Shown here: positions 1 through 64,000 of the stretch, piece by piece
Layout: each line of letters begins with the position of its first letter
Numbering within the stretch: the stretch's first letter is position 1
Source of the DNA: Escherichia coli
GTDB lineage: Bacteria > Pseudomonadota > Gammaproteobacteria > Enterobacterales > Enterobacteriaceae
DNA: 64,000 nucleotides
Reading direction: 5' to 3' (one strand)
Assembly: GCF_003334305.1 (NCBI RefSeq)
Contig: NZ_QOWS01000007.1
The notes under the pieces: generated by a model
The model's database searches: none
Told to the model about the DNA's origin: nothing
The model's input: only the letters and a program-made list of their open reading frames with translations
Position numbers and translations under genes: made by a program

Positions 1-148
1 CCCTTTTTTGGGATATACGTCATGTATATACATATTGGCCTGTTATTACTTTCCTGTCAAAGGGAGATAATGCGAAGTATTGTAGCGGGGGTATCGAAGA
101 CATTTAGCCGGAGTACCCTCCGGCTAAATAAACAAGCAACCAGAAAAA

Positions 149-862
149 TCAGTCCAGCTGTACACCCAGGCGGCGGGCGACGGCTTCATAGGCCTCGATC
201 AGGCCACCGAGGCTCTGGCGGAAACGGTCTTTGTCCATTTTCTCCAGTGTTTCTTTGTCCCACAGGCGGCTGCCGTCCGGGGAGAACTCATCGCCCAGTA
301 CCACTTCACCTTTGTACAGACCAAACTCCAGCTTGAAGTCGACCAGAATCAGACCAGCATCATCGAACAGTTTTTTCAGCACGTCGTTCGCTTTGTAGGT
401 CAGCTCTTTCATACGCGCCAGGTTCTCTTTGCTCACCCAGCCAAAGGTTTCGCAGTAAGATTCGTTGACCATCGGATCGTGCATGGCGTCGTTTTTCAGG
501 AACAGATCGAACAGCGGCGGGTTCAGCTCAATACCTTCTTCGATTCCAAGACGTTTCACCAGAGAGCCAGCAGCACGGTTACGCACGACACACTCAACCG
601 GCACCATATCCAGCTTTTTCACCAGACATTCGGTATCGGAGAGCAGACGCTCCATTTGAGTCGGGATACCCGCTTCAGCCAGTTTGCTCATAATGAAGTA
701 GTTGAACTTGTTGTTCACCATACCTTTGCGATCAAACTGCTCAATGCGCGCGCCATCCCCTGCTGACGTATCATTGCGGAATTCGAGCACCAACAGGTCC
801 GGGTTTTCCGTGCTGTATACGGTTTTCGCTTTACCACGATACAACTCAGCTTGCTTTTGCAT
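149..862 (-). CDS. purC: SAICAR synthetase (phosphoribosylaminoimidazole-succinocarboxamide synthase)
   Basis: ORF 149..871 translation recognised as E. coli PurC; start trimmed to the [13 protein letters not shown] methionine (237 aa). Confidence 0.9.
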
Positions 863-914
863 CTTTATCACTCCTGGGTGTGAATTAACGTTTTAAAATC
901 TTTTGCTGTCTGGT

Positions 915-968
<54 letters not shown>

Positions 969-1015
969 CAAACAAATTTCGTGCGAATTACCGCTAAAAT
1001 CGCGTTTTCCTGCCG

Positions 1016-1031
1016 ACGCACACGTTTGCGT
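1016..1031. promoter_or_regulatory. PurR operator-like palindrome upstream of purC
   Basis: acgcacacgtttgcgt matches the PurR box consensus ACGCAAACGTTTGCGT at 15/16 positions. Confidence 0.5.
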
Positions 1032-1039
1032 ATCATATC

Positions 1040-1068
1040 AGAAAAAAGGGCCGGATGATTCCAGCCCT
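1040..1068 (-). terminator. rho-independent terminator downstream of bamC
   Basis: On the minus strand, a GC-rich hairpin (agggctgg/ccggccct) is followed by a T6 run immediately after the bamC stop. Confidence 0.5.
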
Positions 1069-1074
1069 GTATTT

Positions 1075-2109
1075 TTACTTGCTAAACGCAGCCTGGAAGA
1101 CAGCTACCAGCGCGTCGTTCTGACTCTGAGTCAGAGTATGACCTTTCGGATCGATGAACTGTAGGCTGCTGCGGTTATCTAAATCGCCAACCTGCAGTTT
1201 ATAGTCACCGGATGCTAGGCCTGGATCGCTCGCGCCCAGTTCCTGCCAGTCGCTGTCAGACAGCGGCTTATAAGTTACGGCCATGTTGCCCTGCGAACGG
1301 GTGCTGTCGGTCACTTTCATGCCCACTTTTTCCAGCGCCGCTGGCAGACGTTGCCAAACCACATTGAACGGCCCGCGTACGACCAGCATTGGTAAACCGG
1401 TGTCATCAGCTGCACTTTGTACGTCCATAGTGGTGGAGGCACGATTTTGCGCAGCGTTCGCGGCGTCAGTGGCAGATTTATCCAGACCGGCGGAAATAAC
1501 GTTCATCATCTCCGTGCTGTAACGCTGCATGGAAGCCGCGTCTGCAACCGGTTTGCCCGCCTGTTCCAGGTTCAGCAGTTTAACCGTAACCGCCTGCTGA
1601 TAACCCTGCGGCTTAACAGAGATTTGATAACGACCACGATACTGCTCGTCTTCGTCCAGACGGTTCCATTGTACCCAATCGGTGGTCAGTGTCTGACCAG
1701 CATCATCACGTTGGGTGATGGTGTAGTTTTTCGCCTGCAGCACGCTAACCACCTGCGGCCACAGAGTATTGCCACGACCATTTTCCACCAGCAATGAAGC
1801 GGTATCGCCCGTGAACTGGGTACGCGCGCCAGAAACCAGTGCCAGCGGCTGGGCTGGTGGACGAATGTCCAGCGCCTTACCGACAGCACCACTACCGTTG
1901 GTCACCGGGATTGCATAATCACCGGAGGTCACCGGCAAAATCATTCCAGCCGGGGCATGAAGCTCCGCAAGCGGTGCCGCTTCCAGGTAGGCTTCATCAC
2001 CACTGACCTGACGCTTATAGCGTGAGTCAGAACTACAGGCAGCGAGTAATAAAACAAGCGAAACACCCGCAACCTTTGCCAGGCGCGACTTTTGAACAGA
2101 GTAAGCCAT
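1075..2109 (-). CDS. bamC: outer membrane protein assembly lipoprotein BamC (NlpB)
   Basis: ORF 1075..2112; signal peptide with lipobox LLLAAC|SSD; start set at second Met ([12 protein letters not shown]), 344 aa. Confidence 0.9.
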
Positions 2110-2125
2110 CAAATCTCCCTAAACT

Positions 2126-3004
2126 TTACAGCAAACCGGCATGCTTAAGCGCCGCTCTGACCGTCTCACGACCACTGTCGGTGATTGGTGTCATTGGCAG
2201 GCGCAGCGTATCGGTCGCCACAAGACCCAGTTCCTTACATGCCCATTTCACCGGGATTGGATTGGGTTCGACAAATAGTTTGTTGTGTAATGGCATCAGA
2301 CGCTGATTAATAACGCGTGCCTCGGCAAAATGCCCTTCTGCTGCCAGTTTGCACATCTGGGCCATATCACGCGCTGCGACGTTAGCCGTAACGGAAATAA
2401 CCCCATGACCGCCCAATTGCATGAAGTCCAGCGCGCTCGCATCATCGCCGCTCAGCAGAACAAAATCATCTGAAACCAGCTCTTTGATCTGGTTTACACG
2501 CGTTAAGTTCCCTGTTGCCTCTTTGATTCCGATAATATTTTTTACTTTCGCCAGACGGCCCACCGTTTCCGGGAGCAGATCGCAGCCAGTACGGGACGGC
2601 ACATTATACAGAATTTGCGGCAGGTCAGTATGCTCAGCGATGGCTTTGAAATGCTGATACAAACCTTCTTGCGACGGACGATTGTAGTAAGGGGTTACCG
2701 TCAGGCAGCCGACGATACCACTGTCATTGAAGCGCTGCGTCAGGCTAATGGCTTCCGCAGTAGCGTTAGCGCCGGTCCCGGCAATTACCGGAATGCGCCC
2801 ATCAGCCAGCTCCAGCGTCATCATCACCACATCAGCATGTTCGTCATGATTTAAGGTAGCGGACTCGCCAGTGGTGCCAACAGAAACGATCGCCGAAGTA
2901 CCGCTGGCGACATGATAATCAATCAGTTTTTTCAAGCTAGCCCGACAGACATTACCTTTTTCATCCATCGGAGTAACAATCGCGACAATACTTCCCGTGA
3001 ACAT
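2126..3004 (-). CDS. dapA: 4-hydroxy-tetrahydrodipicolinate synthase
   Basis: ORF 2126..3022 recognised as DapA; start trimmed to [17 protein letters not shown] (292 aa). Confidence 0.93.
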
Positions 3005-3149
3005 GGGCCATCCTCTGTGCAAACAAGTGTCTCAATGGTACGTTTGGTATGGCATTAAAAGCAAGCAGACAGAACCGTTCTGATTGTTGTATGCATGTTT
3101 TTTTTATGCTTTCCTTAAGAACAACTCACCCCTTAAAGGAATAACCAGT

Positions 3150-3722
3150 TTGACACTGTCATCGCAACATTATCTGGTGATCACTGCGTTGGGTGCCGAT
3201 CGCCCTGGAATTGTGAACACCATCACCCGTCATGTCAGTAGTTGCGGCTGTAATATTGAAGACAGTCGCCTGGCGATGCTGGGAGAAGAGTTCACGTTTA
3301 TTATGCTGCTTTCCGGTTCATGGAATGCCATTACTCTGATTGAATCAACGTTACCGTTGAAAGGTGCCGAACTGGATCTTTTAATCGTGATGAAGCGCAC
3401 GACGGCGCGTCCGCGTCCGCCAATGCCAGCATCTGTCTGGGTTCAGGTCGATGTGGCAGACTCCCCGCATTTAATTGAACGCTTCACAGCACTTTTCGAC
3501 GCGCATCATATGAACATTGCGGAGCTGGTGTCGCGCACGCAACCTGCTGAAAATGAACGGGCTGCGCAGTTGCATATTCAGATAACCGCCCACAGCCCCG
3601 CATCTGCGGACGCAGCAAATATTGAGCAAGCGTTCAAAGCCCTATGTACAGAACTCAATGCACAAGGCAGTATTAACGTCGTCAATTATTCCCAACATGA
3701 TGAACAGGATGGAGTTAAGTAA
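3150..3722 (+). CDS. gcvR: glycine cleavage system transcriptional repressor (ACT-domain protein)
   Basis: ORF 3084..3722 contains the GcvR sequence; likely TTG start at 3150 giving about 190 aa (MTLSSQHYLVITALGADRPGIV...). Confidence 0.8.
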   Translation: MTLSSQHYLVITALGADRPGIVNTITRHVSSCGCNIEDSRLAMLGEEFTFIMLLSGSWNAITLIESTLPLKGAELDLLIVMKRTTARPRPPMPASVWVQVDVADSPHLIERFTALFDAHHMNIAELVSRTQPAENERAAQLHIQITAHSPASADAANIEQAFKALCTELNAQGSINVVNYSQHDEQDGVK

Positions 3723-4192
3723 TGAATCCACTGAAAGCCGGTGATATCGCACCGAAATTTAGCTTGCCGGATCAAGACGGAGAACAAGTTAATTTGACCG
3801 ACTTCCAGGGACAGCGTGTTCTGGTTTATTTCTACCCGAAAGCCATGACCCCCGGCTGTACCGTACAGGCCTGCGGCTTACGCGATAACATGGATGAGTT
3901 GAAAAAAGCGGGCGTTGATGTGCTGGGTATCAGCACCGATAAACCCGAAAAACTCTCCCGTTTTGCGGAAAAAGAGCTGCTTAACTTTACGCTCCTGTCT
4001 GATGAGGACCACCAGGTGTGCGAACAATTCGGCGTCTGGGGTGAAAAGTCCTTCATGGGCAAAACCTACGATGGCATTCATCGCATCAGCTTCCTGATTG
4101 ACGCTGATGGCAAAATCGAACATGTCTTTGACGATTTCAAAACCAGCAATCACCACGACGTTGTGCTGAACTGGCTGAAAGAACACGCCTGA
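3722..4192 (+). CDS. bcp: thiol peroxidase / peroxiredoxin Bcp
   Basis: 156-aa ORF with peroxiredoxin PGCT motif; ATG shares one nt with the gcvR stop (TAATG). Confidence 0.92.
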   Translation: MNPLKAGDIAPKFSLPDQDGEQVNLTDFQGQRVLVYFYPKAMTPGCTVQACGLRDNMDELKKAGVDVLGISTDKPEKLSRFAEKELLNFTLLSDEDHQVCEQFGVWGEKSFMGKTYDGIHRISFLIDADGKIEHVFDDFKTSNHHDVVLNWLKEHA

Positions 4193-4387
4193 TTACTTTG
4201 CTCCATTCCGTGCTGGCTGCGCTTGCGGCCAGCATACCTCACTTCTCGTGATCAAGATCACATTCTCGCTTTCCCCTGCGACACGGGTGTCGAATCCATT
4301 TTTTGCTGAACGTTAATGACCATCATTTTTGTACCGTTCAGAATCCAGTCAATACATAACTTATTGAATATATTGAGTTAATCAGAA

Positions 4388-4403
4388 TGGCATCCTTTAT
4401 GCA
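4388..4403 (+). promoter_or_regulatory. sigma-54 (-24/-12) promoter of the hyf operon
   Basis: TGGCAT-N5-TATGCA with GG and GC 12 nt apart, matching the TGGCAC-N5-TTGCA consensus, about 40 nt upstream of the hyfA ATG. Confidence 0.55.
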
Positions 4404-4444
4404 ATATGAAATGCAATGTTTCATATCATTTTCAAGGAGCCGAC

Positions 4445-5062
4445 ATGAACCGCTTTGTGGTGGCCGAACCACTGTGGTGTACAGGATGTAATACCTGTCT
4501 CGCTGCCTGTTCGGACGTGCATAAAACGCAAGGTTTACAGCAACACCCGCGCCTGGCCCTGGCGAAGACGTCAACACTCACTGCCCCTGTCGTGTGTCAT
4601 CACTGTGAGGAAGCCCCTTGCCTGCAGGTCTGCCCGGTTAATGCCATCTCCCAGAGGGATGATGCGATCCAACTCAACGAAAGCCTCTGTATTGGCTGCA
4701 AGCTTTGCGCCGTGGTCTGCCCATTTGGCGCAATCAGCGCTTCAGGAAGCCGTCCGGTGAATGCCCCTGCGCAATATGTTTTTCAGGCTGAAGGCTCACT
4801 CAAAGACGGCGAAGAAAACGTGCCGCCCCAACATGCATTGCTGCGCTGGGAACCGGGTGTCCAGACCGTCGCGGTGAAATGCGACCTGTGTGATTTCTTG
4901 CCAGAAGGTCCGGCCTGCGTTCGCGCTTGCCCGAATCAGGCGTTACGGCTGATCACCGACGATAGCCTGCAACGACAGATGAAAGAAAAACAGCGCCTTG
5001 CCGCAAGCTGGTTTGCCAATGGCGGGGAGGATCCCCTTTCCCTCACTCAGGAGCAACGCTAA
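4445..5062 (+). CDS. hyfA: hydrogenase-4 component A, 4Fe-4S ferredoxin-type subunit
   Basis: ORF 4406..5062; start at MNRFVVAEPLW after an AAGGAG RBS; multiple CxxCxxCxxxCP ferredoxin motifs; 205 aa. Confidence 0.9.
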   Translation: MNRFVVAEPLWCTGCNTCLAACSDVHKTQGLQQHPRLALAKTSTLTAPVVCHHCEEAPCLQVCPVNAISQRDDAIQLNESLCIGCKLCAVVCPFGAISASGSRPVNAPAQYVFQAEGSLKDGEENVPPQHALLRWEPGVQTVAVKCDLCDFLPEGPACVRACPNQALRLITDDSLQRQMKEKQRLAASWFANGGEDPLSLTQEQR

Positions 5063-7080
5063 TGGATGCCCTGCAATTATTAACCTGGTCGCTGATCCTC
5101 TATCTGTTTGCCAGTCTGGCTTCGCTGTTTTTACTCGGTCTGGACAGACTGGCTATTAAGCTTTCCGGCATCACATCGCTGGTGGGCGGCGTGATTGGCA
5201 TCATCAGCGGAATTACGCAATTACATGCTGGTGTAACTTTAGTCGCCCGTTTTGCCACCCCTTTTGACTTTGCCGATTTTACCCTGCGAATGGATAGCCT
5301 CTCGGCATTTATGGTGCTGGTTATCTCCTTGCTGGTGGTGGTTTGTTCGCTCTATTCATTGACTTATATGCGCGAATACGAGGGCAAAGGCGCGGCGGCG
5401 ATGGGCTTCTTTATGAATCTTTTCATCGCATCGATGGTTGCCCTGCTGGTGATGGACAACGCTTTTTGGTTCATCGTGCTGTTTGAAATGATGTCGCTGT
5501 CTTCCTGGTTTCTGGTCATTGCCAGGCAGGATAAAACGTCGATCAACGCTGGCATGCTCTACTTTTTTATCGCCCACGCCGGATCGGTGCTGATTATGAT
5601 CGCCTTCTTGCTGATGGGGCGCGAAAGCGGCAGCCTCGATTTTGCCAGTTTCCGCACGCTTTCACTTTCTCCGGGGCTGGCGTCGGCGGTGTTCCTGCTG
5701 GCCTTTTTCGGTTTTGGCGCGAAAGCCGGGATGATGCCGTTGCACAGCTGGTTGCCGCGCGCTCACCCTGCCGCACCATCGCACGCTTCGGCGTTGATGT
5801 CTGGCGTAATGGTCAAAATCGGTATTTTCGGCATCCTGAAAGTAGCGATGGACCTGCTGGCGCAAACGGGTTTGCCGCTGTGGTGGGGCATTCTGGTGAT
5901 GGCGATCGGCGCAATCTCCGCGCTCCTGGGCGTGCTGTATGCGCTGGCGGAACAGGATATCAAACGGCTGCTGGCCTGGAGTACCGTCGAAAACGTCGGC
6001 ATTATTTTGCTGGCAGTCGGTGTGGCGATGGTCGGTCTGTCACTGCACGACCCGCTGCTCACCGTGGTTGGACTGCTCGGCGCACTGTTTCATCTGCTCA
6101 ACCATGCGCTGTTCAAAGGGCTGCTATTTCTCGGCGCGGGCGCGATTATTTCGCGTTTGCATACCCACGACATGGAAAAAATGGGGGCACTGGCGAAACG
6201 GATGCCGTGGACAGCCGCAGCATGCCTGATTGGTTGCCTCGCGATATCAGCCATTCCTCCGCTGAATGGTTTTATCAGCGAATGGTACACCTGGCAGTCG
6301 CTGTTCTCACTAAGTCGTGTGGAAGCCGTAGCGCTACAACTTGCGGGTCCTATTGCTATGGTAATGCTGGCAGTCACTGGTGGGCTGGCAGTAATGTGCT
6401 TCGTAAAAATGTACGGTATTACTTTCTGTGGTGCGCCGCGCAGTACACACGCTGAAGAGGCACAGGAAGTGCCAAATACGATGATCGTCGCCATGCTACT
6501 GCTCGCGGCACTCTGCGTATTAATTGCGCTTAGTGCCAGTTGGCTGGCACCGAAGATAATGCATATTGCCCATGCGTTTACCAATACCCCTCCCGTCACT
6601 GTCGCCAGCGGAATAGCACTTGTACCCGGCACGTTTCATACACAGGTCACCCCCTCATTACTGTTGCTGTTACTACTGGCGATGCCTTTGCTGCCTGGCC
6701 TTTACTGGCTGTGGTGTCGTTCGCGCCGCGCAGCGTTTCGTCGCACAGGAGATGCCTGGGCATGCGGCTACGGCTGGGAAAATGCGATGGCCCCGTCAGG
6801 CAATGGCGTGATGCAGCCGCTGCGTGTGGTCTTCTCTGCGTTATTTCGTCTACGACAACAGCTCGACCCTACGCTGAGGCTAAATAAAGGTTTTGCGCAC
6901 GTCACCGCCAGGGCTCAGAGCACAGAACCCTTCTGGGATGAGCGGGTGATCCGCCCCATCGTGAGCGCCACCCAACGGCTGGCCAAAGAAATACAGCATC
7001 TGCAAAGCGGCGACTTTCGTCTCTATTGCCTGTATGTGGTCGCCGCACTGGTTGTGCTGCTAATCGCTATTGCCGTCTAA
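5062..7080 (+). CDS. hyfB: hydrogenase-4 component B, NuoL/MnhA-like membrane subunit
   Basis: 672-aa polytopic membrane ORF with the antiporter-like motif KRLLAWSTVENVG. Confidence 0.92.
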   Translation: MDALQLLTWSLILYLFASLASLFLLGLDRLAIKLSGITSLVGGVIGIISGITQLHAGVTLVARFATPFDFADFTLRMDSLSAFMVLVISLLVVVCSLYSLTYMREYEGKGAAAMGFFMNLFIASMVALLVMDNAFWFIVLFEMMSLSSWFLVIARQDKTSINAGMLYFFIAHAGSVLIMIAFLLMGRESGSLDFASFRTLSLSPGLASAVFLLAFFGFGAKAGMMPLHSWLPRAHPAAPSHASALMSGVMVKIGIFGILKVAMDLLAQTGLPLWWGILVMAIGAISALLGVLYALAEQDIKRLLAWSTVENVGIILLAVGVAMVGLSLHDPLLTVVGLLGALFHLLNHALFKGLLFLGAGAIISRLHTHDMEKMGALAKRMPWTAAACLIGCLAISAIPPLNGFISEWYTWQSLFSLSRVEAVALQLAGPIAMVMLAVTGGLAVMCFVKMYGITFCGAPRSTHAEEAQEVPNTMIVAMLLLAALCVLIALSASWLAPKIMHIAHAFTNTPPVTVASGIALVPGTFHTQVTPSLLLLLLLAMPLLPGLYWLWCRSRRAAFRRTGDAWACGYGWENAMAPSGNGVMQPLRVVFSALFRLRQQLDPTLRLNKGFAHVTARAQSTEPFWDERVIRPIVSATQRLAKEIQHLQSGDFRLYCLYVVAALVVLLIAIAV

Positions 7081-7090
7081 GGAAATCACC

Positions 7091-8038
7091 ATGAGACAAA
7101 CTCTTTGCGACGGATATCTGGTTATTTTTGCGTTAGCACAGGCCGTGATTCTGCTGATGCTAACCCCACTTTTTACGGGTATTTCCCGGCAGATACGCGC
7201 GCGTATGCACTCCCGCCGCGGGCCGGGGATCTGGCAGGATTATCGCGATATCCACAAACTGTTTAAACGCCAGGAAGTTGCGCCGACATCTTCAGGTCTG
7301 ATGTTCCGCCTGATGCCGTGGGTATTAATCAGCAGCATGCTGGTGCTGGCGATGGCCTTACCACTGTTTATTACCGTTTCCCCTTTTGCGGGCGGCGGCG
7401 ATCTGATCACCCTTATCTATCTTCTTGCCCTGTTTCGTTTTTTCTTTGCTCTTTCCGGGCTGGATACCGGAAGTCCGTTTGCGGGAGTCGGTGCCAGTCG
7501 CGAGTTGACGCTCGGCATTCTGGTCGAACCAATGCTTATTCTCTCACTGCTGGTATTGGCGCTGATAGCAGGTTCCACGCATATCGAGATGATCAGCAAT
7601 ACGCTGGCGATGGGCTGGAACTCGCCGCTAACCACCGTACTGGCGTTACTGGCCTGTGGTTTTGCCTGCTTCATTGAGATGGGAAAAATTCCCTTTGATG
7701 TTGCTGAAGCAGAACAGGAATTACAGGAAGGCCCGCTGACCGAATATTCCGGTGCCGGGCTGGCGCTAGCGAAATGGGGGCTGGGGCTGAAACAGGTCGT
7801 GATGGCATCACTGTTTGTGGCCCTGTTTCTGTCCTTTGGGCGCGCGCAAGAACTTTCTCTCGCCTGCCTGCTGACTTCACTTGTCGTTACGCTGCTCAAG
7901 GTTTTGCTGATTTTTGTACTGGCCTCAATCGCGGAAAACACGCTGGCACGCGGGCGTTTTTTACTCATTCACCATGTGACCTGGCTTGGCTTCAGCCTTG
8001 CTGCGCTTGCATGGGTCTTCTGGTTAACCGGTCTGTAA
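7091..8038 (+). CDS. hyfC: hydrogenase-4 component C, NuoH-like membrane subunit
   Basis: ORF 7070..8038; start set at MRQTLCDGYLVIF after AAGGA (315 aa). Confidence 0.9.
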   Translation: MRQTLCDGYLVIFALAQAVILLMLTPLFTGISRQIRARMHSRRGPGIWQDYRDIHKLFKRQEVAPTSSGLMFRLMPWVLISSMLVLAMALPLFITVSPFAGGGDLITLIYLLALFRFFFALSGLDTGSPFAGVGASRELTLGILVEPMLILSLLVLALIAGSTHIEMISNTLAMGWNSPLTTVLALLACGFACFIEMGKIPFDVAEAEQELQEGPLTEYSGAGLALAKWGLGLKQVVMASLFVALFLSFGRAQELSLACLLTSLVVTLLKVLLIFVLASIAENTLARGRFLLIHHVTWLGFSLAALAWVFWLTGL

Positions 8039-8054
8039 GGAGCACTGACGGAAT

Positions 8055-9285
8055 ATGGAAAATCTTGCTCTGACGACGTTAATGCTGCCTTTTATCGGCG
8101 CACTGGTCGTTTCGTTTTCGCCACAACGTCGGGCCGCCGAATGGGGGTTTTGTTCGCCGCACTGACCACGCTGTGCATGTTGTCGCTGATCTCCGCGTTT
8201 TATCAGGCCGATAAAGTTGCCGTCACGTTGACGTTGGTCAACGTGGGGGATGTGGCATTGTTTGGCCTGGTCATTGATCGCGTGAGTACGCTGATTCTGT
8301 TTGTGGTGGTGTTTCTCGGTTTGCTGGTCACGATCTACTCCACGGGTTATCTGACGGATAAAAATCGCGAACACCCGCATAACGGCACGAATCGTTATTA
8401 CGCATTTTTGCTGGTGTTTATCGGCGCGATGGCGGGACTGGTACTCTCCTCGACGCTGCTCGGTCAGTTGTTGTTTTTTGAAATTACGGGCGGCTGCTCC
8501 TGGGCGTTGATCAGTTATTACCAGAGCGATAAAGCGCAGCGTTCAGCACTAAAAGCGTTGCTTATCACCCATATCGGTTCGTTGGGGTTGTATCTTGCCG
8601 CCGCCACGCTGTTTTTGCAGACCGGAACGTTTGTGCTTAGCGCGATGAGCGAGTTACATGGCGACGCACGTTATCTGGTTTATGGCGGCATCCTGTTTGC
8701 CGCGTGGGGGAAATCGGCCCAGCTACCGATGCAAGCGTGGCTACCGGACGCAATGGAAGCGCCAACACCGATCAGCGCCTATCTCCACGCCGCATCGATG
8801 GTGAAAGTGGGCGGCTGGCACTGGAGGGCAGCATCGCCTACATCGTCAACCACGCGTTCGCTAAAAGCCTGTTTTTCCTTGTAGCAGGTGCGCTGAGTTA
8901 CAGCTGCGGCACGCGCTTATTGCCGCGTCTGCGTGGCGTATTGCACACCCTGCCGTTGCCAGGCGTGGGTTTCTGCGTGGCAGCGCTGGCGATTACCGGT
9001 GTGCCGCCGTTCAACGGCTTCTTCAGTAAATTCCCGCTGTTTGCCGCCGGTTTTGCGTTGTCAGTGGAGTACTGGATCCTGCTGCCCGCCATGATTCTGC
9101 TGATGATTGAATCGGTCGCCAGTTTCGCCTGGTTTATTCGCTGGTTTGGTCGCGTTGTGCCTGGCAAACCGAGCGAGGCCGTCGCCGATGCCGCACCGCT
9201 GCCAGGGTCAATGCGCCTGGTGTTGATTGTACTGATTGTGATGTCGCTGATTTCCAGCGTAATCGCCGCGACCTGGTTGCAGTAA
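8055..9285 (+). pseudogene. hyfD: hydrogenase-4 component D (NuoM/N-like membrane subunit), disrupted by a frameshift and an internal deletion
   Basis: Coding signal is split over three frames: 8055..8165 (MENLALTTLMLPFIGALVVSF..., TGA after a G5 run), 8141..8884, and 8704..9285. The region holding the KRLLAxS(T/S)VEN(V/M)G motif present in HyfB and HyfF is missing. Confidence 0.75.
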
Positions 9286-9296
9286 GGAGATGATGA

Positions 9297-9947
9297 ATGA
9301 CCGGTTCTATGATCGTAAATAATCTGGCGGGACTGATGATGCTGACATCGCTGTTTGTGATTAGCGTCAAAAGCTATCGCCTGTCATGCGGATTTTACGC
9401 CTGCCAGTCGCTGGTGCTGGTGTCTATTTTCGCCACTCTCTCGTGCCTGTTCGCCGCAGAGCAACTGCTGATCTGGTCCGCCAGCGCCTTTATCACCAAA
9501 GTGCTGCTGGTACCGTTAATCATGACTTACGCTGCACGAAATATTCCCCAGAACATCCCGGAAAAAGCGTTATTCGGTCCGGCAATGATGGCACTGCTCG
9601 CGGCGTTAATTGTCCTGCTTTGCGCATTTGTCGTTCAGCCCGTGAAGCTACCGATGGCTACCGGGCTGAAACCGGCGCTGGCGGTAGCGTTAGGTCATTT
9701 TCTGCTTGGCCTGCTGTGCATTGTCAGCCAGCGCAATATCCTGCGGCAAATTTTTGGTTACTGCCTGATGGAAAACGGCTCCCATCTGGTGCTGGCGCTT
9801 CTTGCCTGGCGAGCACCGGAACTGGTGGAAATAGGTATCGCTACCGACGCCATCTTCGCCGTCATTGTGATGGTGTTACTGGCAAGAAAAATATGGCGTA
9901 CCCACGGCACGCTGGACGTGAACAACTTGACCGCGCTGAAGGGATAA
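9297..9947 (+). CDS. hyfE: hydrogenase-4 component E, small membrane subunit
   Basis: 216-aa hydrophobic ORF at the expected position and length. Confidence 0.9.
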
Positions 9948-9951
9948 TGAG

Positions 9952-11532
9952 ATGAGTTATTCTGTGATGTTCGCTTTACTCCTGCTCACGCCGCTGCTTT
10001 TTTCGCTGCTCTGTTTTGCCTGCCGGAAACGGGGGCTCTCTGCGACTTGTACGGTGACTGTATTACATAGCTTAGGGATCACACTGCTGCTGATTCTGGC
10101 ACTCTGGGTGGTCCAAACTGCCGCTGATGCAGGAGAAATATTCGCTGCGGGACTGTGGCTTCATATTGATGGTCTGGGCGGTTTGTTCCTCGCCATTCTT
10201 GGTGTGATTGGCTTTCTCACCGGTGTTTACTCGATTGGCTACATGCGTCATGAAGTGGCACACGGCGAGCTTTCACCCGTTACACTGTGCGATTACTACG
10301 GTTTCTTCCATCTGTTTTTGTTCACCATGCTGCTGGTTGTTACCAGCAATAACCTGATTGTGATGTGGGCGGCGATCGAAGCCACCACCTTAAGCTCGGC
10401 GTTTCTGGTAGGCATTTACGGTCAGCGTTCATCGCTGGAATCAGCATGGAAGTACATCATTATTTGTACTGTTGGTGTCGCTTTTGGTCTGTTCGGTACC
10501 GTGCTGGTATACGCCAACGCCGCCAGCGTTATGCCGCAGGCAGAAATGGCGATATTCTGGAGCGAGGTTCTTAAGCAATCGTCCTTGCTTGACCCAACAT
10601 TAATGCTGTTGGCCTTTGTGTTTGTGCTAATTGGCTTTGGTACCAAAACCGGGCTATTTCCCATGCACGCCTGGCTGCCGGATGCTCACAGTGAAGCGCC
10701 GAGTCCGGTCAGCGCCCTGCTCTCCGCCGTATTGCTGAACTGCGCGCTGTTGGTGCTGATTCGCTATTACATCATTATTTGCCAAGCCATCGGCAGCGAT
10801 TTCCCCAACCGGTTGTTGCTCATCTTCGGCATGTTGTCGGTTGCCGTGGCGGCATTTTTCATTCTGGTACAGCGGGACATTAAGCGTCTGCTGGCGTACT
10901 CCAGCGTGGAGAACATGGGGCTGGTCGCGGTGGCGCTAGGCATTGGCGGGCCGCTGGGAATTTTTGCCGCGCTGCTGCACATCTTAAACCACAGTCTGGC
11001 AAAAACGCTGCTGTTCTGCGGTTCCGGCAATGTACTGCTCAAGTACGGCACGCGCGATCTCAACGTCGTCTGTGGGATGCTCAAAATCATGCCATTTACC
11101 GCCGTGCTGTTTGGCGGCGGTGCGCTGGCGCTGGCAGGGATGCCGCCCTACAACATTTTTCTTAGCGAATTTATGACCATTACCGCCGGACTGGCACGTA
11201 ATCACCTGCTGATTATCGTCCTGCTGTTATTGCTGTTAACGCTGGTGCTGGCGGGCCTGGTACGGATGGCAGCGCGGGTGTTAATGGCGAAACCGCCGCA
11301 GGCCGTTAACCGGGGTGATCTCGGCTGGTTGACCACCTCGCCAATGGTGATTCTGCTGGTCATGATGCTGGCGATGGGAACGCATATTCCACAACCTGTC
11401 ATCAGGATCCTGGCGGGCGCTTCCACTATAGTCCTCTCAGGGACGCACGACCTGCCTGCACAACGTAGCACCTGGCATGATTTTTTGCCTTCAGGCACCG
11501 CATCTGTTTCGGAGAAACACAGTGAACGTTAA
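9952..11532 (+). CDS. hyfF: hydrogenase-4 component F, NuoN/M-like membrane subunit
   Basis: 526-aa polytopic ORF with motif [13 protein letters not shown]. Confidence 0.9.
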
Positions 11533-13237
11533 TTCATCGTCAAATCGTGGCGAAGCGATTCTCGCCGCCCTGAAAACGCAGTTCCCCGGCGCGGTGCTGG
11601 ATGAAGAGCGACAAACGCCTGAACAGGTCACCATTACGGTGAAAATCAATCTGCTGCCTGACGTTGTACATTATCTTTATTATCAACATGATGGCTGGCT
11701 TCCAGTCCTGTTTGGCAACGACGAGCGGACACTTAACGGTCATTACGCGGTTTATTATGCCCTTTCAATGGAAGGGGCCGAAAAATGCTGGATCGTGGTG
11801 AAGGCACTGGTCGATGCCGACAGTCGGGAGTTTCCGTCAGTCACACCGCGCGTCCCTGCCGCGGTCTGGGGCGAGCGAGAAATTCGCGATATGTACGGGC
11901 TGATTCCGGTTGGCCTGCCGGATCAGCGTCGCCTGGTGTTGCCCGATGACTGGCCGGAAGATATGCATCCGCTGCGCAAAGATGCGATGGATTATCGACT
12001 GCGCCCTGAACCGACGACAGATTCCGAAACGTATGCGTTTATCAATGAGGGCAACAGCGATGCGCGGGAGATCCCTGTCGGCCCGCTGCATATCACCTCC
12101 GATGAACCGGGTCACTTCCGCTTGTTTGTGGATGGCGAGCAAATTGTCGATGCTGATTACCGCCTGTTTTATGTCCATCGCGGCATGGAGAAACTGGCAG
12201 AAACGCGGATGGGCTACAACGAAGTGACCTTCTTATCGGACCGCGTGTGTGGGATTTGCGGTTTTGCCCACAGTGTGGCCTATACCAATTCGGTTGAAAA
12301 TGCACTGGGGATTGAGGTGCCGCAACGAGCACATACTATTCGCTCGATTCTGCTGGAAGTCGAACGGCTACACAGTCATTTGCTTAACCTTGGCCTCTCC
12401 TGCCATTTCGTTGGTTTTGATACCGGCTTTATGCAATTTTTCCGCGTGCGGGAAAAGTCGATGACGATGGCGGAATTGCTGATCGGGTCGCGTAAAACCT
12501 ACGGTCTGAATCTGATTGGTGGTGTTCGCCGCGATATTCTCAAAGAGCAACGTCTGCAAACGCTGAAACTGGTGCGCGAGATGCGCGCCGACGTGTCGGA
12601 GCTGGTAGAGATGCTGCTTGCCACGCCGAATATGGAACAACGCACTCAGGGCATTGGCATTCTCGACCGACAAATCGCCCGTGATTATAGCCCTGTAGGG
12701 CCGCTGATCCGCGGCAGTGGTTTTGCCCGTGATTTGCGCTTTGATCACCCCTACGCCGACTACGGCAATATTCCAAAAACACTGTTTACCTTTACCGGCG
12801 GCGATGTTTTCTCCCGCGTGATGGTCCGTGTCAAAGAGACGTTTGATTCGCTGGCAATGCTGGAATTTGCCCTCGACAACATGCCGGATACCCCACTGCT
12901 GACCGAAGGCTTTAGCTATAAACCTCACGCATTCGCGCTGGGCTTTGTTGAAGCGCCACGCGGTGAAGACGTGCACTGGAGCATGCTCGGTGATAACCAA
13001 AAATTGTTCCGCTGGCGCTGCCGTGCCGCCACCTACGCCAACTGGCCGGTGTTGCGTTACATGCTGCGCGGCAATACCGTTTCTGACGCACCGCTGATTA
13101 TCGGTAGCCTTGATCCCTGCTACTCCTGTACCGACCGTGTGACGCTGGTAGATGTGCGCAAGCGCCAGTCAAAAACCGTGCCGTATAAAGAGATCGAACG
13201 CTACGGCATTGATCGTAACCGTTCGCCGCTGAAGTAA
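11522..13237 (+). CDS. hyfG: hydrogenase-4 large (NiFe catalytic) subunit
   Basis: ORF 11477..13237; NiFe large-subunit N-terminal CGIC motif; precise start uncertain (GTG at 11522 or a downstream codon). Confidence 0.85.
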
Positions 13238-13246
13238 GGACAGAAG

Positions 13247-13786
13247 ATGCTGAAGTTACTGAAAACTATTATGCGCGCCGGAACCGCGACGGTGAAATAT
13301 CCCTTCGCGCCACTGGAGGTCAGCCCAGGCTTTCGCGGGAAACCGGACCTGATGCCCAGCCAATGTATTGCCTGCGGCGCCTGTGCTTGTCCGGCAAATG
13401 CGCTGACTATCCAGACCGACGACCAGCAAAATTCGCGCACCTGGCAGCTCTATCTGAGGCGTTGTATTTACTGCGGACGTTGTGAAGAAGTGTGCCCGAC
13501 CAGAGCCATCCAGCTTACCAATAACTTTGAACTGACCGTCACCAATAAAGCCGATCTCTATACCCGCGCGACGTTCCATCTACAACGTTGCAGCCGTTGC
13601 GAACGCCCGTTTGCCCCGCAAAAAACCGTCGCACTGGCTGCTGAATTGTTGGCACAGCAACAAAATGCGCCACAAAACCGCGAAATGTTGCGGGCGCAAG
13701 CGAGCGTCTGCCCGGAGTGCAAACAACGCGCGACGCTGATCAACGACGATACAGATGTACCGCTGGTGGCTAAGGAGCAGCTATGA
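13247..13786 (+). CDS. hyfH: hydrogenase-4 component H, 4Fe-4S ferredoxin-type subunit
   Basis: 179-aa ORF with CxxCxxCxxxCP motifs, preceded by an AAGGA RBS. Confidence 0.9.
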
Positions 13787-14541
13787 GTCCAGTGCTTACA
13801 CAACATGTCAGCCAGCCCATCACGCTGAACGAGCAAACGCAAAAGATGAAGCGGCATTTGCTACAGGATATCCGTCGCTCGGCTTACGTTTATCGCGTCG
13901 ATTGCGGCGGCTGCAACGCCTGTGAAATCGAAATTTTTGCTGCCATCACACCCGTATTCGACGCAGAACGTTTTGGCATTAAGGTTGTTTCATCACCGCG
14001 TCACGCCGATATTTTGTTATTTACTGGCGCAGTCACCCGGGCGATGCGTATGCCTGCACTTCGGGCGTATGAGTCTGCCCCCGATCATAAAATCTGTGTT
14101 TCCTACGGCGCGTGCGGTGTCGGCGGCGGTATTTTCCACGATCTCTACAGCGTCTGGGGCGGCAGCGACACCATTGTCCCCATTGATGTTTGGATCCCCG
14201 GCTGCCCGCCAACACCGGCCGCCACCATTCACGGTTTCGCCGTGGCGCTCGGTTTGCTGCAACAGAAGATTCACGCTGTGGATTATCGCGATCCCACCGG
14301 GGTGACTATGCAACCGCTGTGGCCGCAAATCCCGCCATCACAACGTATCGCCATTGAGCGAGAAGCGCGGCGGCTGGCGGGCTATCGTCAGGGGCGAGAA
14401 ATTTGCGATCGGCTCCTGCGCCATTTAAGCGACGATCCTACAGGAAATCGGGTTAACACCTGGTTGCGCGATGCCGACGATCCACGTCTCAATAGTATCG
14501 TTCAGCAACTCTTTCGCGTACTCCGGGGGTTACATGACTGA
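13783..14541 (+). CDS. hyfI: hydrogenase-4 small subunit (NuoB-like)
   Basis: 252-aa ORF overlapping the hyfH stop; NuoB-like cysteine motifs (CGGCNAC, GCPP). Confidence 0.9.
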
Positions 14542-14947
14542 AGAGTGCGGGGAAATTGTTTTCTGGACGCTGCGAAAAAAGTTTGTCGCCAGTAGCGACG
14601 AGATGCCGGAACACAGCTCTCAGGTAATGTATTACTCGCTGGCTATCGGTCATCACGTTGGCGTGATTGATTGTCTGAATGTCGCCTTCCGCTGCCCACT
14701 GACGGAATACGAAGATTGGCTTGCACTGGTCGAAGAGGAACAAGCCCGACGTAAGATGCTGGGGGTGATGACTTTTGGTGAGATTGTTATTGACGCCAGC
14801 CACACCGCCCTGTTGACCCGGGCATTCGCGCCACTGGCAGATGACGCGACGTCTGTGTGGCAGGCGCGTAGCATTCAATTCATTCATCTGTTGGATGAAA
14901 TTGTGCAGGAACCGGCCATCTATCTGATGGCCAGAAAAATTGCGTGA
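14534..14947 (+). CDS. hyfJ: hydrogenase-4 component J (HycH-like maturation factor)
   Basis: ORF 14471..14947; start set at [11 protein letters not shown] (137 aa), overlapping the hyfI end. Confidence 0.85.
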
Positions 14948-14976
14948 GAAGGATTTCTCATTAATAAGGACTGTTG

Positions 14977-16989
14977 ATGGCTATGTCAGACGAGGCGATG
15001 TTTGCCCCGCCACAAGGAATAACAATTGAAGCGGTAAACGGAATGCTCGCGGAGCGGTTAGCACAGAAACACGGTAAGGCGTCTTTATTACGCGCCTTCA
15101 TCCCGATGCCGCCGCCGTTCAGCCCGGTACAACTTATTGAACTGCATGTTCTCAAAAGCAACTTCTATTACCGCTACCATGATGATGGCAGCGATGTGAC
15201 GGCAACAACAGAGTATCAGGGCGAGATGGTCGATTATTCGCGTCACGCCGTCCTTCTCGGCAGTAGTGGAATGGCGGAGCTACGCTTTATTCGCACCCAC
15301 GGCAGCCGTTTTACTCCCCAGGATTGCACACTGTTTAACTGGCTGGCGCGGATAATCACCCCGGTTCTGCAATCATGGCTCAATGATGAAGAACAGCAGG
15401 TGGCGCTGCGTTTGCTGGAGAAAGATCGCGATCATCATCGGGTACTGGTTGATATTACTAATGCAGTGCTGTCACATCTTGATCTCGACGATCTGATCGC
15501 TGACGTCGCTCGTGAGATCCATCATTTTTTCGGTCTGGCTTCAGTCAGTATGGTACTGGGCGATCATCGAAAGAACGAGAAGTTTAGCCTGTGGTGCAGC
15601 GATCTTTCTGCCTCACATTGTGCGTGTCTGCCACGCAATATGCCTGGCGACAGTGTATTGCTGACACAAACGCTACAAACCCGACAACCGACCTTGACGC
15701 ACCGTGCAGACGATCTGTTTCTCTGGCAACGCGACCCGTTATTACTCTTACTTGCATCTAACGGCTGCGAATCTGTGCTCCTTATACCGCTTACCTTTGG
15801 CAACCATACACCGGGTGCATTGTTGCTGGCGCATACCTCTTCCACTCTCTTTAGTGAGGAAAACTGCCAGCTACTACAACACATAGCCGATCGCATCGCT
15901 ATTGCCGTTGGCAATGCCGATGCCTGGCGTAGCATGACCGATTTGCAGGAAAGTTTGCAGCAAGAAAACCACCAGCTTAGCGAGCAGCTCCTTTCGAATC
16001 TGGGCATCGGTGACATTATCTATCAAAGCCAGGCAATGGAAGACCTGCTCCAGCAGGTAGATATTGTGGCGAAGAGCGACAGTACGGTGTTGATTTGCGG
16101 TGAAACCGGAACCGGCAAAGAGGTGATCGCCAGAGCGATCCATCAACTTAGCCCGCGACGCGACAAGCCGCTGGTCAAAATCAACTGCGCTGCCATCCCC
16201 GCCAGTCTTCTGGAAAGTGAGTTATTCGGTCATGACAAAGGGGCGTTTACTGGTGCGATTAATACCCATCGTGGTCGTTTTGAAATTGCCGATGGCGGCA
16301 CGTTGTTTCTCGATGAAATTGGCGATCTGCCGTTAGAACTTCAGCCTAAACTGCTGCGCGTATTGCAGGAACGGGAGATTGAGCGTCTCGGCGGGAGTAG
16401 AACGATCCCGGTAAATGTCAGAGTCATTGCCGCCACCAACCGTGATTTGTGGCAAATGGTTGAAGATCGCCAGTTTCGCAGCGATCTCTTTTATCGCCTG
16501 AATGTCTTCCCACTGGAATTGCCGCCGCTGCGCGACCGTCCGGAAGATATCCCTCTTTTAGCAAAGCATTTCACGCAAAAAATGGCGCGCCATATGAATC
16601 GTTCAATTGACGCCATCCCGACCGAGGCGCTACGCCAGTTGATGTCGTGGGACTGGCCGGGCAACGTGCGCGAGCTGGAAAACGTGATTGAGCGAGCGGT
16701 ACTGCTGACTCGCGGTAACAGTCTGAATTTACATCTTAATGTCCGACAAAGCCGTTTACTGCCGACGCTAAATGAAGATTCAGCGCTTCGCAGTTCAATG
16801 GCGCAGTTGCTGCACCCGACGACGCCAGAGAATGACGAAGAAGAACGTCAGCGCATTGTTCAGGTATTGCGAGAAACCAATGGCATTGTTGCCGGGCCCC
16901 GTGGCGCGGCGACACGATTAGGGATGAAGCGCACCACGCTGCTGTCACGAATGCAGCGTCTGGGAATCTCGGTTCGCGAGGTGTTGTAA
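14977..16989 (+). CDS. hyfR: sigma-54-dependent transcriptional activator of the hyf operon (FhlA paralogue)
   Basis: 671-aa ORF with AAA+ sigma-54 activator motifs ([14 protein letters not shown]) and a C-terminal HTH; start at the second Met. Confidence 0.9.
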
Positions 16990-17010
16990 TCTGCTTTTGC
17001 AGGAGTATGC

Positions 17011-17859
17011 ATGAGAAACAAACTCTCTTTCGACTTGCAGTTGAGCGCCAGAAAAGCGGCAATCGCTGAACGGATTGCTGCCCATAAAATTGCCCGCAGT
17101 AAAGTGTCGGTCTTTTTAATGGCGATGTCCGCTGGCGTGTTTATGGCGATCGGATTTACTTTTTACCTTTCAGTTATCGCCGATGCCCCGTCTTCACAGG
17201 CATTAACCCATCTGGTGGGCGGCCTTTGCTTTACACTTGGCTTTATTTTGCTGGCGGTTTGCGGCACCAACCTGTTCACCTCGTCGGTAATGACGGTAAT
17301 GGCAAAAAGTCGGGGCGTTATTAGTTGGCGAACTTGGCTGATTAACGCACTTCTGGTGGCCTGCGGTAATCTGGCAGGTATTGCCTGTTTCAGTTTGTTA
17401 ATCTGGTTTTCCGGGCTGGTGATGAGTGAAAACGCGATGTGGGGAGTCGCGGTTTTACACTGCGCCGAGGGCAAAATGCATCATACATTTACTGAATCTG
17501 TCAGCCTCGGCATTATGTGCAATCTGATGGTTTGCCTGGCGCTGTGGATGAGTTATTGCGGGCGTTCGTTATGCGACAAAATCGTCGCCATGATTTTGCC
17601 CATCACCCTGTTTGTCGCCAGTGGCTTTGAGCACTATATCGCCAATTTGTTTGTGATTCCGTTCGCCATTGCCATTCGCCATTTCGCCCCTACCTCCTTC
17701 TGGCAACTGGCGCACAGTAGCGCAGACAATTTTCCGGCACTGACGGTCAGCCATTTTATTACCGCCAATCTGCTCCCGGTGATGCTGGGTAATATTATCG
17801 GCGGTGCAGTGCTGGTGAGTATTTGTTATCGGGCTATTTATTTACGTCAGGAATCCTGA
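17011..17859 (+). CDS. focB: formate channel, FNT family
   Basis: 282-aa polytopic membrane ORF immediately downstream of hyfR. Confidence 0.9.
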   Translation: MRNKLSFDLQLSARKAAIAERIAAHKIARSKVSVFLMAMSAGVFMAIGFTFYLSVIADAPSSQALTHLVGGLCFTLGFILLAVCGTNLFTSSVMTVMAKSRGVISWRTWLINALLVACGNLAGIACFSLLIWFSGLVMSENAMWGVAVLHCAEGKMHHTFTESVSLGIMCNLMVCLALWMSYCGRSLCDKIVAMILPITLFVASGFEHYIANLFVIPFAIAIRHFAPTSFWQLAHSSADNFPALTVSHFITANLLPVMLGNIIGGAVLVSICYRAIYLRQES

Positions 17860-17895
17860 AAAATCAGCCCGGCGAAACAGTTCGTCGGGCTGAAG
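17860..17895. terminator. bidirectional hairpin terminator between convergent focB and perM
   Basis: 12-bp stem (cagcccggcgaa/ttcgtcgggctg, one mismatch) flanked by an A-run and a T-rich tract. Confidence 0.45.
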
Positions 17896-17896
17896 A

Positions 17897-18958
17897 TTAT
17901 TCTTGCGCGATTTGCCCATCGGGCCAGGCGTGGATCACGGCTTTGATCAGCGTCGCCAATGGAATGGCGAAGAATACGCCCCAGAATCCCCACAAACCAC
18001 CGAAGATCACCACCGATAAAATAATCACCAGCGGATGCAGGTTAACCGCTTCGGAGAACAACACCGGTACTAGCAGGTTGCCGTCCAGCGCCTGAATAAT
18101 CAGATACACCGCGAAGCAGCTCCAGAATTCCGTGCCTGCGCCAAACTGGAATAGCGCCACGCCAACCACCGGAATGGTCACCACAAATGCGCCAATGTAC
18201 GGAATAAGAACCGAGAAGCCGACCAGCACCGCCAGCAGCAGCGAATAGTTCAGCCCAAAGAGCAAGAACCCCAGCCAGGTGGCGATCCCCACCACGATCA
18301 TCTCCAGCACTTTGCCGCGGATATAGTTGGTGATTTGTTGATTCATCTCCTTCCACACCTGTCCTGCCAGTCCACGGTTGCGCGGCAGCACCCGACGAAC
18401 GGCGTTCAGCATCTGCTCTTTGTCTTTCAGCAGGAAGAAGACCATCAATGGCACCAGCACCAGATAGACGGCAATGGTCAGCAAACCGACCAGCGAGGCG
18501 AGGGAAATTTTCACCACCGAATCGCCCATGGTCAGCATCCGACTGCGCATATTTTCGGCCATTGCATCAATAATGCCCGCGTCCATTAACGCCGGATAGC
18601 GACGCGGCAACGTGGCGGCAAAGTCAGAAAGCTTATTGAGCATCCCCGGCATATCGCGGATTAAGTAGATGCCCTGTTGCCAGGCGATAGGCAGTACCAC
18701 GAACGCCATCAGTAGCAATATACCGACAAAAACCACCAATACAATCGACGTCGCCCAGCGGCGGGAGCAGCCAATAGATTGCAGGCGCACGGTTGGCCAT
18801 TCCAGCAAATAGGCCAGCACAATAGCCACCAGCAACGGAGCAAGCAGGCCACTAAAGAAAAAGATAATGCCAAATCCGGCAACTAAAATAACCAGCAAGG
18901 CAATCGCTTCCGGGTCGCTAAAACGGCGGCGATACCATTGCATCAACATTTCGAGCAT
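17897..18958 (-). CDS. perM: AI-2E family permease
   Basis: 353-aa polytopic membrane ORF recognised as YfgO/PerM. Confidence 0.9.
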   Translation of the reverse strand: MLEMLMQWYRRRFSDPEAIALLVILVAGFGIIFFFSGLLAPLLVAIVLAYLLEWPTVRLQSIGCSRRWATSIVLVVFVGILLLMAFVVLPIAWQQGIYLIRDMPGMLNKLSDFAATLPRRYPALMDAGIIDAMAENMRSRMLTMGDSVVKISLASLVGLLTIAVYLVLVPLMVFFLLKDKEQMLNAVRRVLPRNRGLAGQVWKEMNQQITNYIRGKVLEMIVVGIATWLGFLLFGLNYSLLLAVLVGFSVLIPYIGAFVVTIPVVGVALFQFGAGTEFWSCFAVYLIIQALDGNLLVPVLFSEAVNLHPLVIILSVVIFGGLWGFWGVFFAIPLATLIKAVIHAWPDGQIAQE

Positions 18959-19170
18959 AAAAACCTTCCCTGAACCTCAAGAGCGGGATTGCGATCCGCA
19001 ATTGTATCGAAATGTCACAAAAAAGACTTCGCTTTTTATGACGGATTCAGGAAACTGAAAAGTCATTTGAGTGGGCTAATCTTCGCCGTTACACTCAAAG
19101 GCGGCGCGGTGGGAACGATATTTAACAGTATCGGTCAAATGACTATCTTCAGAAATACAGGATAGAGGTT

Positions 19171-20634
19171 ATGTTCAGGCAGTTGAAAAAAAACCTGGTT
19201 GCAACCCTCATTGCTGCTATGACCATTGGTCAGGTAGCCCCGGCGTTTGCCGACAGCGCAGACACCTTGCCGGATATGGGAACCTCCGCAGGAAGCACGC
19301 TTTCCATTGGTCAGGAAATGCAGATGGGCGACTATTATGTCCGCCAGCTACGCGGCAGCGCGCCGTTAATTAATGACCCGCTGTTAACGCAATATATTAA
19401 TTCGCTGGGGATGCGTCTGGTTTCGCATGCCAATTCGGTTAAGACACCGTTTCATTTTTTTCTGATCAACAACGACGAAATTAACGCCTTTGCTTTCTTT
19501 GGCGGCAACGTGGTGCTGCACTCTGCCCTGTTCCGTTATTCCGATAACGAAAGTCAACTGGCTTCAGTTATGGCGCACGAAATCTCCCACGTCACCCAAC
19601 GTCACCTGGCGCGAGCGATGGAAGATCAACAACGCAGCGCGCCGCTGACCTGGGTCGGCGCGTTAGGTTCTATTTTACTGGCGATGGCCAGTCCGCAGGC
19701 GGGGATGGCGGCGCTGACCGGTACACTGGCGGGAACACGTCAGGGGATGATCAGTTTCACCCAGCAAAATGAACAGGAAGCGGACCGCATTGGTATTCAG
19801 GTGCTGCAACGCTCGGGATTCGATCCGCAGGCGATGCCAACCTTCCTCGAAAAATTACTCGATCAGGCGCGTTACTCCTCGCGCCCGCCGGAAATTTTAT
19901 TGACTCACCCGTTGCCGGAAAGTCGTCTGGCAGATGCCCGCAACCGTGCTAATCAGATGCGACCGATGGTGGTGCAGTCGTCGGAAGATTTCTATCTGGC
20001 GAAAGCGCGCACACTGGGGATGTATAATTCCGGACGTAACCAGCTCACCAGTGATTTGCTGGATGAATGGGCGAAAGGAAACGTTCGTCAGCAACGAGCG
20101 GCGCAATATGGTCGTGCTTTACAGGCGATGGAAGCCAATAAATACGACGAGGCGCGTAAAACGCTGCAACCGTTACTGGCGGCAGAACCTGGCAACGCAT
20201 GGTATCTCGATCTGGCTACCGATATCGATCTTGGGCAAAACAAAGCCAATGAGGCAATCAATCGCCTGAAAAATGCCCGTGATTTGCGCACCAATCCGGT
20301 GTTGCAGCTCAACCTGGCGAACGCTTATCTACAAGGCGGTCAACCACAAGAAGCGGCCAATATTCTCAATCGCTACACTTTTAACAATAAAGATGACAGC
20401 AACGGCTGGGATTTACTGGCACAGGCGGAAGCCGCGCTAAATAACCGCGATCAGGAACTGGCTGCGCGAGCAGAAGGTTATGCGCTCGCCGGGCGACTCG
20501 ATCAGGCCATTTCGCTGTTGAGTAGCGCCAGTTCGCAGGTGAAATTAGGCAGCCTGCAACAAGCGCGTTACGATGCGCGCATCGACCAGTTGCGCCAGCT
20601 GCAGGAACGCTTTAAGCCTTATACCAAGATGTAA
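19171..20634 (+). CDS. bepA: periplasmic M48 metalloprotease/chaperone with TPR repeats (beta-barrel assembly-enhancing protease)
   Basis: 487-aa ORF with signal peptide and HEISH (HExxH) zinc motif. Confidence 0.92.
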
Positions 20635-20654
20635 TTCGCATTAAAGGAAGAACA

Positions 20655-21014
20655 ATGACCAAACAGGTAAAAATCTACCATAACCCACGCTGTTCAAAGA
20701 GCCGGGAAACGCTGAACCTGCTGAAAGAAAACGGCGTGGAGCCAGAAGTGGTGCTCTACCTTGAGACACCCGCCGATGCGGCAACGCTGCGCGATTTGCT
20801 GAAAATGCTGGGGATGAATAGCGCCCGTGAATTGATGCGCCAGAAAGAGGATCTTTATAAAGAACTGAACCTGGCTGACAGTTCGCTTAGCGAAGAGGCG
20901 CTGATTCAGGCAATGGTGGATAATCCGAAGCTAATGGAGCGCCCGATTGTGGTCGCGAATGGCAAAGCGCGGATTGGTCGTCCACCGGAGCAGGTACTGG
21001 AAATCGTGGGTTAA
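20655..21014 (+). CDS. yfgD: ArsC/Spx-family reductase-like protein
   Basis: 119-aa ORF with N-terminal catalytic Cys (YHNPRCSKSR). Confidence 0.85.
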   Translation: MTKQVKIYHNPRCSKSRETLNLLKENGVEPEVVLYLETPADAATLRDLLKMLGMNSARELMRQKEDLYKELNLADSSLSEEALIQAMVDNPKLMERPIVVANGKARIGRPPEQVLEIVG

Positions 21015-21043
21015 GATGTGCTCCATCGCTAGTTGAAGCACAT

Positions 21044-21138
21044 TGCCGGATGCGACGCTTGCCACGTCTTATCCGGCCTACGAATACTATGGATTAACTT
21101 CGCGTAGTTCGGATAAGGCGTTCGCGCCGCATCCGACA
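21044..21138. repeat. BIME: two inverted REP elements
   Basis: tgccggatgcgacgcttgccacgtcttatccggcctacg and its inverted partner cgcgtagttcggataaggcgttcgcgccgcatccgaca. Confidence 0.55.
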
Positions 21139-21151
21139 ATAAACACCTTAT

Positions 21152-21853
21152 CTACAACTTCAGAATTTCTTTCACAAACGGAATGGTCAGCTTACGTTGC
21201 GCGGTAATCGACGCACGATCCAACTGATCCAACGTCATAAATAGCGTGCGCATTTCTCTGTCGAGCCGCTTCAGCAAGAAACGCCCCACATCTTCCGGCA
21301 GTTCAAAACCACGCAAACGCGCGCGTAACTGTAGCGCCTGCAACTTATCTTCATCAGAAAGTGGCTGCAATTTGTAGATCTGCCCCCAGTCGAGTCGCGA
21401 CGCGAGATCCGGTAACCCCAGATTCAACTGCCGCGGTGGACGATCGCCGGTGATCAACAATCGTGTTTTGCCCGATTCCAGAATTCGATTGTAGAGATCG
21501 AAAATCGCCATCTCCCACAACTCATCGCCTGCAATACACTCAATGTTGTCGATACAGACCAGCGACAAATGCTCCATACCGTCGAGCACTTCCGGAACAA
21601 ACCAGGTGCGTTTATCCAGCGGGACATAGCCCACCGCATCGCCACGCTGCGACAATTCCGCGCAAGCCGCGTGCAGCAGATGGCTGCGCCCCGCGCCTTC
21701 GCGTGCCCAGAGATAGATGTAACCGCTATGTTCCTGACGCAGCACGTTTTGCAGCGCAGCCAGTAAAGAGGAGTTATCCCCCGGCCAGAAACTTGCAAAG
21801 GTTTCGTCGTCAGGAAGATAAAGTGGCAAAGAGAGCTGTGCCGGTGTGTTCAG
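21152..21853 (-). CDS. hda: DnaA-inactivating AAA+ protein Hda
   Basis: ORF 21152..21898; the recognised Hda N-terminus ([18 protein letters not shown]) begins at a CTG codon at 21853 (233 aa). Confidence 0.85.
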
Positions 21854-21947
21854 AGATACCTCAACCAGGATTTCACAAAATCGCGAGAAGTTTACCACAG
21901 AATCCCATGATGTTTGAACCGGGCAGCAACACTGCCCGGTCGGTACA

Positions 21948-23237
21948 TTATTTGTCTGTTATATCCGCGTCTTCTGCGTCCAGCACCACTTCTTCAGGGC
22001 GCAGCACACTAATCAGTTTGAAGATCAAACTTAAGCCGATACCGACGATGGTCGCCAGCGCCATACCTTTTAACTCCGCCGCGCCGATGTTTACCTTCGC
22101 GCCACTGACGCCGATGATCAAAATCACGGAAGTCAGGATCAGGTTCTGTGCTTTGTTGTAATCCACTTTCGATTCGATCAAAACACGAATACCGGAAGCA
22201 CCGATGACACCATAAAGCAGCAGCGAAACGCCGCCCATCACCGGCAATGGGATCATCTGGATAGCGGCAGCCAGTTTACCGACGCAGGAAAGCAGGATAG
22301 CGAAAATCGCCGCCCCGCCGATAACCCAGGTACTGTAAACACGGGTGATCGCCATCACGCCAATGTTTTCTCCGTAAGTGGTATTTGGCGTGGAGCCAAA
22401 GAAGCCGGAGATCACGGTCGACAGGCCGTTAGCAAACATCGAACGGTGCAGACCTGGATCGCGCAGCAGATCTTTTTTGACGATATTAGCCGTTACTACC
22501 AGGTGCCCTACGTGTTCGGCAATAACCACTAATGCCGCTGGCAGAATAGTCAGAATGGCAAACCACTCGAAGCGCGGCGTATAGAGGGTTGGCAGCGCAA
22601 ACCAGTGAGCATTAATAATCGGCGTGGTATCGACAATTCCCATTGCGAAAGAGAGCGCGTACCCCACCAGCACGCCAATTAAAATCGGGATAATTGCCAG
22701 GAAACCACGGAACAGCACGGAACCTAAAACCGTGACCGCCAGGGTGGTAATAGAGATGATGATGGTTTTGGAGTCTGGCGTTTGCCCTTCAGCCGGGAGT
22801 AAACCCGCCATACCGGCAGCTACGCCCGCCAGCTCCAGACCGATGACGGCAACGATTGCGCCCATTGCCGCAGGTGGAAACAGCACGTCCAGCCAGCCGG
22901 TCCCCGCTTTCTTCACGATAAAAGAAACCAGGCAGAACAGCACGCCGCACATAATAAAGCCGCCCAGCGCGACTTCATACCCCAACGGCAACAGTAACAA
23001 TACCGGTGAAATAAAGGCAAAGCTGGAACCAAGATAAGCCGGAATTTTCCCTTTACAGATGAAGAGATACAGCAGCGTTCCAATACCGTTAAATAACAGT
23101 ACAGTCGCCGGGTTAATATGAAATAAGACGGGCACCAGGACGGTTGCACCAAACATGGCGAACAAATGTTGCAAACTAAGCGGGATTGTCTGTAAAAGTG
23201 GCGGTCTTTCACTCACCCCGATAGCACGGCGCGTCAT
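21948..23237 (-). CDS. uraA: uracil:H+ symporter
   Basis: ORF 21948..23279; start trimmed to [16 protein letters not shown] (429 aa). Confidence 0.92.
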
Positions 23238-23279
23238 AGTATTATCCTCTGTATTATGTGTTATAGGCGCTTTACTCAA

Positions 23280-23312
23280 AAAAAAGCCGACTCTTAAAGT
23301 CGGCTTTAATTA
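23280..23312 (-). terminator. rho-independent terminator downstream of upp
   Basis: On the minus strand, hairpin aagccgacttta/agagtcggctt is followed by a T7 run. Confidence 0.6.
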
Positions 23313-23322
23313 TTTTTATTCT

Positions 23323-23949
23323 TTATTTCGTACCAAAGATTTTGTCACCGGCATCGCCGAGGCCCGGAATAATGTATCCGTGCTCGTTCAGTCCCTGGTC
23401 AATCGATGCGGTATACAGTTCGACGTCCGGGTGCGCTTTTTCCAGCGCAGCGATACCTTCTGGCGCAGCTACCAGCACCAGAACTTTGATGCTGCTGCAG
23501 CCCGCTTTTTTCAGCAGGTCGATGGTCGCGATAACGGAACCACCGGTTGCCAGCATTGGGTCAACGATCAGCGCCATACGCTCATCGATGTTAGAAACCA
23601 GTTTCTGGAAGTACGGTACCGGCTCCAGCGTTTCTTCATTACGGTACATACCGACAACGCTGATGCGCGCGCTCGGAACATTTTCCAGTACACCGTCCAT
23701 CATCCCCAGACCGGCACGCAGAATTGGCACAACGGTAATTTTCTTACCTTTGATCTGGTCGATTTCTACCGGGCCGTTCCAGCCTTCGATAGTTACTTTT
23801 TCCGTTTCGAGGTCGGCGGTCGCTTCGTAAGTCAGCAGGCTACCCACTTCGGAAGCGAGTTCGCGAAAGCGCTTGGTGCTGATATCTTGCTCACGCATCA
23901 GTCCCAGCTTGTGTTTGACGAGTGGGTGTTTGACTTCCACGATCTTCAT
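23323..23949 (-). CDS. upp: uracil phosphoribosyltransferase
   Basis: ORF 23323..23976; start trimmed to [16 protein letters not shown] (208 aa). Confidence 0.93.
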
Positions 23950-24194
23950 ACTCTTTCTCCTTTGAGGGGCAGCCACAAAAAAAATCGACGGATTATACCT
24001 CCTTTCTTCAAGGCGGCAATATTCTTTTCGTTGACTTTAGTCAAAATGATAACGGTTTGAGATAAAGTTATTTTATATTCAAATGGTTATGAAAGAAGAT
24101 TATTCCATCCGAAAACTAACCTTTGCCCTGGCACAAGTCTTCTTTCGCCGCGCGTCTGGGGAAAAGACGTGCAAAAAGGTTGTGTAAAGCAGTC

Positions 24195-24210
24195 TCGCAA
24201 ACGTTTGCTT
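24195..24210. promoter_or_regulatory. PurR operator upstream of purM
   Basis: tcgcaaacgtttgctt matches the PurR box consensus at 14/16, about 65 bp upstream of the purM start. Confidence 0.6.
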
Positions 24211-24255
24211 TCCCTGTTAGAATTGCGCCGAATTTTATTTTTCTACCGCAAGTAA

Positions 24256-25310
<1,055 letters not shown>

Positions 25311-25311
<1 letters not shown>

Positions 25312-25949
25312 TGAATATTGTGGTGCTTATTTCCGGCAACGGAAGTAATTTACAGGCAATTATTGACGCCTGTAAAACTAACAAAATTAAAGGCACCGTA
25401 CGGGCAGTTTTCAGCAATAAGGCCGACGCGTTCGGCCTTGAACGCGCCCGCCAGGCGGGTATTGCAACGCATACGCTCATCGCCAGCGCGTTTGACAGTC
25501 GTGAAGCCTATGACCGGGAGTTGATTCATGAAATCGACATGTACGCACCCGATGTGGTCGTGCTGGCTGGTTTTATGCGCATTCTCAGCCCGGCGTTTGT
25601 CTCCCACTATGCCGGGCGTTTGCTGAACATTCACCCTTCTCTGCTGCCGAAATATCCCGGATTACACACCCATCGTCAAGCGCTGGAAAATGGTGATGAA
25701 GAGCACGGTACATCGGTGCATTTCGTCACCGATGAACTGGACGGTGGCCCGGTTATTTTACAGGCGAAAGTCCCGGTATTTGCTGGTGATACGGAAGATG
25801 ACATCACCGCCCGCGTGCAAACCCAGGAACACGCTATTTATCCACTGGTGATTAGCTGGTTTGCCGATGGTCGTCTGAAAATGCACGAAAACGCCGCGTG
25901 GCTGGATGGTCAACGTCTGCCGCCGCAGGGCTACGCTGCCGACGAGTAA
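25311..25949 (+). CDS. purN: phosphoribosylglycinamide formyltransferase 1
   Basis: 212-aa ORF whose start overlaps the purM stop (ATAATG). Confidence 0.93.
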
Positions 25950-25964
25950 TGCCCCGTAGTTAAA

Positions 25965-25991
25965 GCGCCAGCTCTGCCGCTGGCGTTTTTC
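25965..25991 (+). terminator. rho-independent terminator after purMN
   Basis: Hairpin gcgccagc-tctgcc-gctggcg followed by TTTTT. Confidence 0.55.
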
Positions 25992-26119
25992 AATTCACCT
26001 GTAAATCGCAAGCTCCAGCAGTTTTTTTCCCCCTTTTCTGGCATAGTTGGACATCTGCCAATATTGCTCGCCATAATATCCAGGCAGTGTCCCGTGAATA
26101 AAACGGAGTAAAAGTGGTA

Positions 26120-29732
<3,613 letters not shown>

Positions 29733-29738
29733 TGCTTT

Positions 29739-29770
29739 GCGGGCCGACGAGAAATGTCGGCCCGCATTAT
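29739..29770 (+). terminator. hairpin terminator between convergent ppx and pdeF
   Basis: 10-bp GC-rich stem gcgggccgac/gtcggcccgc followed by attattc. Confidence 0.4.
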
Positions 29771-32014
29771 TCAGGCACTTTCGCGAATGGGTTCGATTTC
29801 ATTCAGCGTATCAATTAACGGTTGCGGCTTACCAATAAGATAACCCTGCATATAATCGATCCCCAAAGAGAGCACCGCCTCGCGGATCTCTTCGTTTTCA
29901 ACGTACTCTGCCACTACCCGCATTTTCTTCATTCGCGCCAGGTGGCAAATCGATGCCACTATCTGATAATCCAGACTATTTGACACAATATTGCGGATAA
30001 AACTGCCGTCAATTTTAAGCAGATCGGCATTCACATTTTTAAGCCGCGCATAGCTGGCGTAGCCGGTGCCGAAATCATCAATCGCAATCTGGCAGCCTAA
30101 TTCCTGAAGATGCTGCAAGGTGATTTGCGCCTGCTTAACATTGGTCAGAGCATTACTTTCGGTGACTTCAAAAATAAGTTGCCACGCTTCAATCTGATAT
30201 TTATCCAGCAACTGACTGACTTCAACAGGAAAACGAGCCTGACATACCGAGGTTGGAGACAGATTAATAGCAAAACGGTGAGCGGGCATCTTCGCTCTGT
30301 TTTCAGCCATAAATTGCAGCGTATGCTCAATGACCCACATGTCGATACTCGACGATAAACCAAATTCGTGCGCGACCGGCAAGAAGCTATCGGGGCCGAT
30401 CAGTTCATCATTCTCACCTTTCATGCGCAGAAGAATTTCATGGTAAACATCACCACGCATACCGGTAATCGGCTGGGCCATCAGGAAAAAATGGTTGTGT
30501 TCCAGCGCCTGCTGTAGTCGATTCATCATCGCGACTTTATCTTTCAATTCGCGTTGCAAATACATTGCCCCGCGACGCTGCATATTTTCCGGGGCGTTGG
30601 TCACGATGGAAAGTTCGGCGACCGTATTTAGCTCTCCCAGCAGCAGGTAGATATGATTCACTGGCGAGCGCACATAGCAGTAACTGACGCCAATCTGCGG
30701 TTGCATCGGCATGCCATCCCAAAAGAAACGAAATTGCTTGAGATGGCTATCCAGTGCGGTAATGCGCTCCTGGTGCGATTCTGTATTCAGCCGCAGCGCG
30801 AGATCGTTACCCGAAAGCTGATAAACATCTTCACCCGGTTCCAGCAAGGGTGACAGCCAGTGAGAAAGTTTTTGCTTGTATTGAATCCGCAGCATGATGC
30901 CATAGTTCTTAACCAGCATTTCCATGCCAGGGATGCGTAAATAACAAAGCGCAGACCAGGGGGCATCACGCAACGCGCGATTCAGGGCGCGAACATTTGG
31001 CAGATGAACCACCGGGTCCACATACGCAAGCCGCTGAATGCGTCTGACTACCGCTCGCTGACGAGTTGCCAGTACAGCCATATAATTGACAATAAAAGAG
31101 AATACCAGATAACTGGAGGAGGTTATGGTCAGCTGCGTGGTATAGCCAGGATAAATGGGAATGTAATTTTGATAGCTGTGGATGCTGATCATCAACACGA
31201 CCGCCCAGAGCAGCGAAATCAGCTTATAACCATAGCGCATCGCTCCCCACATCATCAGGGGCAGCAATAATGACAAGGTATAATTGGTGCTAAAAATTGT
31301 GCTTTTTTCATTTAACGGCATGCATAACAGCAACAATAAAGCACCTAATGCCAGTAGCCAGAGCGCGAACTCTTTTTTGGTGACTTTGGCATCAACCTGC
31401 TGTTTTAATTGCGAATAATAGCTACGTAAATAAAATGGATTTCGCACTACCCGAATGATGAAGTAGCACAGCGGGACACCGATCAGATTACCCACCAGTA
31501 AGGCCTGATAATTGATTAAAGTCCCGAGGTTAAAAGGCATGACACCGACCAGATTTTCTCTGCTCGCCAGCAATCCTACAAATGCAGCAAACTGGAAAAG
31601 TATCAGAAACAGCGTTGCAGGAAACACTATCTGCCAGAATATACGCTGGGAAATTAAACGGGTATCACCATGTGAAACGTTGTTACGCCGGGGAGTAAAG
31701 ACCCTGTAACCGCCCCAACAGAGAATGATAATGATAATAAAATTAGCCGTTAATGAGAGCGTTTCGTAAAAACCCAGCTCTGCATATTTGCGGACAAAAA
31801 TCCCTAAGGTGATCCCTGGCAATGCCGCCCAGCTGAAAAACATCATCATGCTGATCATCAGTGCCAAAGGCAGATAAAAGAGAAAAACCTCACCGGAAGA
31901 AATATGCGCGAAAGTATTAATGTGGGCGAAAATGGGCAAGATTAAAGAAGGCAGGAACAGCGGAAGCCCCCACCATTTATCACGTATTTTTATATAAGTT
32001 GCATTCAGTTTCAT
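29771..32014 (-). CDS. pdeF: cyclic-di-GMP phosphodiesterase with N-terminal membrane sensor domain and EAL domain
   Basis: 747-aa ORF: N-terminal polytopic region, C-terminal EAL-type motifs (QIAIDDFGTGYASYARLK). Recognised as YfgF. Confidence 0.9.
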   Translation of the reverse strand: MKLNATYIKIRDKWWGLPLFLPSLILPIFAHINTFAHISSGEVFLFYLPLALMISMMMFFSWAALPGITLGIFVRKYAELGFYETLSLTANFIIIIILCWGGYRVFTPRRNNVSHGDTRLISQRIFWQIVFPATLFLILFQFAAFVGLLASRENLVGVMPFNLGTLINYQALLVGNLIGVPLCYFIIRVVRNPFYLRSYYSQLKQQVDAKVTKKEFALWLLALGALLLLLCMPLNEKSTIFSTNYTLSLLLPLMMWGAMRYGYKLISLLWAVVLMISIHSYQNYIPIYPGYTTQLTITSSSYLVFSFIVNYMAVLATRQRAVVRRIQRLAYVDPVVHLPNVRALNRALRDAPWSALCYLRIPGMEMLVKNYGIMLRIQYKQKLSHWLSPLLEPGEDVYQLSGNDLALRLNTESHQERITALDSHLKQFRFFWDGMPMQPQIGVSYCYVRSPVNHIYLLLGELNTVAELSIVTNAPENMQRRGAMYLQRELKDKVAMMNRLQQALEHNHFFLMAQPITGMRGDVYHEILLRMKGENDELIGPDSFLPVAHEFGLSSSIDMWVIEHTLQFMAENRAKMPAHRFAINLSPTSVCQARFPVEVSQLLDKYQIEAWQLIFEVTESNALTNVKQAQITLQHLQELGCQIAIDDFGTGYASYARLKNVNADLLKIDGSFIRNIVSNSLDYQIVASICHLARMKKMRVVAEYVENEEIREAVLSLGIDYMQGYLIGKPQPLIDTLNEIEPIRESA

Positions 32015-32365
32015 AGATGCTCAGCAGAATCCCCCACATCCTGAAGGAGGTGTATTCAGACAGGCATCCCACCTGACTTCGAATGATGATTATTCATCAC
32101 TATAGAGAGCATTGATTCTAAGTGTCATATGAAAGTTCCAATTGATATATATCAAACAAAATAACCCTGATTAATGAATTATTACGTTTATCATGTTAAT
32201 TCATCATTATTACATCATCATTGTAAATAATTAAATTAACTTCCATAACATTAAAATATGTATCCACTGACGCTTTTTTACATAACGAAGAATTGACCAT
32301 TTTGTCCTGTTGTGCCTTAATGTAAGTACCGTCCACAGCGTGGGACATACTTCAAGGAACCTTTT

Positions 32366-32557
32366 GTGAGTCAGGCAACCAGTATGCGAAAACGACACCG
32401 ATTTAACAGTCGCATGACCCGTATCGTACTGCTCATCAGCTTTATCTTCTTCTTTGGCCGTTTTATCTACTCGTCCGTCGGTGCCTGGCAGCACCATCAG
32501 AGCAAAAAAGAAGCTCAGCAATCCACACTCTCCGTCGAATCACCGGTACAACGTTAG
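32366..32557 (+). CDS. yfgG: small protein YfgG
   Basis: 63-aa ORF with one hydrophobic helix, in an AT-rich region between divergent pdeF and yfgH. Confidence 0.7.
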   Translation: MSQATSMRKRHRFNSRMTRIVLLISFIFFFGRFIYSSVGAWQHHQSKKEAQQSTLSVESPVQR

Positions 32558-32867
32558 CGGTTACCTTCTCCACTTTCACAGAACCTAACGGCACTTCGCT
32601 GTCGGATGCTTTTGCTCTTTGGAATTATCAAAGCGGCAGATATTCTTTCATCTTAAATTTTACGTCTTTGTCCTGACTGAGGTTTATCCTGTTTGGCTGC
32701 GAAATAAATATAAAATTAATATATATGTTGTAATGATATATTTTTATAAATTATTCCCTGCGTGAATTTTAATAAATTTAATCTATCCCTTTATACGCAA
32801 TACATTTACTTTCCTCTTTTGATGATCTTAAATGTCTTATTTTTCGTAATGTGTATAACAAGGAATA

Positions 32868-33386
32868 GTGATGAAATTTAAAAAATGTCTTCTGCCTGTG
32901 GCAATGTTAGCGTCATTCACTCTGGCAGGATGCCAGTCAAATGCTGACGATCATGCCGCCGATGTTTATCAAACCGATCAACTGAATACCAAACAAGAAA
33001 CTAAAACCGTTAATATTATTTCCATTCTTCCCGCAAAAGTTGCCGTAGACAACTCCCAAAATAAACGGAACGCACAAGCCTTCGGCGCGCTTATTGGCGC
33101 AGTCGCTGGCGGTGTTATCGGCCACAACGTCGGTTCTGGCAGCAATTCCGGAACGACGGCAGGGGCAGTTGGCGGCGGAGCTGTAGGCGCGGCAGTGGGT
33201 TCTATGGTGAATGATAAAACCTTAGTGGAAGGTGTTTCTTTAACATATAAGGAAGGCACCAAAGTGTATACCTCTACCCAGGTGGGTAAAGAGTGCCAGT
33301 TTACGACAGGTTTAGCCGTTGTTATTACCACAACGTATAACGAAACGCGTATTCAGCCAAATACTAAATGTCCTGAAAAGAGCTAA
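32868..33386 (+). CDS. yfgH: outer-membrane lipoprotein with glycine-zipper region
   Basis: 172-aa ORF with lipobox TLAGC and a Gly-rich zipper (GALIGAVAGGVIGHNVG). Confidence 0.85.
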   Translation: MMKFKKCLLPVAMLASFTLAGCQSNADDHAADVYQTDQLNTKQETKTVNIISILPAKVAVDNSQNKRNAQAFGALIGAVAGGVIGHNVGSGSNSGTTAGAVGGGAVGAAVGSMVNDKTLVEGVSLTYKEGTKVYTSTQVGKECQFTTGLAVVITTTYNETRIQPNTKCPEKS

Positions 33387-33401
33387 TAATCAGGAGGAGT
33401 C

Positions 33402-33941
33402 ATGAAGAAAGTTTTTCTTTGCGCCATCTTGGCCTCCTTAAGCTATCCGGCTATCGCCTCATCATTGCAGGATCAACTCTCTGCTGTAGCAGAAGCTGAA
33501 CAGCAAGGTAAAAATGAAGAGCAAAGGCAGCATGACGAATGGGTCGCGGAGCGCAACAGGGAAATCCAGCAAGAGAAGCAACGTCGCGCAAATGCCCAGG
33601 CCGCCGCTAACAAAAGAGCGGCAACGGCAGCGGCAAATAAGAAAGCTCGTCAGGATAAACTGGACGCCGAAGCCTCTGCGGACAAAAAACGCGATCAAAG
33701 TTATGAAGATGAGCTACGCAGCTTAGAGATTCAGAAACAAAAACTGGCGCTGGCAAAAGAAGAAGCCCGCGTTAAGCGAGAAAACGAATTTATCGATCAG
33801 GAACTGAAGCACAAAGCTGCGCAAACCGATGTGGTGCAATCTGAAGCTGACGCCAACAGAAATATGACTGAAGGCGGTCGCGATCTGATGAAAAGCGTGG
33901 GCAAAGCAGAAGAGAACAAATCGGACAGCTGGTTTAATTAA
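33402..33941 (+). CDS. yfgI: secreted charged coiled-coil protein YfgI
   Basis: 179-aa ORF with signal peptide and a highly charged Lys/Glu/Ala-rich body; AGGAGG RBS. Confidence 0.85.
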   Translation: MKKVFLCAILASLSYPAIASSLQDQLSAVAEAEQQGKNEEQRQHDEWVAERNREIQQEKQRRANAQAAANKRAATAAANKKARQDKLDAEASADKKRDQSYEDELRSLEIQKQKLALAKEEARVKRENEFIDQELKHKAAQTDVVQSEADANRNMTEGGRDLMKSVGKAEENKSDSWFN

Positions 33942-33979
33942 TCGATGTTAGTAACTTCAAGCCTATGATTCTTGAAGAT

Positions 33980-34014
33980 AAAAAACCCTCTGTAGTAACA
34001 GAGGGTTTTGTTCA
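33980..34014. terminator. bidirectional rho-independent terminator between yfgI and guaA
   Basis: aaaaaccctctg-tagtaa-cagagggttttgtt: perfect stem flanked by an A-run and a T-run. Confidence 0.55.
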
Positions 34015-34035
34015 TTCATAGTGCAGGGATTAAAA

Positions 34036-35613
34036 TCATTCCCACTCAATGGTAGCTGGCGGCTTGCCGCTGATGTCATACACCACGCGGGAAATACCGT
34101 TCACTTCATTGATAATGCGGTTGGAAACGCGACCGAGGAAATCGTACGGCAGATGCGCCCAGTGTGCGGTCATAAAGTCGATGGTTTCGACAGCACGCAG
34201 AGAGACAACCCAGTCATACTTACGACCATCGCCCATTACGCCAACGGAACGTACCGGCAGGAACACAGTGAACGCCTGGCTGACTTTGTCGTACAGGTCC
34301 GCTTTACGCAGTTCTTCAATGAAGATGGCGTCAGCACGGCGCAGCAGGTCACAGTACTCTTTCTTCACTTCACCCAGCACACGAACGCCAAGGCCTGGTC
34401 CCGGGAACGGGTGACGGTACAGCATGTCGTACGGCAGGCCCAGCTCCAGACCAATCTTACGCACTTCGTCTTTGAACAGCTCTTTCAGCGGTTCAACCAG
34501 GCCCATCTTCATCTCTTTCGGCAGGCCGCCCACGTTGTGGTGAGATTTGATGACGTGTGCTTTACCGGTTGCAGAAGCCGCAGATTCGATAACGTCAGGG
34601 TAGATGGTGCCCTGCGCCAGCCACTTCACGTCTTCCAGTTTCAGCGCTTCTTCATCGAATACTTCAACGAAAACGCGCCCGATGATTTTACGTTTTGCTT
34701 CCGGATCGTTTTCGCCAGCCAGCGCTGACAGGAAGCGATCTTCTGCCGGTACGTGAACAATGTTAAGACCAAAGTGATCGCCAAACATATCCAGAACCTG
34801 CTCTGCTTCGTTGAGACGCAGCAGGCCGTTGTCGACGAATACGCAAGTCAGGTTTTTACCGATAGCGCGGTGCAGCAGCATTGCGGTTACGGAGGAATCC
34901 ACACCACCAGAGAGGCCGAGGATGACTTTATCGTCGCCTACCTGCTCGCGGATGCGAGCTACAGCATCGTCGATAATTTTCGCTGGCGTCCACAGGGCTT
35001 CACACTGGCAGATATCACGCACAAAACGCTCCAGCATGCGCATACCCTGGCGGGTGTGAGTCACTTCCGGGTGGAACTGTACGCCATAGAAGCGTTTTTC
35101 TTCGTTAGCCATAATGGCAAACGGGCAGCTTTCGGTGCTGGCTACGGTGACGAAGTCGGACGGGATAGCGGTAACTTTATCGCCGTGGCTCATCCAGACA
35201 TCGAGCAGCGGTTTACCGTCTGCGGTCAGCGCATCTTCGATACCGCGAACCAGTGCGCTGTCGTTTACGACTTCAACCTGCGCGTAGCCAAATTCACGTT
35301 CGTTAGAGGCTTCAACGTGACCGCCCAACTGCATTGCCATGGTCTGCATGCCATAGCAAACGCCGAATACCGGTACGCCTGCTTCAAAGACATACTGCGG
35401 CGCACGCGGGCTGTTTTCTTCGGTGGTGCTTTCCGGGCCGCCGGAAAGAATAATGCCGCTTGGATTGAAGTCACGAATTTGTGCTTCTGTCACATCCCAC
35501 GCCCACAGTTCGCAGTAAACACCCAGCTCACGCACGCGGCGCGCAACCAGTTGAGTGTACTGAGAACCGAAGTCCAGAATGAGGATGCGATGCTTATGAA
35601 TGTTTTCCGTCAT
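34036..35613 (-). CDS. guaA: GMP synthase (glutamine-hydrolysing)
   Basis: 525-aa ORF recognised as GuaA ([22 protein letters not shown]...). Confidence 0.95.
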
Positions 35614-35681
35614 TGACGCTTATTCCGAGGCAAGTGAAACAGATAATATAAATCGCCCGACATGAAGTCGGGCGAAGAGAA

Positions 35682-37148
35682 TCAGGAGCCCAGACGGTAG
35701 TTCGGGGACTCTTTAGTAATGGTCACGTCGTGAACGTGGCTTTCCTGAATGCCCGCACCGCTGATACGTACAAACTCCGCTTTAGTACGCAGTTCGTCGA
35801 TAGTACCACAGCCGGTCAGACCCATACAGGAGCGCAGGCCGCCCATCTGCTGGTGAATGATCTCTTTCAGGCGACCTTTATAAGCTACGCGACCTTCGAT
35901 ACCTTCCGGCACCAGTTTGTCGGCAGCGTTATCGCTCTGGAAATAACGGTCAGAGGAACCTTTGGACATCGCGCCCAGGGAACCCATACCACGGTAAGAT
36001 TTGTAAGAACGGCCCTGGTAGAGTTCGATTTCACCCGGAGATTCTTCAGTACCCGCCAGCATGGAACCTACCATCACCGCGCTTGCGCCAGCGGCGATAG
36101 CTTTGGCGATGTCGCCGGAGAAGCGAATACCACCATCTGCGATAACCGGAATACCGGTGCCTTCCAGGGCTTCAACTGCGTCAGCAACGGCAGTGATCTG
36201 CGGAACACCTACGCCAGTAACGATACGAGTCGTACAGATAGAACCAGGGCCGATACCGACTTTAACCGCGCTGCAACCAGCTTCTGCCAAAGCGCGTGCA
36301 CCTGCAGCTGTTGCCACGTTGCCGCCGATGATTTGCAGATCCGGATATTTAGCACGGGTTTCACGGATACGCTGCAAAACGCCTTCTGAGTGACCGTGGG
36401 AGGAGTCGATCAGCAGAACGTCAACGCCAGCGGCAACCAGCGCGTCAACACGCTCTTCGTTACCCGCACCTGCGCCAACTGCAGCACCAACACGCAGACG
36501 GCCTTGCTCGTCTTTACAGGCGTTCGGTTTACGTTCCGCTTTCTGGAAGTCTTTCACGGTGATCATGCCGATCAGGTGGAATTCGTCATCAACCACCAGC
36601 GCTTTTTCAACGCGTTTTTCGTGCATTTTTGCCAGCACCACTTCACGGGCTTCACCTTCACGCACGGTGACCAGACGCTCTTTCGGCGTCATGTAAACGC
36701 TAACCGGCTGGTTCAGGTCGGTAACAAAACGCACGTCACGACCGGTGATAATACCCACCAGTTCGTTTTCTTCGGTAACGACCGGATAGCCCGCAAAACC
36801 GTTACGCTCAGTCAGTTCTTTCACTTCGCGCAGCGTCGTGGTTGGCAGAACAGTCTGCGGATCAGTCACCACACCAGATTCGTGTTTTTTCACACGGCGA
36901 ACTTCTTCTGCCTGGCGTTCAATGGACATGTTTTTGTGGATAAAGCCGATACCGCCTTCCTGAGCCAGAGCAATAGCCAGGCGCGCTTCCGTTACGGTAT
37001 CCATTGCTGCGGAAAGCATAGGGATATTCAGACGAATAGTTTTCGTCAGCTGGGTGCTGAGGTCAGCAGTATTCGGCAGAACGGTAGAATGAGCAGGAAC
37101 GAGGAGAACGTCGTCAAACGTCAGAGCTTCTTTAGCGATACGTAGCAT
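35682..37148 (-). CDS. guaB: IMP dehydrogenase
   Basis: ORF 35682..37217; start trimmed to [18 protein letters not shown] (488 aa). Confidence 0.93.
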
Positions 37149-38892
<1,744 letters not shown>

Positions 38893-38960
38893 ATGAATTC
38901 CTCCGGTAGCCATCCCTCTACATTCATAGAGGGAATGGCAGATAAAATACTTACGGATAA

Positions 38961-40433
38961 TTATTTATTTTTCTTGATGTGCTTCATCAGACGCTTACGT
39001 TTACGCATCTGGGTTGGCGTCAGGGTGTTACGCTTGTTCGCATACGGGTTTTCCCCTTCTTTGAACTGAATACGAATCGGCGATCCCATTACGTCCAGCG
39101 ATTTGCGGAAGTAGTTCATCAAGTAGCGCTTGTAGGAATCAGGCAGGTCTTTCACCTGATTACCGTGAATCACCACAATCGGCGGGTTATAACCACCAGC
39201 GTGGGCATATTTCAGCTTCACACGACGACCGCGTACCAGCGGCGGTTGGTGATCTTCAACAGCCATCGTCATGATGCGCGTCAGCATAGAGGTCCCCACA
39301 CGACGGGTGGAGCTGTCATACGCTTCACGTACTGATTCAAACAAGTTACCAACACCACTGCCGTGCAAGGCAGAGATAAAGTGCACACGAGCAAAATCGA
39401 TAAAGCCCAGACGGAAGTCCAGCGTTTCTTTCACCTGCTCTTTCACTTCCTGGCTCAGGCCATCCCACTTATTCACCACAATGACAAGTGAGCGCCCACT
39501 ATTGAGAATAAAGCCCAGCAGCGAGAGATCCTGATCGGAAATACCTTCGCGCGCATCAATCACCAACATCACCACGTTGGCATCTTCAATGGCCTGCAAC
39601 GTTTTGATTACGGAGAATTTCTCTACAGCATCGGTGATTTTGCCGCGTTTACGTACGCCAGCGGTGTCAATGAGCACATACTCACGTCCATCGCGTTCCA
39701 TTGGGATATAGATGCTGTCACGCGTCGTACCAGGCATGTCATAAACAACAACGCGCTCTTCACCAAGAATACGGTTAGTGAGTGTAGACTTACCTACGTT
39801 CGGACGACCCACAATCGCCAGTTTGATCGGCAGACTTTGCGGGTCAAAGTCGTCTTCCTCTTCTTCTTCGCCGTTCTCTTCCGCTTCAAATTGCGCCCAG
39901 TATTCAGCGTCTTCGTCGACTTCCTCTTGCGGTGCGAGATCTTCCATCCACGGCAGCAGCACATGCTCCAGCAGACTTAATACGCCACGACCGTGAGACG
40001 CGGCGATCGGGTAGATTTCACCTAAGCCAAGCGAGTAGAAATCAACCACTGCCTGATCGGGATCCAGACCGTCAGTTTTGTTTGCCACCAGGAAGGTCGG
40101 TTTTTCACGGGAGCGCAGATGTTTGGCAATCGCTTCATCTGCCGGCATCAGGCCCGCGCGCGCATCCACCATAAACAGTACGACGTCCGCTTCTTCAATC
40201 GCCAGCAGCGACTGTTCCGCCATGCGGGTTTCTACACCGTCTTCTGTGCCATCAATCCCGCCGGTATCAATACAGATAAACTCACGGCCTTCAATTTCCG
40301 CACGACCGTACTTACGGTCACGAGTCAGACCCGGGAAATCCGCAACCAGCGCATCTCGGGTGCGAGTTAGACGGTTAAATAACGTGGATTTTCCTACGTT
40401 AGGGCGCCCGACAAGCGCGACCACAGGTACCAT
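38961..40433 (-). CDS. der: ribosome-associated double-GTPase Der (EngA)
   Basis: ORF 38961..40472; two G-domains (GRPNVGKS twice); start trimmed to [16 protein letters not shown] (490 aa). Confidence 0.92.
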
Positions 40434-40489
40434 GTTTAAAGCCTCATTTTTATAAATCATCAGACAACGCACGCTATATTCGCGTCGTT

Positions 40490-40530
40490 GTTAAAAACAG
40501 GAAAACGGCCCCTGTCCAGGAGCCGTTTTC
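40490..40530 (-). terminator. candidate terminator/attenuator between bamB and der
   Basis: Minus-strand hairpin aaaacggc...gccgtttt followed by cctgttttt. Confidence 0.4.
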
Positions 40531-40550
40531 AAAGTGAACGACAGAGACGA

Positions 40551-41729
40551 TTAACGTGTAATAGAGTACACGGTTCCGTCTTTTGCCTGGATCAGCAGTT
40601 TGCCGTCAGCGGCAACCGGTTCAGTCTGGAAACCGGAACTATCAACTTTTTGCTGGGCAACGAAACGACCATCTTCGACGTTAATCCAGTGCAGATAACC
40701 TTCACTGTCACCGACCACCAGGTTGCCATTATACAGCACCGGAGAAGTCAGCAGGCGATGCAGCAGATCGCTTTGTGTCCACAGCGTAACGCCGCCATCA
40801 ATGGTCAACGCCATCACCCTGTCATTTTGATCGACCAGATAGATGCGATTGCCGTCGACGATGAAATCATTCACCGAACCCAGTTCGCGTTTCCACATAA
40901 TCTGACCACTGCGCAGATCAAGCGCCGTCAGGTTACCATTATAGGCCAGCGCGAAAACAACGCCGTTAACAACGACGGGAGTCGTGTCAACATCGCTCAG
41001 ACGGTCAATTTCGGTAGAACCGGTCGCCTGGGAAATACGCTGCTGCCAAATCATCTGGCCCTGTTCCATCAGCACTGCGCTGACGCGACCATTATCGCCA
41101 CCCACGACGGCCGCACCAAAAGCCGTTGCCGGCGCAGACTCGCCACGCAAAGAGAGCGAAGGCATATCGAGGTTAACTGTCCATTTGACAGCGCCGTCAG
41201 CTTCGTTCAGCGCTTGTAACTGACCGTTACTGGTGTGGATTAACACCAGACCGTCGCTGACCACCGGGCGCGAAAGTGCTTCACCCGCGACTTTAGTTTG
41301 CCATGCCACAGTACCATCGCTGGTATTCAGCGCGTAAACCTGCGCCTTTTCGCTGCCAATGTAGACATGCCCACCAGACACGGTCACACCGCCAGAAAGT
41401 AATGCAGGCTCTTTAGAGAACCAGCCATCTTTCTCGGCCAGGCTGACAGACCAGATTTCTTTGCCATCATCCGCATTCAGCGCTTTTACCAAACCAGCGC
41501 GGTCCGCTGCATAGACAACGTTGTCCGCCAGTGCCGGATGAAGATTGGAATAGAAGTTGCCAATGCCGCTACCAACGGAAGTGCTCCACGCCGTGGTCGG
41601 CGTAAACTGGTTTTCAACGGTTGGCAATGGGGACATCTTTACCACATCTTCTTCGCTGTTAAACAGCGAACAGCCGCTTAAAAGGGTAACGGAAAGCAGT
41701 CCTGGCAGCAGTAATTTACGCAATTGCAT
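40551..41729 (-). CDS. bamB: outer membrane protein assembly lipoprotein BamB (PQQ-like beta-propeller)
   Basis: 392-aa ORF with lipobox LLSGC. Confidence 0.92.
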   Translation of the reverse strand: MQLRKLLLPGLLSVTLLSGCSLFNSEEDVVKMSPLPTVENQFTPTTAWSTSVGSGIGNFYSNLHPALADNVVYAADRAGLVKALNADDGKEIWSVSLAEKDGWFSKEPALLSGGVTVSGGHVYIGSEKAQVYALNTSDGTVAWQTKVAGEALSRPVVSDGLVLIHTSNGQLQALNEADGAVKWTVNLDMPSLSLRGESAPATAFGAAVVGGDNGRVSAVLMEQGQMIWQQRISQATGSTEIDRLSDVDTTPVVVNGVVFALAYNGNLTALDLRSGQIMWKRELGSVNDFIVDGNRIYLVDQNDRVMALTIDGGVTLWTQSDLLHRLLTSPVLYNGNLVVGDSEGYLHWINVEDGRFVAQQKVDSSGFQTEPVAADGKLLIQAKDGTVYSITR

Positions 41730-41739
41730 CGGGTCCCTC

Positions 41740-42360
41740 TCAGATGGACAAATTATTAATTTTCATCTGCATCATTTCGCTCAGTGCCGGAGTAACATCG
41801 CTTTTCACGCCTGCTTCCCATGCACTACGCGCACCTTGCTTATCACCTTTGCTCAGCAATGCTTCACCACGCAGGTCGGCAACAATGGCAGCCCACCCTT
41901 CACCTTTGATGGTATCAAGGGTTTTCAGCGCGGCATCAGCCTGCTTGAGCTGTACCTGAACGCGAGCAAGACGCAGATTTATCACGGCTTTGAGATTTTC
42001 ATCGCTCGTGTCTGCCAGCCCCTGTTGTAACTGGGCGGCAGCTTTCTCTAGTTCATTTTTGTCAACAAATTGCTGCGCAAGTTCCAAAGAAGCCAGCGCA
42101 CCATAAGTATTTTTATTTTCAGCAGCAAATTTTTCCGCCGCCGGGATGCTATCCGGTTTGCCTTCGCTCACTGCGGTAACCGCATTTTGATAGGCAAGAG
42201 AAGCGGAGCGTGCAGAATCAACCTGATGGCTGTTCCAGTAGCGCCAGCCAATCAGTGCGCCAACGCCCAAAATCACCCCAACAGCCAGTGCTTTGCCATT
42301 TTCAGCAAAAAAGCGTTTAACCGCTTCTACCTGGTCGTTTTCGTTCTCGTAAATTTCCAC
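41740..42360 (-). CDS. yfgM: membrane-anchored TPR-like protein YfgM (ancillary SecYEG-associated)
   Basis: 206-aa ORF with one N-terminal TM helix. Confidence 0.9.
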   Translation of the reverse strand: MEIYENENDQVEAVKRFFAENGKALAVGVILGVGALIGWRYWNSHQVDSARSASLAYQNAVTAVSEGKPDSIPAAEKFAAENKNTYGALASLELAQQFVDKNELEKAAAQLQQGLADTSDENLKAVINLRLARVQVQLKQADAALKTLDTIKGEGWAAIVADLRGEALLSKGDKQGARSAWEAGVKSDVTPALSEMMQMKINNLSI

Positions 42361-42377
42361 GCTGTCCTTCTCCTTCC

Positions 42378-43652
42378 TTAACCCAGTAACGTGCGCAAAT
42401 GCGCGGCTACGCTATCCTGCGCAACTGCCGTTTGCTCACCAGAGCGCAAATCCTTCACTACTGCTGTGCCGTTAGCCACTTCAGACTCACCCAGCACCAC
42501 AGCAACGCGGGCACCCCATTTATCAGCACGGGCAAACTGTTTCTTAAAGTTGCCGCCGCCGTGGTTGGTCATCAATTTCACGCCCTGTAATTCATCACGC
42601 AGACGCTCAGCTAATGCCATAGCCGCAGATTGTGTATCAGCACCTGAAGCCACCAGGTATATATCGACAACAGGATCGGCTTTAAATTCCGGATTAACGG
42701 CCTGTACTAACAATACAAGACGTTCGAGGCCCATCGCAAAACCGACAGCCGGTGTTGCACGACCGCCCAGTTGTTCCACAAGACCGTCATAACGACCGCC
42801 TGCACACACGGTGCCCTGGGAGCCGAGACTGTTAGTCACCCACTCGAAAACGGTACGGTTATAGTAATCCAGACCACGCACCAGACGCTGGTTTACGGTG
42901 TAAGCGATCCCCGCGCTCTCCAGCAGTTTGCACAGACCGGCAAAGTGCTCACGAGATTCCTCGTCCAGATAATCGCCTAATGCCGGAGCATCGTTGAGAA
43001 GCGCCTGCACTTCCGGATTTTTGGAATCCAGCACGCGCAGCGGGTTAGTGTACATGCGGCGTTTGCAGTCTTCGTCCAGCTTATCTTTATGCTGCTCAAG
43101 GAATGCCACCAGCGCATCGCGGTAATTGGCGCGTGCTTCCAGCGAACCGATAGAGTTCAGCTCAAGAGTTACGTGCTCGGAAATACCCAGCGCACGCCAC
43201 CAGCGGGCGGTGAGCATAATCAGTTCAGCGTCGATATCCGGACCTTGCAGACCGAAAACTTCGCAGCCCAACTGATGGAACTGACGATAACGCCCTTTCT
43301 GCGGACGCTCGTGACGGAACATCGGCCCGATATACCACAGACGCTGTTCCTGATTGTACAGAAGACCATGCTCAATGCCGGCGCGTACACAGCCCGCCGT
43401 CCCTTCAGGGCGCAGAGTCAGGCTGTCGCCATTGCGATCCTCAAAGGTGTACATCTCTTTTTCAACCACGTCGGTGACTTCACCAATCGCACGTTTGAAT
43501 AGCGGGGTCTGCTCTACAATCGGCAAGCGGATTTCACTGTAACCGTAGCTGCCGAGCACGTTTTTCAGTGTGCCTTCAATGCGCTGCCAGATGGCCGTTT
43601 CGCCAGGCAGGTAATCGTTCATGCCGCGAATGGCTTGAATGTTTTTTGCCAC
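42378..43652 (-). CDS. hisS: histidine--tRNA ligase
   Basis: 424-aa ORF recognised as HisS. Confidence 0.95.
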
Positions 43653-43659
43653 GTTTATT

Positions 43660-43755
43660 CTCTTTCTGAATATAAAAATGAACCCTCAACGCTTCCCTCA
43701 ATGTTTCGGGAGCTATGCGGGTTCAATCATACACGGGAAGCGAGGCGCTTCCCAT
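43660..43755 (-). ncRNA. sroE: probable SroE small RNA region (ispG 3' UTR / hisS leader)
   Basis: 110-nt structured spacer between ispG and hisS. From memory, SroE maps to the gcpE-hisS spacer in E. coli; boundaries are approximate and unverified. Confidence 0.35.
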
Positions 43756-43762
43756 CACGTTA

Positions 43763-44881
43763 TTATTTTTCAACCTGCTGAACGTCAATTCGACGCGCTT
43801 CGTCCAGCTGACTGGCTTTCGCACGAATGCGTGCTTCCAGCTGGTCGATCATATCGTTGTTGTCCAGACGGTCTTTGCGCACGCCATCTTCATAGAGGCC
43901 GCTTTTCTTGTTGCCGCCGGTGACGCCGAGTGTAGAAACCAGCGCCTCACCTGGGCCATTCACCACGCAGCCGATAATCGAAACGTCCATCGGAGTGATG
44001 ATATCTTCCAGGCGTTGCTCCAGCGCGTTAACCGTACCGATAACATCAAATTCCTGACGCGAACAGGTCGGGCAGGCGATGAAGTTGATCCCGCGCGAAC
44101 GGATACGCAGCGATTTCAAAATATCGAAACCGACTTTGATCTCTTCGACCGGATCGGCCGCCAGTGATACGCGCAGCGTGTCGCCGATGCCTTCAGACAG
44201 CAGCAGACCTAAACCAATGGCGGATTTTACTGCCCCGCTGCGTGCACCACCGGCTTCGGTGATCCCCAGATGCAGCGGCTGATCGATCTGTTTTGCCAGC
44301 AAACGATAAGACTCAACAGCGAGGAAGACGTCAGACGCTTTCACGCTGACTTTGAACTGATCGAAGTTCAGGCGATCGAGATGATCAACATGGCGCATGG
44401 CGGATTCCAGCAACGCCTGCGGCGTCGGTTCGCCATACTTTTCTTGCAGATCTTTTTCCAGCGATCCGGCGTTAACGCCAATACGGATCGGAATGTTTTT
44501 ATCGCGCGCACAGTCAACCACCATGCGAATACGCTCTTCATTACCGATATTGCCAGGGTTAATACGCAGACAATCGACGCCGTATTCCGCTACTTTCAGT
44601 GCAATGCGATAGTCGAAGTGGATGTCAGCCACCAGCGGCACGTTAACCTGCTGTTTGATGAGTTTGAACGCTTCTGCCGCGTCCATCGTCGGTACGGAGA
44701 CACGGACGATATCAGCGCCAACGCGTTCCAGCGCCTTGATTTGATTGACCGTTGCTTCGACGTCTGTCGTACGCGTATTGGTCATGGACTGTACGGCGAT
44801 GGGAGCACCATCGCCAATCGGCACATTCCCAACGTAAATACGTGTTGATTTTCTACGTTGAATTGGAGCCTGGTTATGCAT
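43763..44881 (-). CDS. ispG: 4-hydroxy-3-methylbut-2-enyl diphosphate synthase (flavodoxin)
   Basis: 372-aa ORF recognised as IspG/GcpE. Confidence 0.95.
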
Positions 44882-44907
44882 GAAAAATCTCCCGCGTTAC
44901 CCGTCTG

Positions 44908-45921
44908 TTACTGCGCCGGTGATTGTTCGGCATTGAGGGTCAGACGCGCAACCTGGTTAGTTCTGATAAAACGACTCAGATCGACAGGTTTCCCTTGATA
45001 CTGGATCTGTACTGCGGCTGGCGCACCAATTTTCAGTTTGTATGGTGCCTGGCCGGTTAAGTTCAAATTACCGTCTTTACGCTGCATACCGCTAAACAAT
45101 TTTTTACCGGTAGCATCAGTAACCTCCAGCCAGCAATCGGCAGTAAAGTTCATCACCAGCGCATTCGGATCAGCCGCCGGCGTAGTCACGCCTGCCTGAT
45201 CGGTTGGCAACGGCGCAGCGCCATCTGGCGTTGTTGTTGCCGTTGGTGCCGGGGTCGCGGCGGTATCAACATTTGCCTGCGAAGGCGAAACAACCGCATT
45301 CTGTTGCGGATCAACAGCTGGTGCTGGCGCAGTTACGGCAGGTGTTTGCGTGTTGGTTGCGGTAGTATCCACAGACGCTGGCGGCGTGGACGTTGTAGCC
45401 GGGTCTGTAGTTGTCGACGTATTTAACGGAACACTCTGCCCCTGCTCGCTATTACTGCTCAGTTCCGCCGAAGATTGATCGGCCATAGTGGTGATCTCTT
45501 CCTGCTGAGCTTTGTGGTCTTGCCACCACCAGGCACCGCTCAGGCCGATAACCACAAACAACACCAGCCAGGTGAAGGTCATCAGCCAGCCGTCACGTTT
45601 TTTGCGGCGTTTACCGAGGGAAAAACTCTGCATCGGCGCAACTTTCGCAGCCCGTAGTGGAGCCTGCTTTTCCAGCCCTGGCAGCAGTTCTTCTTCTGGA
45701 ATATGTACCAGACGCGCATAAGAGCGGATATATCCGCGCAGGAATGTTGAAGCAAGATCGGCGGGTGCCTTATCTTCTTCAATGTCGCGTACCGTGGAAA
45801 CCTTCAGGCAAAGTCGCTCGGCAACGGCCTGCTGACTAAGTCCTAGTTGTTCGCGAGCATTACGCAGGCGAGCGCCGGTAGTAAGTGCTTCATTTTGGTC
45901 GTGCGTGGCTTCAGTATTCAT
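44908..45921 (-). CDS. rodZ: cytoskeleton protein RodZ
   Basis: 337-aa ORF: N-terminal HTH, single TM helix, Pro/Thr/Ala-rich periplasmic linker. Confidence 0.9.
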
Positions 45922-46205
45922 TCGCTGCAGGTACGTTTAAATGAGAATTGAGATGCCGGTGAACCATCATGCTCACCCACACCGCGAAACATCCGTTAAG
46001 TTAACCGTTATCATACAGTATAAGACCGTCTGTGTGCTCGTGACAAAGCCCACATTCACTAAGGCTAACTTACTGTTGCATCGTTACATACTGCCTTAAA
46101 GTCAGCAAAAACGCACCGTTAATATTGACCAGACAATTGCAACTTAATACTTCATTCATAAAAGATTACGCCACGGTACATAAAGTAACCGTGGCGTAAT
46201 GGCTA

Positions 46206-47360
46206 TCAGACCGCTTTAATGTCGATGGCTTCACCCTGCATCCGTTTACGCAGGGTACGTTTCGTACGGTCGATAACATCGCCCGCCAACTGACCACAGG
46301 CAGCATCGATATCATCACCACGGGTTTTACGCACAATAGTGGTGAAACCGTAGCTCATCAGCACTTTTGAGAAACGGTCGATACGGCTGTTCGAGCTGCG
46401 TCCATACGGCGCGCCCGGGAAGGGGTTCCACGGGATCAGGTTGATCTTACACGGCGTATCTTTCAGCAGTTCCGCCAGTTGGTGCGCGTGTTCAGTGCCG
46501 TCGTTAACGTGGTCAAGCATCACATACTCAATAGTGACACGGCCCTGATTGGCGTTGGATTTCTCCAGATAACGGCGCACCGCAGCAAGGAACGTTTCGA
46601 TATTGTACTTTTTGTTGATCGGCACAATTTCGTCACGAATTTCGTCGTTCGGCGCGTGCAGGGAAATTGCCAGTGCAACGTCGATCATATCGCCCAGTTT
46701 ATCCAGCGCCGGAACTACACCGGAAGTAGAAAGCGTGACGCGACGTTTAGACAGGCCAAAACCGAAATCATCAAGCATGATTTCCATCGCCGGAACGACG
46801 TTGTTCAGGTTGAGCAGCGGCTCGCCCATGCCCATCATCACTACGTTAGTGATTGGGCGCTGACCGGTGACTTTTGCTGCGCCGACGATTTTCGCCGCAC
46901 GCCACACCTGGCCAATAATTTCCGATACCCGCAGGTTGCGGTTAAAGCCCTGCTGGGCGGTGGAACAGAATTTACACTCCAGCGCACACCCCACCTGCGA
47001 AGAGACGCAGAGCGTGGCACGGTCGTCTTCCGGGATATACACCGTTTCGACGCGCTGATCGCCAACGGCGATCGCCCATTTAATGGTGCCATCGGATGAA
47101 CGCTGTTCTTCAACCACTTCCGGTGCGCGGATCTCCGCCACCTCTTTCAGTTTGCCGCGCAACACTTTGTTGATGTCGGTCATCTCATCAAAGTTGTCGC
47201 AGCAATAGTGATACATCCACTTCATCACCTGATCGGCGCGGAAGGGTTTTTCACCTAAATCTTTAAAAAACTCCCGCATCTGCTGACGGTTGAGATCCAG
47301 CAGGTTGATTTTTCCATCTTTCGTGGTGACGTTTTCAGGTGTGACTAATTGTTCAGACAT
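46206..47360 (-). CDS. rlmN: dual-specificity RNA methyltransferase RlmN (radical SAM)
   Basis: 384-aa ORF with radical-SAM CxxxCxxC motif (CALECKFC). Confidence 0.93.
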
Positions 47361-47403
47361 ATGCTATTCCGGCCTCGTTATTACACGTTATGGCCCCTGG
47401 AGG

Positions 47404-47450
47404 GTTGAAAAAAGAAACGCCCCGGTGAGCGGCTGCTCGTCCGGGGGCGC
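47404..47450 (-). terminator. rho-independent terminator downstream of ndk
   Basis: Minus-strand GC-rich hairpin (cgcccccgg...ccggggcg) followed by tttctttttt. Confidence 0.5.
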
Positions 47451-47509
47451 TGCATTGTACAAATTCTGGCGCACGGATGCCACGTTTGCACGCGGCATTT
47501 ACGAAATTA

Positions 47510-47941
47510 TTAACGGGTGCGCGGGCACACTTCGCCTTCGCCAAAGAAATAAGCGATTTCGCGAGCGGCAGATTCGACGGAATCAGAACCGTGGGTACCG
47601 TTTTCGGTCAGGCTGTCAGCGTAATCAGCGCGCAGAGTACCAGCCAGTGCGTTTGCCGGATTGGTCGCGCCCAGCAGATCGCGGTGACGCTGAACGGCGT
47701 TTTCACCTTCCAGCACGGAAACCACGATCGGGCCAGAGGTCATGAATTCAACCAGACCATCAAAGAACGGTTTTCCATCGTGTTCAGCATAAAAGCCACG
47801 TGCCTGTTCAACGGTCAGGTGCAGCATTTTGGTGCCGACAATTTTGAACCCTGCAGCTTCAAAGCGCGCAAAGATATTACCAATGACGTTTTTTGCTACC
47901 GCGTTCGGTTTGATGATGGAAAAAGTACGTTCAATAGCCAT
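47510..47941 (-). CDS. ndk: nucleoside diphosphate kinase
   Basis: 143-aa ORF recognised as Ndk. Confidence 0.95.
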
Positions 47942-48089
47942 TTTTACCTCTGTAAATTGTTCTGTTGTTGTCTGTACCAGCGTACGAGATGGCGCGGATT
48001 ATAATGAGCAACAGGGCCGTTGACTATTGATGAAGGTAACATTTTTTTAAAATAAAATGAGTTTTAGCAACAATCAGGGACAAAACAGA

Positions 48090-50402
48090 CTATTGCATGA
48101 CAAATTTCACTGTCGCGATTTGCCCCACATCATCCATCACCAGCAATTGATAATCACCTTTATCCGTCAAATGCAGGGTCACGTTGCGCCCGCGTTCAGT
48201 TAACGGTTCGCCATTCAGAAACCACCAGCGTTCACCTGCCCCTCCACTTGATTGCAACGGCAAAGTCGCTTCCGCTGCGCCCGGTAAACGTTTAATAATC
48301 GCGCCATCGCGAACGCCTGTCAGCTGCAGAGGGAGCTGGGCATCGTGACCGTATGGCGGGCAAATTGTCGAGGCCGGTGGTAAGCGCACAGCGCGACGTT
48401 CTGATGCGGGCAGCCAGGGTTCCAGCGGTAGCGGCCAGACATTTATCATTTCTTGTCGCGCTTGCGGGCAATCAGCGGCAACACGTTTGCCATTTTCATC
48501 CAGCCAGATGGGGAAACGAATGCCATTAATGCCTTCCTGCTCCGGCAGTAATAGAGTTGGCGGCTGACTCCCGTCCAGCAGCCAGGTTGCCAGGCGGCGG
48601 CGACAGTTACCGTCACCTTCCGGCAAAGACTGTCCGCCCGGCCAGCAGATAACGCCACGAGTGACTGAGTTCGGGCGCGGGTCTTCCGGCAGATTCGCAC
48701 TGCGCGACAGTAAGATATTATTGACCTGATTCAACAATGGTACGGCACTGGCAAAGCCAAACTGACCAACAACGGGCGTGCCGTCCGGTCTGCCAGTCCA
48801 GATCCCAATGACATAGCGAGCGTTAACCCCAATCGCCCAGGCGTCACGATAGCCATAGCTGGTGCCCGTTTTCCATGCCAGTGGGGCGACGCGCGGCAAG
48901 GCACTATCCGGCAAGGGTTTCGCTTCATCAGCCATAATCCGGCGAATGATCCACGCCGCCCCCGACGACATTAAAGGCCGTTCAAGCAGCGGATCGTCAG
49001 GCTGTAAGCGCAATTTGCCTGCCTTGCCGTGGCGAGCAAACGCGGTATACGCTGCCGCCATATCTTCCAGTTTTGCACCAGCGCCGCCGAGAATGAGTGA
49101 AAGATTCGGCGCAGCACCGTTGGGCAAATATAACGGCAATCCAACATTGCGTAACTTTGCCGCAAACCGTTTCGGTCCATAGGCTTCCAGCACCTGCACA
49201 GCAGGTAAGTTCAGCGAGCGCACCAGCGCCTCGCTCATGCTGATCGGGCCATGAAAACCGCTATCAAAGTTACCTGGTCGATAATCACCGGTGCGCCGGG
49301 GGACGTCTTGCAGCAGTGATGCCGGGTGGATCAAGCCTTCATCCAGCGCCAGACCATAAACAAACGGTTTGAGCACCGATCCTGGCGATCGGATCGCATT
49401 GACCATATCAACATGACCAAAGCGTGAATCATCGTTGAGATCAACCGATCCCACCCAGCCGCGAACACGCATATCGGTATGATCAACCACGATCATCGCC
49501 AGTGAGCTGCGCGGTGGCAACCGCCCTTTCCAGTTTTGCGCCAGTTCTTCCAGACGTCGTTGAAGACCGGCATCCAGCGTAGTAACGATTTTGTCGCTTT
49601 TGCTTTTACCGAGCATCATGCGCGAAAACAGCGGTGCCAGTTGCGGCATTTGTCGGGGTGCCAGCCAGATGGGTTCTTCCCTTGACTCTTTTACCTGCTC
49701 ACGGGACCACACACCTTGCACGGCCATCCGTTCGAGCACTTTATTACGCGCGGCTTCGGCACGCTCCGGCCAACGATCCGGGCGAAGACGGCTGGGCGCT
49801 TGCGGCAAAACCGCCAGCATTGCCGCCTCGGAATAGCTTAAATTCGCAGGCGACTTTCCGAGATAAGCCCAACTTGCCGCACCGATCCCCTGCAACGTAC
49901 CGCCAAACGGAGCGCGGTTAAGATACAAGGTCAGAATTTCACGCTTAGACAGATGCCATTCCAGTTGCAACGCGCGCCAGAGTTGGCGAATTTTGCCGCC
50001 AAATGTTTTGGGGTGAGGATCAAGCAGACGAGCAACCTGCATAGTGAGCGTGCTGCCACCGGAAATAACCCGTCCCGAAGTGAGATCTTGCCATGCTGCG
50101 CGCGCCACCGAGAATGGATTCACCCCCGGATGCTTCCAGAACCAGCGATCTTCATAATTGATCAGCGCTTCAAGGTAACGTGGAGAAACATCTTCGATTG
50201 TTACCGGATAACGCCAGATGCCGTCAGCATCGGCGAAGCGCCATAGCGGCGTACCATCCTGCGCCACGACCACTCGTGCGGGATTGACTTCATGCAGCGG
50301 TAGAGGCCAGCGTTTATCTGCTCCCCACGCTGCAAGAAAAAGGAGAAATGGCGCAGCTGCCAGCGTTATCCAGCAGCCGCGTTTGGTTAACAAGCGAGGC
50401 AT
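48090..50402 (-). CDS. pbpC: penicillin-binding protein 1C (transglycosylase/transpeptidase)
   Basis: 770-aa ORF; start codon directly abuts the yfhM stop. Confidence 0.9.
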   Translation of the reverse strand: MPRLLTKRGCWITLAAAPFLLFLAAWGADKRWPLPLHEVNPARVVVAQDGTPLWRFADADGIWRYPVTIEDVSPRYLEALINYEDRWFWKHPGVNPFSVARAAWQDLTSGRVISGGSTLTMQVARLLDPHPKTFGGKIRQLWRALQLEWHLSKREILTLYLNRAPFGGTLQGIGAASWAYLGKSPANLSYSEAAMLAVLPQAPSRLRPDRWPERAEAARNKVLERMAVQGVWSREQVKESREEPIWLAPRQMPQLAPLFSRMMLGKSKSDKIVTTLDAGLQRRLEELAQNWKGRLPPRSSLAMIVVDHTDMRVRGWVGSVDLNDDSRFGHVDMVNAIRSPGSVLKPFVYGLALDEGLIHPASLLQDVPRRTGDYRPGNFDSGFHGPISMSEALVRSLNLPAVQVLEAYGPKRFAAKLRNVGLPLYLPNGAAPNLSLILGGAGAKLEDMAAAYTAFARHGKAGKLRLQPDDPLLERPLMSSGAAWIIRRIMADEAKPLPDSALPRVAPLAWKTGTSYGYRDAWAIGVNARYVIGIWTGRPDGTPVVGQFGFASAVPLLNQVNNILLSRSANLPEDPRPNSVTRGVICWPGGQSLPEGDGNCRRRLATWLLDGSQPPTLLLPEQEGINGIRFPIWLDENGKRVAADCPQARQEMINVWPLPLEPWLPASERRAVRLPPASTICPPYGHDAQLPLQLTGVRDGAIIKRLPGAAEATLPLQSSGGAGERWWFLNGEPLTERGRNVTLHLTDKGDYQLLVMDDVGQIATVKFVMQ

Positions 50403-53400
50403 TTACGGTCGGACAATCAGCAGATCTTCAGCCGCGCCGGTCGCCCGCCATTGGGGAACATACATTGATTCCACCATCGGTTGCGGTACCTGATACGTTC
50501 CCGGCGTCACCGCCCGCGCCAGATACACCAGCGTTACCGGTTGGTATTCATCAACGGCAACCGCCGCCACAAAGCGATCGTCACGGAACTCAATGTGCTT
50601 AATGCTCGCCTGCTGCATCTGGTTCAGTAAGTTTTGCACTTCGCCACCACTTTGCTCCAGGCTGGCGCTACCGTTCGCCAGATTCTGATTTTCCAGTTCC
50701 AGACCCGCAGGCAGCAGATCCACGACTAACGCATCCGGCACGCTGTTACTGGCTTTTACCTGCAACCAGACCAGCACCAGATCGCCGCTACGTAACGAGT
50801 CCAGCGATTTGCTCTTACCATCAGTACCAAGAATATGACGCTCGATTTGCAGCACATTGTTCGCCGGTAAAGGTGCGGATTGCGGATAACCGCTGGCATC
50901 CATACGCAACCATAACGGCTGATCGCCACTGTTTCTCACCTGCAAGGTGGCAAGTTGATCGCTATTCAGATTGCTGTTTAGCGTTTTCTCGCCTGTCAGC
51001 GGCTCAGCTGAGAAAGAGGTTTGCGCCTGCCATTTACCCGGTAAATCCTGAATCGTACGGGCAGCCAGGAACAACGCGTTACTTTCCTGCGTCGATAGCC
51101 AGCGTTCACCAAACGCCTGCTGCGAAAGTGTGTTCAGCAAAGTGTACTGCTCATCGGGTAGCAGTTTATTTTCTTCCAGCAAGGAGAGCATTAACGCGTT
51201 GTCGCGCAGTGGACTACCGTAATCACCCAGCCATATCCGCTCATCACTATTTCTCGGCGTTTTCAGCGCCAGCACAATCGCTTCTTCACCACGCGTTGCA
51301 TCACCCATGGTTTTCAGCGCAACGCCAAGTTGCAGCAGCGGTAAACCAGAAGCGGCATCTGCACGATGCTCCCAGATTTCACGCAGCGCACCCAGCGGAG
51401 CCTTTTGTTGACGGGCCAACACCAGCGCAGCGTAAGACTGTACGGCGAATTTACTGGCTTTGAGATTATCCGCGTACGGGATCGACATCATGCCCGGATC
51501 TTGTAAATAGCGCAGCAGACGCTCATTACCCCGGTTAATGGCGTCTGTCGGCACGCTGTAACCCTGTTCGCCTGCGCGGACCAGGAAATCCATCACGTAA
51601 GCCGTCAGCCAGTACTCTTCGTCACCGTTTTTATCCCACAGCGCAAAGCCGCCGTTATCACGTTGCATTTGCAGCAAACGGGAAATGCCGATATCGACCG
51701 ATGCACGGCGTTTCTCATCACTGTCGCCTTTGATGCCCAACGCCTGCAGTTGGGCTGCGTTGGTATAAAGTGACGGGAACAGGCCGCTGGCGGTTTGCTC
51801 AAGACAGCCGTACGGATACGCTTTTAACTCTTTGATATAACGTGCAATGTTCAGCGGTGGTTTGCCGCTCAACAACAATTGCCCTTCCAGCGTAACAGGC
51901 GAGAAGTTTTGCAATCCATCCGCCGGAATCGCCCATGTCTCACCAGGCTGTAACGCCGTACCGTAATTAACCGTTTGTGCCGGGAACGCCGGACGGACGC
52001 CGATTTTCCACTGCTTCTGCTGATCGGCAACGGTTTCATCCGGTAACGCTAACCCGCTAATGGTGGCCTGAATTTCTCCATCGCCATAACCCGGCAATGC
52101 TCGCACCGGGATAAACAGCGTAGTACGCACACCTGGCGCTAATTCAACGGCTGCGGGTGAATCGCTGACCAGTTCAAGCAAACCACTGGCGGTCAGGGCA
52201 ACGTTCAGTTTTTGCGGTTTATCGGTAAGATTAGTGATATCCAGCGTCAGACGCGAGGTATCGCCACTCGCCATAAAGCGCGGCATGTTCAGTTCAGCAA
52301 TCACCGGTGCGGCAACTATCACTTTGCTTTCGTTGCTACCGAAGTCATCTGCCGTCCAGGCTTGCGCCATGACGCGTAATTCACCGTTAAAATCGCCAAT
52401 CGGCAGTGTAACCGAGCCTTCGCCCTGTTCGTTGAGCGTTACCGGCAGCGCCTGCTGCGCGACAATATTGACGTGATTGACCGGCGGTTTACCACCACGT
52501 TTCAGCTCATCACCATCGCCACCGAAACGCAGAGCTGCCAGACGCCCCTGACCTTCAATAACCTGACCGTAAATATCGTAAATGTCTGCGCCATAGCGTT
52601 TCTGACCAAAGAACGCCTGCCACGGATCTGGCGTGACGTAGTCAGTAATATTCAGCACACCACTATCAACGGCAGACACCAGCACATTCACCTGTTTAGG
52701 CTTCTCGCCATTTTTAGTGCTGGCTTTAATTTTCACGGTTAATGGTTGATTGGGACGCATTTTTGCTGGTGTTTCCAGCGCCAGATCGAGGCGACGGTTT
52801 TCATCGCCAAGCGGCAGATGCAACACACCAACCGCGCGTTTTGGCGTCGCGGAGCGAGATTTATCGCCAGGACGTACCACCAGCGTACTTAAATACAGAT
52901 CATGACGATTCCAGGTTTTATCGACCGGAATCGTCAGATCCAGCCCTTGAGCCGGAACATCAATCTCTTGCCACCACAGCGGCCCTTCACTGGACTCGAC
53001 CATCGCATAACCTTTACCCGCCGTTGGCGCGGCGATATGCAACTTAATGGTGTCGCCAGGGCGATAACTGGCTTTATCCAGTTTCAGCGTGACACGGTCG
53101 GGTCGCACTGCGCCGCTACCGTCGCTGTTGTCCTGCCAGCTATAGCCAGCCCAGAAACGAACACTACTGACCGCTTCATTCGGCGCTTTGACTTCCAGAC
53201 GATAAGCGCCCCACTCTACCGGAAAACTGACCTTGCCGGTTTCGTCCGCTTTCAGATCCAGAGTTTGTTCATTTTCGATCAGATCTTTTTGATCAAACTG
53301 TGACTGCCAGCCTTCATCTTCTGACCAGTTCCAGTAGTAATCGCGGCGTTCGCGAATCAGGCGCACCTGCAAGCCCGACACGGCTTTTTTCACGCCTTGC

Positions 53401-55364
53401 GCATCGCTATAAACGATGTCAAAAGCGGCGTTACTGCCTTCATCAACAATGGGCTGTTTCACCGTGCTGTCAGTACGATAATCGTAAACCGATTTCGAGG
53501 CGAACTGCGGACGGATCCCCGGCAATGCATCGGCAGGCCAGATAGCCTGCTCAGCGCGGCGCGTCACCGGGCGACCGCCCGATTCCAGCAAACTACCCTG
53601 GAAAATAACCTGTAATGGGGAATGCGTTTCCTTCCACTGGCTTTCTGTAGAAACTTCGCCGCGCCCTTTATCATCCAGCGTCAACTGAACTTCATCCAGC
53701 GTGCGGGAAAGATTTTCGGCAGCTATATCGCCGAATTCAAAACCAGGTAAGGCTGACACAGCTTCACGCAGTGGGCGCAGGAAAAGTTGCCCTTGCAAAG
53801 TATTACCATTAGCAGGTGCACCATACAGGTAGTACCCCACCACGGAGAATTTCACTTCATCTTTCGGCGTTAGCGGGGTTTTCTCACCGGTCAGATTCAG
53901 CGCCATGCGCTCTGGCATAAAATCTTCGACGTGGAAATCCCACATCCGATACTGGTTATCGCCCGTGTTAGCGCGAATATGCCACATACCGGTTGCCGCA
54001 TTGCTATCGAGTGGCCAGGTAAAGTGGTAGAGGCCATTTTCCGGCTGACTAACGACGCTCCTGAGTACCTGCCCATCGGGTTTAATCACGTCTAACTTGA
54101 TGGGTTGATTGGGCAACGCTTTACCGTCTGCATCACGCAGCAAACCATTGAGGATTACCGTTTCACCCGGGCGATAAAGATCGCGTGGGCCAAACATGAA
54201 AAACTGTTTGCTATAGCCTGGCGCGCCAGCAATGTTAAATTCTGCTAAGTCCAGCGCCGGAAGTTTTAAATCGAGTAGCGTTGTCTGACCGTCTTTACGC
54301 GCCAACAGTAATGCCGCGTTTTTATCATTTTCCAGCTGCACATGCCCCTGAGCGTCACTGGTTGCCTGAGTCAGAGTCTGCCCTTTCTCATTTAATAAAG
54401 AGACTTCAATTCCTTGCTGGGCCGCGCCGTTTTCCAGACTTTGGGTAAAGATATCCAGACGATTGTGATAACGGTGAGCTGAAACGCCGATATCACTTAA
54501 CGTAAACAGCGTCGCGGGATTACTGTAATCGTAACGTCCAGCCTGATTCATCACAGCCAGATACACGCCCGCCTGCTGAAGCGGTTTGATATCGCCCAGC
54601 GGCAGCAATAATTTTTCACGGGTGTTACGCGCAGGATTGAGATCAAACCGTCCGGTGTAGACCAGATCCGCCATCTGCAGCAGTTTGTCTGACTGCCAGT
54701 TCGCCAGCGAATTGCGGTATTCCCATTGGCTAATGAATGCTGGCAGAGATTCTGGCTTAACGCGGAAGAAGTTAACATCGACATTATTAACGTTGAGCGC
54801 CATTACCGGCAGCCCTTCAACGACTTTACCAGGCAGCAGCGAACCACGGCTGGCAAAACCGACGCTGGGTTGGATGTCGCGGGTAGTTATAGTTTTTTCG
54901 TAATCTTTACTGAAGGTTGCGTTGTTGAGTGCTTTGACCTCCTTGCCAATAGTAACGATCAAATCACGTTTCGGTTCGAGGTGGCGTAAACGTAACTCTT
55001 TAAGATTATCTGACAGCTCCCAGGCACCATCCACTTTGCCGCTTTTTTTATCGACGACATGAATAACGCGTGAGAAATCCTGATCCGGGTCGAGAGGGAT
55101 GGAGAACGTCAGCACCAGCGTGGCTGCACCATCAAGTTGGACTTCAGAGAGATCCAGCAATGTCAGCACCTTACCGGCACTCTGTTGGGCCAGTTTTTGT
55201 CTCTCCGGCACGGAGAGTTTTGCTGAACTCGCGTTTTCTGAAGAGGCCGCTTTAGTAACTTCAGAAGGCGCATCTTTTTTCACCGCTGTTGGCGCGTTAT
55301 CGTTGTTGTCGCACCCTGCCAGCGCCAGCATTAGCATGCAGGCGGCTACGCGTAACTTTTTCAT
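50403..55364 (-). CDS. yfhM: alpha-2-macroglobulin family lipoprotein (ECAM)
   Basis: 1653-aa ORF with lipobox LALAGC and thioester motif CLEQ (YGCLEQTASG). Confidence 0.9.
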   Translation of the reverse strand: MKKLRVAACMLMLALAGCDNNDNAPTAVKKDAPSEVTKAASSENASSAKLSVPERQKLAQQSAGKVLTLLDLSEVQLDGAATLVLTFSIPLDPDQDFSRVIHVVDKKSGKVDGAWELSDNLKELRLRHLEPKRDLIVTIGKEVKALNNATFSKDYEKTITTRDIQPSVGFASRGSLLPGKVVEGLPVMALNVNNVDVNFFRVKPESLPAFISQWEYRNSLANWQSDKLLQMADLVYTGRFDLNPARNTREKLLLPLGDIKPLQQAGVYLAVMNQAGRYDYSNPATLFTLSDIGVSAHRYHNRLDIFTQSLENGAAQQGIEVSLLNEKGQTLTQATSDAQGHVQLENDKNAALLLARKDGQTTLLDLKLPALDLAEFNIAGAPGYSKQFFMFGPRDLYRPGETVILNGLLRDADGKALPNQPIKLDVIKPDGQVLRSVVSQPENGLYHFTWPLDSNAATGMWHIRANTGDNQYRMWDFHVEDFMPERMALNLTGEKTPLTPKDEVKFSVVGYYLYGAPANGNTLQGQLFLRPLREAVSALPGFEFGDIAAENLSRTLDEVQLTLDDKGRGEVSTESQWKETHSPLQVIFQGSLLESGGRPVTRRAEQAIWPADALPGIRPQFASKSVYDYRTDSTVKQPIVDEGSNAAFDIVYSDAQGVKKAVSGLQVRLIRERRDYYWNWSEDEGWQSQFDQKDLIENEQTLDLKADETGKVSFPVEWGAYRLEVKAPNEAVSSVRFWAGYSWQDNSDGSGAVRPDRVTLKLDKASYRPGDTIKLHIAAPTAGKGYAMVESSEGPLWWQEIDVPAQGLDLTIPVDKTWNRHDLYLSTLVVRPGDKSRSATPKRAVGVLHLPLGDENRRLDLALETPAKMRPNQPLTVKIKASTKNGEKPKQVNVLVSAVDSGVLNITDYVTPDPWQAFFGQKRYGADIYDIYGQVIEGQGRLAALRFGGDGDELKRGGKPPVNHVNIVAQQALPVTLNEQGEGSVTLPIGDFNGELRVMAQAWTADDFGSNESKVIVAAPVIAELNMPRFMASGDTSRLTLDITNLTDKPQKLNVALTASGLLELVSDSPAAVELAPGVRTTLFIPVRALPGYGDGEIQATISGLALPDETVADQQKQWKIGVRPAFPAQTVNYGTALQPGETWAIPADGLQNFSPVTLEGQLLLSGKPPLNIARYIKELKAYPYGCLEQTASGLFPSLYTNAAQLQALGIKGDSDEKRRASVDIGISRLLQMQRDNGGFALWDKNGDEEYWLTAYVMDFLVRAGEQGYSVPTDAINRGNERLLRYLQDPGMMSIPYADNLKASKFAVQSYAALVLARQQKAPLGALREIWEHRADAASGLPLLQLGVALKTMGDATRGEEAIVLALKTPRNSDERIWLGDYGSPLRDNALMLSLLEENKLLPDEQYTLLNTLSQQAFGERWLSTQESNALFLAARTIQDLPGKWQAQTSFSAEPLTGEKTLNSNLNSDQLATLQVRNSGDQPLWLRMDASGYPQSAPLPANNVLQIERHILGTDGKSKSLDSLRSGDLVLVWLQVKASNSVPDALVVDLLPAGLELENQNLANGSASLEQSGGEVQNLLNQMQQASIKHIEFRDDRFVAAVAVDEYQPVTLVYLARAVTPGTYQVPQPMVESMYVPQWRATGAAEDLLIVRP

Positions 55365-55570
55365 TTTTCATCCCTGCCACAATGGCCCGTTAGCAACGTC
55401 GAATAATTATTATGCGTGAGAATTTACGTTATGTAATTCAGTATCACGCCCATACAATCCGAATTTTAGTGAGAATTGTGGCTCAGACAGCCAAATCAGC
55501 CTCTTTCGCTTGTCGCTTTTCACTAAACATCCGACAATTTAGCCTAACCCCGGCAAAAATGGAGATGCCT

Positions 55571-56416
55571 ATGTCCACGACATGGTTTGTAGGAGCCGAC
55601 TGGCTCGCCGAACATATTGATGACCCGGAAATTCAGATTATCGATGCCCGCATGGCGTCGCCTGGACAGGAAGATCGTAACGTTGCTCAGGAGTATCTGA
55701 ATGGACATATTCCCGGCGCAGTGTTTTTTGATATCGAAGCGCTTTCTGATCACACTTCCCCGCTTCCGCACATGCTGCCGCGCCCGGAAACGTTCGCCGT
55801 GGCGATGCGTGAATTAGGCGTTAACCAGGATAAGCACCTGATTGTCTATGACGAAGGTAATCTTTTCTCAGCCCCACGAGCATGGTGGATGCTGCGCACC
55901 TTTGGTGTAGAGAAAGTGTCGATTCTGGGGGGTGGACTTGCAGGCTGGCAGCGCGATGATCTGCTGTTAGAAGAAGGTGCAGTAGAGCTGCCGGAAGGAG
56001 AGTTTAACGCCGCGTTTAATCCTGAAGCCGTGGTGAAAGTAACCGATGTATTATTGGCAAGCCATGAAAATACGGCGCAAATTATTGATGCCCGCCCGGC
56101 TGCACGTTTTAACGCAGAAGTTGATGAACCTCGCCCAGGTTTACGTCGCGGACATATTCCCGGAGCACTGAATGTTCCGTGGACGGAACTGGTGCGCGAA
56201 GGCGAACTAAAAACGACCGATGAACTGGATGCGATATTTTTTGGTCGCGGCGTCAGCTACGACAAACCAATTATCGTCAGCTGCGGCTCTGGTGTAACGG
56301 CAGCCGTGGTTTTGTTAGCACTCGCGACGCTGGATGTGCCAAACGTGAAACTGTACGACGGCGCATGGAGTGAATGGGGCGCGCGGGCAGATTTACCGGT
56401 TGAGCCAGTGAAATAA
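55571..56416 (+). CDS. sseA: 3-mercaptopyruvate sulfurtransferase (rhodanese family)
   Basis: ORF 55412..56416; start at MSTTWFVGADWL after GGAG (281 aa). Confidence 0.9.
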   Translation: MSTTWFVGADWLAEHIDDPEIQIIDARMASPGQEDRNVAQEYLNGHIPGAVFFDIEALSDHTSPLPHMLPRPETFAVAMRELGVNQDKHLIVYDEGNLFSAPRAWWMLRTFGVEKVSILGGGLAGWQRDDLLLEEGAVELPEGEFNAAFNPEAVVKVTDVLLASHENTAQIIDARPAARFNAEVDEPRPGLRRGHIPGALNVPWTELVREGELKTTDELDAIFFGRGVSYDKPIIVSCGSGVTAAVVLLALATLDVPNVKLYDGAWSEWGARADLPVEPVK

Positions 56417-56437
56417 GCTTTATACAGGCAATAAAAA

Positions 56438-56462
56438 ACCGCCGAATTTGGCGGTTTTTTAT
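56438..56462 (+). terminator. rho-independent terminator of sseA
   Basis: aaaaaaccgccgaatttggcggtttttt: 6-bp GC stem followed by T6. Confidence 0.7.
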
Positions 56463-56606
56463 TGCTGGTCTGGTTCGCGGCCTTTCCAGCAGGTTGTATT
56501 ACCGTAGTAATGCAAGCGCGTCTCAGCGGAGACAATACTCGCCAGTAACTCTCTTTTTGTCAAGCAAAAGAGAGTTATTATTGTTCTGTTAGTGTATTAT
56601 CCACTG

Positions 56607-56910
56607 CGGCCCTTTCCGCCGTCTCGCAAGCGGGCGCTGGCTTAAGGAAAGGATGTTCCGCGACCGTTAGAGCAAGCGCGTCTCAGCGCTTGCTATCGCG
56701 GCAATATCGCCAGTGGTGCTGTCGTGATGCGGTCTTCGCATGGACCGCACAATGAAGATACGGTGCTTCTGTATCGTACTTATTGTTTCTGGTGCGCTGT
56801 TTTCCCAAGTAAATAATAACCGGAGTCTCTCCGGCGACAATTTACTGGTGGTTAACAACCTTCAGAGCAGCAAGTAAGCCCGAATGCCGCCCTTTGGGGC
56901 GGCATATTTT
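56607..56910 (+). ncRNA. ryfA: probable RyfA small RNA locus
   Basis: Structured 490-nt sseA-sseB spacer ending in a plus-strand intrinsic terminator (gccgccc-tttg-gggcggc + atatttt) at 56886..56910. From memory, ryfA lies between sseA and sseB; 5' end and strand are inferred. Confidence 0.3.
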
Positions 56911-57685
56911 AGATTATCCGATTCTGTTTAAAGTCACGCAAAAAACCACCCCAGCGACGTTCATAGAATGGCACAATATGTTCGGTAATAAAGTGGCTAA
57001 TTCCTTTTTCCCCTTTTTTCACCTGACAAATATCGATTGGTTCATCGCCAGGTAATGTATCGGTCGCTACACTTCCCGTCGCCTGAATAATTTCTTCGAT
57101 ATCACCATCGGCTTCAATGCCAATAAGTAAATTAGGCTGTGCCTCTTCGTTCTCTTTAATTGAACAAATAAAAGCACGCTTCACCGGCTTAATGGTTTTA
57201 AATAAGGTGGTGAGTGAATCAATCATTTGTGCTGGCGGCTCTGCGACTTCCGATAATATCAGCGATTCACCGCCTTCCAGGATTTCCTGGCTGCTCAGCG
57301 GATTTCCCTCTTCACCAATCAACAAACTGATTTCACGCGGCATAAATTCTTTACCGGTCGGCAGTTTGGCATTAAGGAAGAGCGTTTCGCCAAGGGTCAT
57401 CTCAAACAATGTGCGAACGGGCATTACGACAAATGCCTGTTCGTCTTCAACCGCCTGTTGAAGCGCTTCTAACGAGGTGAAAAAAGGAATGACGCTGGTG
57501 CCGTCTTCTTTTTCCCAGTGCTGTAAATCAAGCGCACTATCTTCAACCACAGCCTCGCCCTGCGCCGCCGTACCAGGCACCCAGACGGTGGATTCCAGTA
57601 GAGTACGGAAAAAGGCCGGGCGGTGCGCCGGTTCAGTTGCTGCTTTTTCCAGCAGGTCTTCAAGTTCGTTTTTTGTTTCGGACAT
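56909..57685 (-). CDS. sseB: SseB (enhanced serine sensitivity protein)
   Basis: ORF 56909..57694; start at MSETKNELEDLLEKAA (258 aa). Confidence 0.88.
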   Translation of the reverse strand: MSETKNELEDLLEKAATEPAHRPAFFRTLLESTVWVPGTAAQGEAVVEDSALDLQHWEKEDGTSVIPFFTSLEALQQAVEDEQAFVVMPVRTLFEMTLGETLFLNAKLPTGKEFMPREISLLIGEEGNPLSSQEILEGGESLILSEVAEPPAQMIDSLTTLFKTIKPVKRAFICSIKENEEAQPNLLIGIEADGDIEEIIQATGSVATDTLPGDEPIDICQVKKGEKGISHFITEHIVPFYERRWGGFLRDFKQNRII

Positions 57686-57711
57686 AAGAACCACAATTCA
57701 TTCAACGTTCG

Positions 57712-57820
57712 GGGCGCAAATGCCTGATGCGCTACGCTTATCAGGCCTACAAGGGATTCGCAATTTGTTGAATTTGCAGAATTTGTAGGCCGGATAAGGC
57801 GTTTACACCGCATCCGGCAT
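57712..57820. repeat. REP/BIME cluster between pepB and sseB
   Basis: gcctgatgcgctacgcttatcaggcctac and taggccggataaggcgtttacaccgcatccggca REP-type palindromes. Confidence 0.5.
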
Positions 57821-57826
57821 ATTAGT

Positions 57827-59110
57827 TTACGCCGTTAACAGATTAGCTATCGTGCGCACACCAAGTCCCGTAGCGCCCGCAGACCACTGTTCAACCGGCG
57901 CTTTACGGTAAGTCGCCGAGCAGTCGATATGCAGCCAGCCTTGCTGATAGTTCTCAACAAAGTGCGACAGGAAGCCCGCCGCCGTGCTCGCGCCTGCCGG
58001 ATACGCCGCGCTTCCGGTATTGTTCAGTTCGGCAAAGTTAGACGGCAGCTGGCTGCGGTGGAACTCCGCCAGCGGCAGACGCCAGAATGGTTCGTTCTCT
58101 TGTGAGGCACTCGCCAGCAAACGACCGGCAAGCGCATCGTCAAAACTGAACAGCGCGTGATAATCATTACCCAGCGCAGTTTTCGCCGCCCCGGTGAGGG
58201 TCGCCGCATCAATGATCATTTCCGGTTTCTGCGCACTGGCATCAATCAGACCATCGGCAAGCACCAGACGCCCTTCGGCATCAGTGTTCATCACTTCAAC
58301 TTTTTTACCGTTGCGATAGGTGATGATATCGCCCAGCTTGAACGCATTGCCGCTAATCAGGTTATCCGCACAGCAGAGGAACAGCTTCACGCGCTTGTTC
58401 AGTCCGCGCGTAATGGCAAATGCCAGCGCCCCGGTAACCGTTGCCGCGCCGCCCATGTCCGACTTCATCGAGTCCATAAACGCAGTCTGTTTGATGCTGT
58501 AGCCGCCGGAGTCAAAAGTGATACCTTTACCTACCAGGCACGCGTACACCGGTGCTTCTTTATCGCCAGTTGGGTTGTAATCCAGCGCCAGCAATACCGG
58601 AGAACGTTCTGAACCGCGCCCGACGGTGTGCAGCCCCATATAACCTTGCTCACGCAGATCTTCGCCTTTGGTGATCCGATAAGTCACACGATCGCCCGCG
58701 ACGTTGCTGATCAGATCAACAGCACGCTGTGCCAGTTGCGATGGTCCCAATTCTTCTGCCGGTGCGTTGATGGTGTCACGCACCCAGTCGATGATCATCA
58801 GGCGGTTATCCAGTTCCTGGCGCTGGGCATCGTCCAGATCCGGCCACTCCACTTTACGCGTGCCTTTCGGGGCTTTGTAACCTTGCCAGAATGCCCAGCA
58901 GCGATCCGCATCCCAGCCTTCACCGCTTAACTGAACATGCTTGATGCCCAGACCGTCAATCTTGCGCGCCGCACGCTGGATCAGCCCCAGATCGTCTGCC
59001 CCGTTCAAATGCAGGGTAATGCCGTCATTATTAATGCTGTAAGTTGCTTTTTCTCCCCAGCGCGCGTCGGCAGGTTGGGTAGAGAGGGTAATCTTCATCG
59101 CTTCTGTCAT
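57827..59110 (-). CDS. pepB: peptidase B (M17 leucyl aminopeptidase family)
   Basis: ORF 57827..59197; start trimmed to [18 protein letters not shown] (427 aa). Confidence 0.92.
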
Positions 59111-59287
59111 TTTAGTTATCCTTCTTTGTAAAAGGGCCGCCAGTTGGCAGCCCCAGGATTTTTCCGCTAAATGATTCGCGTTGCAGGAAGGCGGCAAGTG
59201 AGTGAAGCCCCAGGAGCATAGATAACTATGTGACTGGGGTGAACGAGCGCAGCCAACGCATCTGCGGCGTGAAGCATGACGCGGAAA

Positions 59288-59488
59288 TTATTCGGCCTCG
59301 TCCAGCCAGACTAACAAAATCGCTTCGAGGATTTTCTCGTTGGATGCCTGCGGGTCGTCGTCGAAATCTTCCAGATCGCAAATCCACTGATGCATATCGG
59401 TGAATCGAACCGTTTTCGGATCAAGATCGGGATACGCATCGTACAGTGCTTCGCCAATTTCGCGGCTATCGGTCCATTTAAGTCCCAT
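59288..59488 (-). CDS. iscX: Fe-S cluster assembly protein IscX
   Basis: 66-aa acidic ORF recognised as IscX (YfhJ). Confidence 0.9.
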
Positions 59489-59499
59489 ACTAACCTCTG

Positions 59500-59835
59500 T
59501 TAATGCTCACGCGCATGGTTGATAGTGTAACGCGGGATTTCGACCACTAAATCTTCGTCGGTGACGCGCGCCTGGCAGCTTAAACGGCTTTCCGGCTCCA
59601 GTCCCCAGGCTTTGTCCAGCATGTCGTCTTCCTGCTCTGAGCTTTCCGGCAGCGAGTCAAAACCTTCACGAACGATGCAGTGGCAGGTGGTGCAAGCACA
59701 GGATTTTTCACAGGCGTGTTCAATCTCGATACCGTTACGCAGAGCTGCGTCGAGAATGGTTTCACCGCTATTAGCTTCCAGAACAGCGCCATCAGGACAG
59801 AGATCCTGATGAGGCAAAATAACAATCTTTGGCAT
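59500..59835 (-). CDS. fdx: [2Fe-2S] ferredoxin
   Basis: 111-aa ORF with the adrenodoxin-type cysteine pattern. Confidence 0.93.
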
Positions 59836-59836
59836 A

Positions 59837-61687
59837 TTAAACCTCGTCCACGGAATGGCCTTTCAGCGCACGACGAACCGACTGGTCCATGCGGCGAGCG
59901 GCGAAATCCTGGGTTTGTTTGTCTACGTTTTTAATCGCTTGTTCGATGGCGTCAACGTCATCGCCCTGCGCCACTTCACTCAGGTGAGCGGCAGCATCGT
60001 CAATGACCTGACGTTCTGCGGCGCTTAACAGCGCGGCATCAGCAGCCAGCGCGCCGTGCAGACTTTCCAGCACACGCGCCGCTTCTACTTTTTGTTCTGC
60101 CAGCATTCGGGCTTTTACGTCCTGCTCGGCATAGCTCATTGAGTCTTTGATCATCGAAGCGATTTCGCTATCGGTCAGACCGTAAGACGGTTTGACCTGA
60201 ATAGACGCCTCAACGCCGGTGGATTTCTCCATCGCCGTCACGCTCAAAAGACCGTCGGCATCGACCTGGAACGTCACGCGAATATGCGCACCGCCAGCCG
60301 GTAGCGCCGGAATACCACGCAGCGCAAAACGCGCCAGTGAGCGGCAGTCCTGCACCAGTTCGCGCTCACCCTGCATTACATGGATAGACATCGCCGTCTG
60401 ACCATCTTTAAAGGTGGTGAAATCCTGAGCGCGGGCCACCGGAATAGTGGTATTACGCGGAATCACTTTCTCCACCAGGCCGCCCATCGTTTCGAGGCCC
60501 AGCGACAGTGGGATCACATCAAGCAGCAGCATTTCGCTGTCTGGCTTGTTACCCACCAGAATATCCGCCTGAATCGCCGCGCCAATAGCGACGACTTTAT
60601 CCGGGTCGATGGAAGTCAGCGGTGGACGACCGAAAAATTCGCCTACCCGTTCACGCACCAGCGGCACGCGAGTAGAACCGCCAACCATCACCACTTCCAG
60701 CACTTCATCAGCTTCTACGCCCGCGTCTTTCAGCGCGCGACGACAAGCCAGTAAGGTTCGTTTTACCAGTGGCGCGATCAGTTCATTGAATTGTTCACGG
60801 CTGATTTCGCCCTGCCAGCCCGCAACGTTAACGGTCACGGAGTCCGCATCGCTCAGGGCGATTTTGGCCGCAATGGCGGCATCCAGCAGTTCACGCTGAA
60901 CGCGGTTATCGCTACGATCAGGAATGCCCGCCTGTTCGCGAATGTAATCCGCCAGTAGATGGTCGAAATCATCGCCGCCGAGCGCGGAATCACCGCCGGT
61001 TGCCAGCACTTCAAACACGCCGCGACTTAAGCGCAGAATGGAAATATCAAACGTCCCGCCACCGAGGTCATAAACAGCGATCACGCCTTCCTGACCGGAA
61101 TCCAGCCCGTAGGCGATAGCCGCAGCGGTCGGTTCGTTAAGTAAGCGCAGGACGTGAAGGCCCGCCAGACGCGCCGCGTCTTTGGTGCCCTGACGCTGGG
61201 CATCGTCAAAGTACGCCGGAACGGTGATAACTACACCATCCAGCTCGCCTGCCAGGGCTTCAGTTGCCCGCGCCGCCAGTGCTTTGAGGATGTCCGCAGA
61301 AACGCGCACCGGGTTCAGCAGCCCCGCCGCCGTTTCAATCATCGGCAGGCCGTTTTCGCTGGCCTGGAATTGATAAGGCAGATGCGGATAGCGTTGCTGG
61401 ATATCAGCCAGCGAGCGCCCCATCAGGCGTTTAACAGAACTAATGGTGTTGGCGGTGTCAAGCGCTGCGTTAGTACGCGCGTCATAACCCACCGAATGCC
61501 CTTGCTGTTGATAGTGAACAACAGATGGCAGCAGGTGACGGCCTTCATGGTCGGCTAACGTTTCGGCCTGACCGCTGCGCACTGTCGCCACCAGCGAGTT
61601 GGTTGTGCCCAGGTCAATACCAGCCGCCAGACGACGCTGATGCGGCGCAGCACTCAAACCAGGTTCACTAATTTGTAATAAGGCCAT
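59837..61687 (-). CDS. hscA: Fe-S cluster biogenesis Hsp70-type chaperone HscA
   Basis: ORF 59837..61741; start at [31 protein letters not shown] (616 aa). Confidence 0.93.
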
Positions 61688-61703
61688 GTTTAGCTTCCAG
61701 AAA

Positions 61704-62219
61704 TTAAAAATCGAGCAGTTTTTCTTCGAGTTGTTCGGCACTGCTCCGCAGTTTATCGAGAAAACGCAGCTTACGCACGGTATCCGCCGCCGCGTCCCAC
61801 GCCTCGTTGTCTAACTGTTCAACCATCAACTGATGGCGGGTATCAAACATCTTTTTCACACGTTTGATAAAGCTTTCCAGCCGCGCTTCATCTTTCGCCT
61901 GTTCGATCTCGTCCAGCTCTTCGCGCAGCTCCAACTGTTCCATCAGGAACGCGGTGTCGCGCACAGTATGCTGCTCGCTGGCGAGATCAAAACCGTGTAA
62001 AGAAAGCAAATATTCCGCGCGCATTAACGGATGACGCAGCGTTTGCCAGGCCTGGTTAATGGTTGCAGATTGCTGTACGGCGGCGAGTTGTTCCGCCTGG
62101 CTTCCGCTGGCGAATTTATCAGGATGATACTGACGTTGTAGATCCTGAAAACGCAGGCTCAGCGCCTGGGTATCGAGTTGATAACGGGCAGGCAAGCCAA
62201 AGAGGGTGAAGTAATCCAT
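61704..62219 (-). CDS. hscB: J-domain co-chaperone HscB
   Basis: 171-aa ORF with J-domain HPD motif (YHPDKF). Confidence 0.92.
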
Positions 62220-62314
62220 AACATTCTCAGGGCTGCGATCCGCCGCGATAACGGCGAATCAGGTAAAACAAACCCCACGCGCAGGCGACCACGGTGGGGT
62301 TATCGGTATGCGCA

Positions 62315-62638
62315 TCAAACGTGGAAGCTTTCGCCGCAACCACACTCATCTTTAACGTTCGGGTTGGTGAATTTAAACCCTTCATTCAGGCCTTCTTTTA
62401 CGAAGTCCAGCTGCGTACCGTCCAGAAATTGCAGGCTTTTGCCATCGACCACGACTTTCACGCCTTTGTCTTCAAACACGATGTCTTCCGGCGTCGGTTC
62501 GTCAACAAATTCCAGTACATAAGCCATACCTGAACATCCGGAGGTTCTCACGCCCAGACGCAGGCCAAACCCTTTGCCGCGGTTAGCCAGAAAGGTATTT
62601 ACTCGCGCTGCTGCACTGTCGCTCAGTGTAATCGACAT
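62315..62638 (-). CDS. iscA: A-type Fe-S cluster carrier IscA
   Basis: ORF 62315..62644; start at [13 protein letters not shown]; C-terminal CGCGESF motif (107 aa). Confidence 0.93.
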
Positions 62639-62654
62639 AACCAAACCTCAACTC

Positions 62655-63041
62655 TTATTTTGCTTCACGTTTGCTTTTATAGTCCGCAATGGCGGCTTTG
62701 ATCGCGTCTTCTGCCAGAATAGAACAGTGAATTTTCACCGGCGGCAGTTCAAGTTCTTCAGCAATATCGGTGTTTTTGATCGCCTGCGCTTCGTCGAGAG
62801 ACTTCCCTTTCACCCATTCGGTGACCAGGGAGCTGGAAGCGATAGCAGAACCGCAGCCGTAAGTTTTAAAACGCGCGTCTTCAATGATACCTTCATCGTT
62901 GACTTTAATCTGCAACTTCATCACGTCGCCACAGGCCGGTGCCCCCACCATGCCGCTGCCGACGTTCTCGTCGTTGTTGTCAAAGGAACCCACGTTACGC
63001 GGATTCTCGTAATGGTCGATAACTTTTTCGCTGTAAGCCAT
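62655..63041 (-). CDS. iscU: Fe-S cluster scaffold protein IscU
   Basis: 128-aa ORF with conserved scaffold cysteines and LPPVK motif. Confidence 0.95.
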   Translation of the reverse strand: MAYSEKVIDHYENPRNVGSFDNNDENVGSGMVGAPACGDVMKLQIKVNDEGIIEDARFKTYGCGSAIASSSLVTEWVKGKSLDEAQAIKNTDIAEELELPPVKIHCSILAEDAIKAAIADYKSKREAK

Positions 63042-63068
63042 TATAAATTCTCCTGATTCCGATACCGA

Positions 63069-64000
63069 TTAATGATGAGCCCATTCGATGCTGTTCAGAT
63101 CCACGCCCTGCTTGTACATTTCCCACAGCGGAGAAAGGTCACGCAGACGACCGATGGATTTACGAACTAACTCGATGGTGTAGTCGATCTCTTCTTCAGT
63201 AGTAAAACGACCTAAAGAGAAACGGATAGAGCTATGTGCCAGCTCGTCGTTCAGCCCCAGCGCGCGCAGCACGTAGGACGGTTCGAGGCTTGCTGACGTA
63301 CAGGCGGAACCTGAAGAAACTGCGAGGTCTTTCAGCGCCATAATCAGCGACTCACCTTCAACGTAGTTGAAGCTGACGTTGAGAATGTTCGGCGCACCGT
63401 GTTCCAGGTCACCGTTCAGGTAAACTTCTTCGATATCTTTGATGCCGTTCCACAGACGGTTACGCAGGCCGCGCAGACGTTCCATCTCGGTCGCCATCTC
63501 TTCTTTTGCGATGCGATAGGCCTCGCCCATTCCGACGATCTGGTGAACAGGCAGAGTGCCGGAACGCATACCGCGCTCGTGACCGCCGCCGTGCATTTGC
63601 GCTTCGATGCGTACGCGCGGTTTACGACGTACATACAGCGCACCGATACCTTTCGGGCCATAGATTTTGTGACCGGAGAAAGACATCAGGTCAACTTTCA
63701 ACTGGCTCAGGTCGATAGGCAGTTTACCCACGCTCTGGGTTGCATCAACGTGATAGATAATGCCACGAGCACGGCACATTTCGCCGATAGCCGCGATATC
63801 CTGCACCACGCCGATTTCGTTATTTACGTGCATGATGGAAACAAGGATGGTGTCGTCACGCATCGCTGCTTCAAGTTCTTTCAGGTCGATAATGCCGTTA
63901 CGCTGCGGTGCCAGGTAGGTGACTTCAAAACCTTCGCGCTCCAGCTGACGGCAGGTATCCAGTACCGCTTTGTGTTCGGTTTTGCTGGTGATGATGTGCT
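63069..64000 (-). CDS. iscS: cysteine desulfurase IscS (3' portion; 5' end lies beyond the window)
   Basis: ORF 63069..63863 matches the IscS C-terminal region ([27 protein letters not shown]); the reading frame stays open to the window edge. Confidence 0.93.

What the first reader, a model, noticed from the sequence alone, without database searches (positions are those of the whole stretch)
43653..43762. Structured ispG-hisS spacer, probable SroE sRNA
The 110-nt spacer contains a GC-rich hairpin (gggaagcgaggcgcttccc, about 43735..43753) and a direct repeat ttgaggg. From memory, a small RNA (SroE) maps to the gcpE(ispG)-hisS spacer in E. coli and is probably a processed 3'-UTR fragment.
Basis: partly seen in the sequence, partly recalled or inferred. 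Interest (0 to 1): 0.25.

Follow-up and report, generated by a model that had tools for sequence, protein, structure and literature searches.

The report
Known SroE RNA overlapping hisS promoter
The ispG-hisS spacer in this E. coli window encodes the already catalogued small RNA SroE, so the finding is correct but ordinary; the same 92 bases also appear to hold the promoter of the essential hisS gene.

Summary
The observation and the interpretation both hold. The window is E. coli. ispG (43763..44881) and hisS (42378..43652) lie on the minus strand, separated by exactly the 110-nt spacer described. Rfam's sroE model (RF00371) matches 43763..43672 (-) over its full length at 114.6 bits (gathering score 51). 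The sequence differs by one base from sroE (b4761) as annotated in E. coli K-12. The GC hairpin is at 43735..43753 as stated. The 'ttgaggg' repeat exists on the RNA strand but is within chance and is not conserved.

Comparison of 80 species adds detail. The element is confined to Enterobacteriaceae. A 31-nt core is 98% conserved where neutral sites are 58% conserved. The second hairpin is always closed by GAACCC/GGGUUC and followed by a U-run, like an intrinsic terminator. The invariant TATGAT between the two hairpins sits 7 nt upstream of a published primary transcription start at 43718. So SroE overlaps the probable hisS promoter and the first 47 nt of the hisS 5' UTR.

The most likely reading is that SroE is the processed ispG 3' UTR. 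hisS transcripts that start inside it lack the terminator's 5' arm and read on into hisS. Any trans-acting function remains unproven. The element is already known and of low interest.

The parts
43672..43763 (-). SroE small RNA, 92 nt. Its 5' end is the last base of the ispG stop codon and its 3' end lies just after the U-run.
   Evidence: Rfam RF00371, 114.6 bits, full-length match. Homologous to K-12 sroE b4761 with 1 mismatch. Folds at -40.8 kcal/mol, z = -5.7.
43763..43765 (-). ispG stop codon (TAA). Its last base is SroE position 1.
   Evidence: ORF 43763..44881 (-), annotated as ispG in E. coli genomes.
43734..43754 (-). Hairpin 1: UGGGAAGCG-CCU-CGCUUCCCG.
   Evidence: 96.5% of cells paired across 22 Enterobacteriaceae, with the arms nearly invariant, the loop free to vary and one fully compensatory change (GUGAAGC/GCUUCAC).
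43726..43731 (-). TATGAT, a -10-like box (5 of 6 matches to TATAAT) in the single-stranded linker between the hairpins. Probable hisS promoter -10.
   Evidence: Invariant in all 22 aligned Enterobacteriaceae spacers. Best sigma-70-like match in each of those spacers, with a weak -35 of 3/6. Sits 7 nt upstream of the published TSS.
43718..43718 (-). Published primary transcription start (G, SroE position 46). Gives a 66-nt hisS 5' UTR (43718..43653).
   Evidence: Kim et al. 2012 (PMC3415461) Table S1: TSS at NC_000913.2 position 2638663 (-), 6 reads, 5'-triphosphate enriched. The printed -50..+1 sequence ends GTGTATGATTGAACCCG. Mapped to the window by sequence.
43679..43725 (-). Hairpin 2: a 47-nt extended hairpin closed by UGAACCC/GGGUUCA, with an inner stem GCUCCC/GGGAAGC.
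   Evidence: The closing helix is 98.6% paired across 22 taxa. The inner stem differs in each genus but always extends the same hairpin. Enterobacter species have a short canonical hairpin here.
43674..43678 (-). U5 run immediately 3' of hairpin 2. Together they look like an intrinsic terminator and mark the SroE 3' end.
   Evidence: a run of 5-8 U follows the closing helix in 20 of the 22 taxa (Superficieibacter has an interrupted AUAUUUAU tail, and the automatic extraction failed for Cedecea, whose alignment row still shows GGGTTCA followed by six T). The annotated K-12 3' end lies here.
43658..43664 (-). AAGAGAA, the Shine-Dalgarno-like region of hisS.
   Evidence: AAAGAGAAUAAAC-GUG is conserved across Enterobacteriaceae. 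Its function as a ribosome-binding site is inferred from its position.
43650..43652 (-). hisS start codon (GTG).
   Evidence: The HisS product has 71-99% identical relatives in the 80 loci retrieved.
43683..43701 (-). The two 'UUGAGGG' copies (43695..43701 and 43683..43689). Each GGG forms part of a 3' stem arm of hairpin 2.
   Evidence: Not beyond chance and not conserved.

Best explanation
The spacer encodes SroE, a known 92-nt enterobacterial small RNA. It is best understood as a compact junction between two essential genes.

(1) Transcripts coming from ispG carry hairpin 1 directly after the stop codon. They then carry a long hairpin closed by GAACCC/GGGUUC and followed by a U-run. That second hairpin acts as an intrinsic terminator or as a block to 3' exonucleases. 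Processing at or near the ispG stop codon releases the stable two-hairpin 92-nt RNA, so SroE is the processed ispG 3' UTR.

(2) The invariant TATGAT in the linker between the hairpins is the -10 box of a hisS promoter. Transcription starts at the G just after GAACCC (43718). These transcripts lack the 5' arm of the closing helix, cannot form a stem next to the U-run, and read on into hisS.

Shown here: family membership, the two-hairpin anatomy, sequence-level constraint on the core, and the terminator-like architecture across genera. Taken from the literature: the position of the primary start site, the processed 5' end, and Hfq association. Inferred: termination efficiency, terminator bypass by promoter placement, and the idea that the SroE RNA is mainly a by-product rather than a regulator.
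For: Identity: Rfam RF00371 at 114.6 bits, full length. K-12 sroE is annotated at the same place with 1 mismatch. The spacer is single-copy in 5426 of 5426 complete E. coli genomes.

Structure: z = -5.7 for the 92-mer. The two outer helices are 97.4% paired across 22 Enterobacteriaceae, against 27-51% when the partners are slid.

Terminator-like hairpin 2: in 20 of the 22 taxa one extended hairpin closed by GAACCC/GGGUUC abuts a run of 5-8 U. The inner stems are different sequences in different genera. Three Enterobacter lineages have only a short canonical hairpin plus 7-8 U.

Promoter: TATGAT is invariant and is the best sigma-70-like -10 in every Enterobacteriaceae spacer. I predicted a start about 7 nt downstream before finding that Kim et al. 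2012 list a 5'-PPP-enriched TSS exactly there.

Constraint: the 31-nt core is 98.4% identical, four-fold degenerate sites in the flanking codons are 58% identical, and the hairpin loop is 40% identical. This fits overlapping DNA-level (promoter) and RNA-level (stem) constraints.

Bypass: RNA starting at 43718 is no more structured than shuffles (z = -0.4) and has no helix next to the U-run.

Processed 5' end.

Outgroups: about 24 Yersiniaceae, Pectobacteriaceae, Morganellaceae and Budviciaceae loci have a terminator hairpin after ispG and then a near-consensus TTGAxx-N18-TATAAT about 35 nt before hisS. In several it lies between GAACCCG and CGGGTTCATTTTT. A hisS promoter nested in an ispG terminator therefore looks ancestral.

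This model also explains why transposon insertions in SroE are not tolerated in Salmonella (PMC3632133): they would cut hisS off from its promoter.
Against: The published TSS rests on only 6 reads, in a dataset that lists many low-count intragenic starts. The authors' Table S2 labels it 'upstream of the sRNA', although their printed sequence places it inside.

The candidate -35 is weak, at 3 of 6 matches, and the simple consensus scan called no promoter or terminator in the region.

The held parts of the Adams et al. 2021 Term-seq tables list 3' ends inside hisS and ispG but none at the SroE 3' end. Strong termination at the U-run is therefore not supported by that dataset, although the held files may be truncated.

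True covariation in the outer helices is thin: only 2 pairs change on both sides, because the arms are nearly invariant.

I could not read the original SroE paper (Vogel et al. 2003) or the hisS promoter papers (Eisenbeis and Parker 1982; Freedman et al. 1985).
Confidence: 0.6

Rival explanations
1. SroE is a genuine trans-acting, Hfq-associated, 3'-UTR-derived regulatory sRNA. It base-pairs with target mRNAs, perhaps through the invariant single-stranded linker GUGUAUGAUUGAA. The overlap with hisS signals would then be incidental. This rival is compatible with the best explanation rather than exclusive of it.
For: SroE is listed among 26 sRNAs associated with Hfq in E. coli after 24 h of nitrogen starvation, by RIL-seq as cited in PMC12539622. 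It has a terminator-like hairpin plus U-run at its 3' end, as Hfq-binding sRNAs typically do. Its conserved linker is unpaired. One weak in vitro interaction, with ligB mRNA, was reported in PMC6172242.
Against: Nine of ten predicted targets failed to bind in vitro, and the tenth bound only weakly. Overexpression had no biofilm, motility or fimbriae phenotype. Expression is constitutive across nutrient conditions. No (ARN)x Hfq-binding motif was found. The invariance of the linker is explained equally well by the -10 box. No validated target or phenotype turned up in the searched literature.
Confidence: 0.2
2. The element is a cis-acting sensory leader of hisS, such as a T-box-like element or an attenuator. 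It would switch between terminator and antiterminator folds in response to tRNA-His charging or to translation. This was proposed by Barquist et al. 2013.
For: The element is consistently placed 5' of the essential hisS gene and is required in transposon screens (PMC3632133). In this window CGCUUCCC could pair either with the upstream GGGAAGCG (hairpin 1) or with a second GGGAAGCG inside hairpin 2, and the second pairing would exclude the closing helix. A 10-codon ORF, MGSASLPVYD, spans hairpin 1 and stops at the UGA that overlaps the 5' arm of hairpin 2.
Against: No T-box, His-leader or other Rfam family matches the spacer even at E <= 10. The alternative pairing is not conserved: CGGAAGCG in the E. 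coli representative, GGTTAGCG in Citrobacter, and absent elsewhere. The mini-ORF has no His codons. Its two loop codons vary freely, its stop is lost in 4 of 22 taxa, one taxon has an immediate stop, and its start is ATG, CTG or TTG. It is a by-product of the invariant stem arms. The hisS transcript from the mapped TSS lacks hairpin 1 and the 5' arm altogether and shows no significant structure (z = -0.4). Enterobacter species reduce hairpin 2 to a bare terminator with no room for a sensor.
Confidence: 0.08
3. The element is a REP-type repetitive extragenic palindrome, or a chance hairpin with no specific role.
For: RepRanger flags sroE as containing a 'REP' (PMC12306157).
Against: The hairpin occurs once in the 64-kb window, even allowing 3 mismatches. 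The spacer occurs once per genome in 5426 E. coli genomes. The core is 98% conserved across genera where neutral sites are 58% conserved. The structure has z about -5.5.
Confidence: 0.02

Closest known systems
SroE RNA (Rfam RF00371; E. coli K-12 sroE, b4761)
   Same: Same locus (between ispG and hisS, same strand), same length (92 nt), same two-hairpin fold. There is a full-length model match at 114.6 bits and 91 of 92 bases are identical to K-12.
   Different: One substitution (A for G at 43714), in an internal loop of hairpin 2. Many other E. coli genomes are 100% identical to the window over the 221-base stretch that includes the spacer.
Processed 3'-UTR-derived sRNAs such as CpxQ and SroC (cut from the 3' end of an mRNA, sharing its terminator; named from general knowledge and listed with SroE in PMC8313858)
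   Same: Starts at the stop codon of the upstream gene on the same strand and ends at a hairpin plus U-run. The 5' end is reported as processed. Hfq association is reported.
   Different: No validated target or seed. Its 3' half doubles as the promoter-proximal 5' UTR of the next essential gene, and a -10 box lies within it.
Intrinsic (Rho-independent) terminators
   Same: A G/C-closed helix directly abuts a U5-8 run in 20 of 22 taxa. The Enterobacter versions are textbook-sized.
   Different: In E. coli the hairpin is 47 nt with internal loops and a 10-nt apical loop, so the consensus scanner does not call it. No Term-seq 3' end was found in the held tables.
Leader regulators of aminoacyl-tRNA synthetase genes (T-box leaders; the pheST attenuator; the thrS operator; named from general knowledge)
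   Same: A structured RNA immediately 5' of a tRNA synthetase gene, as Barquist et al. 2013 noted.
   Different: No T-box model match, no conserved alternative fold, and no His-rich leader peptide. The mapped hisS TSS lies downstream of most of the structure.

Membership tests
SroE (Rfam RF00371) | Score at or above the curated gathering threshold of the covariance model, over the full model | tested here: met
   114.6 bits against 51; model positions 1-92 of 92; E = 7e-28.
SroE (Rfam RF00371) | Location between ispG (gcpE) and hisS, on the same strand as both | tested here: met
   Rfam hits in 19 other Enterobacteriaceae species are all at this position.
SroE (Rfam RF00371) | Two-hairpin secondary structure of the family consensus | tested here: met
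   The minimum-free-energy fold reproduces both helices. The helices are 97.4% paired across 22 taxa, although mostly through invariant pairs.
SroE (Rfam RF00371) | A discrete transcript of about 90 nt in vivo | not testable with these tools
   Literature only: described as a 90-nt molecule from an early sRNA screen (PMC3632133) and detected in all conditions by RNA-seq (PMC12266141).
Processed 3'-UTR-derived sRNA | 5' end made by processing (monophosphate) rather than by transcription initiation | not testable with these tools
   Literature is consistent with processing. The end at the annotated start is seen only in the non-enriched dataset (Kim 2012 Table S2). SroE is listed as processed in PMC8313858.
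Processed 3'-UTR-derived sRNA | Hfq-dependent base pairing with defined target mRNAs | not testable with these tools
   Hfq association is reported. One weak in vitro target was found against nine negatives. No validated target exists.
Intrinsic terminator | A stable G/C-rich stem immediately followed by a U-run | tested here: inconclusive
   Present by folding in 20 of 22 taxa but not called by the consensus scan. No 3' end was found in the held Term-seq tables.
Sigma-70 promoter (hisS promoter inside sroE) | -10 and -35 hexamers at 16-18 bp spacing, with a primary TSS 6-8 nt downstream of the -10 | tested here: inconclusive
   The -10 TATGAT matches 5 of 6 and is invariant. The -35 matches only 3 of 6, and the scan threshold was not reached. 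A published 5'-PPP TSS lies 7 nt downstream, with 6 reads.
T-box leader | Match to the T-box covariance model (specifier loop and antiterminator bulge) | tested here: not met
   No T-box hit at E <= 10 over 43560..43860.
Leader-peptide attenuator | A conserved short ORF rich in the cognate codon, with conserved mutually exclusive helices | tested here: not met
   The mini-ORF has no His codons and is not conserved as a coding sequence. The alternative pairing is lineage-specific.
REP element | Many dispersed copies per genome | tested here: not met
   One copy in the window at up to 3 mismatches. One copy of the spacer per E. coli genome.

The most novel reading that the evidence does not exclude
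The sroE 'gene' may be mainly a nested promoter-in-terminator junction. The same roughly 90 bp would terminate or stabilise ispG transcripts and also launch hisS transcripts, which escape the terminator because they start one base past its 5' arm. In other Enterobacterales the hisS promoter sits inside the terminator loop instead. In the Enterobacteriaceae it would have moved to just upstream of the 5' arm, freezing 31 nt of sequence. On this reading the abundant SroE RNA, and its 'essentiality' in transposon screens, are by-products of that architecture.
Probability: 0.45. Interest if true: 0.3.

Novelty: already known. Interest (0 to 1): 0.12.

Why it matters
As a finding, it simply rediscovers a catalogued sRNA, so it adds nothing new to the genome's inventory. 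The comparative result is a modest refinement for people who study orphan sRNAs. SroE has had no function for about two decades. The data here suggest that much of its conservation, and its apparent essentiality, reflect an overlapping hisS promoter and an ispG terminator rather than a trans-acting role. If confirmed, this would caution against reading the conservation or transposon intolerance of intergenic sRNAs as evidence of RNA function. It would also give a tidy example of a terminator being bypassed through promoter placement.

Tried and rejected
(1) Attenuator switch. CGCUUCCC can pair with either of two GGGAAGCG copies, which is attractive in this window. The second copy is not conserved, even in the E. 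coli species representative or in Citrobacter.

(2) Significance of the 'ttgaggg' direct repeat. It is within chance (18% of shuffles) and not conserved.

(3) A leader peptide or upstream ORF, MGSASLPVYD. It is a by-product of the invariant stem arms.

(4) A T-box or other known riboswitch or leader. There is no Rfam match at E <= 10.

(5) A REP or other dispersed repeat. The element is single-copy.

(6) A sigma-54-like match (TGGGAAG-N4-TCGCT). I noted it by eye, but the GG-N10-GC spacing follows automatically from the palindrome. I did not pursue or test it.

(7) Literature hunts that returned nothing: Vogel 2003 and Thomason 2015 are not held. The Conway 2014 supplements are not held. The SMRT-Cappable-seq and Cappable-seq supplements have no entry for this locus. 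The Klebsiella TSS rows of Kim 2012 are truncated in the held file.

(8) My first pair count used a bracket string that was out of register. It was redone correctly.

Full report
**What is there.** The window is Escherichia coli. A 221-base stretch around the spacer occurs once in each of 5426 complete E. coli genomes, always under the ispG and hisS annotations. Both genes are on the minus strand: ispG at 43763..44881 and hisS at 42378..43652, with a GTG start. The hairpin gggaagcg-agg-cgcttccc is at 43735..43753 as stated. The 'ttgaggg' repeat is present on the minus (RNA) strand, at 43701..43695 and 43689..43683.

**Is it more than chance?** The spacer RNA folds at -42.3 kcal/mol, with z = -5.3, and none of 200 shuffles folds as well. 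The 92-nt core gives -40.8 kcal/mol and z = -5.7. The reverse strand also folds well (z = -4.8), so folding alone does not set the strand. The 7-nt direct repeat is not significant. A direct repeat of at least 7 nt occurs in 18% of dinucleotide shuffles of the spacer. The first copy is already different (TTGACGG) in the GTDB representative E. coli genome.

**Identity.** A scan of the whole window against Rfam 15 gives two hits above gathering score. One is sroE (RF00371) at 43763..43672 on the minus strand. It scores 114.6 bits against a gathering score of 51, with E = 7e-28, and covers model positions 1-92 of 92. E. coli K-12 MG1655 annotates 'ncRNA sroE, b4761, small RNA SroE' at 2640595..2640686 (-), between hisS and ispG. 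The window differs from it at a single base, A for G at 43714, in an internal loop.

**What the literature says.**
- SroE is called a 90-nt molecule from an early sRNA screen. It is required or ambiguous in transposon libraries of both Salmonella Typhi and Typhimurium. The authors suggested that it is a cis-regulatory, T-box-like leader of hisS (PMC3632133).
- Its level does not change across nutrient conditions (PMC12266141).
- Overexpression gave no biofilm, motility or fimbriae phenotype (PMC4606813).
- Of ten predicted targets tested in vitro, only ligB bound, and weakly (PMC6172242).
- It has no (ARN)x motif (PMC5575007).
- It is listed among 26 sRNAs associated with Hfq after 24 h of nitrogen starvation (PMC12539622).
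- No validated function was found.

**Comparative anatomy.** Using HisS as a spacer-independent anchor, I retrieved the locus from 80 species of Enterobacterales and Vibrionales. ispG lies directly upstream of hisS on the same strand in all 80. Spacer length ranges from 13 to 411 nt. Rfam's sroE model reaches its gathering score in 19 loci, all in Enterobacteriaceae genera: Escherichia, Citrobacter, Enterobacter, Kluyvera, Pluralibacter, Phytobacter, Mangrovibacter, Superficieibacter and others. It finds nothing in Yersiniaceae, Erwiniaceae, Pectobacteriaceae, Morganellaceae, Hafniaceae, Budviciaceae or the two Photobacterium loci scanned; the short-spacer Vibrionaceae loci were not scanned.

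In an alignment of 22 Enterobacteriaceae spacers, the two outer helices are 97.4% paired, against 27-51% when the 3' partners are slid by 1-3 columns. Only two pairs change on both sides, because the arms are almost invariant.

The constraint is on sequence, not only on pairing. Against E. coli, four-fold degenerate sites in the adjacent 200 codons of ispG and hisS average 58% identity. The 5-nt hairpin loop averages 40%. The 31-nt core (both arms of hairpin 1, the linker GTGTATGAT, and TGAACCC) averages 98.4%. The 16-mer GTGTATGATTGAACCC is exactly conserved in 14 species loci plus K-12.

**Hairpin 2 looks like a terminator.** I folded each species' sequence downstream of GUAUGAU separately. 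In 20 of the 22 taxa this gives one extended hairpin closed by GAACCC/GGGUUC that directly abuts a run of 5-8 U. The exceptions are Superficieibacter, whose tail is an interrupted AUAUUUAU, and Cedecea, where the automatic extraction stopped at an internal U-run, although its alignment row shows GGGTTCA followed by six T. The inner stem is a different sequence in each genus: GCUCCC/GGGAAGC in E. coli, GCGCCCG/CGGG..GC in Citrobacter, GAGACGCUCUGCC/GGCAGUCUC in one MAG, and so on. Three Enterobacter lineages keep only a short canonical hairpin plus 7-8 U. The simple consensus scanner does not call a terminator in E. coli, probably because the hairpin has internal loops and a 10-nt apical loop. 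The held parts of the Adams et al. 2021 Term-seq tables list 3' ends inside hisS and ispG but none at the SroE 3' end. I therefore treat termination efficiency as unknown.

**A promoter inside the sRNA.** The invariant linker contains TATGAT (43731..43726), which matches 5 of 6 positions of the -10 consensus. It is the best sigma-70-like match in every Enterobacteriaceae spacer, although the -35 is weak at 3 of 6. From this I expected a start about 7 nt downstream, at the G that follows GAACCC.

Kim et al. 2012 (PMC3415461, Table S1) list a TSS from 5'-triphosphate-enriched libraries at NC_000913.2 position 2638663 (-), with 6 reads. Its printed '-50 nt upstream + TSS' sequence is AAATAATAACGTGATGGGAAGCGCCTCGCTTCCCGTGTATGATTGAACCCG. 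That last G is SroE position 46, which is window position 43718. It gives a 66-nt hisS 5' UTR.

Their Table S2 marks sroE as 'x**' (TSS 'upstream of the sRNA') in the enriched set and as plain 'x' in the non-enriched Cho et al. set. The 'upstream' label conflicts with their own printed sequence, which places the start inside sroE. The plain 'x' in the non-enriched set is what one expects if the annotated SroE 5' end is a processed end.

RNA starting at 43718 lacks the GAACCC arm. It is no more structured than shuffles (-17.8 kcal/mol, z = -0.4) and has no helix next to the U-run.

**Outgroups support a nested arrangement.** About 24 loci from Yersinia, Serratia, Rahnella, Rouxiella, Pectobacterium, Brenneria, Dickeya, Edwardsiella, Proteus, Providencia, Photorhabdus, Xenorhabdus and Budvicia share one layout. 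They have a canonical terminator hairpin after ispG, followed by TTGAxx-N18-TATAAT with its -10 ending 31-38 nt before the hisS start. That distance is about 96-98 nt in three Yersinia loci and 51-53 nt in the Rouxiella and Dickeya loci. In several of these loci (Rahnella, Serratia plymuthica, Rouxiella and Pectobacterium) the promoter lies between GAACCCG and CGGGTTCATTTTT, the same closing helix and U-run as in E. coli. E. coli and its relatives have lost that TATAAT and instead have TATGAT just 5' of the helix.

**Mechanism I commit to.** SroE is the ispG 3' UTR. Its 5' end is made by processing at the stop codon (literature). Its 3' end lies at the hairpin-2/U-run, made either by intrinsic termination or by an exonuclease block (inferred). 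Its two stable hairpins explain why it accumulates. The same DNA carries the hisS promoter between the hairpins. Those transcripts begin one base past the 5' arm of the terminator helix and so are not terminated (inferred). This accounts for three things: the sequence-level invariance of the core, the transposon intolerance seen in Salmonella, and the lack of any trans phenotype. I put about 0.97 on 'this is SroE' and about 0.6 on the junction model as a whole.

**Rivals.**
- A genuine trans-acting Hfq sRNA is not excluded and is compatible with the above. There is no validated target and most tests were negative.
- A T-box-like or attenuator leader is unlikely. No model matches even at E <= 10. 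The tempting alternative pairing, with GGGAAGCG present twice, is lineage-specific. The 10-codon ORF across hairpin 1 has no His codons, and its variation is that of a hairpin loop rather than a peptide.
- A REP element is excluded by copy number.

**Verdict.** The element is already known and of low interest. The comparative and TSS evidence that the sRNA overlaps the hisS promoter and 5' UTR is a modest refinement. It could be tested with standard end-mapping and reporter experiments.

Noticed in passing
window 56606..56910 (+): The only other Rfam hit above gathering score in the window is ryfA RNA (RF00126), at 317.9 bits over the full model (1-296).
   Followed up: no
window 44029 (-), inside ispG: Kim et al. 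2012 list a second low-count TSS (4 reads) assigned to hisS, 377 nt upstream of its start codon and inside the ispG coding sequence. Its printed sequence maps to window 44029..44047 (-), which puts the TSS at 44029.
   Followed up: partly
L006:1313-1503, L057:1258-1503, L076:1087-1503 (ispG-hisS spacers): Some species have spacers enlarged by an inserted element that resembles the enterobacterial ERIC repeat. I recalled the ERIC consensus from memory, and it matches L076 at 84% over 74 nt. In Pseudocitrobacter (L006) the insertion sits in the loop of hairpin 1, which leaves the GGGAAG and CTTCCC arms about 100 nt apart. The Rfam sroE model then no longer scores.
   Followed up: partly
L045, L060 and L061-L081 (spacers of 13-50 nt): In Pantoea sp. 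1.19 (13 nt), Acerihabitans (24 nt) and most Vibrionaceae (23-50 nt) the ispG-hisS spacer is too short for a terminator plus promoter. hisS is presumably co-transcribed with ispG there.
   Followed up: no
L039, L040, L044, L046 (Pantoea spacers): Pantoea species have a third layout. A TATGAT box lies inside a hairpin closed by AACCUGU/ACAGGUU and followed by U7, about 35 nt before hisS. This again places a -10-like box within a terminator-like hairpin.
   Followed up: no
window 43746..43753 and 43690..43697 (-): The 8-mer GGGAAGCG occurs twice in the spacer, which happens in 4.3% of shuffles. The 3' arm of hairpin 1 could therefore pair with the second copy and exclude the closing helix of hairpin 2. 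This is specific to K-12-like E. coli sequences and is not conserved.
   Followed up: yes
Kim et al. 2012 (PMC3415461), Tables S1 and S2: Table S2 labels the sroE TSS as 'upstream of the sRNA', but the sequence and coordinates in Table S1 put it 45 nt inside sroE on the minus strand. This is probably a sign error in the handling of reverse-strand sRNAs.
   Followed up: yes

Follow-up and report, generated by a model that had tools for sequence, protein, structure and literature searches.

An intact yfhM-pbpC pair in an Escherichia coli chromosome, with an abutting junction consistent with translational coupling

The locus at 48090..55364 of the window, the 64,000-nucleotide stretch of DNA analysed here, is the core E. 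coli yfhM-pbpC pair, in which both open reading frames are intact, with all the sequence features of their families in place. We consider it well supported overall that this is an intact known pair, whose two genes are probably co-transcribed and whose pbpC would mostly be translated by reinitiation after the yfhM stop. The ORF list and translations place yfhM at 50403..55364 (1653 aa) and pbpC at 48090..50402 (770 aa), which are exactly the coordinates of the original prediction, and both genes lie on the minus strand, a point left unsaid there. Each reading frame ends in a single terminal stop and contains zero internal stops and zero frameshifts, and the claim that both genes are intact therefore holds. 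The window is E. coli chromosome, and its 7.5-kb yfhM-pbpC stretch matches several RefSeq genomes with the same gene calls at 100% identity; because so many genomes are identical, a frameshift masked by sequencing error is unlikely here. In strain A7 (locus L001), whose sequence is identical, RefSeq annotation puts the boundaries of both CDS at the same places and names the larger gene yfhM. The locus was matched in 5426 of 5426 complete E. coli genomes, and E. coli alleles of the operon that differ at 280 of 7275 nt keep the same junction sequence. The gene pair, the protein structures and the protease-trapping mechanism have already been published, and the locus itself is ordinary, with nothing new; its earlier description as a known system agrees with Pfam, NCBIfam, PDB sequence matches, RefSeq annotation and the literature.

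Judged from its sequence, the YfhM of the window carries all the features of a trapping macroglobulin, and it is 99.3% identical to the K-12 protein. A Pfam search, run on the protein as two overlapping halves, detected the A2M and thioester domains within a full bacterial macroglobulin array (bMG1, A2M_bMG2, bMG3, MG2, bMG5, bMG6, A2M_BRD, A2M, TED_complement, CUB_A2MG and bMG10, with E-values of 6e-8 to 2.5e-51), the outcome anticipated for the domain search that had been proposed on this protein. No NCBIfam model matched YfhM at E <= 1e-10, so its family membership rests on Pfam, the RefSeq annotation and PDB matches, among which the E. coli macroglobulin ECAM (4rtd, 4ziq and 5a42) scores 3627-3658 bits. 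At its N terminus YfhM has a lipoprotein signal peptide, MKKLRVAACMLMLALAGC (55311..55364, minus strand), which ends in the lipobox L-A-G-C at residues 15-18 (55311..55322, minus strand); the presumed lipidated Cys18, preceded by the stretch MKKLRVAACMLMLALAG, is followed by Asp19, Asp at position +2 being the inner-membrane retention rule of Lol sorting. ECAM is reported to be anchored in the inner membrane (PMC4498604), and from the K-12 and Salmonella work YfhM would be a periplasmic lipoprotein tethered there.

The elements of the trapping mechanism are likewise in place. With residue ranges taken from PMC4498604, the bait region comprises residues 923-963 inside the bait-region domain (52476..52598, minus strand) and shows zero differences from K-12; in that work Arg923-Leu942 is disordered after cleavage and Phe947-Asn963 rebinds the CTMG domain. 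The thioester motif C1187-L-E-Q1190 in the TED (51795..51806, minus strand) is intact, and the original prediction was right about both this CLEQ motif and the lipobox. The thioester-pocket residues Tyr1183 and Tyr1185 are present, as are RDDR (1594) and ESMY (1632-1635, including Met1634 and Tyr1635) in the C-terminal MG domain; the roles of all these residues and of the motif are described in PMC4498604. A protease cutting the bait region would trigger a rearrangement that exposes the Cys1187-Gln1190 thioester, so that the protease becomes covalently linked and caged (PMC4498604, PMC3328433). Thioester formation and covalent protease trapping after bait cleavage have been reported for the K-12 protein (PMC4498604; Doan & Gettins 2008 and Neves 2012, as cited).

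K-12 YfhM (ECAM, b2520; PDB 4RTD, 4ZIQ and 5A42), a type I macroglobulin, has the same length of 1653 aa, locus and domain order, and 1642 of 1653 residues are identical, including the lipobox, CLEQ, Tyr1183, Tyr1185, RDDR, ESMY and the bait region. The 11 substitutions (K-12 to window: R804P, V969A, G1109D, H1116Q, A1364V, S1385P, Q1455P, A1461T, Q1462L, V1472A and S1477R) do not fall on any residue with an assigned function. The Sa-A2M of Salmonella enterica (PDB 4U48, 4U4J and 4U59), an orthologue in another genus, matches over its full length (3039 bits) with the same architecture; it is reported to be 82% identical to ECAM, with its thioester protected at the TED-CTMG interface (PMC4498604), and published work has used it to model the native state of ECAM. 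Type II macroglobulins (MagD of the P. aeruginosa mag operon and the E. coli YfaS class) belong to the same fold family, but MagD lacks the lipobox Cys and CxEQ and is encoded in a six-gene operon, not beside pbpC. Since a lipobox Cys, CxEQ and a pbpC neighbour are all present in the window, its YfhM is assigned to type I.

The downstream gene encodes PBP1C, a class A penicillin-binding protein, as its family scores and domains indicate. PbpC exceeds the NCBIfam PBP1C equivalog cut-offs (NF008414, 1566.4 bits against a cut-off of 1121; TIGR02073, 920.8 against 494.2) and scores below the cut-offs of the PBP1A and PBP1B models. The domain search suggested for this protein found a GT51 Transgly domain at residues 61-226 (49725..50222, minus strand; Pfam 4.9e-52), with E84 in EDRWFWKHPG and GGSTLTMQ at 115, and a Transpeptidase domain at residues 330-519 (48846..49415, minus strand; Pfam 1.5e-11), with S342-V-L-K, S396-L-N and K511-T-G, all catalytic motifs being intact. 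Residues 687-767 form a BiPBP_C domain (PF06832; 48102..48344, minus strand; Pfam 4.8e-17), the typical C-terminal domain of PBP1C, and residues 11-27, WITLAAAPFLLFLAAWG (50322..50372, minus strand), form a putative hydrophobic membrane anchor, in line with the single N-terminal TM anchor described for PBP1c (PMC3328433). From published work on near-identical proteins, PbpC is an inner-membrane-anchored class A enzyme with glycosyltransferase, transpeptidase-like and BiPBP_C domains; its glycan polymerisation and beta-lactam binding are known from the literature. K-12 PbpC (b2519; Schiffer & Holtje 1999, as cited in PMC7554673 and PMC3328433) has the same 770 aa, three domains and catalytic motifs, with 765 of 770 residues identical, and the five substitutions (K-12 to window: L31R, T273V, S336A, Q495K and S680I) spare the functional residues. 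Within E. coli no part of the operon varies more than the anchor region, with 17-18 differences in nt 1-120 of pbpC versus 80-82 in the other 2193 nt (window compared with strains A37 and S8). Among the matches listed in a homologue search were an E. coli-type cluster of near-identical proteins and relatives at the Citrobacter level (86-87% identity); a PDB sequence search with PbpC returned no PBP1C structure, the best match being P. aeruginosa PBP1a (4OON).

Read along the coding strand, the junction is GTC CGA CCG TAA ATG CCT, the yfhM TAA (50403..50405) directly preceding the pbpC ATG (50400..50402) at a gap of 0 nt, just as the original prediction had described. As stop and start adjoin in this way, the two genes share a reading frame. 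The same GACCGTAAATG spans the TAA/ATG junction (50400..50405, minus strand) in K-12, two divergent E. coli alleles, E. albertii and two Citrobacter. Upstream, the yfhM ATG is preceded at 45-73 nt by a sigma-70-like match, ATTACA-17-CATAAT (9/12; 55409..55437, minus strand); promoter and terminator scans gave site numbers no higher than in shuffled sequence, so the yfhM promoter is to be read as a consensus match only. The lack of space for a promoter or terminator between the genes makes it probable that yfhM and pbpC are transcribed together, and ribosomes ending at the yfhM TAA could restart at the adjoining AUG, which would be the main source of PbpC.

[quoted passage not shown] The anti-SD duplex before pbpC has a dG of +0.4 kcal/mol, weaker than 94% of 20-nt windows inside yfhM, while yfhM itself (SD AGGGA, dG -6.0) and ndk, sseA, ispG, pepB, iscX and fdx fall between -5.5 and -7.4 kcal/mol. 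In the predicted fold, 50436..50450 (yfhM codons ~1638-1643) pairs with 50388..50400 (the G of the pbpC AUG and codons 2-5) to form a start-masking stem with an inner hairpin (50388..50450, minus strand), which a ribosome finishing yfhM would melt. The 110-nt junction segment has an MFE of -42.9 kcal/mol (z = -2.5), and 2 of 200 shuffles fold as well. Within Escherichia the changes in the stem are pair-compatible and one-sided only; pair counts over Escherichia and Citrobacter gave no two-sided covariation in the helix, whose pairing is broken in Citrobacter, and the stem was not recovered in a consensus fold of 12 Enterobacteriaceae. The stem may thus be offered only as a weak, genus-level prediction. 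Rfam found zero RNA families inside 48090..55364.

Termination-reinitiation in E. coli requires distances of a few nt (PMC10666635). Compared with the E. coli pairs hyfH-hyfI, ydbH-ynbE and menD-menH (Huber et al. 2019, 2023), yfhM-pbpC is likewise on one strand and at a distance inside the working range, which is shown by -1-nt native overlaps and +2-nt mutants; those pairs, however, overlap by 1 nt, mostly with an intragenic SD, whereas in yfhM-pbpC the distance is 0 nt, the frame is shared and an SD is lacking. Among five E. coli pairs whose SD was removed, reinitiation dropped by 60-90% in three and disappeared in one (PMC6728339), so an SD-less junction such as this may reinitiate poorly. 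As SD-less reinitiation is usually inefficient in E. coli, the output of PbpC would be low and fixed relative to that of YfhM.

The abutting stop and start could instead reflect genome compaction, with pbpC initiated de novo, either SD-independently on the operon mRNA or on a transcript from a promoter inside yfhM; we hold this to be possible but rather unlikely. The 0-nt geometry is common, since 24% of the unidirectional gene pairs in E. coli are spaced at -8..+6 nt (PMC10666635), and bioBF, a tested overlapping E. coli pair, uses de novo initiation instead of coupling (PMC6728339). Within the window rodZ is also SD-less (dG +0.4), and it lies beyond rlmN across a 284-nt spacer, too far away for termination-reinitiation. 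In addition, a K-12 RpoE genomic-SELEX peak lies inside yfhM (PMC5493296), making an internal promoter conceivable, but a search within 600 nt of the peak (window ~52943), with thresholds of 6/7 plus 4/5 matches, turned up no sigma-E-like consensus. De novo 30S binding at pbpC should moreover be poor, since the gene has no SD and its start is predicted to be paired, and the junction sequence is constant over Escherichia and Citrobacter while neighbouring codons vary.

The wider distribution of the pair bears on this alternative as well. From a 50%-representative search we assembled 79 related loci of other species, 70 of which had enough upstream sequence. Of these 70 testable loci, which come from alpha-, beta-, gamma- and deltaproteobacteria, 65 have a CxEQ macroglobulin gene upstream of pbpC and in the same orientation, so the synteny comparison envisaged in the original prediction recovers the A2M-pbpC order, and its recurrence in four proteobacterial classes is far beyond chance. 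The genes are adjacent on the same strand in 60 loci and separated by 1.4-5.4 kb in five, and pbpC stands without an A2M gene in the remaining 5/70. A tight junction (start within -20..+12 nt) occurs in only 30 of the 60 adjacent pairs, ten of them with a 4-nt overlap; the gap measures 400-750 nt in Pseudomonas, ~50-60 nt in Yersinia and Photorhabdus and 4-5 kb in Xanthomonas. Across taxa neither the tight junction nor, with it, coupling is a universal property of the pair, and since many taxa have long A2M-pbpC spacers, pbpC can evidently be expressed uncoupled, which favours de novo initiation. We nevertheless prefer reinitiation after the yfhM stop as the main route to PbpC in the window.

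Cooperation of YfhM and PBP1C in defence and repair is a hypothesis, 'periplasmic defence and repair', that PMC4498604, PMC3328433 and PMC7554673 attribute to Budd et al. 2004: after a breach of the outer membrane YfhM would neutralise incoming proteases and PBP1C would add glycan-strand synthesis for repair. No role of PBP1C is known under laboratory conditions, nor can it stand in for PBP1a/1b (PMC7554673), and the first PBP1c phenotype reported was LdtD-dependent NADA incorporation on PBP1c overproduction (PMC6131605).

That the two proteins are not partners, their linkage being a leftover of joint acquisition and co-transcription and PBP1C acting independently, if it is active at all, seems to us improbable. 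Such independence would fit the lack of a laboratory role for PBP1C, the absence of a PBP1C phenotype tied to YfhM, the first reported phenotype concerning LdtD, as well as the five loci with pbpC alone, the five with multi-kilobase gaps, and strain NCTC9100, which has yfhM without pbpC. It is opposed by the same-strand adjacency kept in 60/70 loci of distant proteobacterial classes, always with CxEQ conserved, which would be hard to maintain without selection, and by the enrichment of short overlaps among complex subunits (PMC10666635).

A stronger version of coupling, to which we give little credence, holds that the SD-less in-frame junction and the Escherichia-specific stem would tie PbpC synthesis strictly to translation of yfhM and keep it sub-stoichiometric, with nascent PBP1C placed beside newly made YfhM and joining it in a physical inner-membrane complex. 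If true, it would be the first mechanistic link of the macroglobulin to the 'orphan' synthase PBP1C. The slaving of PbpC to YfhM production lends itself to a simple test: pbpC lacks an SD, its 0-nt in-frame junction is conserved in Escherichia and Citrobacter, roughly half the sampled taxa, Pseudomonas not among them, have tight junctions, and a natural pbpC-ndk deletion strain exists.

Readthrough of the TAA into a functional 2424-residue YfhM-PbpC fusion, for which the single stop in one continuous frame and the in-frame 0-nt arrangement shared by E. albertii and Citrobacter might speak, is rejected as highly improbable: UAA is the stop codon at which E. coli terminates most efficiently, a PbpC anchor of N-in/C-out topology placed after periplasmic YfhM would leave the catalytic domains in the cytoplasm, and spacings of +1, +3 or +11 nt break the frame in other genera of the Enterobacteriaceae.

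Downstream of pbpC (47418..48089, minus strand), the 147-nt spacer to ndk (47510..47941, minus strand) contains a promoter-like site at 48026..47998 in the scan. No coding-strand terminator-like site was found across this spacer or elsewhere before ndk, and the first terminator-like hairpin after pbpC lies beyond ndk at 47431..47418 (minus strand). In strain NCTC9100 yfhM is retained, and pbpC and ndk have been lost.

The yfhM and pbpC genes lie on the minus strand at 50403..55364 (1653 aa) and 48090..50402 (770 aa), and neither contains an internal stop on translation. Direct reading of the coding-strand junction (GTC CGA CCG TAA ATG CCT) placed the yfhM stop TAA at 50403..50405 and the pbpC ATG at 50400..50402 with zero spacer, exactly where the original prediction had put them. 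A point absent from that prediction is that the two genes share one reading frame with a single TAA between them, so that readthrough at 50400..50405 would yield a 2424-residue YfhM-PbpC fusion. The in-frame 0-nt junction also occurs in E. albertii and Citrobacter, and spacings of +1, +3 or +11 nt are found in other Enterobacteriaceae. Several complete E. coli chromosomes carry the 7.5-kb yfhM-pbpC stretch at 100% identity. A search of 5426 complete E. coli genomes gave a match in every one, chromosomal each time, and in 5424 a single place accounts for at least 80% of the stretch. RefSeq CDS boundaries of the identical copy in strain A7, where the products are named "alpha2-macroglobulin" and "peptidoglycan glycosyltransferase PbpC", agree with the window ORFs, and in K-12 MG1655 the genes are arranged alike (b2519 and b2520; hisS-ispG-rodZ-rlmN-ndk-pbpC-yfhM / sseA-timP-sseB-pepB-iscX-fdx-hscA). 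Pfam, RefSeq annotation and the K-12 comparison agree that both genes are intact; the pair is already known, and this copy shows no departure from the known system.

Pfam analysis of YfhM detected the complete set of bacterial macroglobulin domains (bMG1, A2M_bMG2, bMG3, MG2, bMG5, bMG6, bait-region domain, A2M, thioester-bearing domain (TED), CUB and bMG10), bearing out its assignment as an alpha-2-macroglobulin (A2M). YfhM matches the E. coli ECAM structures 4RTD, 4ZIQ and 5A42 across essentially the full mature length, and also Salmonella Sa-A2M (4U48). The anticipated lipobox, L-A-G-C18, is present at the end of the signal peptide, with Asp19 next. By the +2 rule, Asp after the lipidated Cys specifies inner-membrane retention, and YfhM is thus predicted to be retained at the inner membrane. 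The published localisation of ECAM agrees with this (PMC4498604). The thioester motif CLEQ is intact at residues 1187-1190; also present are Tyr1183, Tyr1185 and ESMY (1632-1635) of its pocket and, at 1594, the RDDR motif, with roles as assigned in PMC4498604. None of the 11 substitutions relative to K-12 falls in the bait region (923-963), CLEQ, the pocket residues or RDDR. In the published mechanism, bait cleavage frees a disordered segment that pushes the TED off the C-terminal MG domain, whereupon the thioester is exposed and the cage shuts round the protease (PMC4498604, PMC3328433). Given the intact domains and motifs and the few substitutions, we have high confidence that this mechanism is transferable to YfhM of the window, with thioester formation itself only predicted. 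No model of NCBIfam release 20 matched YfhM at E <= 1e-10, so its RefSeq name must derive from another rule; the protein (50406..55364) is without an NCBIfam model although it is ubiquitous and its structures have been solved.

PbpC contains Transgly (residues 61-226), Transpeptidase (330-519) and BiPBP_C (687-767) domains by Pfam, in keeping with its predicted identity as PBP1C. It scores far over the cut-offs of both NCBIfam PBP1C equivalogs and under those of the PBP1A and PBP1B models. Its motifs E84 (EDRWFWKHPG), SVLK342, SLN396 and KTG511 are all preserved, and the protein departs from K-12 PbpC at just five residues. A PDB sequence search with PbpC returned no PBP1C structure, the top match being P. 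aeruginosa PBP1a. Under laboratory conditions no role is known for PBP1C, and it is unable to substitute for PBP1a/1b (PMC7554673); its first reported phenotype is LdtD-dependent labelling on overproduction (PMC6131605).

Translational coupling was the sole part of the original prediction that is inference rather than description, and the interpretation is supported overall with the caveats that coupling is unproven and cooperation of the products hypothetical. On sequence evidence we moderately favour coupling over initiation of pbpC de novo, independently of yfhM translation, which appears less likely. The 0-nt stop-start distance is within the E. coli termination-reinitiation range; efficiency is reported to drop by 5-70% at +2 nt and by 80-100% at +38 nt (PMC10666635). 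No Shine-Dalgarno (SD) sequence precedes pbpC: the best anti-SD duplex within the upstream 20 nt has +0.4 kcal/mol, weaker than 94% of windows sampled within yfhM, and yfhM, ndk, sseA, ispG, pepB, iscX and fdx have -5.5 to -7.4 kcal/mol. The 110-nt segment spanning the junction has a predicted fold of -42.9 kcal/mol, more stable than shuffles (z = -2.5), in which yfhM codons ~1638-1643 (50436..50450) pair with pbpC codons 2-5 and the preceding G of the start codon (50388..50400); a ribosome completing yfhM would melt this start-masking helix. The junction GACCGTAAATG is identical in K-12, a class of divergent E. coli alleles (280 differences in 7275 nt), E. albertii and two Citrobacter. The helix itself counts against coupling or limits it: its changes are one-sided and compatible only, with no two-sided covariation, its pairing is lost in Citrobacter, and a consensus fold over 12 Enterobacteriaceae failed to reproduce it. 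Among five E. coli pairs, SD removal lowered reinitiation by 60-90% in three and eliminated it in another (PMC6728339), so SD-less coupling at yfhM-pbpC would probably be inefficient. The geometry alone is commonplace, since 24% of unidirectional E. coli pairs have a spacing of -8..+6 nt (PMC10666635). The rodZ start (45921), after a 284-nt spacer behind rlmN, likewise has no detectable SD (anti-SD dG +0.4).

Alignment of 36 diverse PbpC representatives led to 79 loci from species-representative genomes, drawn from the best 80 of at least 600 matches and hence skewed towards relatives of E. coli PbpC; they cover Gamma-, Beta- and Alphaproteobacteria and Desulfobacter. Of the 70 loci that extend 5 kb or more upstream, 65 have a YfhM-like gene on the same strand ahead of pbpC; in 60 its end is under 1 kb from where the PbpC alignment begins, and five loci have pbpC without any A2M inside 8 kb. 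The adjacency is strongly conserved, confirming that type I A2M genes (lipobox and CxEQ) are "often juxtaposed" to pbpC (PMC4498604, PMC3328433). CxEQ is conserved in every A2M whose alignment reaches the site, in the forms CLEQ, CAEQ, CSEQ, CTEQ or CIEQ. In 30 loci pbpC has an in-frame start between -20 and +12 nt relative to the A2M stop (4-nt overlap in ten, 0 nt in three); the spacer is ~50-60 nt in Yersinia and Photorhabdus and 400-750 nt in Pseudomonas (L015-L020). The tight junction is frequent, yet no defining property of the pair. Separations of 1.4-5.4 kb, presumably holding inserted genes, occur in two Xanthomonas (L029-L030; 4-5 kb) and three other taxa (L040, L046, L055).

The 'periplasmic defence and repair' arrangement invoked for the pair is indeed reported, as a proposal: PMC4498604, PMC3328433, PMC6131605 and PMC7554673 credit it to Budd et al. 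2004, and these papers word it as "postulated" and "tempting to speculate". Our literature search found no demonstration of YfhM-PBP1C cooperation or physical interaction, and such cooperation is hypothetical. The complete genome of E. coli NCTC9100 (NZ_LR134239.1; positions 5844..6019 of the locus retrieved) carries an in-place deletion that starts near pbpC codon 9 and extends through ndk; yfhM is kept intact and is now followed immediately by the ndk terminator and rlmN. Therefore, pbpC is dispensable without loss of yfhM, at least in the history of that strain. Among the 5407 genomes matched by the junction query, no other match is cut short on the pbpC side.

Within E. coli, divergence is locally concentrated in pbpC nt 1-120 (50283..50402), which encode the cytoplasmic tail and the membrane anchor: the window differs from strains A37 and S8 at 17-18 positions there, compared with 80-82 across the remaining 2193 nt of pbpC. 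The 301-nt junction query separates two population classes, 1017 genomes matching at only 80-90% identity, and amino-acid changes of the PbpC N-terminus are grouped at residues 13-37. This hotspot could reflect relaxed constraint on a TM helix, or else the allele may be an old recombinant.

No terminator-like hairpin was found on the coding strand after pbpC (47942..48089), and the first terminator-like site downstream is past ndk (47418..47431), so transcription from yfhM may continue into ndk. The 147-nt pbpC-ndk spacer holds a good sigma-70-like match for ndk (TAGTCA-17-TATAAT, 10/12). A genomic SELEX screen placed an RpoE holoenzyme binding peak within yfhM (PMC5493296) at ~52943 (K-12 position 2649866), and no sigma-E-like -35/-10 pair was detected within 600 nt of it at the thresholds used. 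Among neighbouring RNAs, ryfA (56606..56910, plus strand; Rfam 318 bits) lies between sseA and sseB and contains the RefSeq-annotated small toxic inner-membrane protein TimP (56752..56877), and the sRNA sroE (43672..43763, minus strand; Rfam 115 bits) occupies the ispG-hisS spacer immediately downstream of ispG.

What the first reader, a model, noticed from the sequence alone, without database searches (positions are those of the whole stretch)
56465..56700. Repeated 17-18 nt motif and two strong hairpins in the spacer between the sseA terminator and the putative ryfA
The motif gcaagcgcgtctcagcg occurs twice (about 56512..56529 and 56673..56690); the second copy sits in a perfect 9-bp stem hairpin (agcaagcgc-gtctca-gcgcttgct, 56671..56694). 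A separate perfect 10-bp A/T-rich hairpin (actctctttt-tgtcaagc-aaaagagagt, 56548..56575) is followed by a T-rich tract and could be a second plus-strand terminator or attenuator, hinting at a short transcript or processing site between sseA and ryfA. There are also near-repeats ggcctttccagcagg / ggccctttccgccg.
Basis: seen in the sequence. Interest (0 to 1): 0.3.

Follow-up and report, generated by a model that had tools for sequence, protein, structure and literature searches.

The report
TimR antitoxin RNA gene beside timP
The sseA–ryfA "spacer" holds the already described gene for TimR, a roughly 96-base antisense RNA read from the opposite strand, and the repeated 17-mer is where TimR pairs with the leader of the toxin mRNA timP (ryfA) to block its translation, so this is an ordinary, known toxin–antitoxin locus.

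Summary
The sequence features are real, but they are parts of a known system, the enterobacterial timP/TimR (ryfA/ryfB) type I toxin–antitoxin locus.

- **17-mer repeat.** It occurs exactly twice, at 56512–56528 and 56672–56688. Copy 1, read on the minus strand, is the 5' seed of TimR (about 56528→56433, 96 nt). TimR ends at the bidirectional sseA terminator.
- **Second copy and GC hairpin.** Copy 2 lies in stem-loop SL2 (56664–56701) of the timP/ryfA 5'UTR, the published TimR-binding site.
- **Comparative support.** Across 17 loci from seven genera the seed and target differ in sequence but stay complementary. 95.9% of cells are paired against 29–48% in shifted registers, and 11 of 20 pairs change on both sides.
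- **Where pairing starts.** It starts exactly at the TimR 5' end predicted from a conserved TTGACA–17–NANNAT promoter.
- **Homology.** The minus strand aligns end to end with the Salmonella TimR used in published experiments. It sits where K-12 timR (b4811) is annotated.
- **A/T-rich palindrome (56546–56577).** It is real but is not a terminator. It lies upstream of both transcription starts, its loop is the timR −35 box, and it is not found outside Escherichia coli.

Novelty: already known. One loose end is a second, weaker TimR–timP complementarity.

The parts
56428..56465 (.). Bidirectional intrinsic terminator (A6-CCGCC...GGCGG-T6). It terminates sseA on the + strand and TimR on the - strand.
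   Evidence: Inverted repeat I1: 19-nt arms, 95% complementary. RNA fold is -26.9 kcal/mol on + (z -8.2) and -25.4 on - (z -9.2). A terminator at the same position follows every TimR homologue examined.
56433..56528 (-). timR gene: TimR antitoxin sRNA, about 96 nt. The 5' end falls at 56526-56528 and the 3' end in the U tract at 56433-56438.
   Evidence: Aligns end to end with the Salmonella TimR reconstructed from the T7 template oligos EHO-1419/1420. It lies next to sseA as K-12 timR b4811 (100 nt) does. Consensus structure over 15 homologues: free 5' seed, two hairpins, terminator. RyfB1/RyfB2 transcripts of about 100 nt were seen by RNA-seq in Shigella (PMC5333039).
56509..56528 (-). TimR seed (TimR nt 1-20). 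It contains repeat copy 1 (56512-56528), which is nt 1-17.
   Evidence: 17 contiguous Watson-Crick pairs with 56672-56688, plus 3 more after one mismatch. Intermolecular covariation is shown. Cognate duplex energy is -37.9 kcal/mol.
56463..56491 (-). TimR hairpin 2: stem UGCUGG/CCAGCA with the invariant loop AAAGGCCGC (56477-56485). It contains near-repeat copy 1.
   Evidence: GCTGGAAAGGCCGC is nearly invariant in 15 homologues from Escherichia to Rahnella. The loop is complementary to the timP 5' end.
56535..56563 (-). timR promoter: -35 TTGACA (56563..56558), 17-nt spacer, -10 GAGTAT (56540..56535). Predicted start is 56528.
   Evidence: TTGACA/TTGACT, a 17-nt spacer and NANNAT are present in all 17 loci although the spacers differ. 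The same spacing rule reproduces exactly the 5' end of the curated K-12 timR and falls within 1-2 nt of the Salmonella TimR 5' end.
56546..56577 (.). Perfect 12-bp A/T-rich palindrome in the untranscribed divergent promoter region. Its loop is the timR -35; its left arm is the timR promoter spacer; its right arm is the timP -35 region.
   Evidence: Present in 4714 of 5426 complete E. coli genomes. Absent from E. whittamii, the other E. coli haplotype and six other genera.
56595..56600 (+). timP (ryfA) promoter -10 element, TATTAT.
   Evidence: A TA(T/C)NAT-like hexamer is conserved at the same distance from the ryfA start in most loci. The Salmonella timP transcript begins GGCCCTTTCC, which corresponds to window 56608 (oligo EHO-1421).
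56606..56910 (+). timP mRNA, previously annotated as the sRNA RyfA.
   Evidence: Rfam RF00126, 317.9 bits, full length 1-296.
56608..56621 (+). timP 5' end and 5' strand of the basal stem of SL1. This is near-repeat copy 2 (ggccctttccgccg).
   Evidence: Rfam consensus pairs 56612-56617 with 56646-56651. Complementary to the TimR hairpin-2 loop: -22.0 kcal/mol, 0.7% of shuffles as good.
56664..56701 (+). timP 5'UTR stem-loop SL2, core 56671-56694. The TimR-binding site is 56669-56688 and includes repeat copy 2.
   Evidence: SL2 is the experimentally probed TimR-binding site in Salmonella (PMC11228461). Covariation is shown.
56752..56877 (+). timP coding sequence: 41-aa small toxic inner-membrane protein.
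   Evidence: NCBIfam NF040796.1 toxic_TimP, 79.6 bits against a cut-off of 45. RefSeq annotates WP_001385884.1 at the 100%-identical locus.

Best explanation
The interval is the antitoxin half, and the start of the toxin half, of the chromosomal timP/TimR type I toxin-antitoxin module (older names ryfA/ryfB, STnc2070).

Proposed mechanism:
- A sigma-70 promoter on the minus strand (TTGACA at 56563-56558, GAGTAT at 56540-56535) drives TimR, about 96 nt. TimR starts at about 56528 and stops at the sseA terminator, which functions in both directions.
- TimR's first 17-20 nt are single-stranded and are the reverse complement of repeat copy 2.
- The divergent timP mRNA starts at about 56606-56608. 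Its 5'UTR folds into stem-loops. SL2 (56664-56701) presents repeat copy 2 on its 5' arm and loop.
- TimR pairs with SL2 and opens it. According to the published Salmonella work, this destabilises the SL1-SL3 pseudoknot needed for ribosome loading, so the toxic 41-aa TimP is not made.
- On the DNA, a direct repeat with one copy transcribed in antisense is how a trans-acting antisense pair appears.

The A/T palindrome is not part of either RNA. It lies in the shared divergent promoter region and is specific to one E. coli haplotype.

Shown here: the anatomy, homology to validated TimR, a conserved promoter and terminator, and seed-target covariation.
Inferred from the literature: transcription in this strain, translational repression, and the pseudoknot mechanism.
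For: - The repeat is exact, unique and far above chance.
- In 17 loci of 7 genera the longest direct repeat between the 700 nt upstream of ryfA and its 5'UTR nearly always maps to upstream -97..-64 and UTR 65-87, while its sequence differs between lineages.
- The intermolecular helix TimR 1-20 x SL2 is 95.9% paired, against 29-48% in registers slid by 1-3. Eleven of 20 pairs change on both sides (57 cells), and 0 of 500 shuffles reach the observed pairing or covariation score.
- Complementarity begins at the column predicted as TimR +1 and is random upstream of it.
- Cognate seed-target duplexes average -36.4 kcal/mol against -22.4 for non-cognate. Fourteen of 19 TimRs rank their own target first, counting ties between identical targets.
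- The timR promoter and terminator are conserved in all loci.
- The minus strand 56528-56430 aligns along its whole length with Salmonella TimR.
- The MG1655 reference annotates timR b4811 at the equivalent place next to sseA. Its 5' end equals my predicted start.
- ryfA and TimP memberships are confirmed.
- Published experiments: compensatory seed mutations, in vitro translation and structure probing of SL2 (PMC7667032; PMC11228461); RyfB1 lowers RyfA1 levels (PMC5333039); TimR detected by northern blot in E. coli CFT073 and CH138 (PMC13188913).
Against: - There are no expression data for this strain. The TimR ends are predicted by homology and promoter geometry, not mapped.
- Direct repeats could in principle be kept alike by gene conversion rather than by selection for pairing. 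However, G-U wobble pairs appear where identity is lost (for example U-G in 5 sequences at one pair), which favours pairing.
- In E. coli the physiological role is unclear. Deleting timR had little phenotype in the avian pathogenic E. coli strain studied, and toxicity of E. coli TimP has not been shown (PMC13188913).
- The simple terminator scan did not list the sseA/TimR terminator. This is probably because its U tract is paired with the A tract in the long palindrome.
Confidence: 0.93

Rival explanations
1. The A/T-rich hairpin followed by a T-rich tract is a second plus-strand terminator or attenuator. It would define a short plus-strand transcript or a processing site between sseA and ryfA, with the repeated motif being part of that RNA.
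For: The lenient terminator scan lists 56544-56579 as terminator-like on the + strand. The hairpin folds better than shuffles (dG -15.4, z -4.2).
Against: - The stem has 3 G-C pairs of 14 and the tail is UUAUUAUUGUU, not a U run.
- The strong sseA terminator lies 80 nt upstream (dG -26.9), so little + strand transcription should arrive.
- No + strand promoter lies between them.
- The hairpin is upstream of both mapped or predicted starts. Its loop is the invariant timR -35 hexamer.
- The arms are absent in E. whittamii, the second E. coli haplotype and six other genera.
Confidence: 0.03
2. The repeats are neutral leftovers of a local duplication. The spacer would be a decayed partial copy of the ryfA 5' region with no function of its own.
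For: - The + strand of timR is colinear with timP 5'UTR nt 1-12 and about 58-83 (ggcc(c)tttcc ... accgt.ag ... 17-mer), which looks like a duplication with an internal deletion.
- K-12 carries a truncated timP remnant (Rfam IS128), showing that duplication and decay do occur at this locus.
Against: - A neutral relic would not keep a consensus promoter and terminator in 17 loci.
- It would not co-vary with its target across genera.
- It would not begin its complementarity exactly at the predicted +1.
- Published genetics and biochemistry show function (PMC7667032).
- A duplication origin is compatible with the best explanation; it would be how the antitoxin arose.
Confidence: 0.02
3. A sub-claim about the palindrome only. 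56546-56577 is an operator for a dimeric DNA-binding protein. Binding would occlude the timR -35 (palindrome centre at about -33.5 of timR) while sitting at about -45 of timP, and so would shift the antitoxin:toxin ratio.
For: - A perfect 12-bp inverted repeat is far beyond chance.
- It is centred on the timR -35, which it flanks symmetrically.
- It is kept in both timR copies of K-12 and in 4714 of 5426 E. coli genomes.
- The authors of the Salmonella work state that the conditions that change the TimR/timP ratio are unknown (PMC7667032, PMC11228461).
Against: - It is not conserved in E. whittamii, in the 13% of E. coli with the other haplotype, or in other genera.
- I recognise no transcription-factor motif in it.
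- No other copy was detected in the genomes searched beyond this locus.
- It may be a recent, neutral, lineage-specific palindrome.
Confidence: 0.1

Closest known systems
TimR/timP of Salmonella enterica (STnc2070/ryfA); timR b4811 and timP b4812 of E. coli K-12
   Same: - Same flanking genes (sseA on one side, sseB on the other) and a divergent arrangement.
- An sRNA of about 96-100 nt that ends in a Rho-independent terminator.
- 17-18 nt of continuous complementarity between the sRNA 5' end and SL2 of the timP 5'UTR, more than 60 nt upstream of the ribosome-binding site.
- The body of the sRNA aligns along its full length.
- The TimP peptide matches NF040796.
   Different: - The seed and target sequence is a different allele. 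The window has GCAAGCGCGTCTCAGCG, K-12 timP has GCAGGTGTTTCACAGCG, and Salmonella TimR starts CUACGGUGUGCC.
- The window has a single timR. K-12 has two, and only the sseA-proximal one is annotated.
- Salmonella has an extra gene (STM2534) between sseA and timP (PMC7667032).
RyfB1/RyfA1 and RyfB2/RyfA2 of Shigella dysenteriae
   Same: - Divergent RNA of about 100 nt upstream of each ryfA.
- Complementarity of 16-17 of 18 nt that overlaps the 'variable region' of RyfA.
- Each RyfB is specific for its own RyfA (PMC5333039). The cognate versus non-cognate energy gap seen here agrees with that.
   Different: - S. dysenteriae has two complete tandem modules; the window has one.
- The Shigella work interpreted both RNAs as non-coding regulators (ompC, virulence) and did not detect a peptide.
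Other divergent, trans-encoded type I toxin-antitoxin pairs: tisB/istR-1, shoB/ohsC, zorO/orzO, dinQ/agrB
   Same: - The antitoxin sRNA is transcribed divergently from an adjacent, non-overlapping gene.
- A short 5' seed of about 18-20 nt pairs far upstream of the toxin ribosome-binding site.
- The toxin is a small membrane peptide.
- The TimR region gives a sub-threshold Rfam AgrB match (29.8 bits against a gathering score of 40).
   Different: - timP mRNA needs no nucleolytic processing. It is activated by a structural switch and pseudoknot (PMC11228461, PMC13000454).
- There is no sequence homology to those families. The AgrB match is below threshold and rests largely on the stem-loop and terminator architecture.

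Membership tests
TimR (STnc2070 / RyfB) antitoxin sRNA of the timPR type I toxin-antitoxin system | Encoded immediately upstream of, and divergently from, timP/ryfA | tested here: met
   ryfA lies at 56606-56910 on +. The candidate lies at 56528-56433 on -, 78 nt from the ryfA start. The arrangement is the same in 17 loci.
TimR (STnc2070 / RyfB) antitoxin sRNA of the timPR type I toxin-antitoxin system | The 5' end carries about 17-18 nt of continuous complementarity to SL2 in the timP 5'UTR | tested here: met
   17 contiguous pairs (56528..56512 with 56672..56688), extending to 20 with one mismatch. Covariation: 95.9% paired and 11 of 20 pairs changed on both sides.
TimR (STnc2070 / RyfB) antitoxin sRNA of the timPR type I toxin-antitoxin system | Followed by an intrinsic terminator, giving an RNA of about 100 nt | tested here: met
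   Terminator hairpin plus U6 on the minus strand at 56460..56433 (dG -25.4, z -9.2). The length of 96 nt compares with 100 nt for b4811 and about 100 nt for RyfB.
TimR (STnc2070 / RyfB) antitoxin sRNA of the timPR type I toxin-antitoxin system | Sequence homology to an experimentally characterised TimR | tested here: met
   Full-length alignment with the Salmonella TimR rebuilt from oligos EHO-1419/1420. It includes the invariant CTGCTGGAAAGGCCGCGAA block.
TimR (STnc2070 / RyfB) antitoxin sRNA of the timPR type I toxin-antitoxin system | Is expressed and represses TimP translation | not testable with these tools
   Only sequence is available here. It was shown in Salmonella (PMC7667032), and TimR was detected by northern blot in E. 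coli CFT073 and CH138 (PMC13188913).
ryfA RNA (Rfam RF00126) / TimP (NCBIfam NF040796) | Covariance-model score above the gathering threshold, and peptide HMM score above the curated cut-off | tested here: met
   317.9 bits against 80. 79.6 bits against 45.
Rho-independent terminator or attenuator (the reading proposed for the A/T hairpin 56546-56577) | G+C-rich stem directly followed by an uninterrupted U tract, inside a transcription unit | tested here: not met
   3 G-C pairs of 14 and a tail of ATTGTTCTGT after TTATT. It lies upstream of both transcription starts. It is not conserved.
AgrB antitoxin sRNA (Rfam RF02891) | Score at or above the gathering threshold of 40 bits | tested here: not met
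   29.8 bits, E 0.0028, on the minus strand at 56430-56511.
IS128 RNA (Rfam RF00125) | Full-length match at 80 bits or more | tested here: not met
   Only the 3' third of the model (positions 134-209) matches, at 39.7 bits, over 56400-56474. K-12 has the full element at 261 bits.

The most novel reading that the evidence does not exclude
TimR may contact timP at two sites.

Besides the seed-SL2 duplex, the invariant loop of TimR hairpin 2 (AAAGGCCGC, 56485..56477) is complementary to the extreme 5' end of timP (GGCC(C)UUUCC, 56608-56617). That is the free 5' tail plus the 5' strand of the basal stem of SL1. TimR's GGAAAGG mimics timP's own partner strand (56646-56652). TimR could therefore take a toehold on the 5' tail and displace the SL1 basal stem.

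The basal stem is required for translation (mutations M7/M7' in PMC11228461). The authors list as unresolved how TimR bound at SL2 destabilises the SL1-SL3 pseudoknot. A second contact would offer an explanation.

The evidence does not exclude this. In the window the duplex is -22.0 kcal/mol and only 0.7% of shuffles are as good. It is weaker in other species (-12.6 to -20.5). There is no informative covariation because both sides are almost invariant. The resemblance may simply be a vestige of the duplication that created timR.
Probability: 0.15. Interest if true: 0.45.

Novelty: already known. Interest (0 to 1): 0.15.

Why it matters
For the scan, this closes the finding. An apparently empty spacer with odd repeats is the antitoxin gene of a published type I toxin–antitoxin system.

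Two practical points follow:
- **Annotation gap.** The automatic RefSeq annotation of the three E. coli loci examined lists timP but not timR. Rfam 15 gave no TimR match above threshold. Tool-free readers and pipelines will therefore keep flagging this region.
- **Seed–target alleles.** The seed–target pair exists as several discrete alleles within E. coli and between paralogues. It is a natural set of orthogonal antisense pairs.

The possible second contact bears on an open mechanistic question about this system, but the evidence for it is weak.

Tried and rejected
1. **Public genome scan.** The pattern taken from the conserved SL4 region was too degenerate. Seventeen enterobacterial loci were still usable.
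2. **Protein search with TimP.** It returned essentially only Escherichia and Shigella sequences plus a couple of Klebsiella-labelled fragments, and no Salmonella TimP. I recovered the Salmonella TimR sequence from the oligo table of PMC7667032 instead.
3. **Whole-length duplex prediction, TimR against the 5'UTR.** It gave -76.8 kcal/mol, but shuffles gave -60 (z only -3.2). Ignoring intramolecular structure inflates the value. I dropped it in favour of seed-only duplexes and covariation.
4. **Promoter/terminator scan.** It missed both the timR promoter (the -10 matches only 3 of 6) and the sseA/TimR terminator. It proposed a + strand promoter, TTGTCA-16-TATTGT, that does not fit the ryfA start. 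I did not use these.
5. **Palindrome as a conserved RNA or DNA element.** Rejected across genera.
6. **Covariation for the second TimR–timP complementarity.** It could not be assessed. The columns are nearly invariant and the pairing register shifts by one base between Escherichia and Yersinia.
7. **AgrB and IS128 Rfam hits in the window.** Both are below threshold.

Full report
**Context**

The window is Escherichia coli chromosome: yfhM, sseA, spacer, ryfA, sseB, pepB. Rfam places ryfA (RF00126) at 56606-56910 on the + strand with 317.9 bits over the whole model. Half of the flagged interval (56465-56605) is therefore upstream of ryfA, and the other half is its 5' end.

**Observation**

- The 17-mer GCAAGCGCGTCTCAGCG occurs exactly twice in 64 kb, at 56512-56528 and 56672-56688, against 0.05 expected even with two mismatches allowed.
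- The GC hairpin is real at 56671-56694, extended to 56664-56701 (dG -22.3, z -5.2).
- The A/T palindrome is longer than reported. It has perfect 12-bp arms at 56546-56557 and 56566-56577, and no shuffle came close.
- The near-repeat ggcc(c)tttcc lies at 56479-56493 and 56608-56621.
- The sseA terminator (56428-56465) is a 19-bp palindrome with an A run on one side and a T run on the other. It folds equally well on both strands (-26.9 and -25.4 kcal/mol).

**What it is**

The literature describes this locus directly.
- A divergently transcribed sRNA, TimR (formerly STnc2070; RyfB1/RyfB2 in Shigella), pairs through its 5' end with the timP 5'UTR and blocks translation. This was shown by compensatory mutations and cell-free translation (PMC7667032).
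- The binding site is stem-loop SL2. Binding destabilises an SL1-SL3 pseudoknot that is required for translation initiation (PMC11228461; PMC13000454).
- In Shigella, RNAs of about 100 nt were seen divergent from each ryfA, with 16-17 of 18 nt complementary (PMC5333039).

A + strand direct repeat in which the upstream copy is transcribed from the minus strand gives exactly such a trans-antisense pair.

**Tests made here**

1. *Homology.* The T7 template oligos in Table S2 of PMC7667032 give the full Salmonella TimR. The window's minus strand 56528→56430 aligns with it end to end, including an identical CTGCTGGAAAGGCCGCGAA block. The Salmonella 5' end falls at window 56526. The curated MG1655 record annotates timR (b4811, 100 nt, minus strand) directly after sseA, plus ryfA and timP.

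2. *Promoter.* In 17 enterobacterial loci located with Rfam, the minus strand carries TTGACA/TTGACT, a 17-nt spacer of unrelated sequence, and a NANNAT -10. In the window these are 56563-56558 and 56540-56535. Placing +1 seven nt after the -10 gives 56528. The same rule reproduces the K-12 b4811 5' end exactly.

3. *Position of the repeat.* In nearly every locus the longest direct repeat between the 700 nt upstream and the 5'UTR maps to upstream -97..-64 and UTR 65-87. Its sequence differs between lineages: GCAAGCGCGTCTCAGCG, CACCCCACAGTG, CAGGCACACCTCAGTG, GCACACTCTCGTGCT, AACGCCAGCACAACCTAGTGC, GCGCAGACTAGCG and others.

4. *Covariation.* On a gap-free alignment of seed plus target from 17 loci (A1), the intermolecular helix TimR 1-20 x SL2 behaves as follows:
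   - 95.9% of cells are paired, against 29-48% when the partner is slid by 1-3 columns.
   - 11 of 20 pairs change on both sides (57 cells).
   - 0 of 500 shuffles reach the observed pairing or covariation score.
   - Pairing is random upstream of the predicted +1 and begins at it.
   - G-U wobbles occur where sequence identity is lost. This argues for selection on pairing rather than mere homogenisation of repeats.

5. *Specificity.* Seed-target duplexes average -36.4 kcal/mol for cognate pairs and -22.4 for non-cognate pairs. The window pair is -37.9.

6. *Structure.* The consensus fold of 15 TimR homologues has a free seed, a small hairpin, a second hairpin (GCUGG/CCAGC) with an invariant loop, and the terminator. 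The window TimR folds the same way.

7. *The toxin gene.* The 41-aa ORF at 56752-56877 scores 79.6 bits against NCBIfam toxic_TimP, cut-off 45.

**The two hairpins**

The GC hairpin is SL2 of the timP 5'UTR, an internal helix of the Rfam ryfA model and the TimR target.

The A/T palindrome is not a terminator or attenuator.
- It lies between the two divergent transcription starts, so it belongs to neither RNA.
- Its 8-nt loop contains the timR -35 hexamer.
- Its left arm is the timR promoter spacer and its right arm covers the timP -35 region.
- Its stem has 3 G-C pairs of 14 and the following T-rich stretch is interrupted.
- It is present in 4714 of 5426 complete E. coli genomes and in both timR copies of K-12.
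- It is absent from E. whittamii, from the second E. coli haplotype and from six other genera, where only the TGTCAAG core is kept.

Its function, if any, is unknown. I give a lineage-specific operator about 10%.

**The near-repeat**

TimR's invariant hairpin-2 loop (AAAGGCCGC) is complementary to the timP 5' end (GGCC(C)UUUCC). It mimics timP's own GGAAAGG strand of the SL1 basal stem. In the window the isolated duplex is -22.0 kcal/mol, and 0.7% of shuffles are as good. Elsewhere it is -12.6 to -20.5, with shuffle fractions of 0.01-0.2. Both sides are almost invariant, so covariation is uninformative.

The + strand of timR is colinear with timP nt 1-12 and about 58-83. The simplest reading is that timR arose by duplication of the timP leader with an internal deletion. 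A second functional contact remains possible. It would bear on the question, stated as unresolved, of how TimR destabilises the pseudoknot.

**Population notes**

- The window-type timR seed region is found in 4548 of 5426 genomes, and the window-type SL2 in 2910.
- K-12 explains part of the difference. It has a 326-bp insertion carrying a second timR. The sseA-proximal, annotated copy has the seed that matches K-12 SL2 (-36.2 kcal/mol). The ryfA-proximal, unannotated copy has the window-type seed (-27.0 against K-12 SL2).
- Between the two copies lies a truncated timP start that Rfam calls IS128.
- About ten E. coli genomes match only part of both probes. In strain fS54a the sseA-timP distance is 176 nt instead of 336. 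That is a 160-bp deletion, exactly the repeat spacing, and it removes both promoters and SL1. Yersinia similis shows the same fused arrangement.

**Verdict**

The feature is already known and is annotated in the K-12 reference. Interest is low.

Noticed in passing
L002 (E. coli K-12-type strain), about 1201-1297 on the minus strand; compare L125 (MG1655): K-12 carries a second, unannotated timR copy next to ryfA, with an intact promoter and the window-type seed. The annotated timR (b4811) is the sseA-proximal copy, and its seed matches K-12 timP better (-36.2 against -27.0 kcal/mol). K-12 may therefore make two TimR species with different affinities for its single timP.
   Followed up: partly
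L002 1035-1243 (+); window 56400-56474 (partial, 39.7 bits): The Rfam family IS128 (RF00125) in K-12 starts with a timP promoter and the first 17 nt or so of timP (ggccctttccgccgt). It then diverges and ends at the terminator of the second timR. It looks like the remnant of a lost second timP copy rather than an independent sRNA.
   Followed up: partly
L124 (E. coli fS54a) 421-597; L117 (Yersinia similis) 4554-4837: The two 17-mer direct repeats appear to mediate deletion. In fS54a the sseA-timP gap is 176 nt instead of 336 (a 160-bp loss, equal to the repeat spacing). This fuses the timR body to SL2 and removes both promoters. About 10 of 5426 E. coli genomes match only part of both probes, and Y. 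similis shows the same fusion.
   Followed up: partly
window 56477-56485 (-) against 56608-56617 (+): The invariant TimR hairpin-2 loop AAAGGCCGC is complementary to the timP 5' end and mimics the 3' strand of the SL1 basal stem. This could be a second contact or a vestige of duplication. I did not find it mentioned in the passages of the papers I read.
   Followed up: partly
window 56546-56577: A perfect 12-bp palindrome is centred on the timR -35 box. It is confined to one E. coli haplotype (87% of complete genomes) and no function is known for it.
   Followed up: partly
L001, L002, L003 (RefSeq automatic annotation) against L125 (MG1655): The automatic RefSeq annotation lists the timP coding sequence but neither timR nor ryfA as RNA genes. 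Only the curated MG1655 record has timR. The Rfam 15 search returned no TimR match at or above a gathering score.
   Followed up: yes
L104 (Pantoea latae) 1439-1519 (+): The Pantoea TimR homologue just passes the Rfam AgrB (dinQ antitoxin) gathering threshold (40.7 against 40 bits). The window's TimR scores 29.8. This is a likely source of mis-annotation. It reflects shared architecture rather than demonstrated homology.
   Followed up: no
L067, L068, L069 (Yersinia pekkanenii): One genome has at least two timPR modules with different seed-target sequences (GCAAGCGCACCCCAGC and AAGCACACCCAAGTGC). Cognate duplexes are -39.6 and -38.3 kcal/mol, against -26.4 and -30.5 for the crossed pairs. The paralogues appear insulated from each other.
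   Followed up: partly
L017 (E. coli SCPM-O-B-8794) and L079 (Escherichia sp. E1V33), upstream -91..-80 of ryfA: A third Escherichia seed-target allele (CACCCCACAG...) comes with a different inter-promoter sequence that lacks the perfect palindrome. It probably corresponds to the roughly 13% of E. coli genomes in the 80-90% identity band.
   Followed up: partly
L117 (Yersinia similis) 4361-4467 (+): The Rfam family Ysr224 (133.9 bits) lies directly upstream of the collapsed timR-timP fusion in Y. similis. I did not examine its relation to the locus.
   Followed up: no

Follow-up and report, generated by a model that had tools for sequence, protein, structure and literature searches.

The closest described system to the locus examined here is timPR of Salmonella enterica (Andresen et al. 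2020, PMC7667032; Eleftheraki and Holmqvist 2024, PMC11228461; Eleftheraki et al. 2026, PMC13000454). Salmonella TimP is translated and located in the inner membrane, and its over-expression leads to leakage and growth arrest; a start-codon mutant is no longer toxic (PMC7667032), and nonsense or missense mutations in the timP ORF remove the toxic effect (PMC13000454). Translation of timP is blocked by TimR, a divergently encoded sRNA (PMC7667032). The Shine-Dalgarno (SD) sequence of timP is trapped in stem-loop SL4, a pseudoknot between SL1 and SL3 is essential for initiation, and TimR, which attaches to the active fold at SL2, destabilises this pseudoknot (PMC11228461). Pairing of site 2 with site 4 opens SL4, and pairing of site 1 with site 2 locks the inactive state (PMC13000454).

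The DNA analysed here was a 64,000-nucleotide stretch of Escherichia coli contig NZ_QOWS01000007.1 (hereafter, the window), in which an ORF is housed in the spacer between sseA (end at 56416) and the convergent sseB (end at 56909). In a first-pass annotation this ORF had been proposed as a candidate TimP-like toxin gene inside a putative ryfA sRNA, with reference to a Salmonella ryfA transcript coding for toxic TimP under antisense sRNA control. Reading the sequence directly reproduced the position and translation given there: on the plus strand, ATG at 56752 through TAA at 56875-56877 specifies the 41-codon peptide MKIRCFCIVLIVSGALFSQVNNNRSLSGDNLLVVNNLQSSK. A second in-frame ATG lies 12 nt upstream of 56752, for which reason the ORF listing starts the frame there (56740..56877, 45 aa). 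The basic N-terminus and hydrophobic stretch described earlier were recovered as MKIR followed by a 13-residue run, CFCIVLIVSGALF, with a mean Kyte-Doolittle value of 2.78 (residues 18-41, -0.69), so that the basic tip and signal-sequence-like hydrophobic segment of the TimP family are present in the window peptide. The ORF also lies, as had been noted, just upstream of a plus-strand terminator, consisting of a hairpin at 56884-56905 and a T run. Many complete E. coli chromosomes match the 504 bases around the ORF with 100% identity, and the region is present in all 5426 complete E. coli genomes. Two minus-strand ORFs overlapping the locus (41 and 63 aa) were without family match or annotation.

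When the 305-nt RNA was shuffled 2000 times with dinucleotides preserved, an ATG-initiated ORF of at least 41 codons arose on the same strand in 25% of the shuffles. The presence of the ORF alone is therefore no more than chance gives, and comparative analysis was needed, since the ORF by itself would not have revealed a toxin gene; what gives it weight is the evidence from comparison, which is strong.

The RefSeq timP coding sequence WP_001385884.1 corresponds exactly to 56752..56877 in identical E. coli sequences, and the same locus of K-12 MG1655 carries timP (b4812), timR (b4811) and ryfA (b4440). Against the NCBIfam profile NF040796 (toxic_TimP, 40 positions, curated cut-off 45 bits) the peptide scored 79.6 bits over residues 1-40. 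The proposal of a TimP-like toxin within ryfA is thus upheld by RefSeq, by NCBIfam and by the orthologous K-12 locus. The comparison with Salmonella TimP suggested in the first-pass annotation gave 59% identity over 39 residues (BLASTP, E = 2e-13), with 15 of the first 16 residues matching. The Salmonella sequence was taken from the profile protein search, in which S. enterica TimP (P0099, 38 aa) shows the Leu18, Ala20 and Asp21 features of the studied protein; TimP-named proteins were returned by this search in Escherichia, Shigella, Salmonella, Citrobacter, Erwinia and Kalamiella. Owing to its word-match limit, the single-peptide protein search reached no further than Escherichia and Shigella, apart from two partial entries that carry the label Klebsiella pneumoniae. 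Separately, a plasmid search returned mislabelled E. coli chromosomes together with true Yersinia and Serratia plasmids, none of which bears on the window. By every sequence-level criterion tried, the feature is a member of both the TimP and the ryfA families, and we put at roughly 85% the probability that the ORF is E. coli timP, orthologous to the toxin gene in the timPR type I toxin-antitoxin locus of enterobacteria. The coordinates of the features are collected in the table.

Table. Features of the putative timPR locus in the window, with positions of published Salmonella residues mapped onto it
Feature	Position	Strand	Basis
timP mRNA (former RyfA sRNA); 5' end probably at 56606-56608	56606..56910	+	Rfam RF00126, alignment with K-12 ryfA
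Probable -10 element TATTAT of the timP promoter	56595..56600	+	TAnnAT conserved
SL1, in the 5'UTR; holds pseudoknot site 1, CGCUGGC, 56635-56641	56612..56651	+	Rfam structure mapped
Salmonella G33 / C34	56640 / 56641	+	Published numbering mapped
Site 2, GACCGU; pairs with the SL4 5' arm or, in the inactive fold, with site 1	56662..56667	+	Positions of PMC13000454
Salmonella C57-G59	56664-56666	+	Published numbering mapped (PMC13000454)
SL2, predicted TimR binding site	56672..56693	+	17 nt (56672-56688) complementary to the TimR 5' end
SL3; holds pseudoknot site 3, GCCAGUG, 56709-56715	56695..56728	+	Rfam structure, pairing counts
Salmonella G102 / C103	56709 / 56710	+	Published numbering mapped (PMC13000454)
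SL4; weak SD GGA (56742-56744) in the 3' arm; 5' arm 56729-56734 is site 4	56729..56748	+	Invariant pairs; PMC11228461, PMC13000454
Salmonella G125 / C138	56732 / 56745	+	Published numbering mapped
timP CDS, predicted small hydrophobic inner-membrane toxin TimP	56752..56877	+	Sequence, RefSeq, NCBIfam, frame conservation, Salmonella identity
Intrinsic terminator of the timP mRNA	56884..56910	+	9-pair stem with 7 G-C pairs, T run (terminator scan)
timR, putative antitoxin sRNA TimR, ~96 nt; 5' end probably at 56527-56528	56432..56528	-	K-12 b4811 homology, conserved architecture
Probable timR promoter: -35 TTGACA (56563-56558), 17-nt spacer, -10 GAGTAT (56540-56535)	56535..56563	-	Upstream alignments

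The Rfam ryfA model RF00126 (gathering score, 80 bits) matched the transcript region at full length (model positions 1-296 of 296) with 317.9 bits, which substantiates the earlier placement of the ORF within a ryfA RNA. The K-12 ryfA annotation aligns from 56606, and the Salmonella numbering fits base for base when +1 is set at 56608; the ORF start, at +145 in Salmonella (PMC7667032), then falls on 56752. A TAnnAT hexamer was found at the -10 place in 14 of 14 aligned upstream regions. A plus-strand promoter proposed by scan (TTGTCA-16-TATTGT, 56557-56584) is unconserved, and the conserved TATTAT was preferred to it.

The folds of the 5'UTR were assessed in an alignment of 17 sequences. The nested Rfam structure was 95.7% paired, compared with 38-49% when the pairing partners were slid; helices of the SL1 region were 97-100% paired, the SL2 helix was 96.6% paired, and in SL4 all seven of seven pairs were invariant and 100% paired across seven genera. 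The 7-bp pseudoknot between sites 1 and 3 was 96.6% paired against 28-69% in slid controls, with compensatory changes at 3 of its 7 pairs, and compensatory changes were also found in four pairs of the terminator helix. The 6-bp pairing of sites 2 and 4 was 98% paired; since site 4 does not vary, compensatory changes are absent there. The site 1-site 2 lock comprises 5 bp with co-variation in most species; in the window allele a C.A mismatch (56641/56663) leaves three contiguous pairs, and the switch in the window may therefore not behave exactly as in Salmonella. The published control elements, namely the SL4-held SD, the pseudoknot, the site 2-site 4 pairing and a divergent TimR, are all present in the window.

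With regard to the divergent RNA, an exact 17-nt direct repeat was found (56512-56528 and 56672-56688, E = 5e-5), so that a minus-strand transcript starting at about 56528 would be perfectly complementary to SL2. The duplex between the first 40 nt of TimR and the 5'UTR was calculated at -45.8 kcal/mol, about 5.7 sd below shuffles (-26.4 +/- 3.4 kcal/mol); RNAduplex was limited to these 40 nt since full-length TimR gave an over-extended duplex. The 3' end of timR lies at a bidirectional terminator common to sseA (hairpin at about 56438-56455). The upstream regions of 14 loci share one architecture, in which the bidirectional terminator, two hairpins, a variable recognition stretch, nAnTAT and an invariant minus-strand TTGACA were found; the timR -35 element (TGTCAA on the plus strand) was invariant in 14 of 14 upstream alignments, with nAnTAT at the matching distance. 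From this homology and consensus we infer the timR promoter and the transcript ends. A palindrome at 56544-56579 that contains both divergent -35 hexamers was considered as an operator and discarded, as it occurs only in the allele type of the window, K-12 and E. whittamii and is absent from O157 and the other genera. The TimR region also gave a sub-threshold match to Rfam AgrB (29.8 bits against 40). The recognition stretch varies by lineage, and it matches its own SL2 in most lineages examined and in 10 of 10 E. coli loci; such matched stretches are best read as co-evolution of antitoxin and target.

Taken together with the Salmonella work, from which we infer toxicity, membrane location and switch mechanism for the window allele, these elements suggest the following course. 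In its 3' half the ~300-nt transcript long called RyfA, read here as an mRNA, codes for the 41-residue peptide. By analogy with the Salmonella orthologue, TimP would insert into the inner membrane via Sec and, when over-made, cause leakage and growth arrest. Translation would be restrained by the mRNA's own fold, with the weak SD GGA held within the invariant hairpin SL4, and initiation would require both the SL1-SL3 pseudoknot and the pairing of site 2 with the SL4 5' arm, by which the SD would be freed; the alternative site 1-site 2 pairing would keep the RNA inactive. The 5' end of TimR (minus strand, ~56528 to 56432) would pair with SL2 at 56672-56688 and destabilise the active fold, so that TimP would be produced only upon TimR depletion.

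Conservation of the coding frame was examined in ryfA loci of species-representative genomes, which were found by a scan with the loose SL4 pattern GCGGTCNNNGCANNGACCGCAC. The scan returned at least 120 stretches, of which the majority were fortuitous matches in G+C-rich genomes; at least 19 of the loci were from Enterobacterales, with no Salmonella among the matches listed. Complete homologues (n = 16) came from E. coli, E. whittamii, another Escherichia, Citrobacter, Superficieibacter, Yersinia (five), Pantoea, Erwinia and Rahnella (three); in a 17th, from Y. proxima, the frame is still open where the end of the locus cuts the sequence. In all 16 complete homologues, covering seven genera, a frame of 38-41 codons starts from the same ATG, located 1-2 nt past SL4 and forming the end of the invariant motif GACCGCACAATG, and length differences consist of whole codons only. 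Mean pairwise diversity at codon positions 1, 2 and 3 was 0.336, 0.238 and 0.446 (order 3>1>2), and mean pS, pN and pN/pS across genera were 0.57, 0.27 and 0.48, respectively; the other two frames over the same span contain 0-4 stops. The codon-level comparison proposed in the first-pass annotation therefore came out on the side of a coding frame, with the ORF kept in 16 of 16 homologues, whole-codon indels and coding-like substitutions.

Within E. coli, 60 genomes were drawn at even intervals from the similarity ranking of 5426, and 59 of them have timP annotated by PGAP. Among ten E. coli alleles, codons 1-16 showed zero amino-acid change (pN = 0, pS = 0.03), whereas codons 17-41 were almost neutral (pN/pS 0.76), which points to strong protein-level constraint on the N-terminal half and very little on the polar tail. 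This pattern agrees with the N-terminus being the conserved part of TimP (PMC7667032), and part of the N-terminal conservation could stem from the RNA hairpin over codons 1-12. For the whole ORF, pN/pS within E. coli was 0.63, compared with 0.07 for each of the flanking genes, sseA and sseB.

These data bear on the reading of the transcript as a purely non-coding RNA in E. coli, with the 41-codon frame a by-product of RNA-structure conservation and without functional product. Such a reading could draw on the frequency of ORFs of this length among the shuffles, on the hairpins that overlap the first 12 codons and on the fact that the peptide has gone undetected in E. coli or Shigella (PMC8205139, PMC13188913). 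It is hard to square, however, with the conserved translation-control apparatus, with a frame that is open in all 16 complete homologues at a mean pS of 0.57, with whole-codon length changes and with the ordered diversity of codon positions, or with a Salmonella orthologue that is translated and toxic, loses toxicity with its start codon (PMC7667032) and is inactivated by nonsense and missense changes in the ORF (PMC13000454). We consider it very unlikely.

Translation might instead start at the upstream in-frame ATG at 56740, giving 45 residues (MDRTMKIR...), as in the ORF listing, in the 45-aa product predicted in a UPEC study (PMC8205139) and in a few database proteins beginning with MDRTM or MDRAM (P0020, P0087). 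Rahnella, Erwinia and Y. similis have AAG in place of this codon, whereas ATG 56752 is invariant; the upstream ATG lies at the junction of the SL4 loop and 3' arm without an SD before it, and RefSeq, the K-12 annotation and the Salmonella experiments all use the downstream ATG. The longer product was accordingly rejected as highly improbable, its start being unconserved and without SD.

The first-pass annotation had left coding status in doubt on two grounds, the want of a strong SD and an alternative frame, both of which exist as described. The sole SD-like stretch before the ATG is the GGA in the hairpin 3' arm, and a weak, hairpin-held SD turns out to be a feature of the published timP mRNA (PMC11228461, PMC13000454). 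The alternative frame runs from GTG 56724 or ATG 56727 to 56816 (30 or 29 aa), and other Escherichia have it open as the window does. As the true coding frame it is scarcely credible: ATG 56727 is AAG in 10 of 11 aligned non-Escherichia sequences, its stop shifts and its length changes by amounts that need not be whole codons, the seemingly conserved start RS.HGPHNE merely mirrors the invariant SL4 nucleotides, and there is no NCBIfam match. It was rejected, neither its start nor its end being conserved.

The more substantial alternative is that of a dual-function RNA, which in E. coli would act mainly as the regulatory sRNA RyfA (in stress resistance, fimbriae, motility and virulence) with the TimP frame as a second, rarely used function. 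None of the papers found reports TimP production or toxicity in E. coli, and both are shown for the Salmonella gene only (PMC8205139, PMC13188913). In UPEC CFT073, destroying the ORF did not keep ryfA alleles from complementing all phenotypes of the ryfA mutant (PMC8205139). The peptide was undetected in Shigella dysenteriae and APEC FY26 according to the APEC study (PMC13188913), in whose own strain loss of timR had minimal effects and loss of ryfA had effects; the APEC phenotypes hinge on the RyfA/TimR balance (PMC13188913). RyfA is further reported to be bound by ProQ in APEC (PMC10664665), and within E. coli the constraint on the C-terminal half of the ORF is weak. On the other hand, the conservation of frame, start codon and translation-control apparatus across seven genera would be hard to explain if translation were irrelevant, and the co-variation of TimR and SL2 fits toxin control, though a pair of sRNA and sponge would fit too. 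We hold the dual-function reading to be possible rather than probable; it overlaps the explanation as a toxin gene rather than excluding it.

Under the preferred reading as timP, the recognition sequences within E. coli merit description. The TimR/SL2 recognition sequence is GCAAGCGCGTCTCAGCG in the window type, GCAGGTG(C/T)TTCACAGC in the K-12 type and CAGGCACCCCACAG in the O157 type, and some E. coli strains, K-12 included, carry an additional non-cognate or orphan TimR copy. It is tentatively proposed that timPR in E. coli falls into at least three recognition types, in each of which TimR and SL2 have co-evolved, with an extra TimR copy in some strains. If true, E. coli would keep diversified antitoxin specificities, possibly limiting cross-talk between duplicated or exchanged modules; the divergence of the spacer between strains, up to ~8%, would be explained; and the window allele, with its mismatched site 1-site 2 lock and FSQ at codons 17-19, could differ in the leakiness of toxin expression. 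A description of these types and of the extra K-12 TimR copy was not found in a non-exhaustive search of the literature, and the matched types together with the non-cognate K-12 copy form the only, mildly new thread of the analysis. Its discovery value is otherwise small, as the gene, the antitoxin RNA and the processing-free translational switch are already known, published and in standard annotation. The locus serves rather as a case study in which a 41-codon frame without a strong SD, in an RNA long filed as non-coding, is probably a tightly controlled toxin gene. It also touches the question whether E. coli uses TimP itself or the RNA mainly as a regulator, a question for which the window allele would be well suited, as its timP is intact and stands beside one TimR that matches perfectly.

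Compared with known systems, the locus is most like timP/timR of S. enterica (PMC7667032, PMC11228461, PMC13000454), with which it shares the RNA family RF00126, the protein family NF040796, a location downstream of sseA and beside sseB, and a TimR that is encoded divergently and pairs with SL2 through its 5' end; SL1-SL4, the pseudoknot and the site 2-site 4 pairing map base for base. The window peptide is longer (41 aa against 38 aa), and its C-terminal half is unrelated in detail and without the predicted signal-peptidase site at Ala20-Asp21. The extra gene STM2534, found between sseA and timP in Salmonella, has no counterpart at that place in the window; the TimR/SL2 recognition sequence is different, and the site 1-site 2 lock is mismatched and may be weaker. 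Only with the Salmonella gene have toxicity, membrane location and the switch been put to the test, and the likeness of the window locus is read from sequence.

K-12 timP occupies the orthologous locus and has an ORF of equal length, with a 93% identical peptide (38 of 41 residues) and a 94-95% identical RNA. Residues 17-19 are FSQ in the window and LTE in K-12, and the K-12 recognition sequence is of another type. K-12 carries a 325-nt tandem duplication that places a second TimR-like copy, of the window type, next to timP, whereas only one TimR, matched perfectly, is present in the window. RyfA1/RyfA2 and RyfB1 of Shigella dysenteriae (Fris et al. 2017, via PMC8205139 and PMC13188913), compared by description and through database TimP proteins, belong by these accounts to the RNA family of the window transcript and likewise have, on the upstream side, a complementary sRNA that is divergently oriented. 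In their tandem arrangement the ryfA copies described there resemble E. coli strains with two timP copies, the window having one copy; RyfA1 and RyfA2 are presented in the same accounts as sibling non-coding sRNAs that affect virulence, with the peptide not found.

Among other type I modules, the E. coli pairs tisB-istR1, shoB-ohsC, zorO-orzO and dinQ-agrB (PMC7667032) likewise combine a small hydrophobic inner-membrane toxin and a hidden SD with an adjacent, divergent antitoxin sRNA that pairs in the 5'UTR far from the ribosome binding site. Sequence similarity between TimP and the TisB, ShoB, ZorO and DinQ toxins is none, and unlike these modules, which rely on nuclease processing or standby sites, the timP mRNA is activated by refolding alone (PMC11228461).

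The antitoxin gene timR, divergent from the small-toxin gene timP, resembles a direct repeat of the timP 5′UTR in collapsed form, of which the opposite strand is read; the coordinates of these and the other features are collected in the table. The segments common to timR and the timP 5′UTR are GGCCTTTCC..., GTAGTAAT/GTTAGA, GCAAGCGCGTCTCAGCG and CAATACTCGCCAGT, and this resemblance suggests that the TimR antitoxin was derived from the toxin leader through partial duplication. Because the leader-repeat remnant is retained in timR, pairing in the predicted TimR duplex extends to the ACCGU of site 2. Between timR and timP lies a 14-pair palindrome (AGTAACTCTCTTTTTGTCAAGCAAAAGAGAGTTATT), whose loop carries overlapping -35-like hexamers in opposite orientation (TTGTCA on the plus and TTGACA on the minus strand); the alleles of the window, K-12 and E. 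whittamii have this palindrome, which is absent from O157 and other genera.

At least three matched types of the recognition sequence, by which TimR pairs with stem-loop SL2 of the timP 5′UTR, were distinguished among the E. coli alleles (window, K-12 and O157 types; loci L123-L130), and in L125 an extra distal TimR-like copy has a fourth type. E. coli strains diverge unusually strongly in the ryfA region, by up to about 8%, and this variable patch explains much of that divergence. In K-12 the timR-containing segment is tandemly duplicated with 82% identity between the copies. The distal copy is the annotated timR (b4811), which pairs with K-12's own SL2, one G.U pair included, and is followed by a ryfA remnant (the first ~25 nt). 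The proximal copy, which is unannotated and adjoins timP, has the window-type recognition sequence and is non-cognate to K-12's SL2. The window, in contrast to K-12, holds a single timR copy, perfectly matched to SL2.

Coordinates of features in the window and in comparison loci from other genomes
Feature	Sequence	Coordinates	Strand
timR part resembling the timP 5′UTR	window	56480-56545	
Corresponding part of the timP 5′UTR	window	56608-56712	
ACCGU of site 2	window	56663-67	
Palindrome between timR and timP	window	56544-56579	
Recognition patch, SL2 and TimR	window	56672-56688; 56512-56528	
Duplicated timR segment	K-12 (L122, NC_000913.3)	954-1150; 1279-1472	
Counterpart of the duplicated segment	window	56430-56622	
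AgrB match	Pantoea latae (L102)	1439-1519	
AgrB match	window	56430-56511	-
Ysr224 family and ryfA with replaced 5′ part	Y. similis (L115)	4361-4467; 4554-4837	
ES036 (CssrF) match	window	57743-57784	-
timP codons 17-19	window	56800-56808	
Truncated ryfA	E. coli P276M (L131)	1501-1668	
Two timP copies	E. coli 806883-9-2019 (L123)	1647-1772; 2329-2454	

Rfam 15 seemingly contains no TimR family. AgrB, the antitoxin RNA of dinQ, matched the TimR region of Pantoea latae with 40.7 bits (gathering score, 40) and that of the window with 29.8 bits; since the terminator makes up most of the match, a false positive between families is the probable explanation. Y. similis has another sequence in place of the 5′ part of ryfA (SL1) and, directly upstream of ryfA, a match to the Rfam family Ysr224 (133.9 bits); a cognate TimR repeat was not found in the 500 nt upstream. 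Separately, the sseB-pepB spacer of the window gave a sub-threshold match to the ES036 (CssrF) sRNA (29.7 bits; gathering score, 37.6; E = 0.003).

Within timP, codons 17-19 form a hypervariable patch where the hydrophobic segment of TimP ends, in a region that is single-stranded in the Rfam model. Here five of the 9 nt differ from K-12 (TTAACCGAG to TTTTCCCAA), giving FSQ in place of LTE; in other Escherichia species the three residues are FSE.

Sequences similar to ryfA/timP, 72-76% identical in the 5′ 130-200 nt, were also found on 60-118 kb plasmids (H85-H89) of Yersinia and Serratia (NC_011759.1 of Yersinia pseudotuberculosis; Serratia sp. JSRIV001/002/006; Y. similis CP007231.1), some of which are predicted to be conjugative and one of which has timP annotated. 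Four E. coli 'plasmid' matches were records of 1.4-4.9 Mb and are therefore probably mislabelled chromosomes.

Among 5426 genomes, 5603 matching places were counted, with at most three in any one genome, and about 22 genomes had no match at ≥80% query coverage. In one genome of the sample, E. coli P276M, ryfA is truncated after about 168 nt, timP is not annotated and sseB is frameshifted; database records of E. albertii (P0016) and of some E. coli (P0033) carry deletions in which SL4 and the start codon are lost. In E. coli 806883-9-2019 the module is duplicated in tandem, the two identical timP copies being separated by a partial sseB pseudogene, an arrangement reminiscent of RyfA1/RyfA2 of Shigella.
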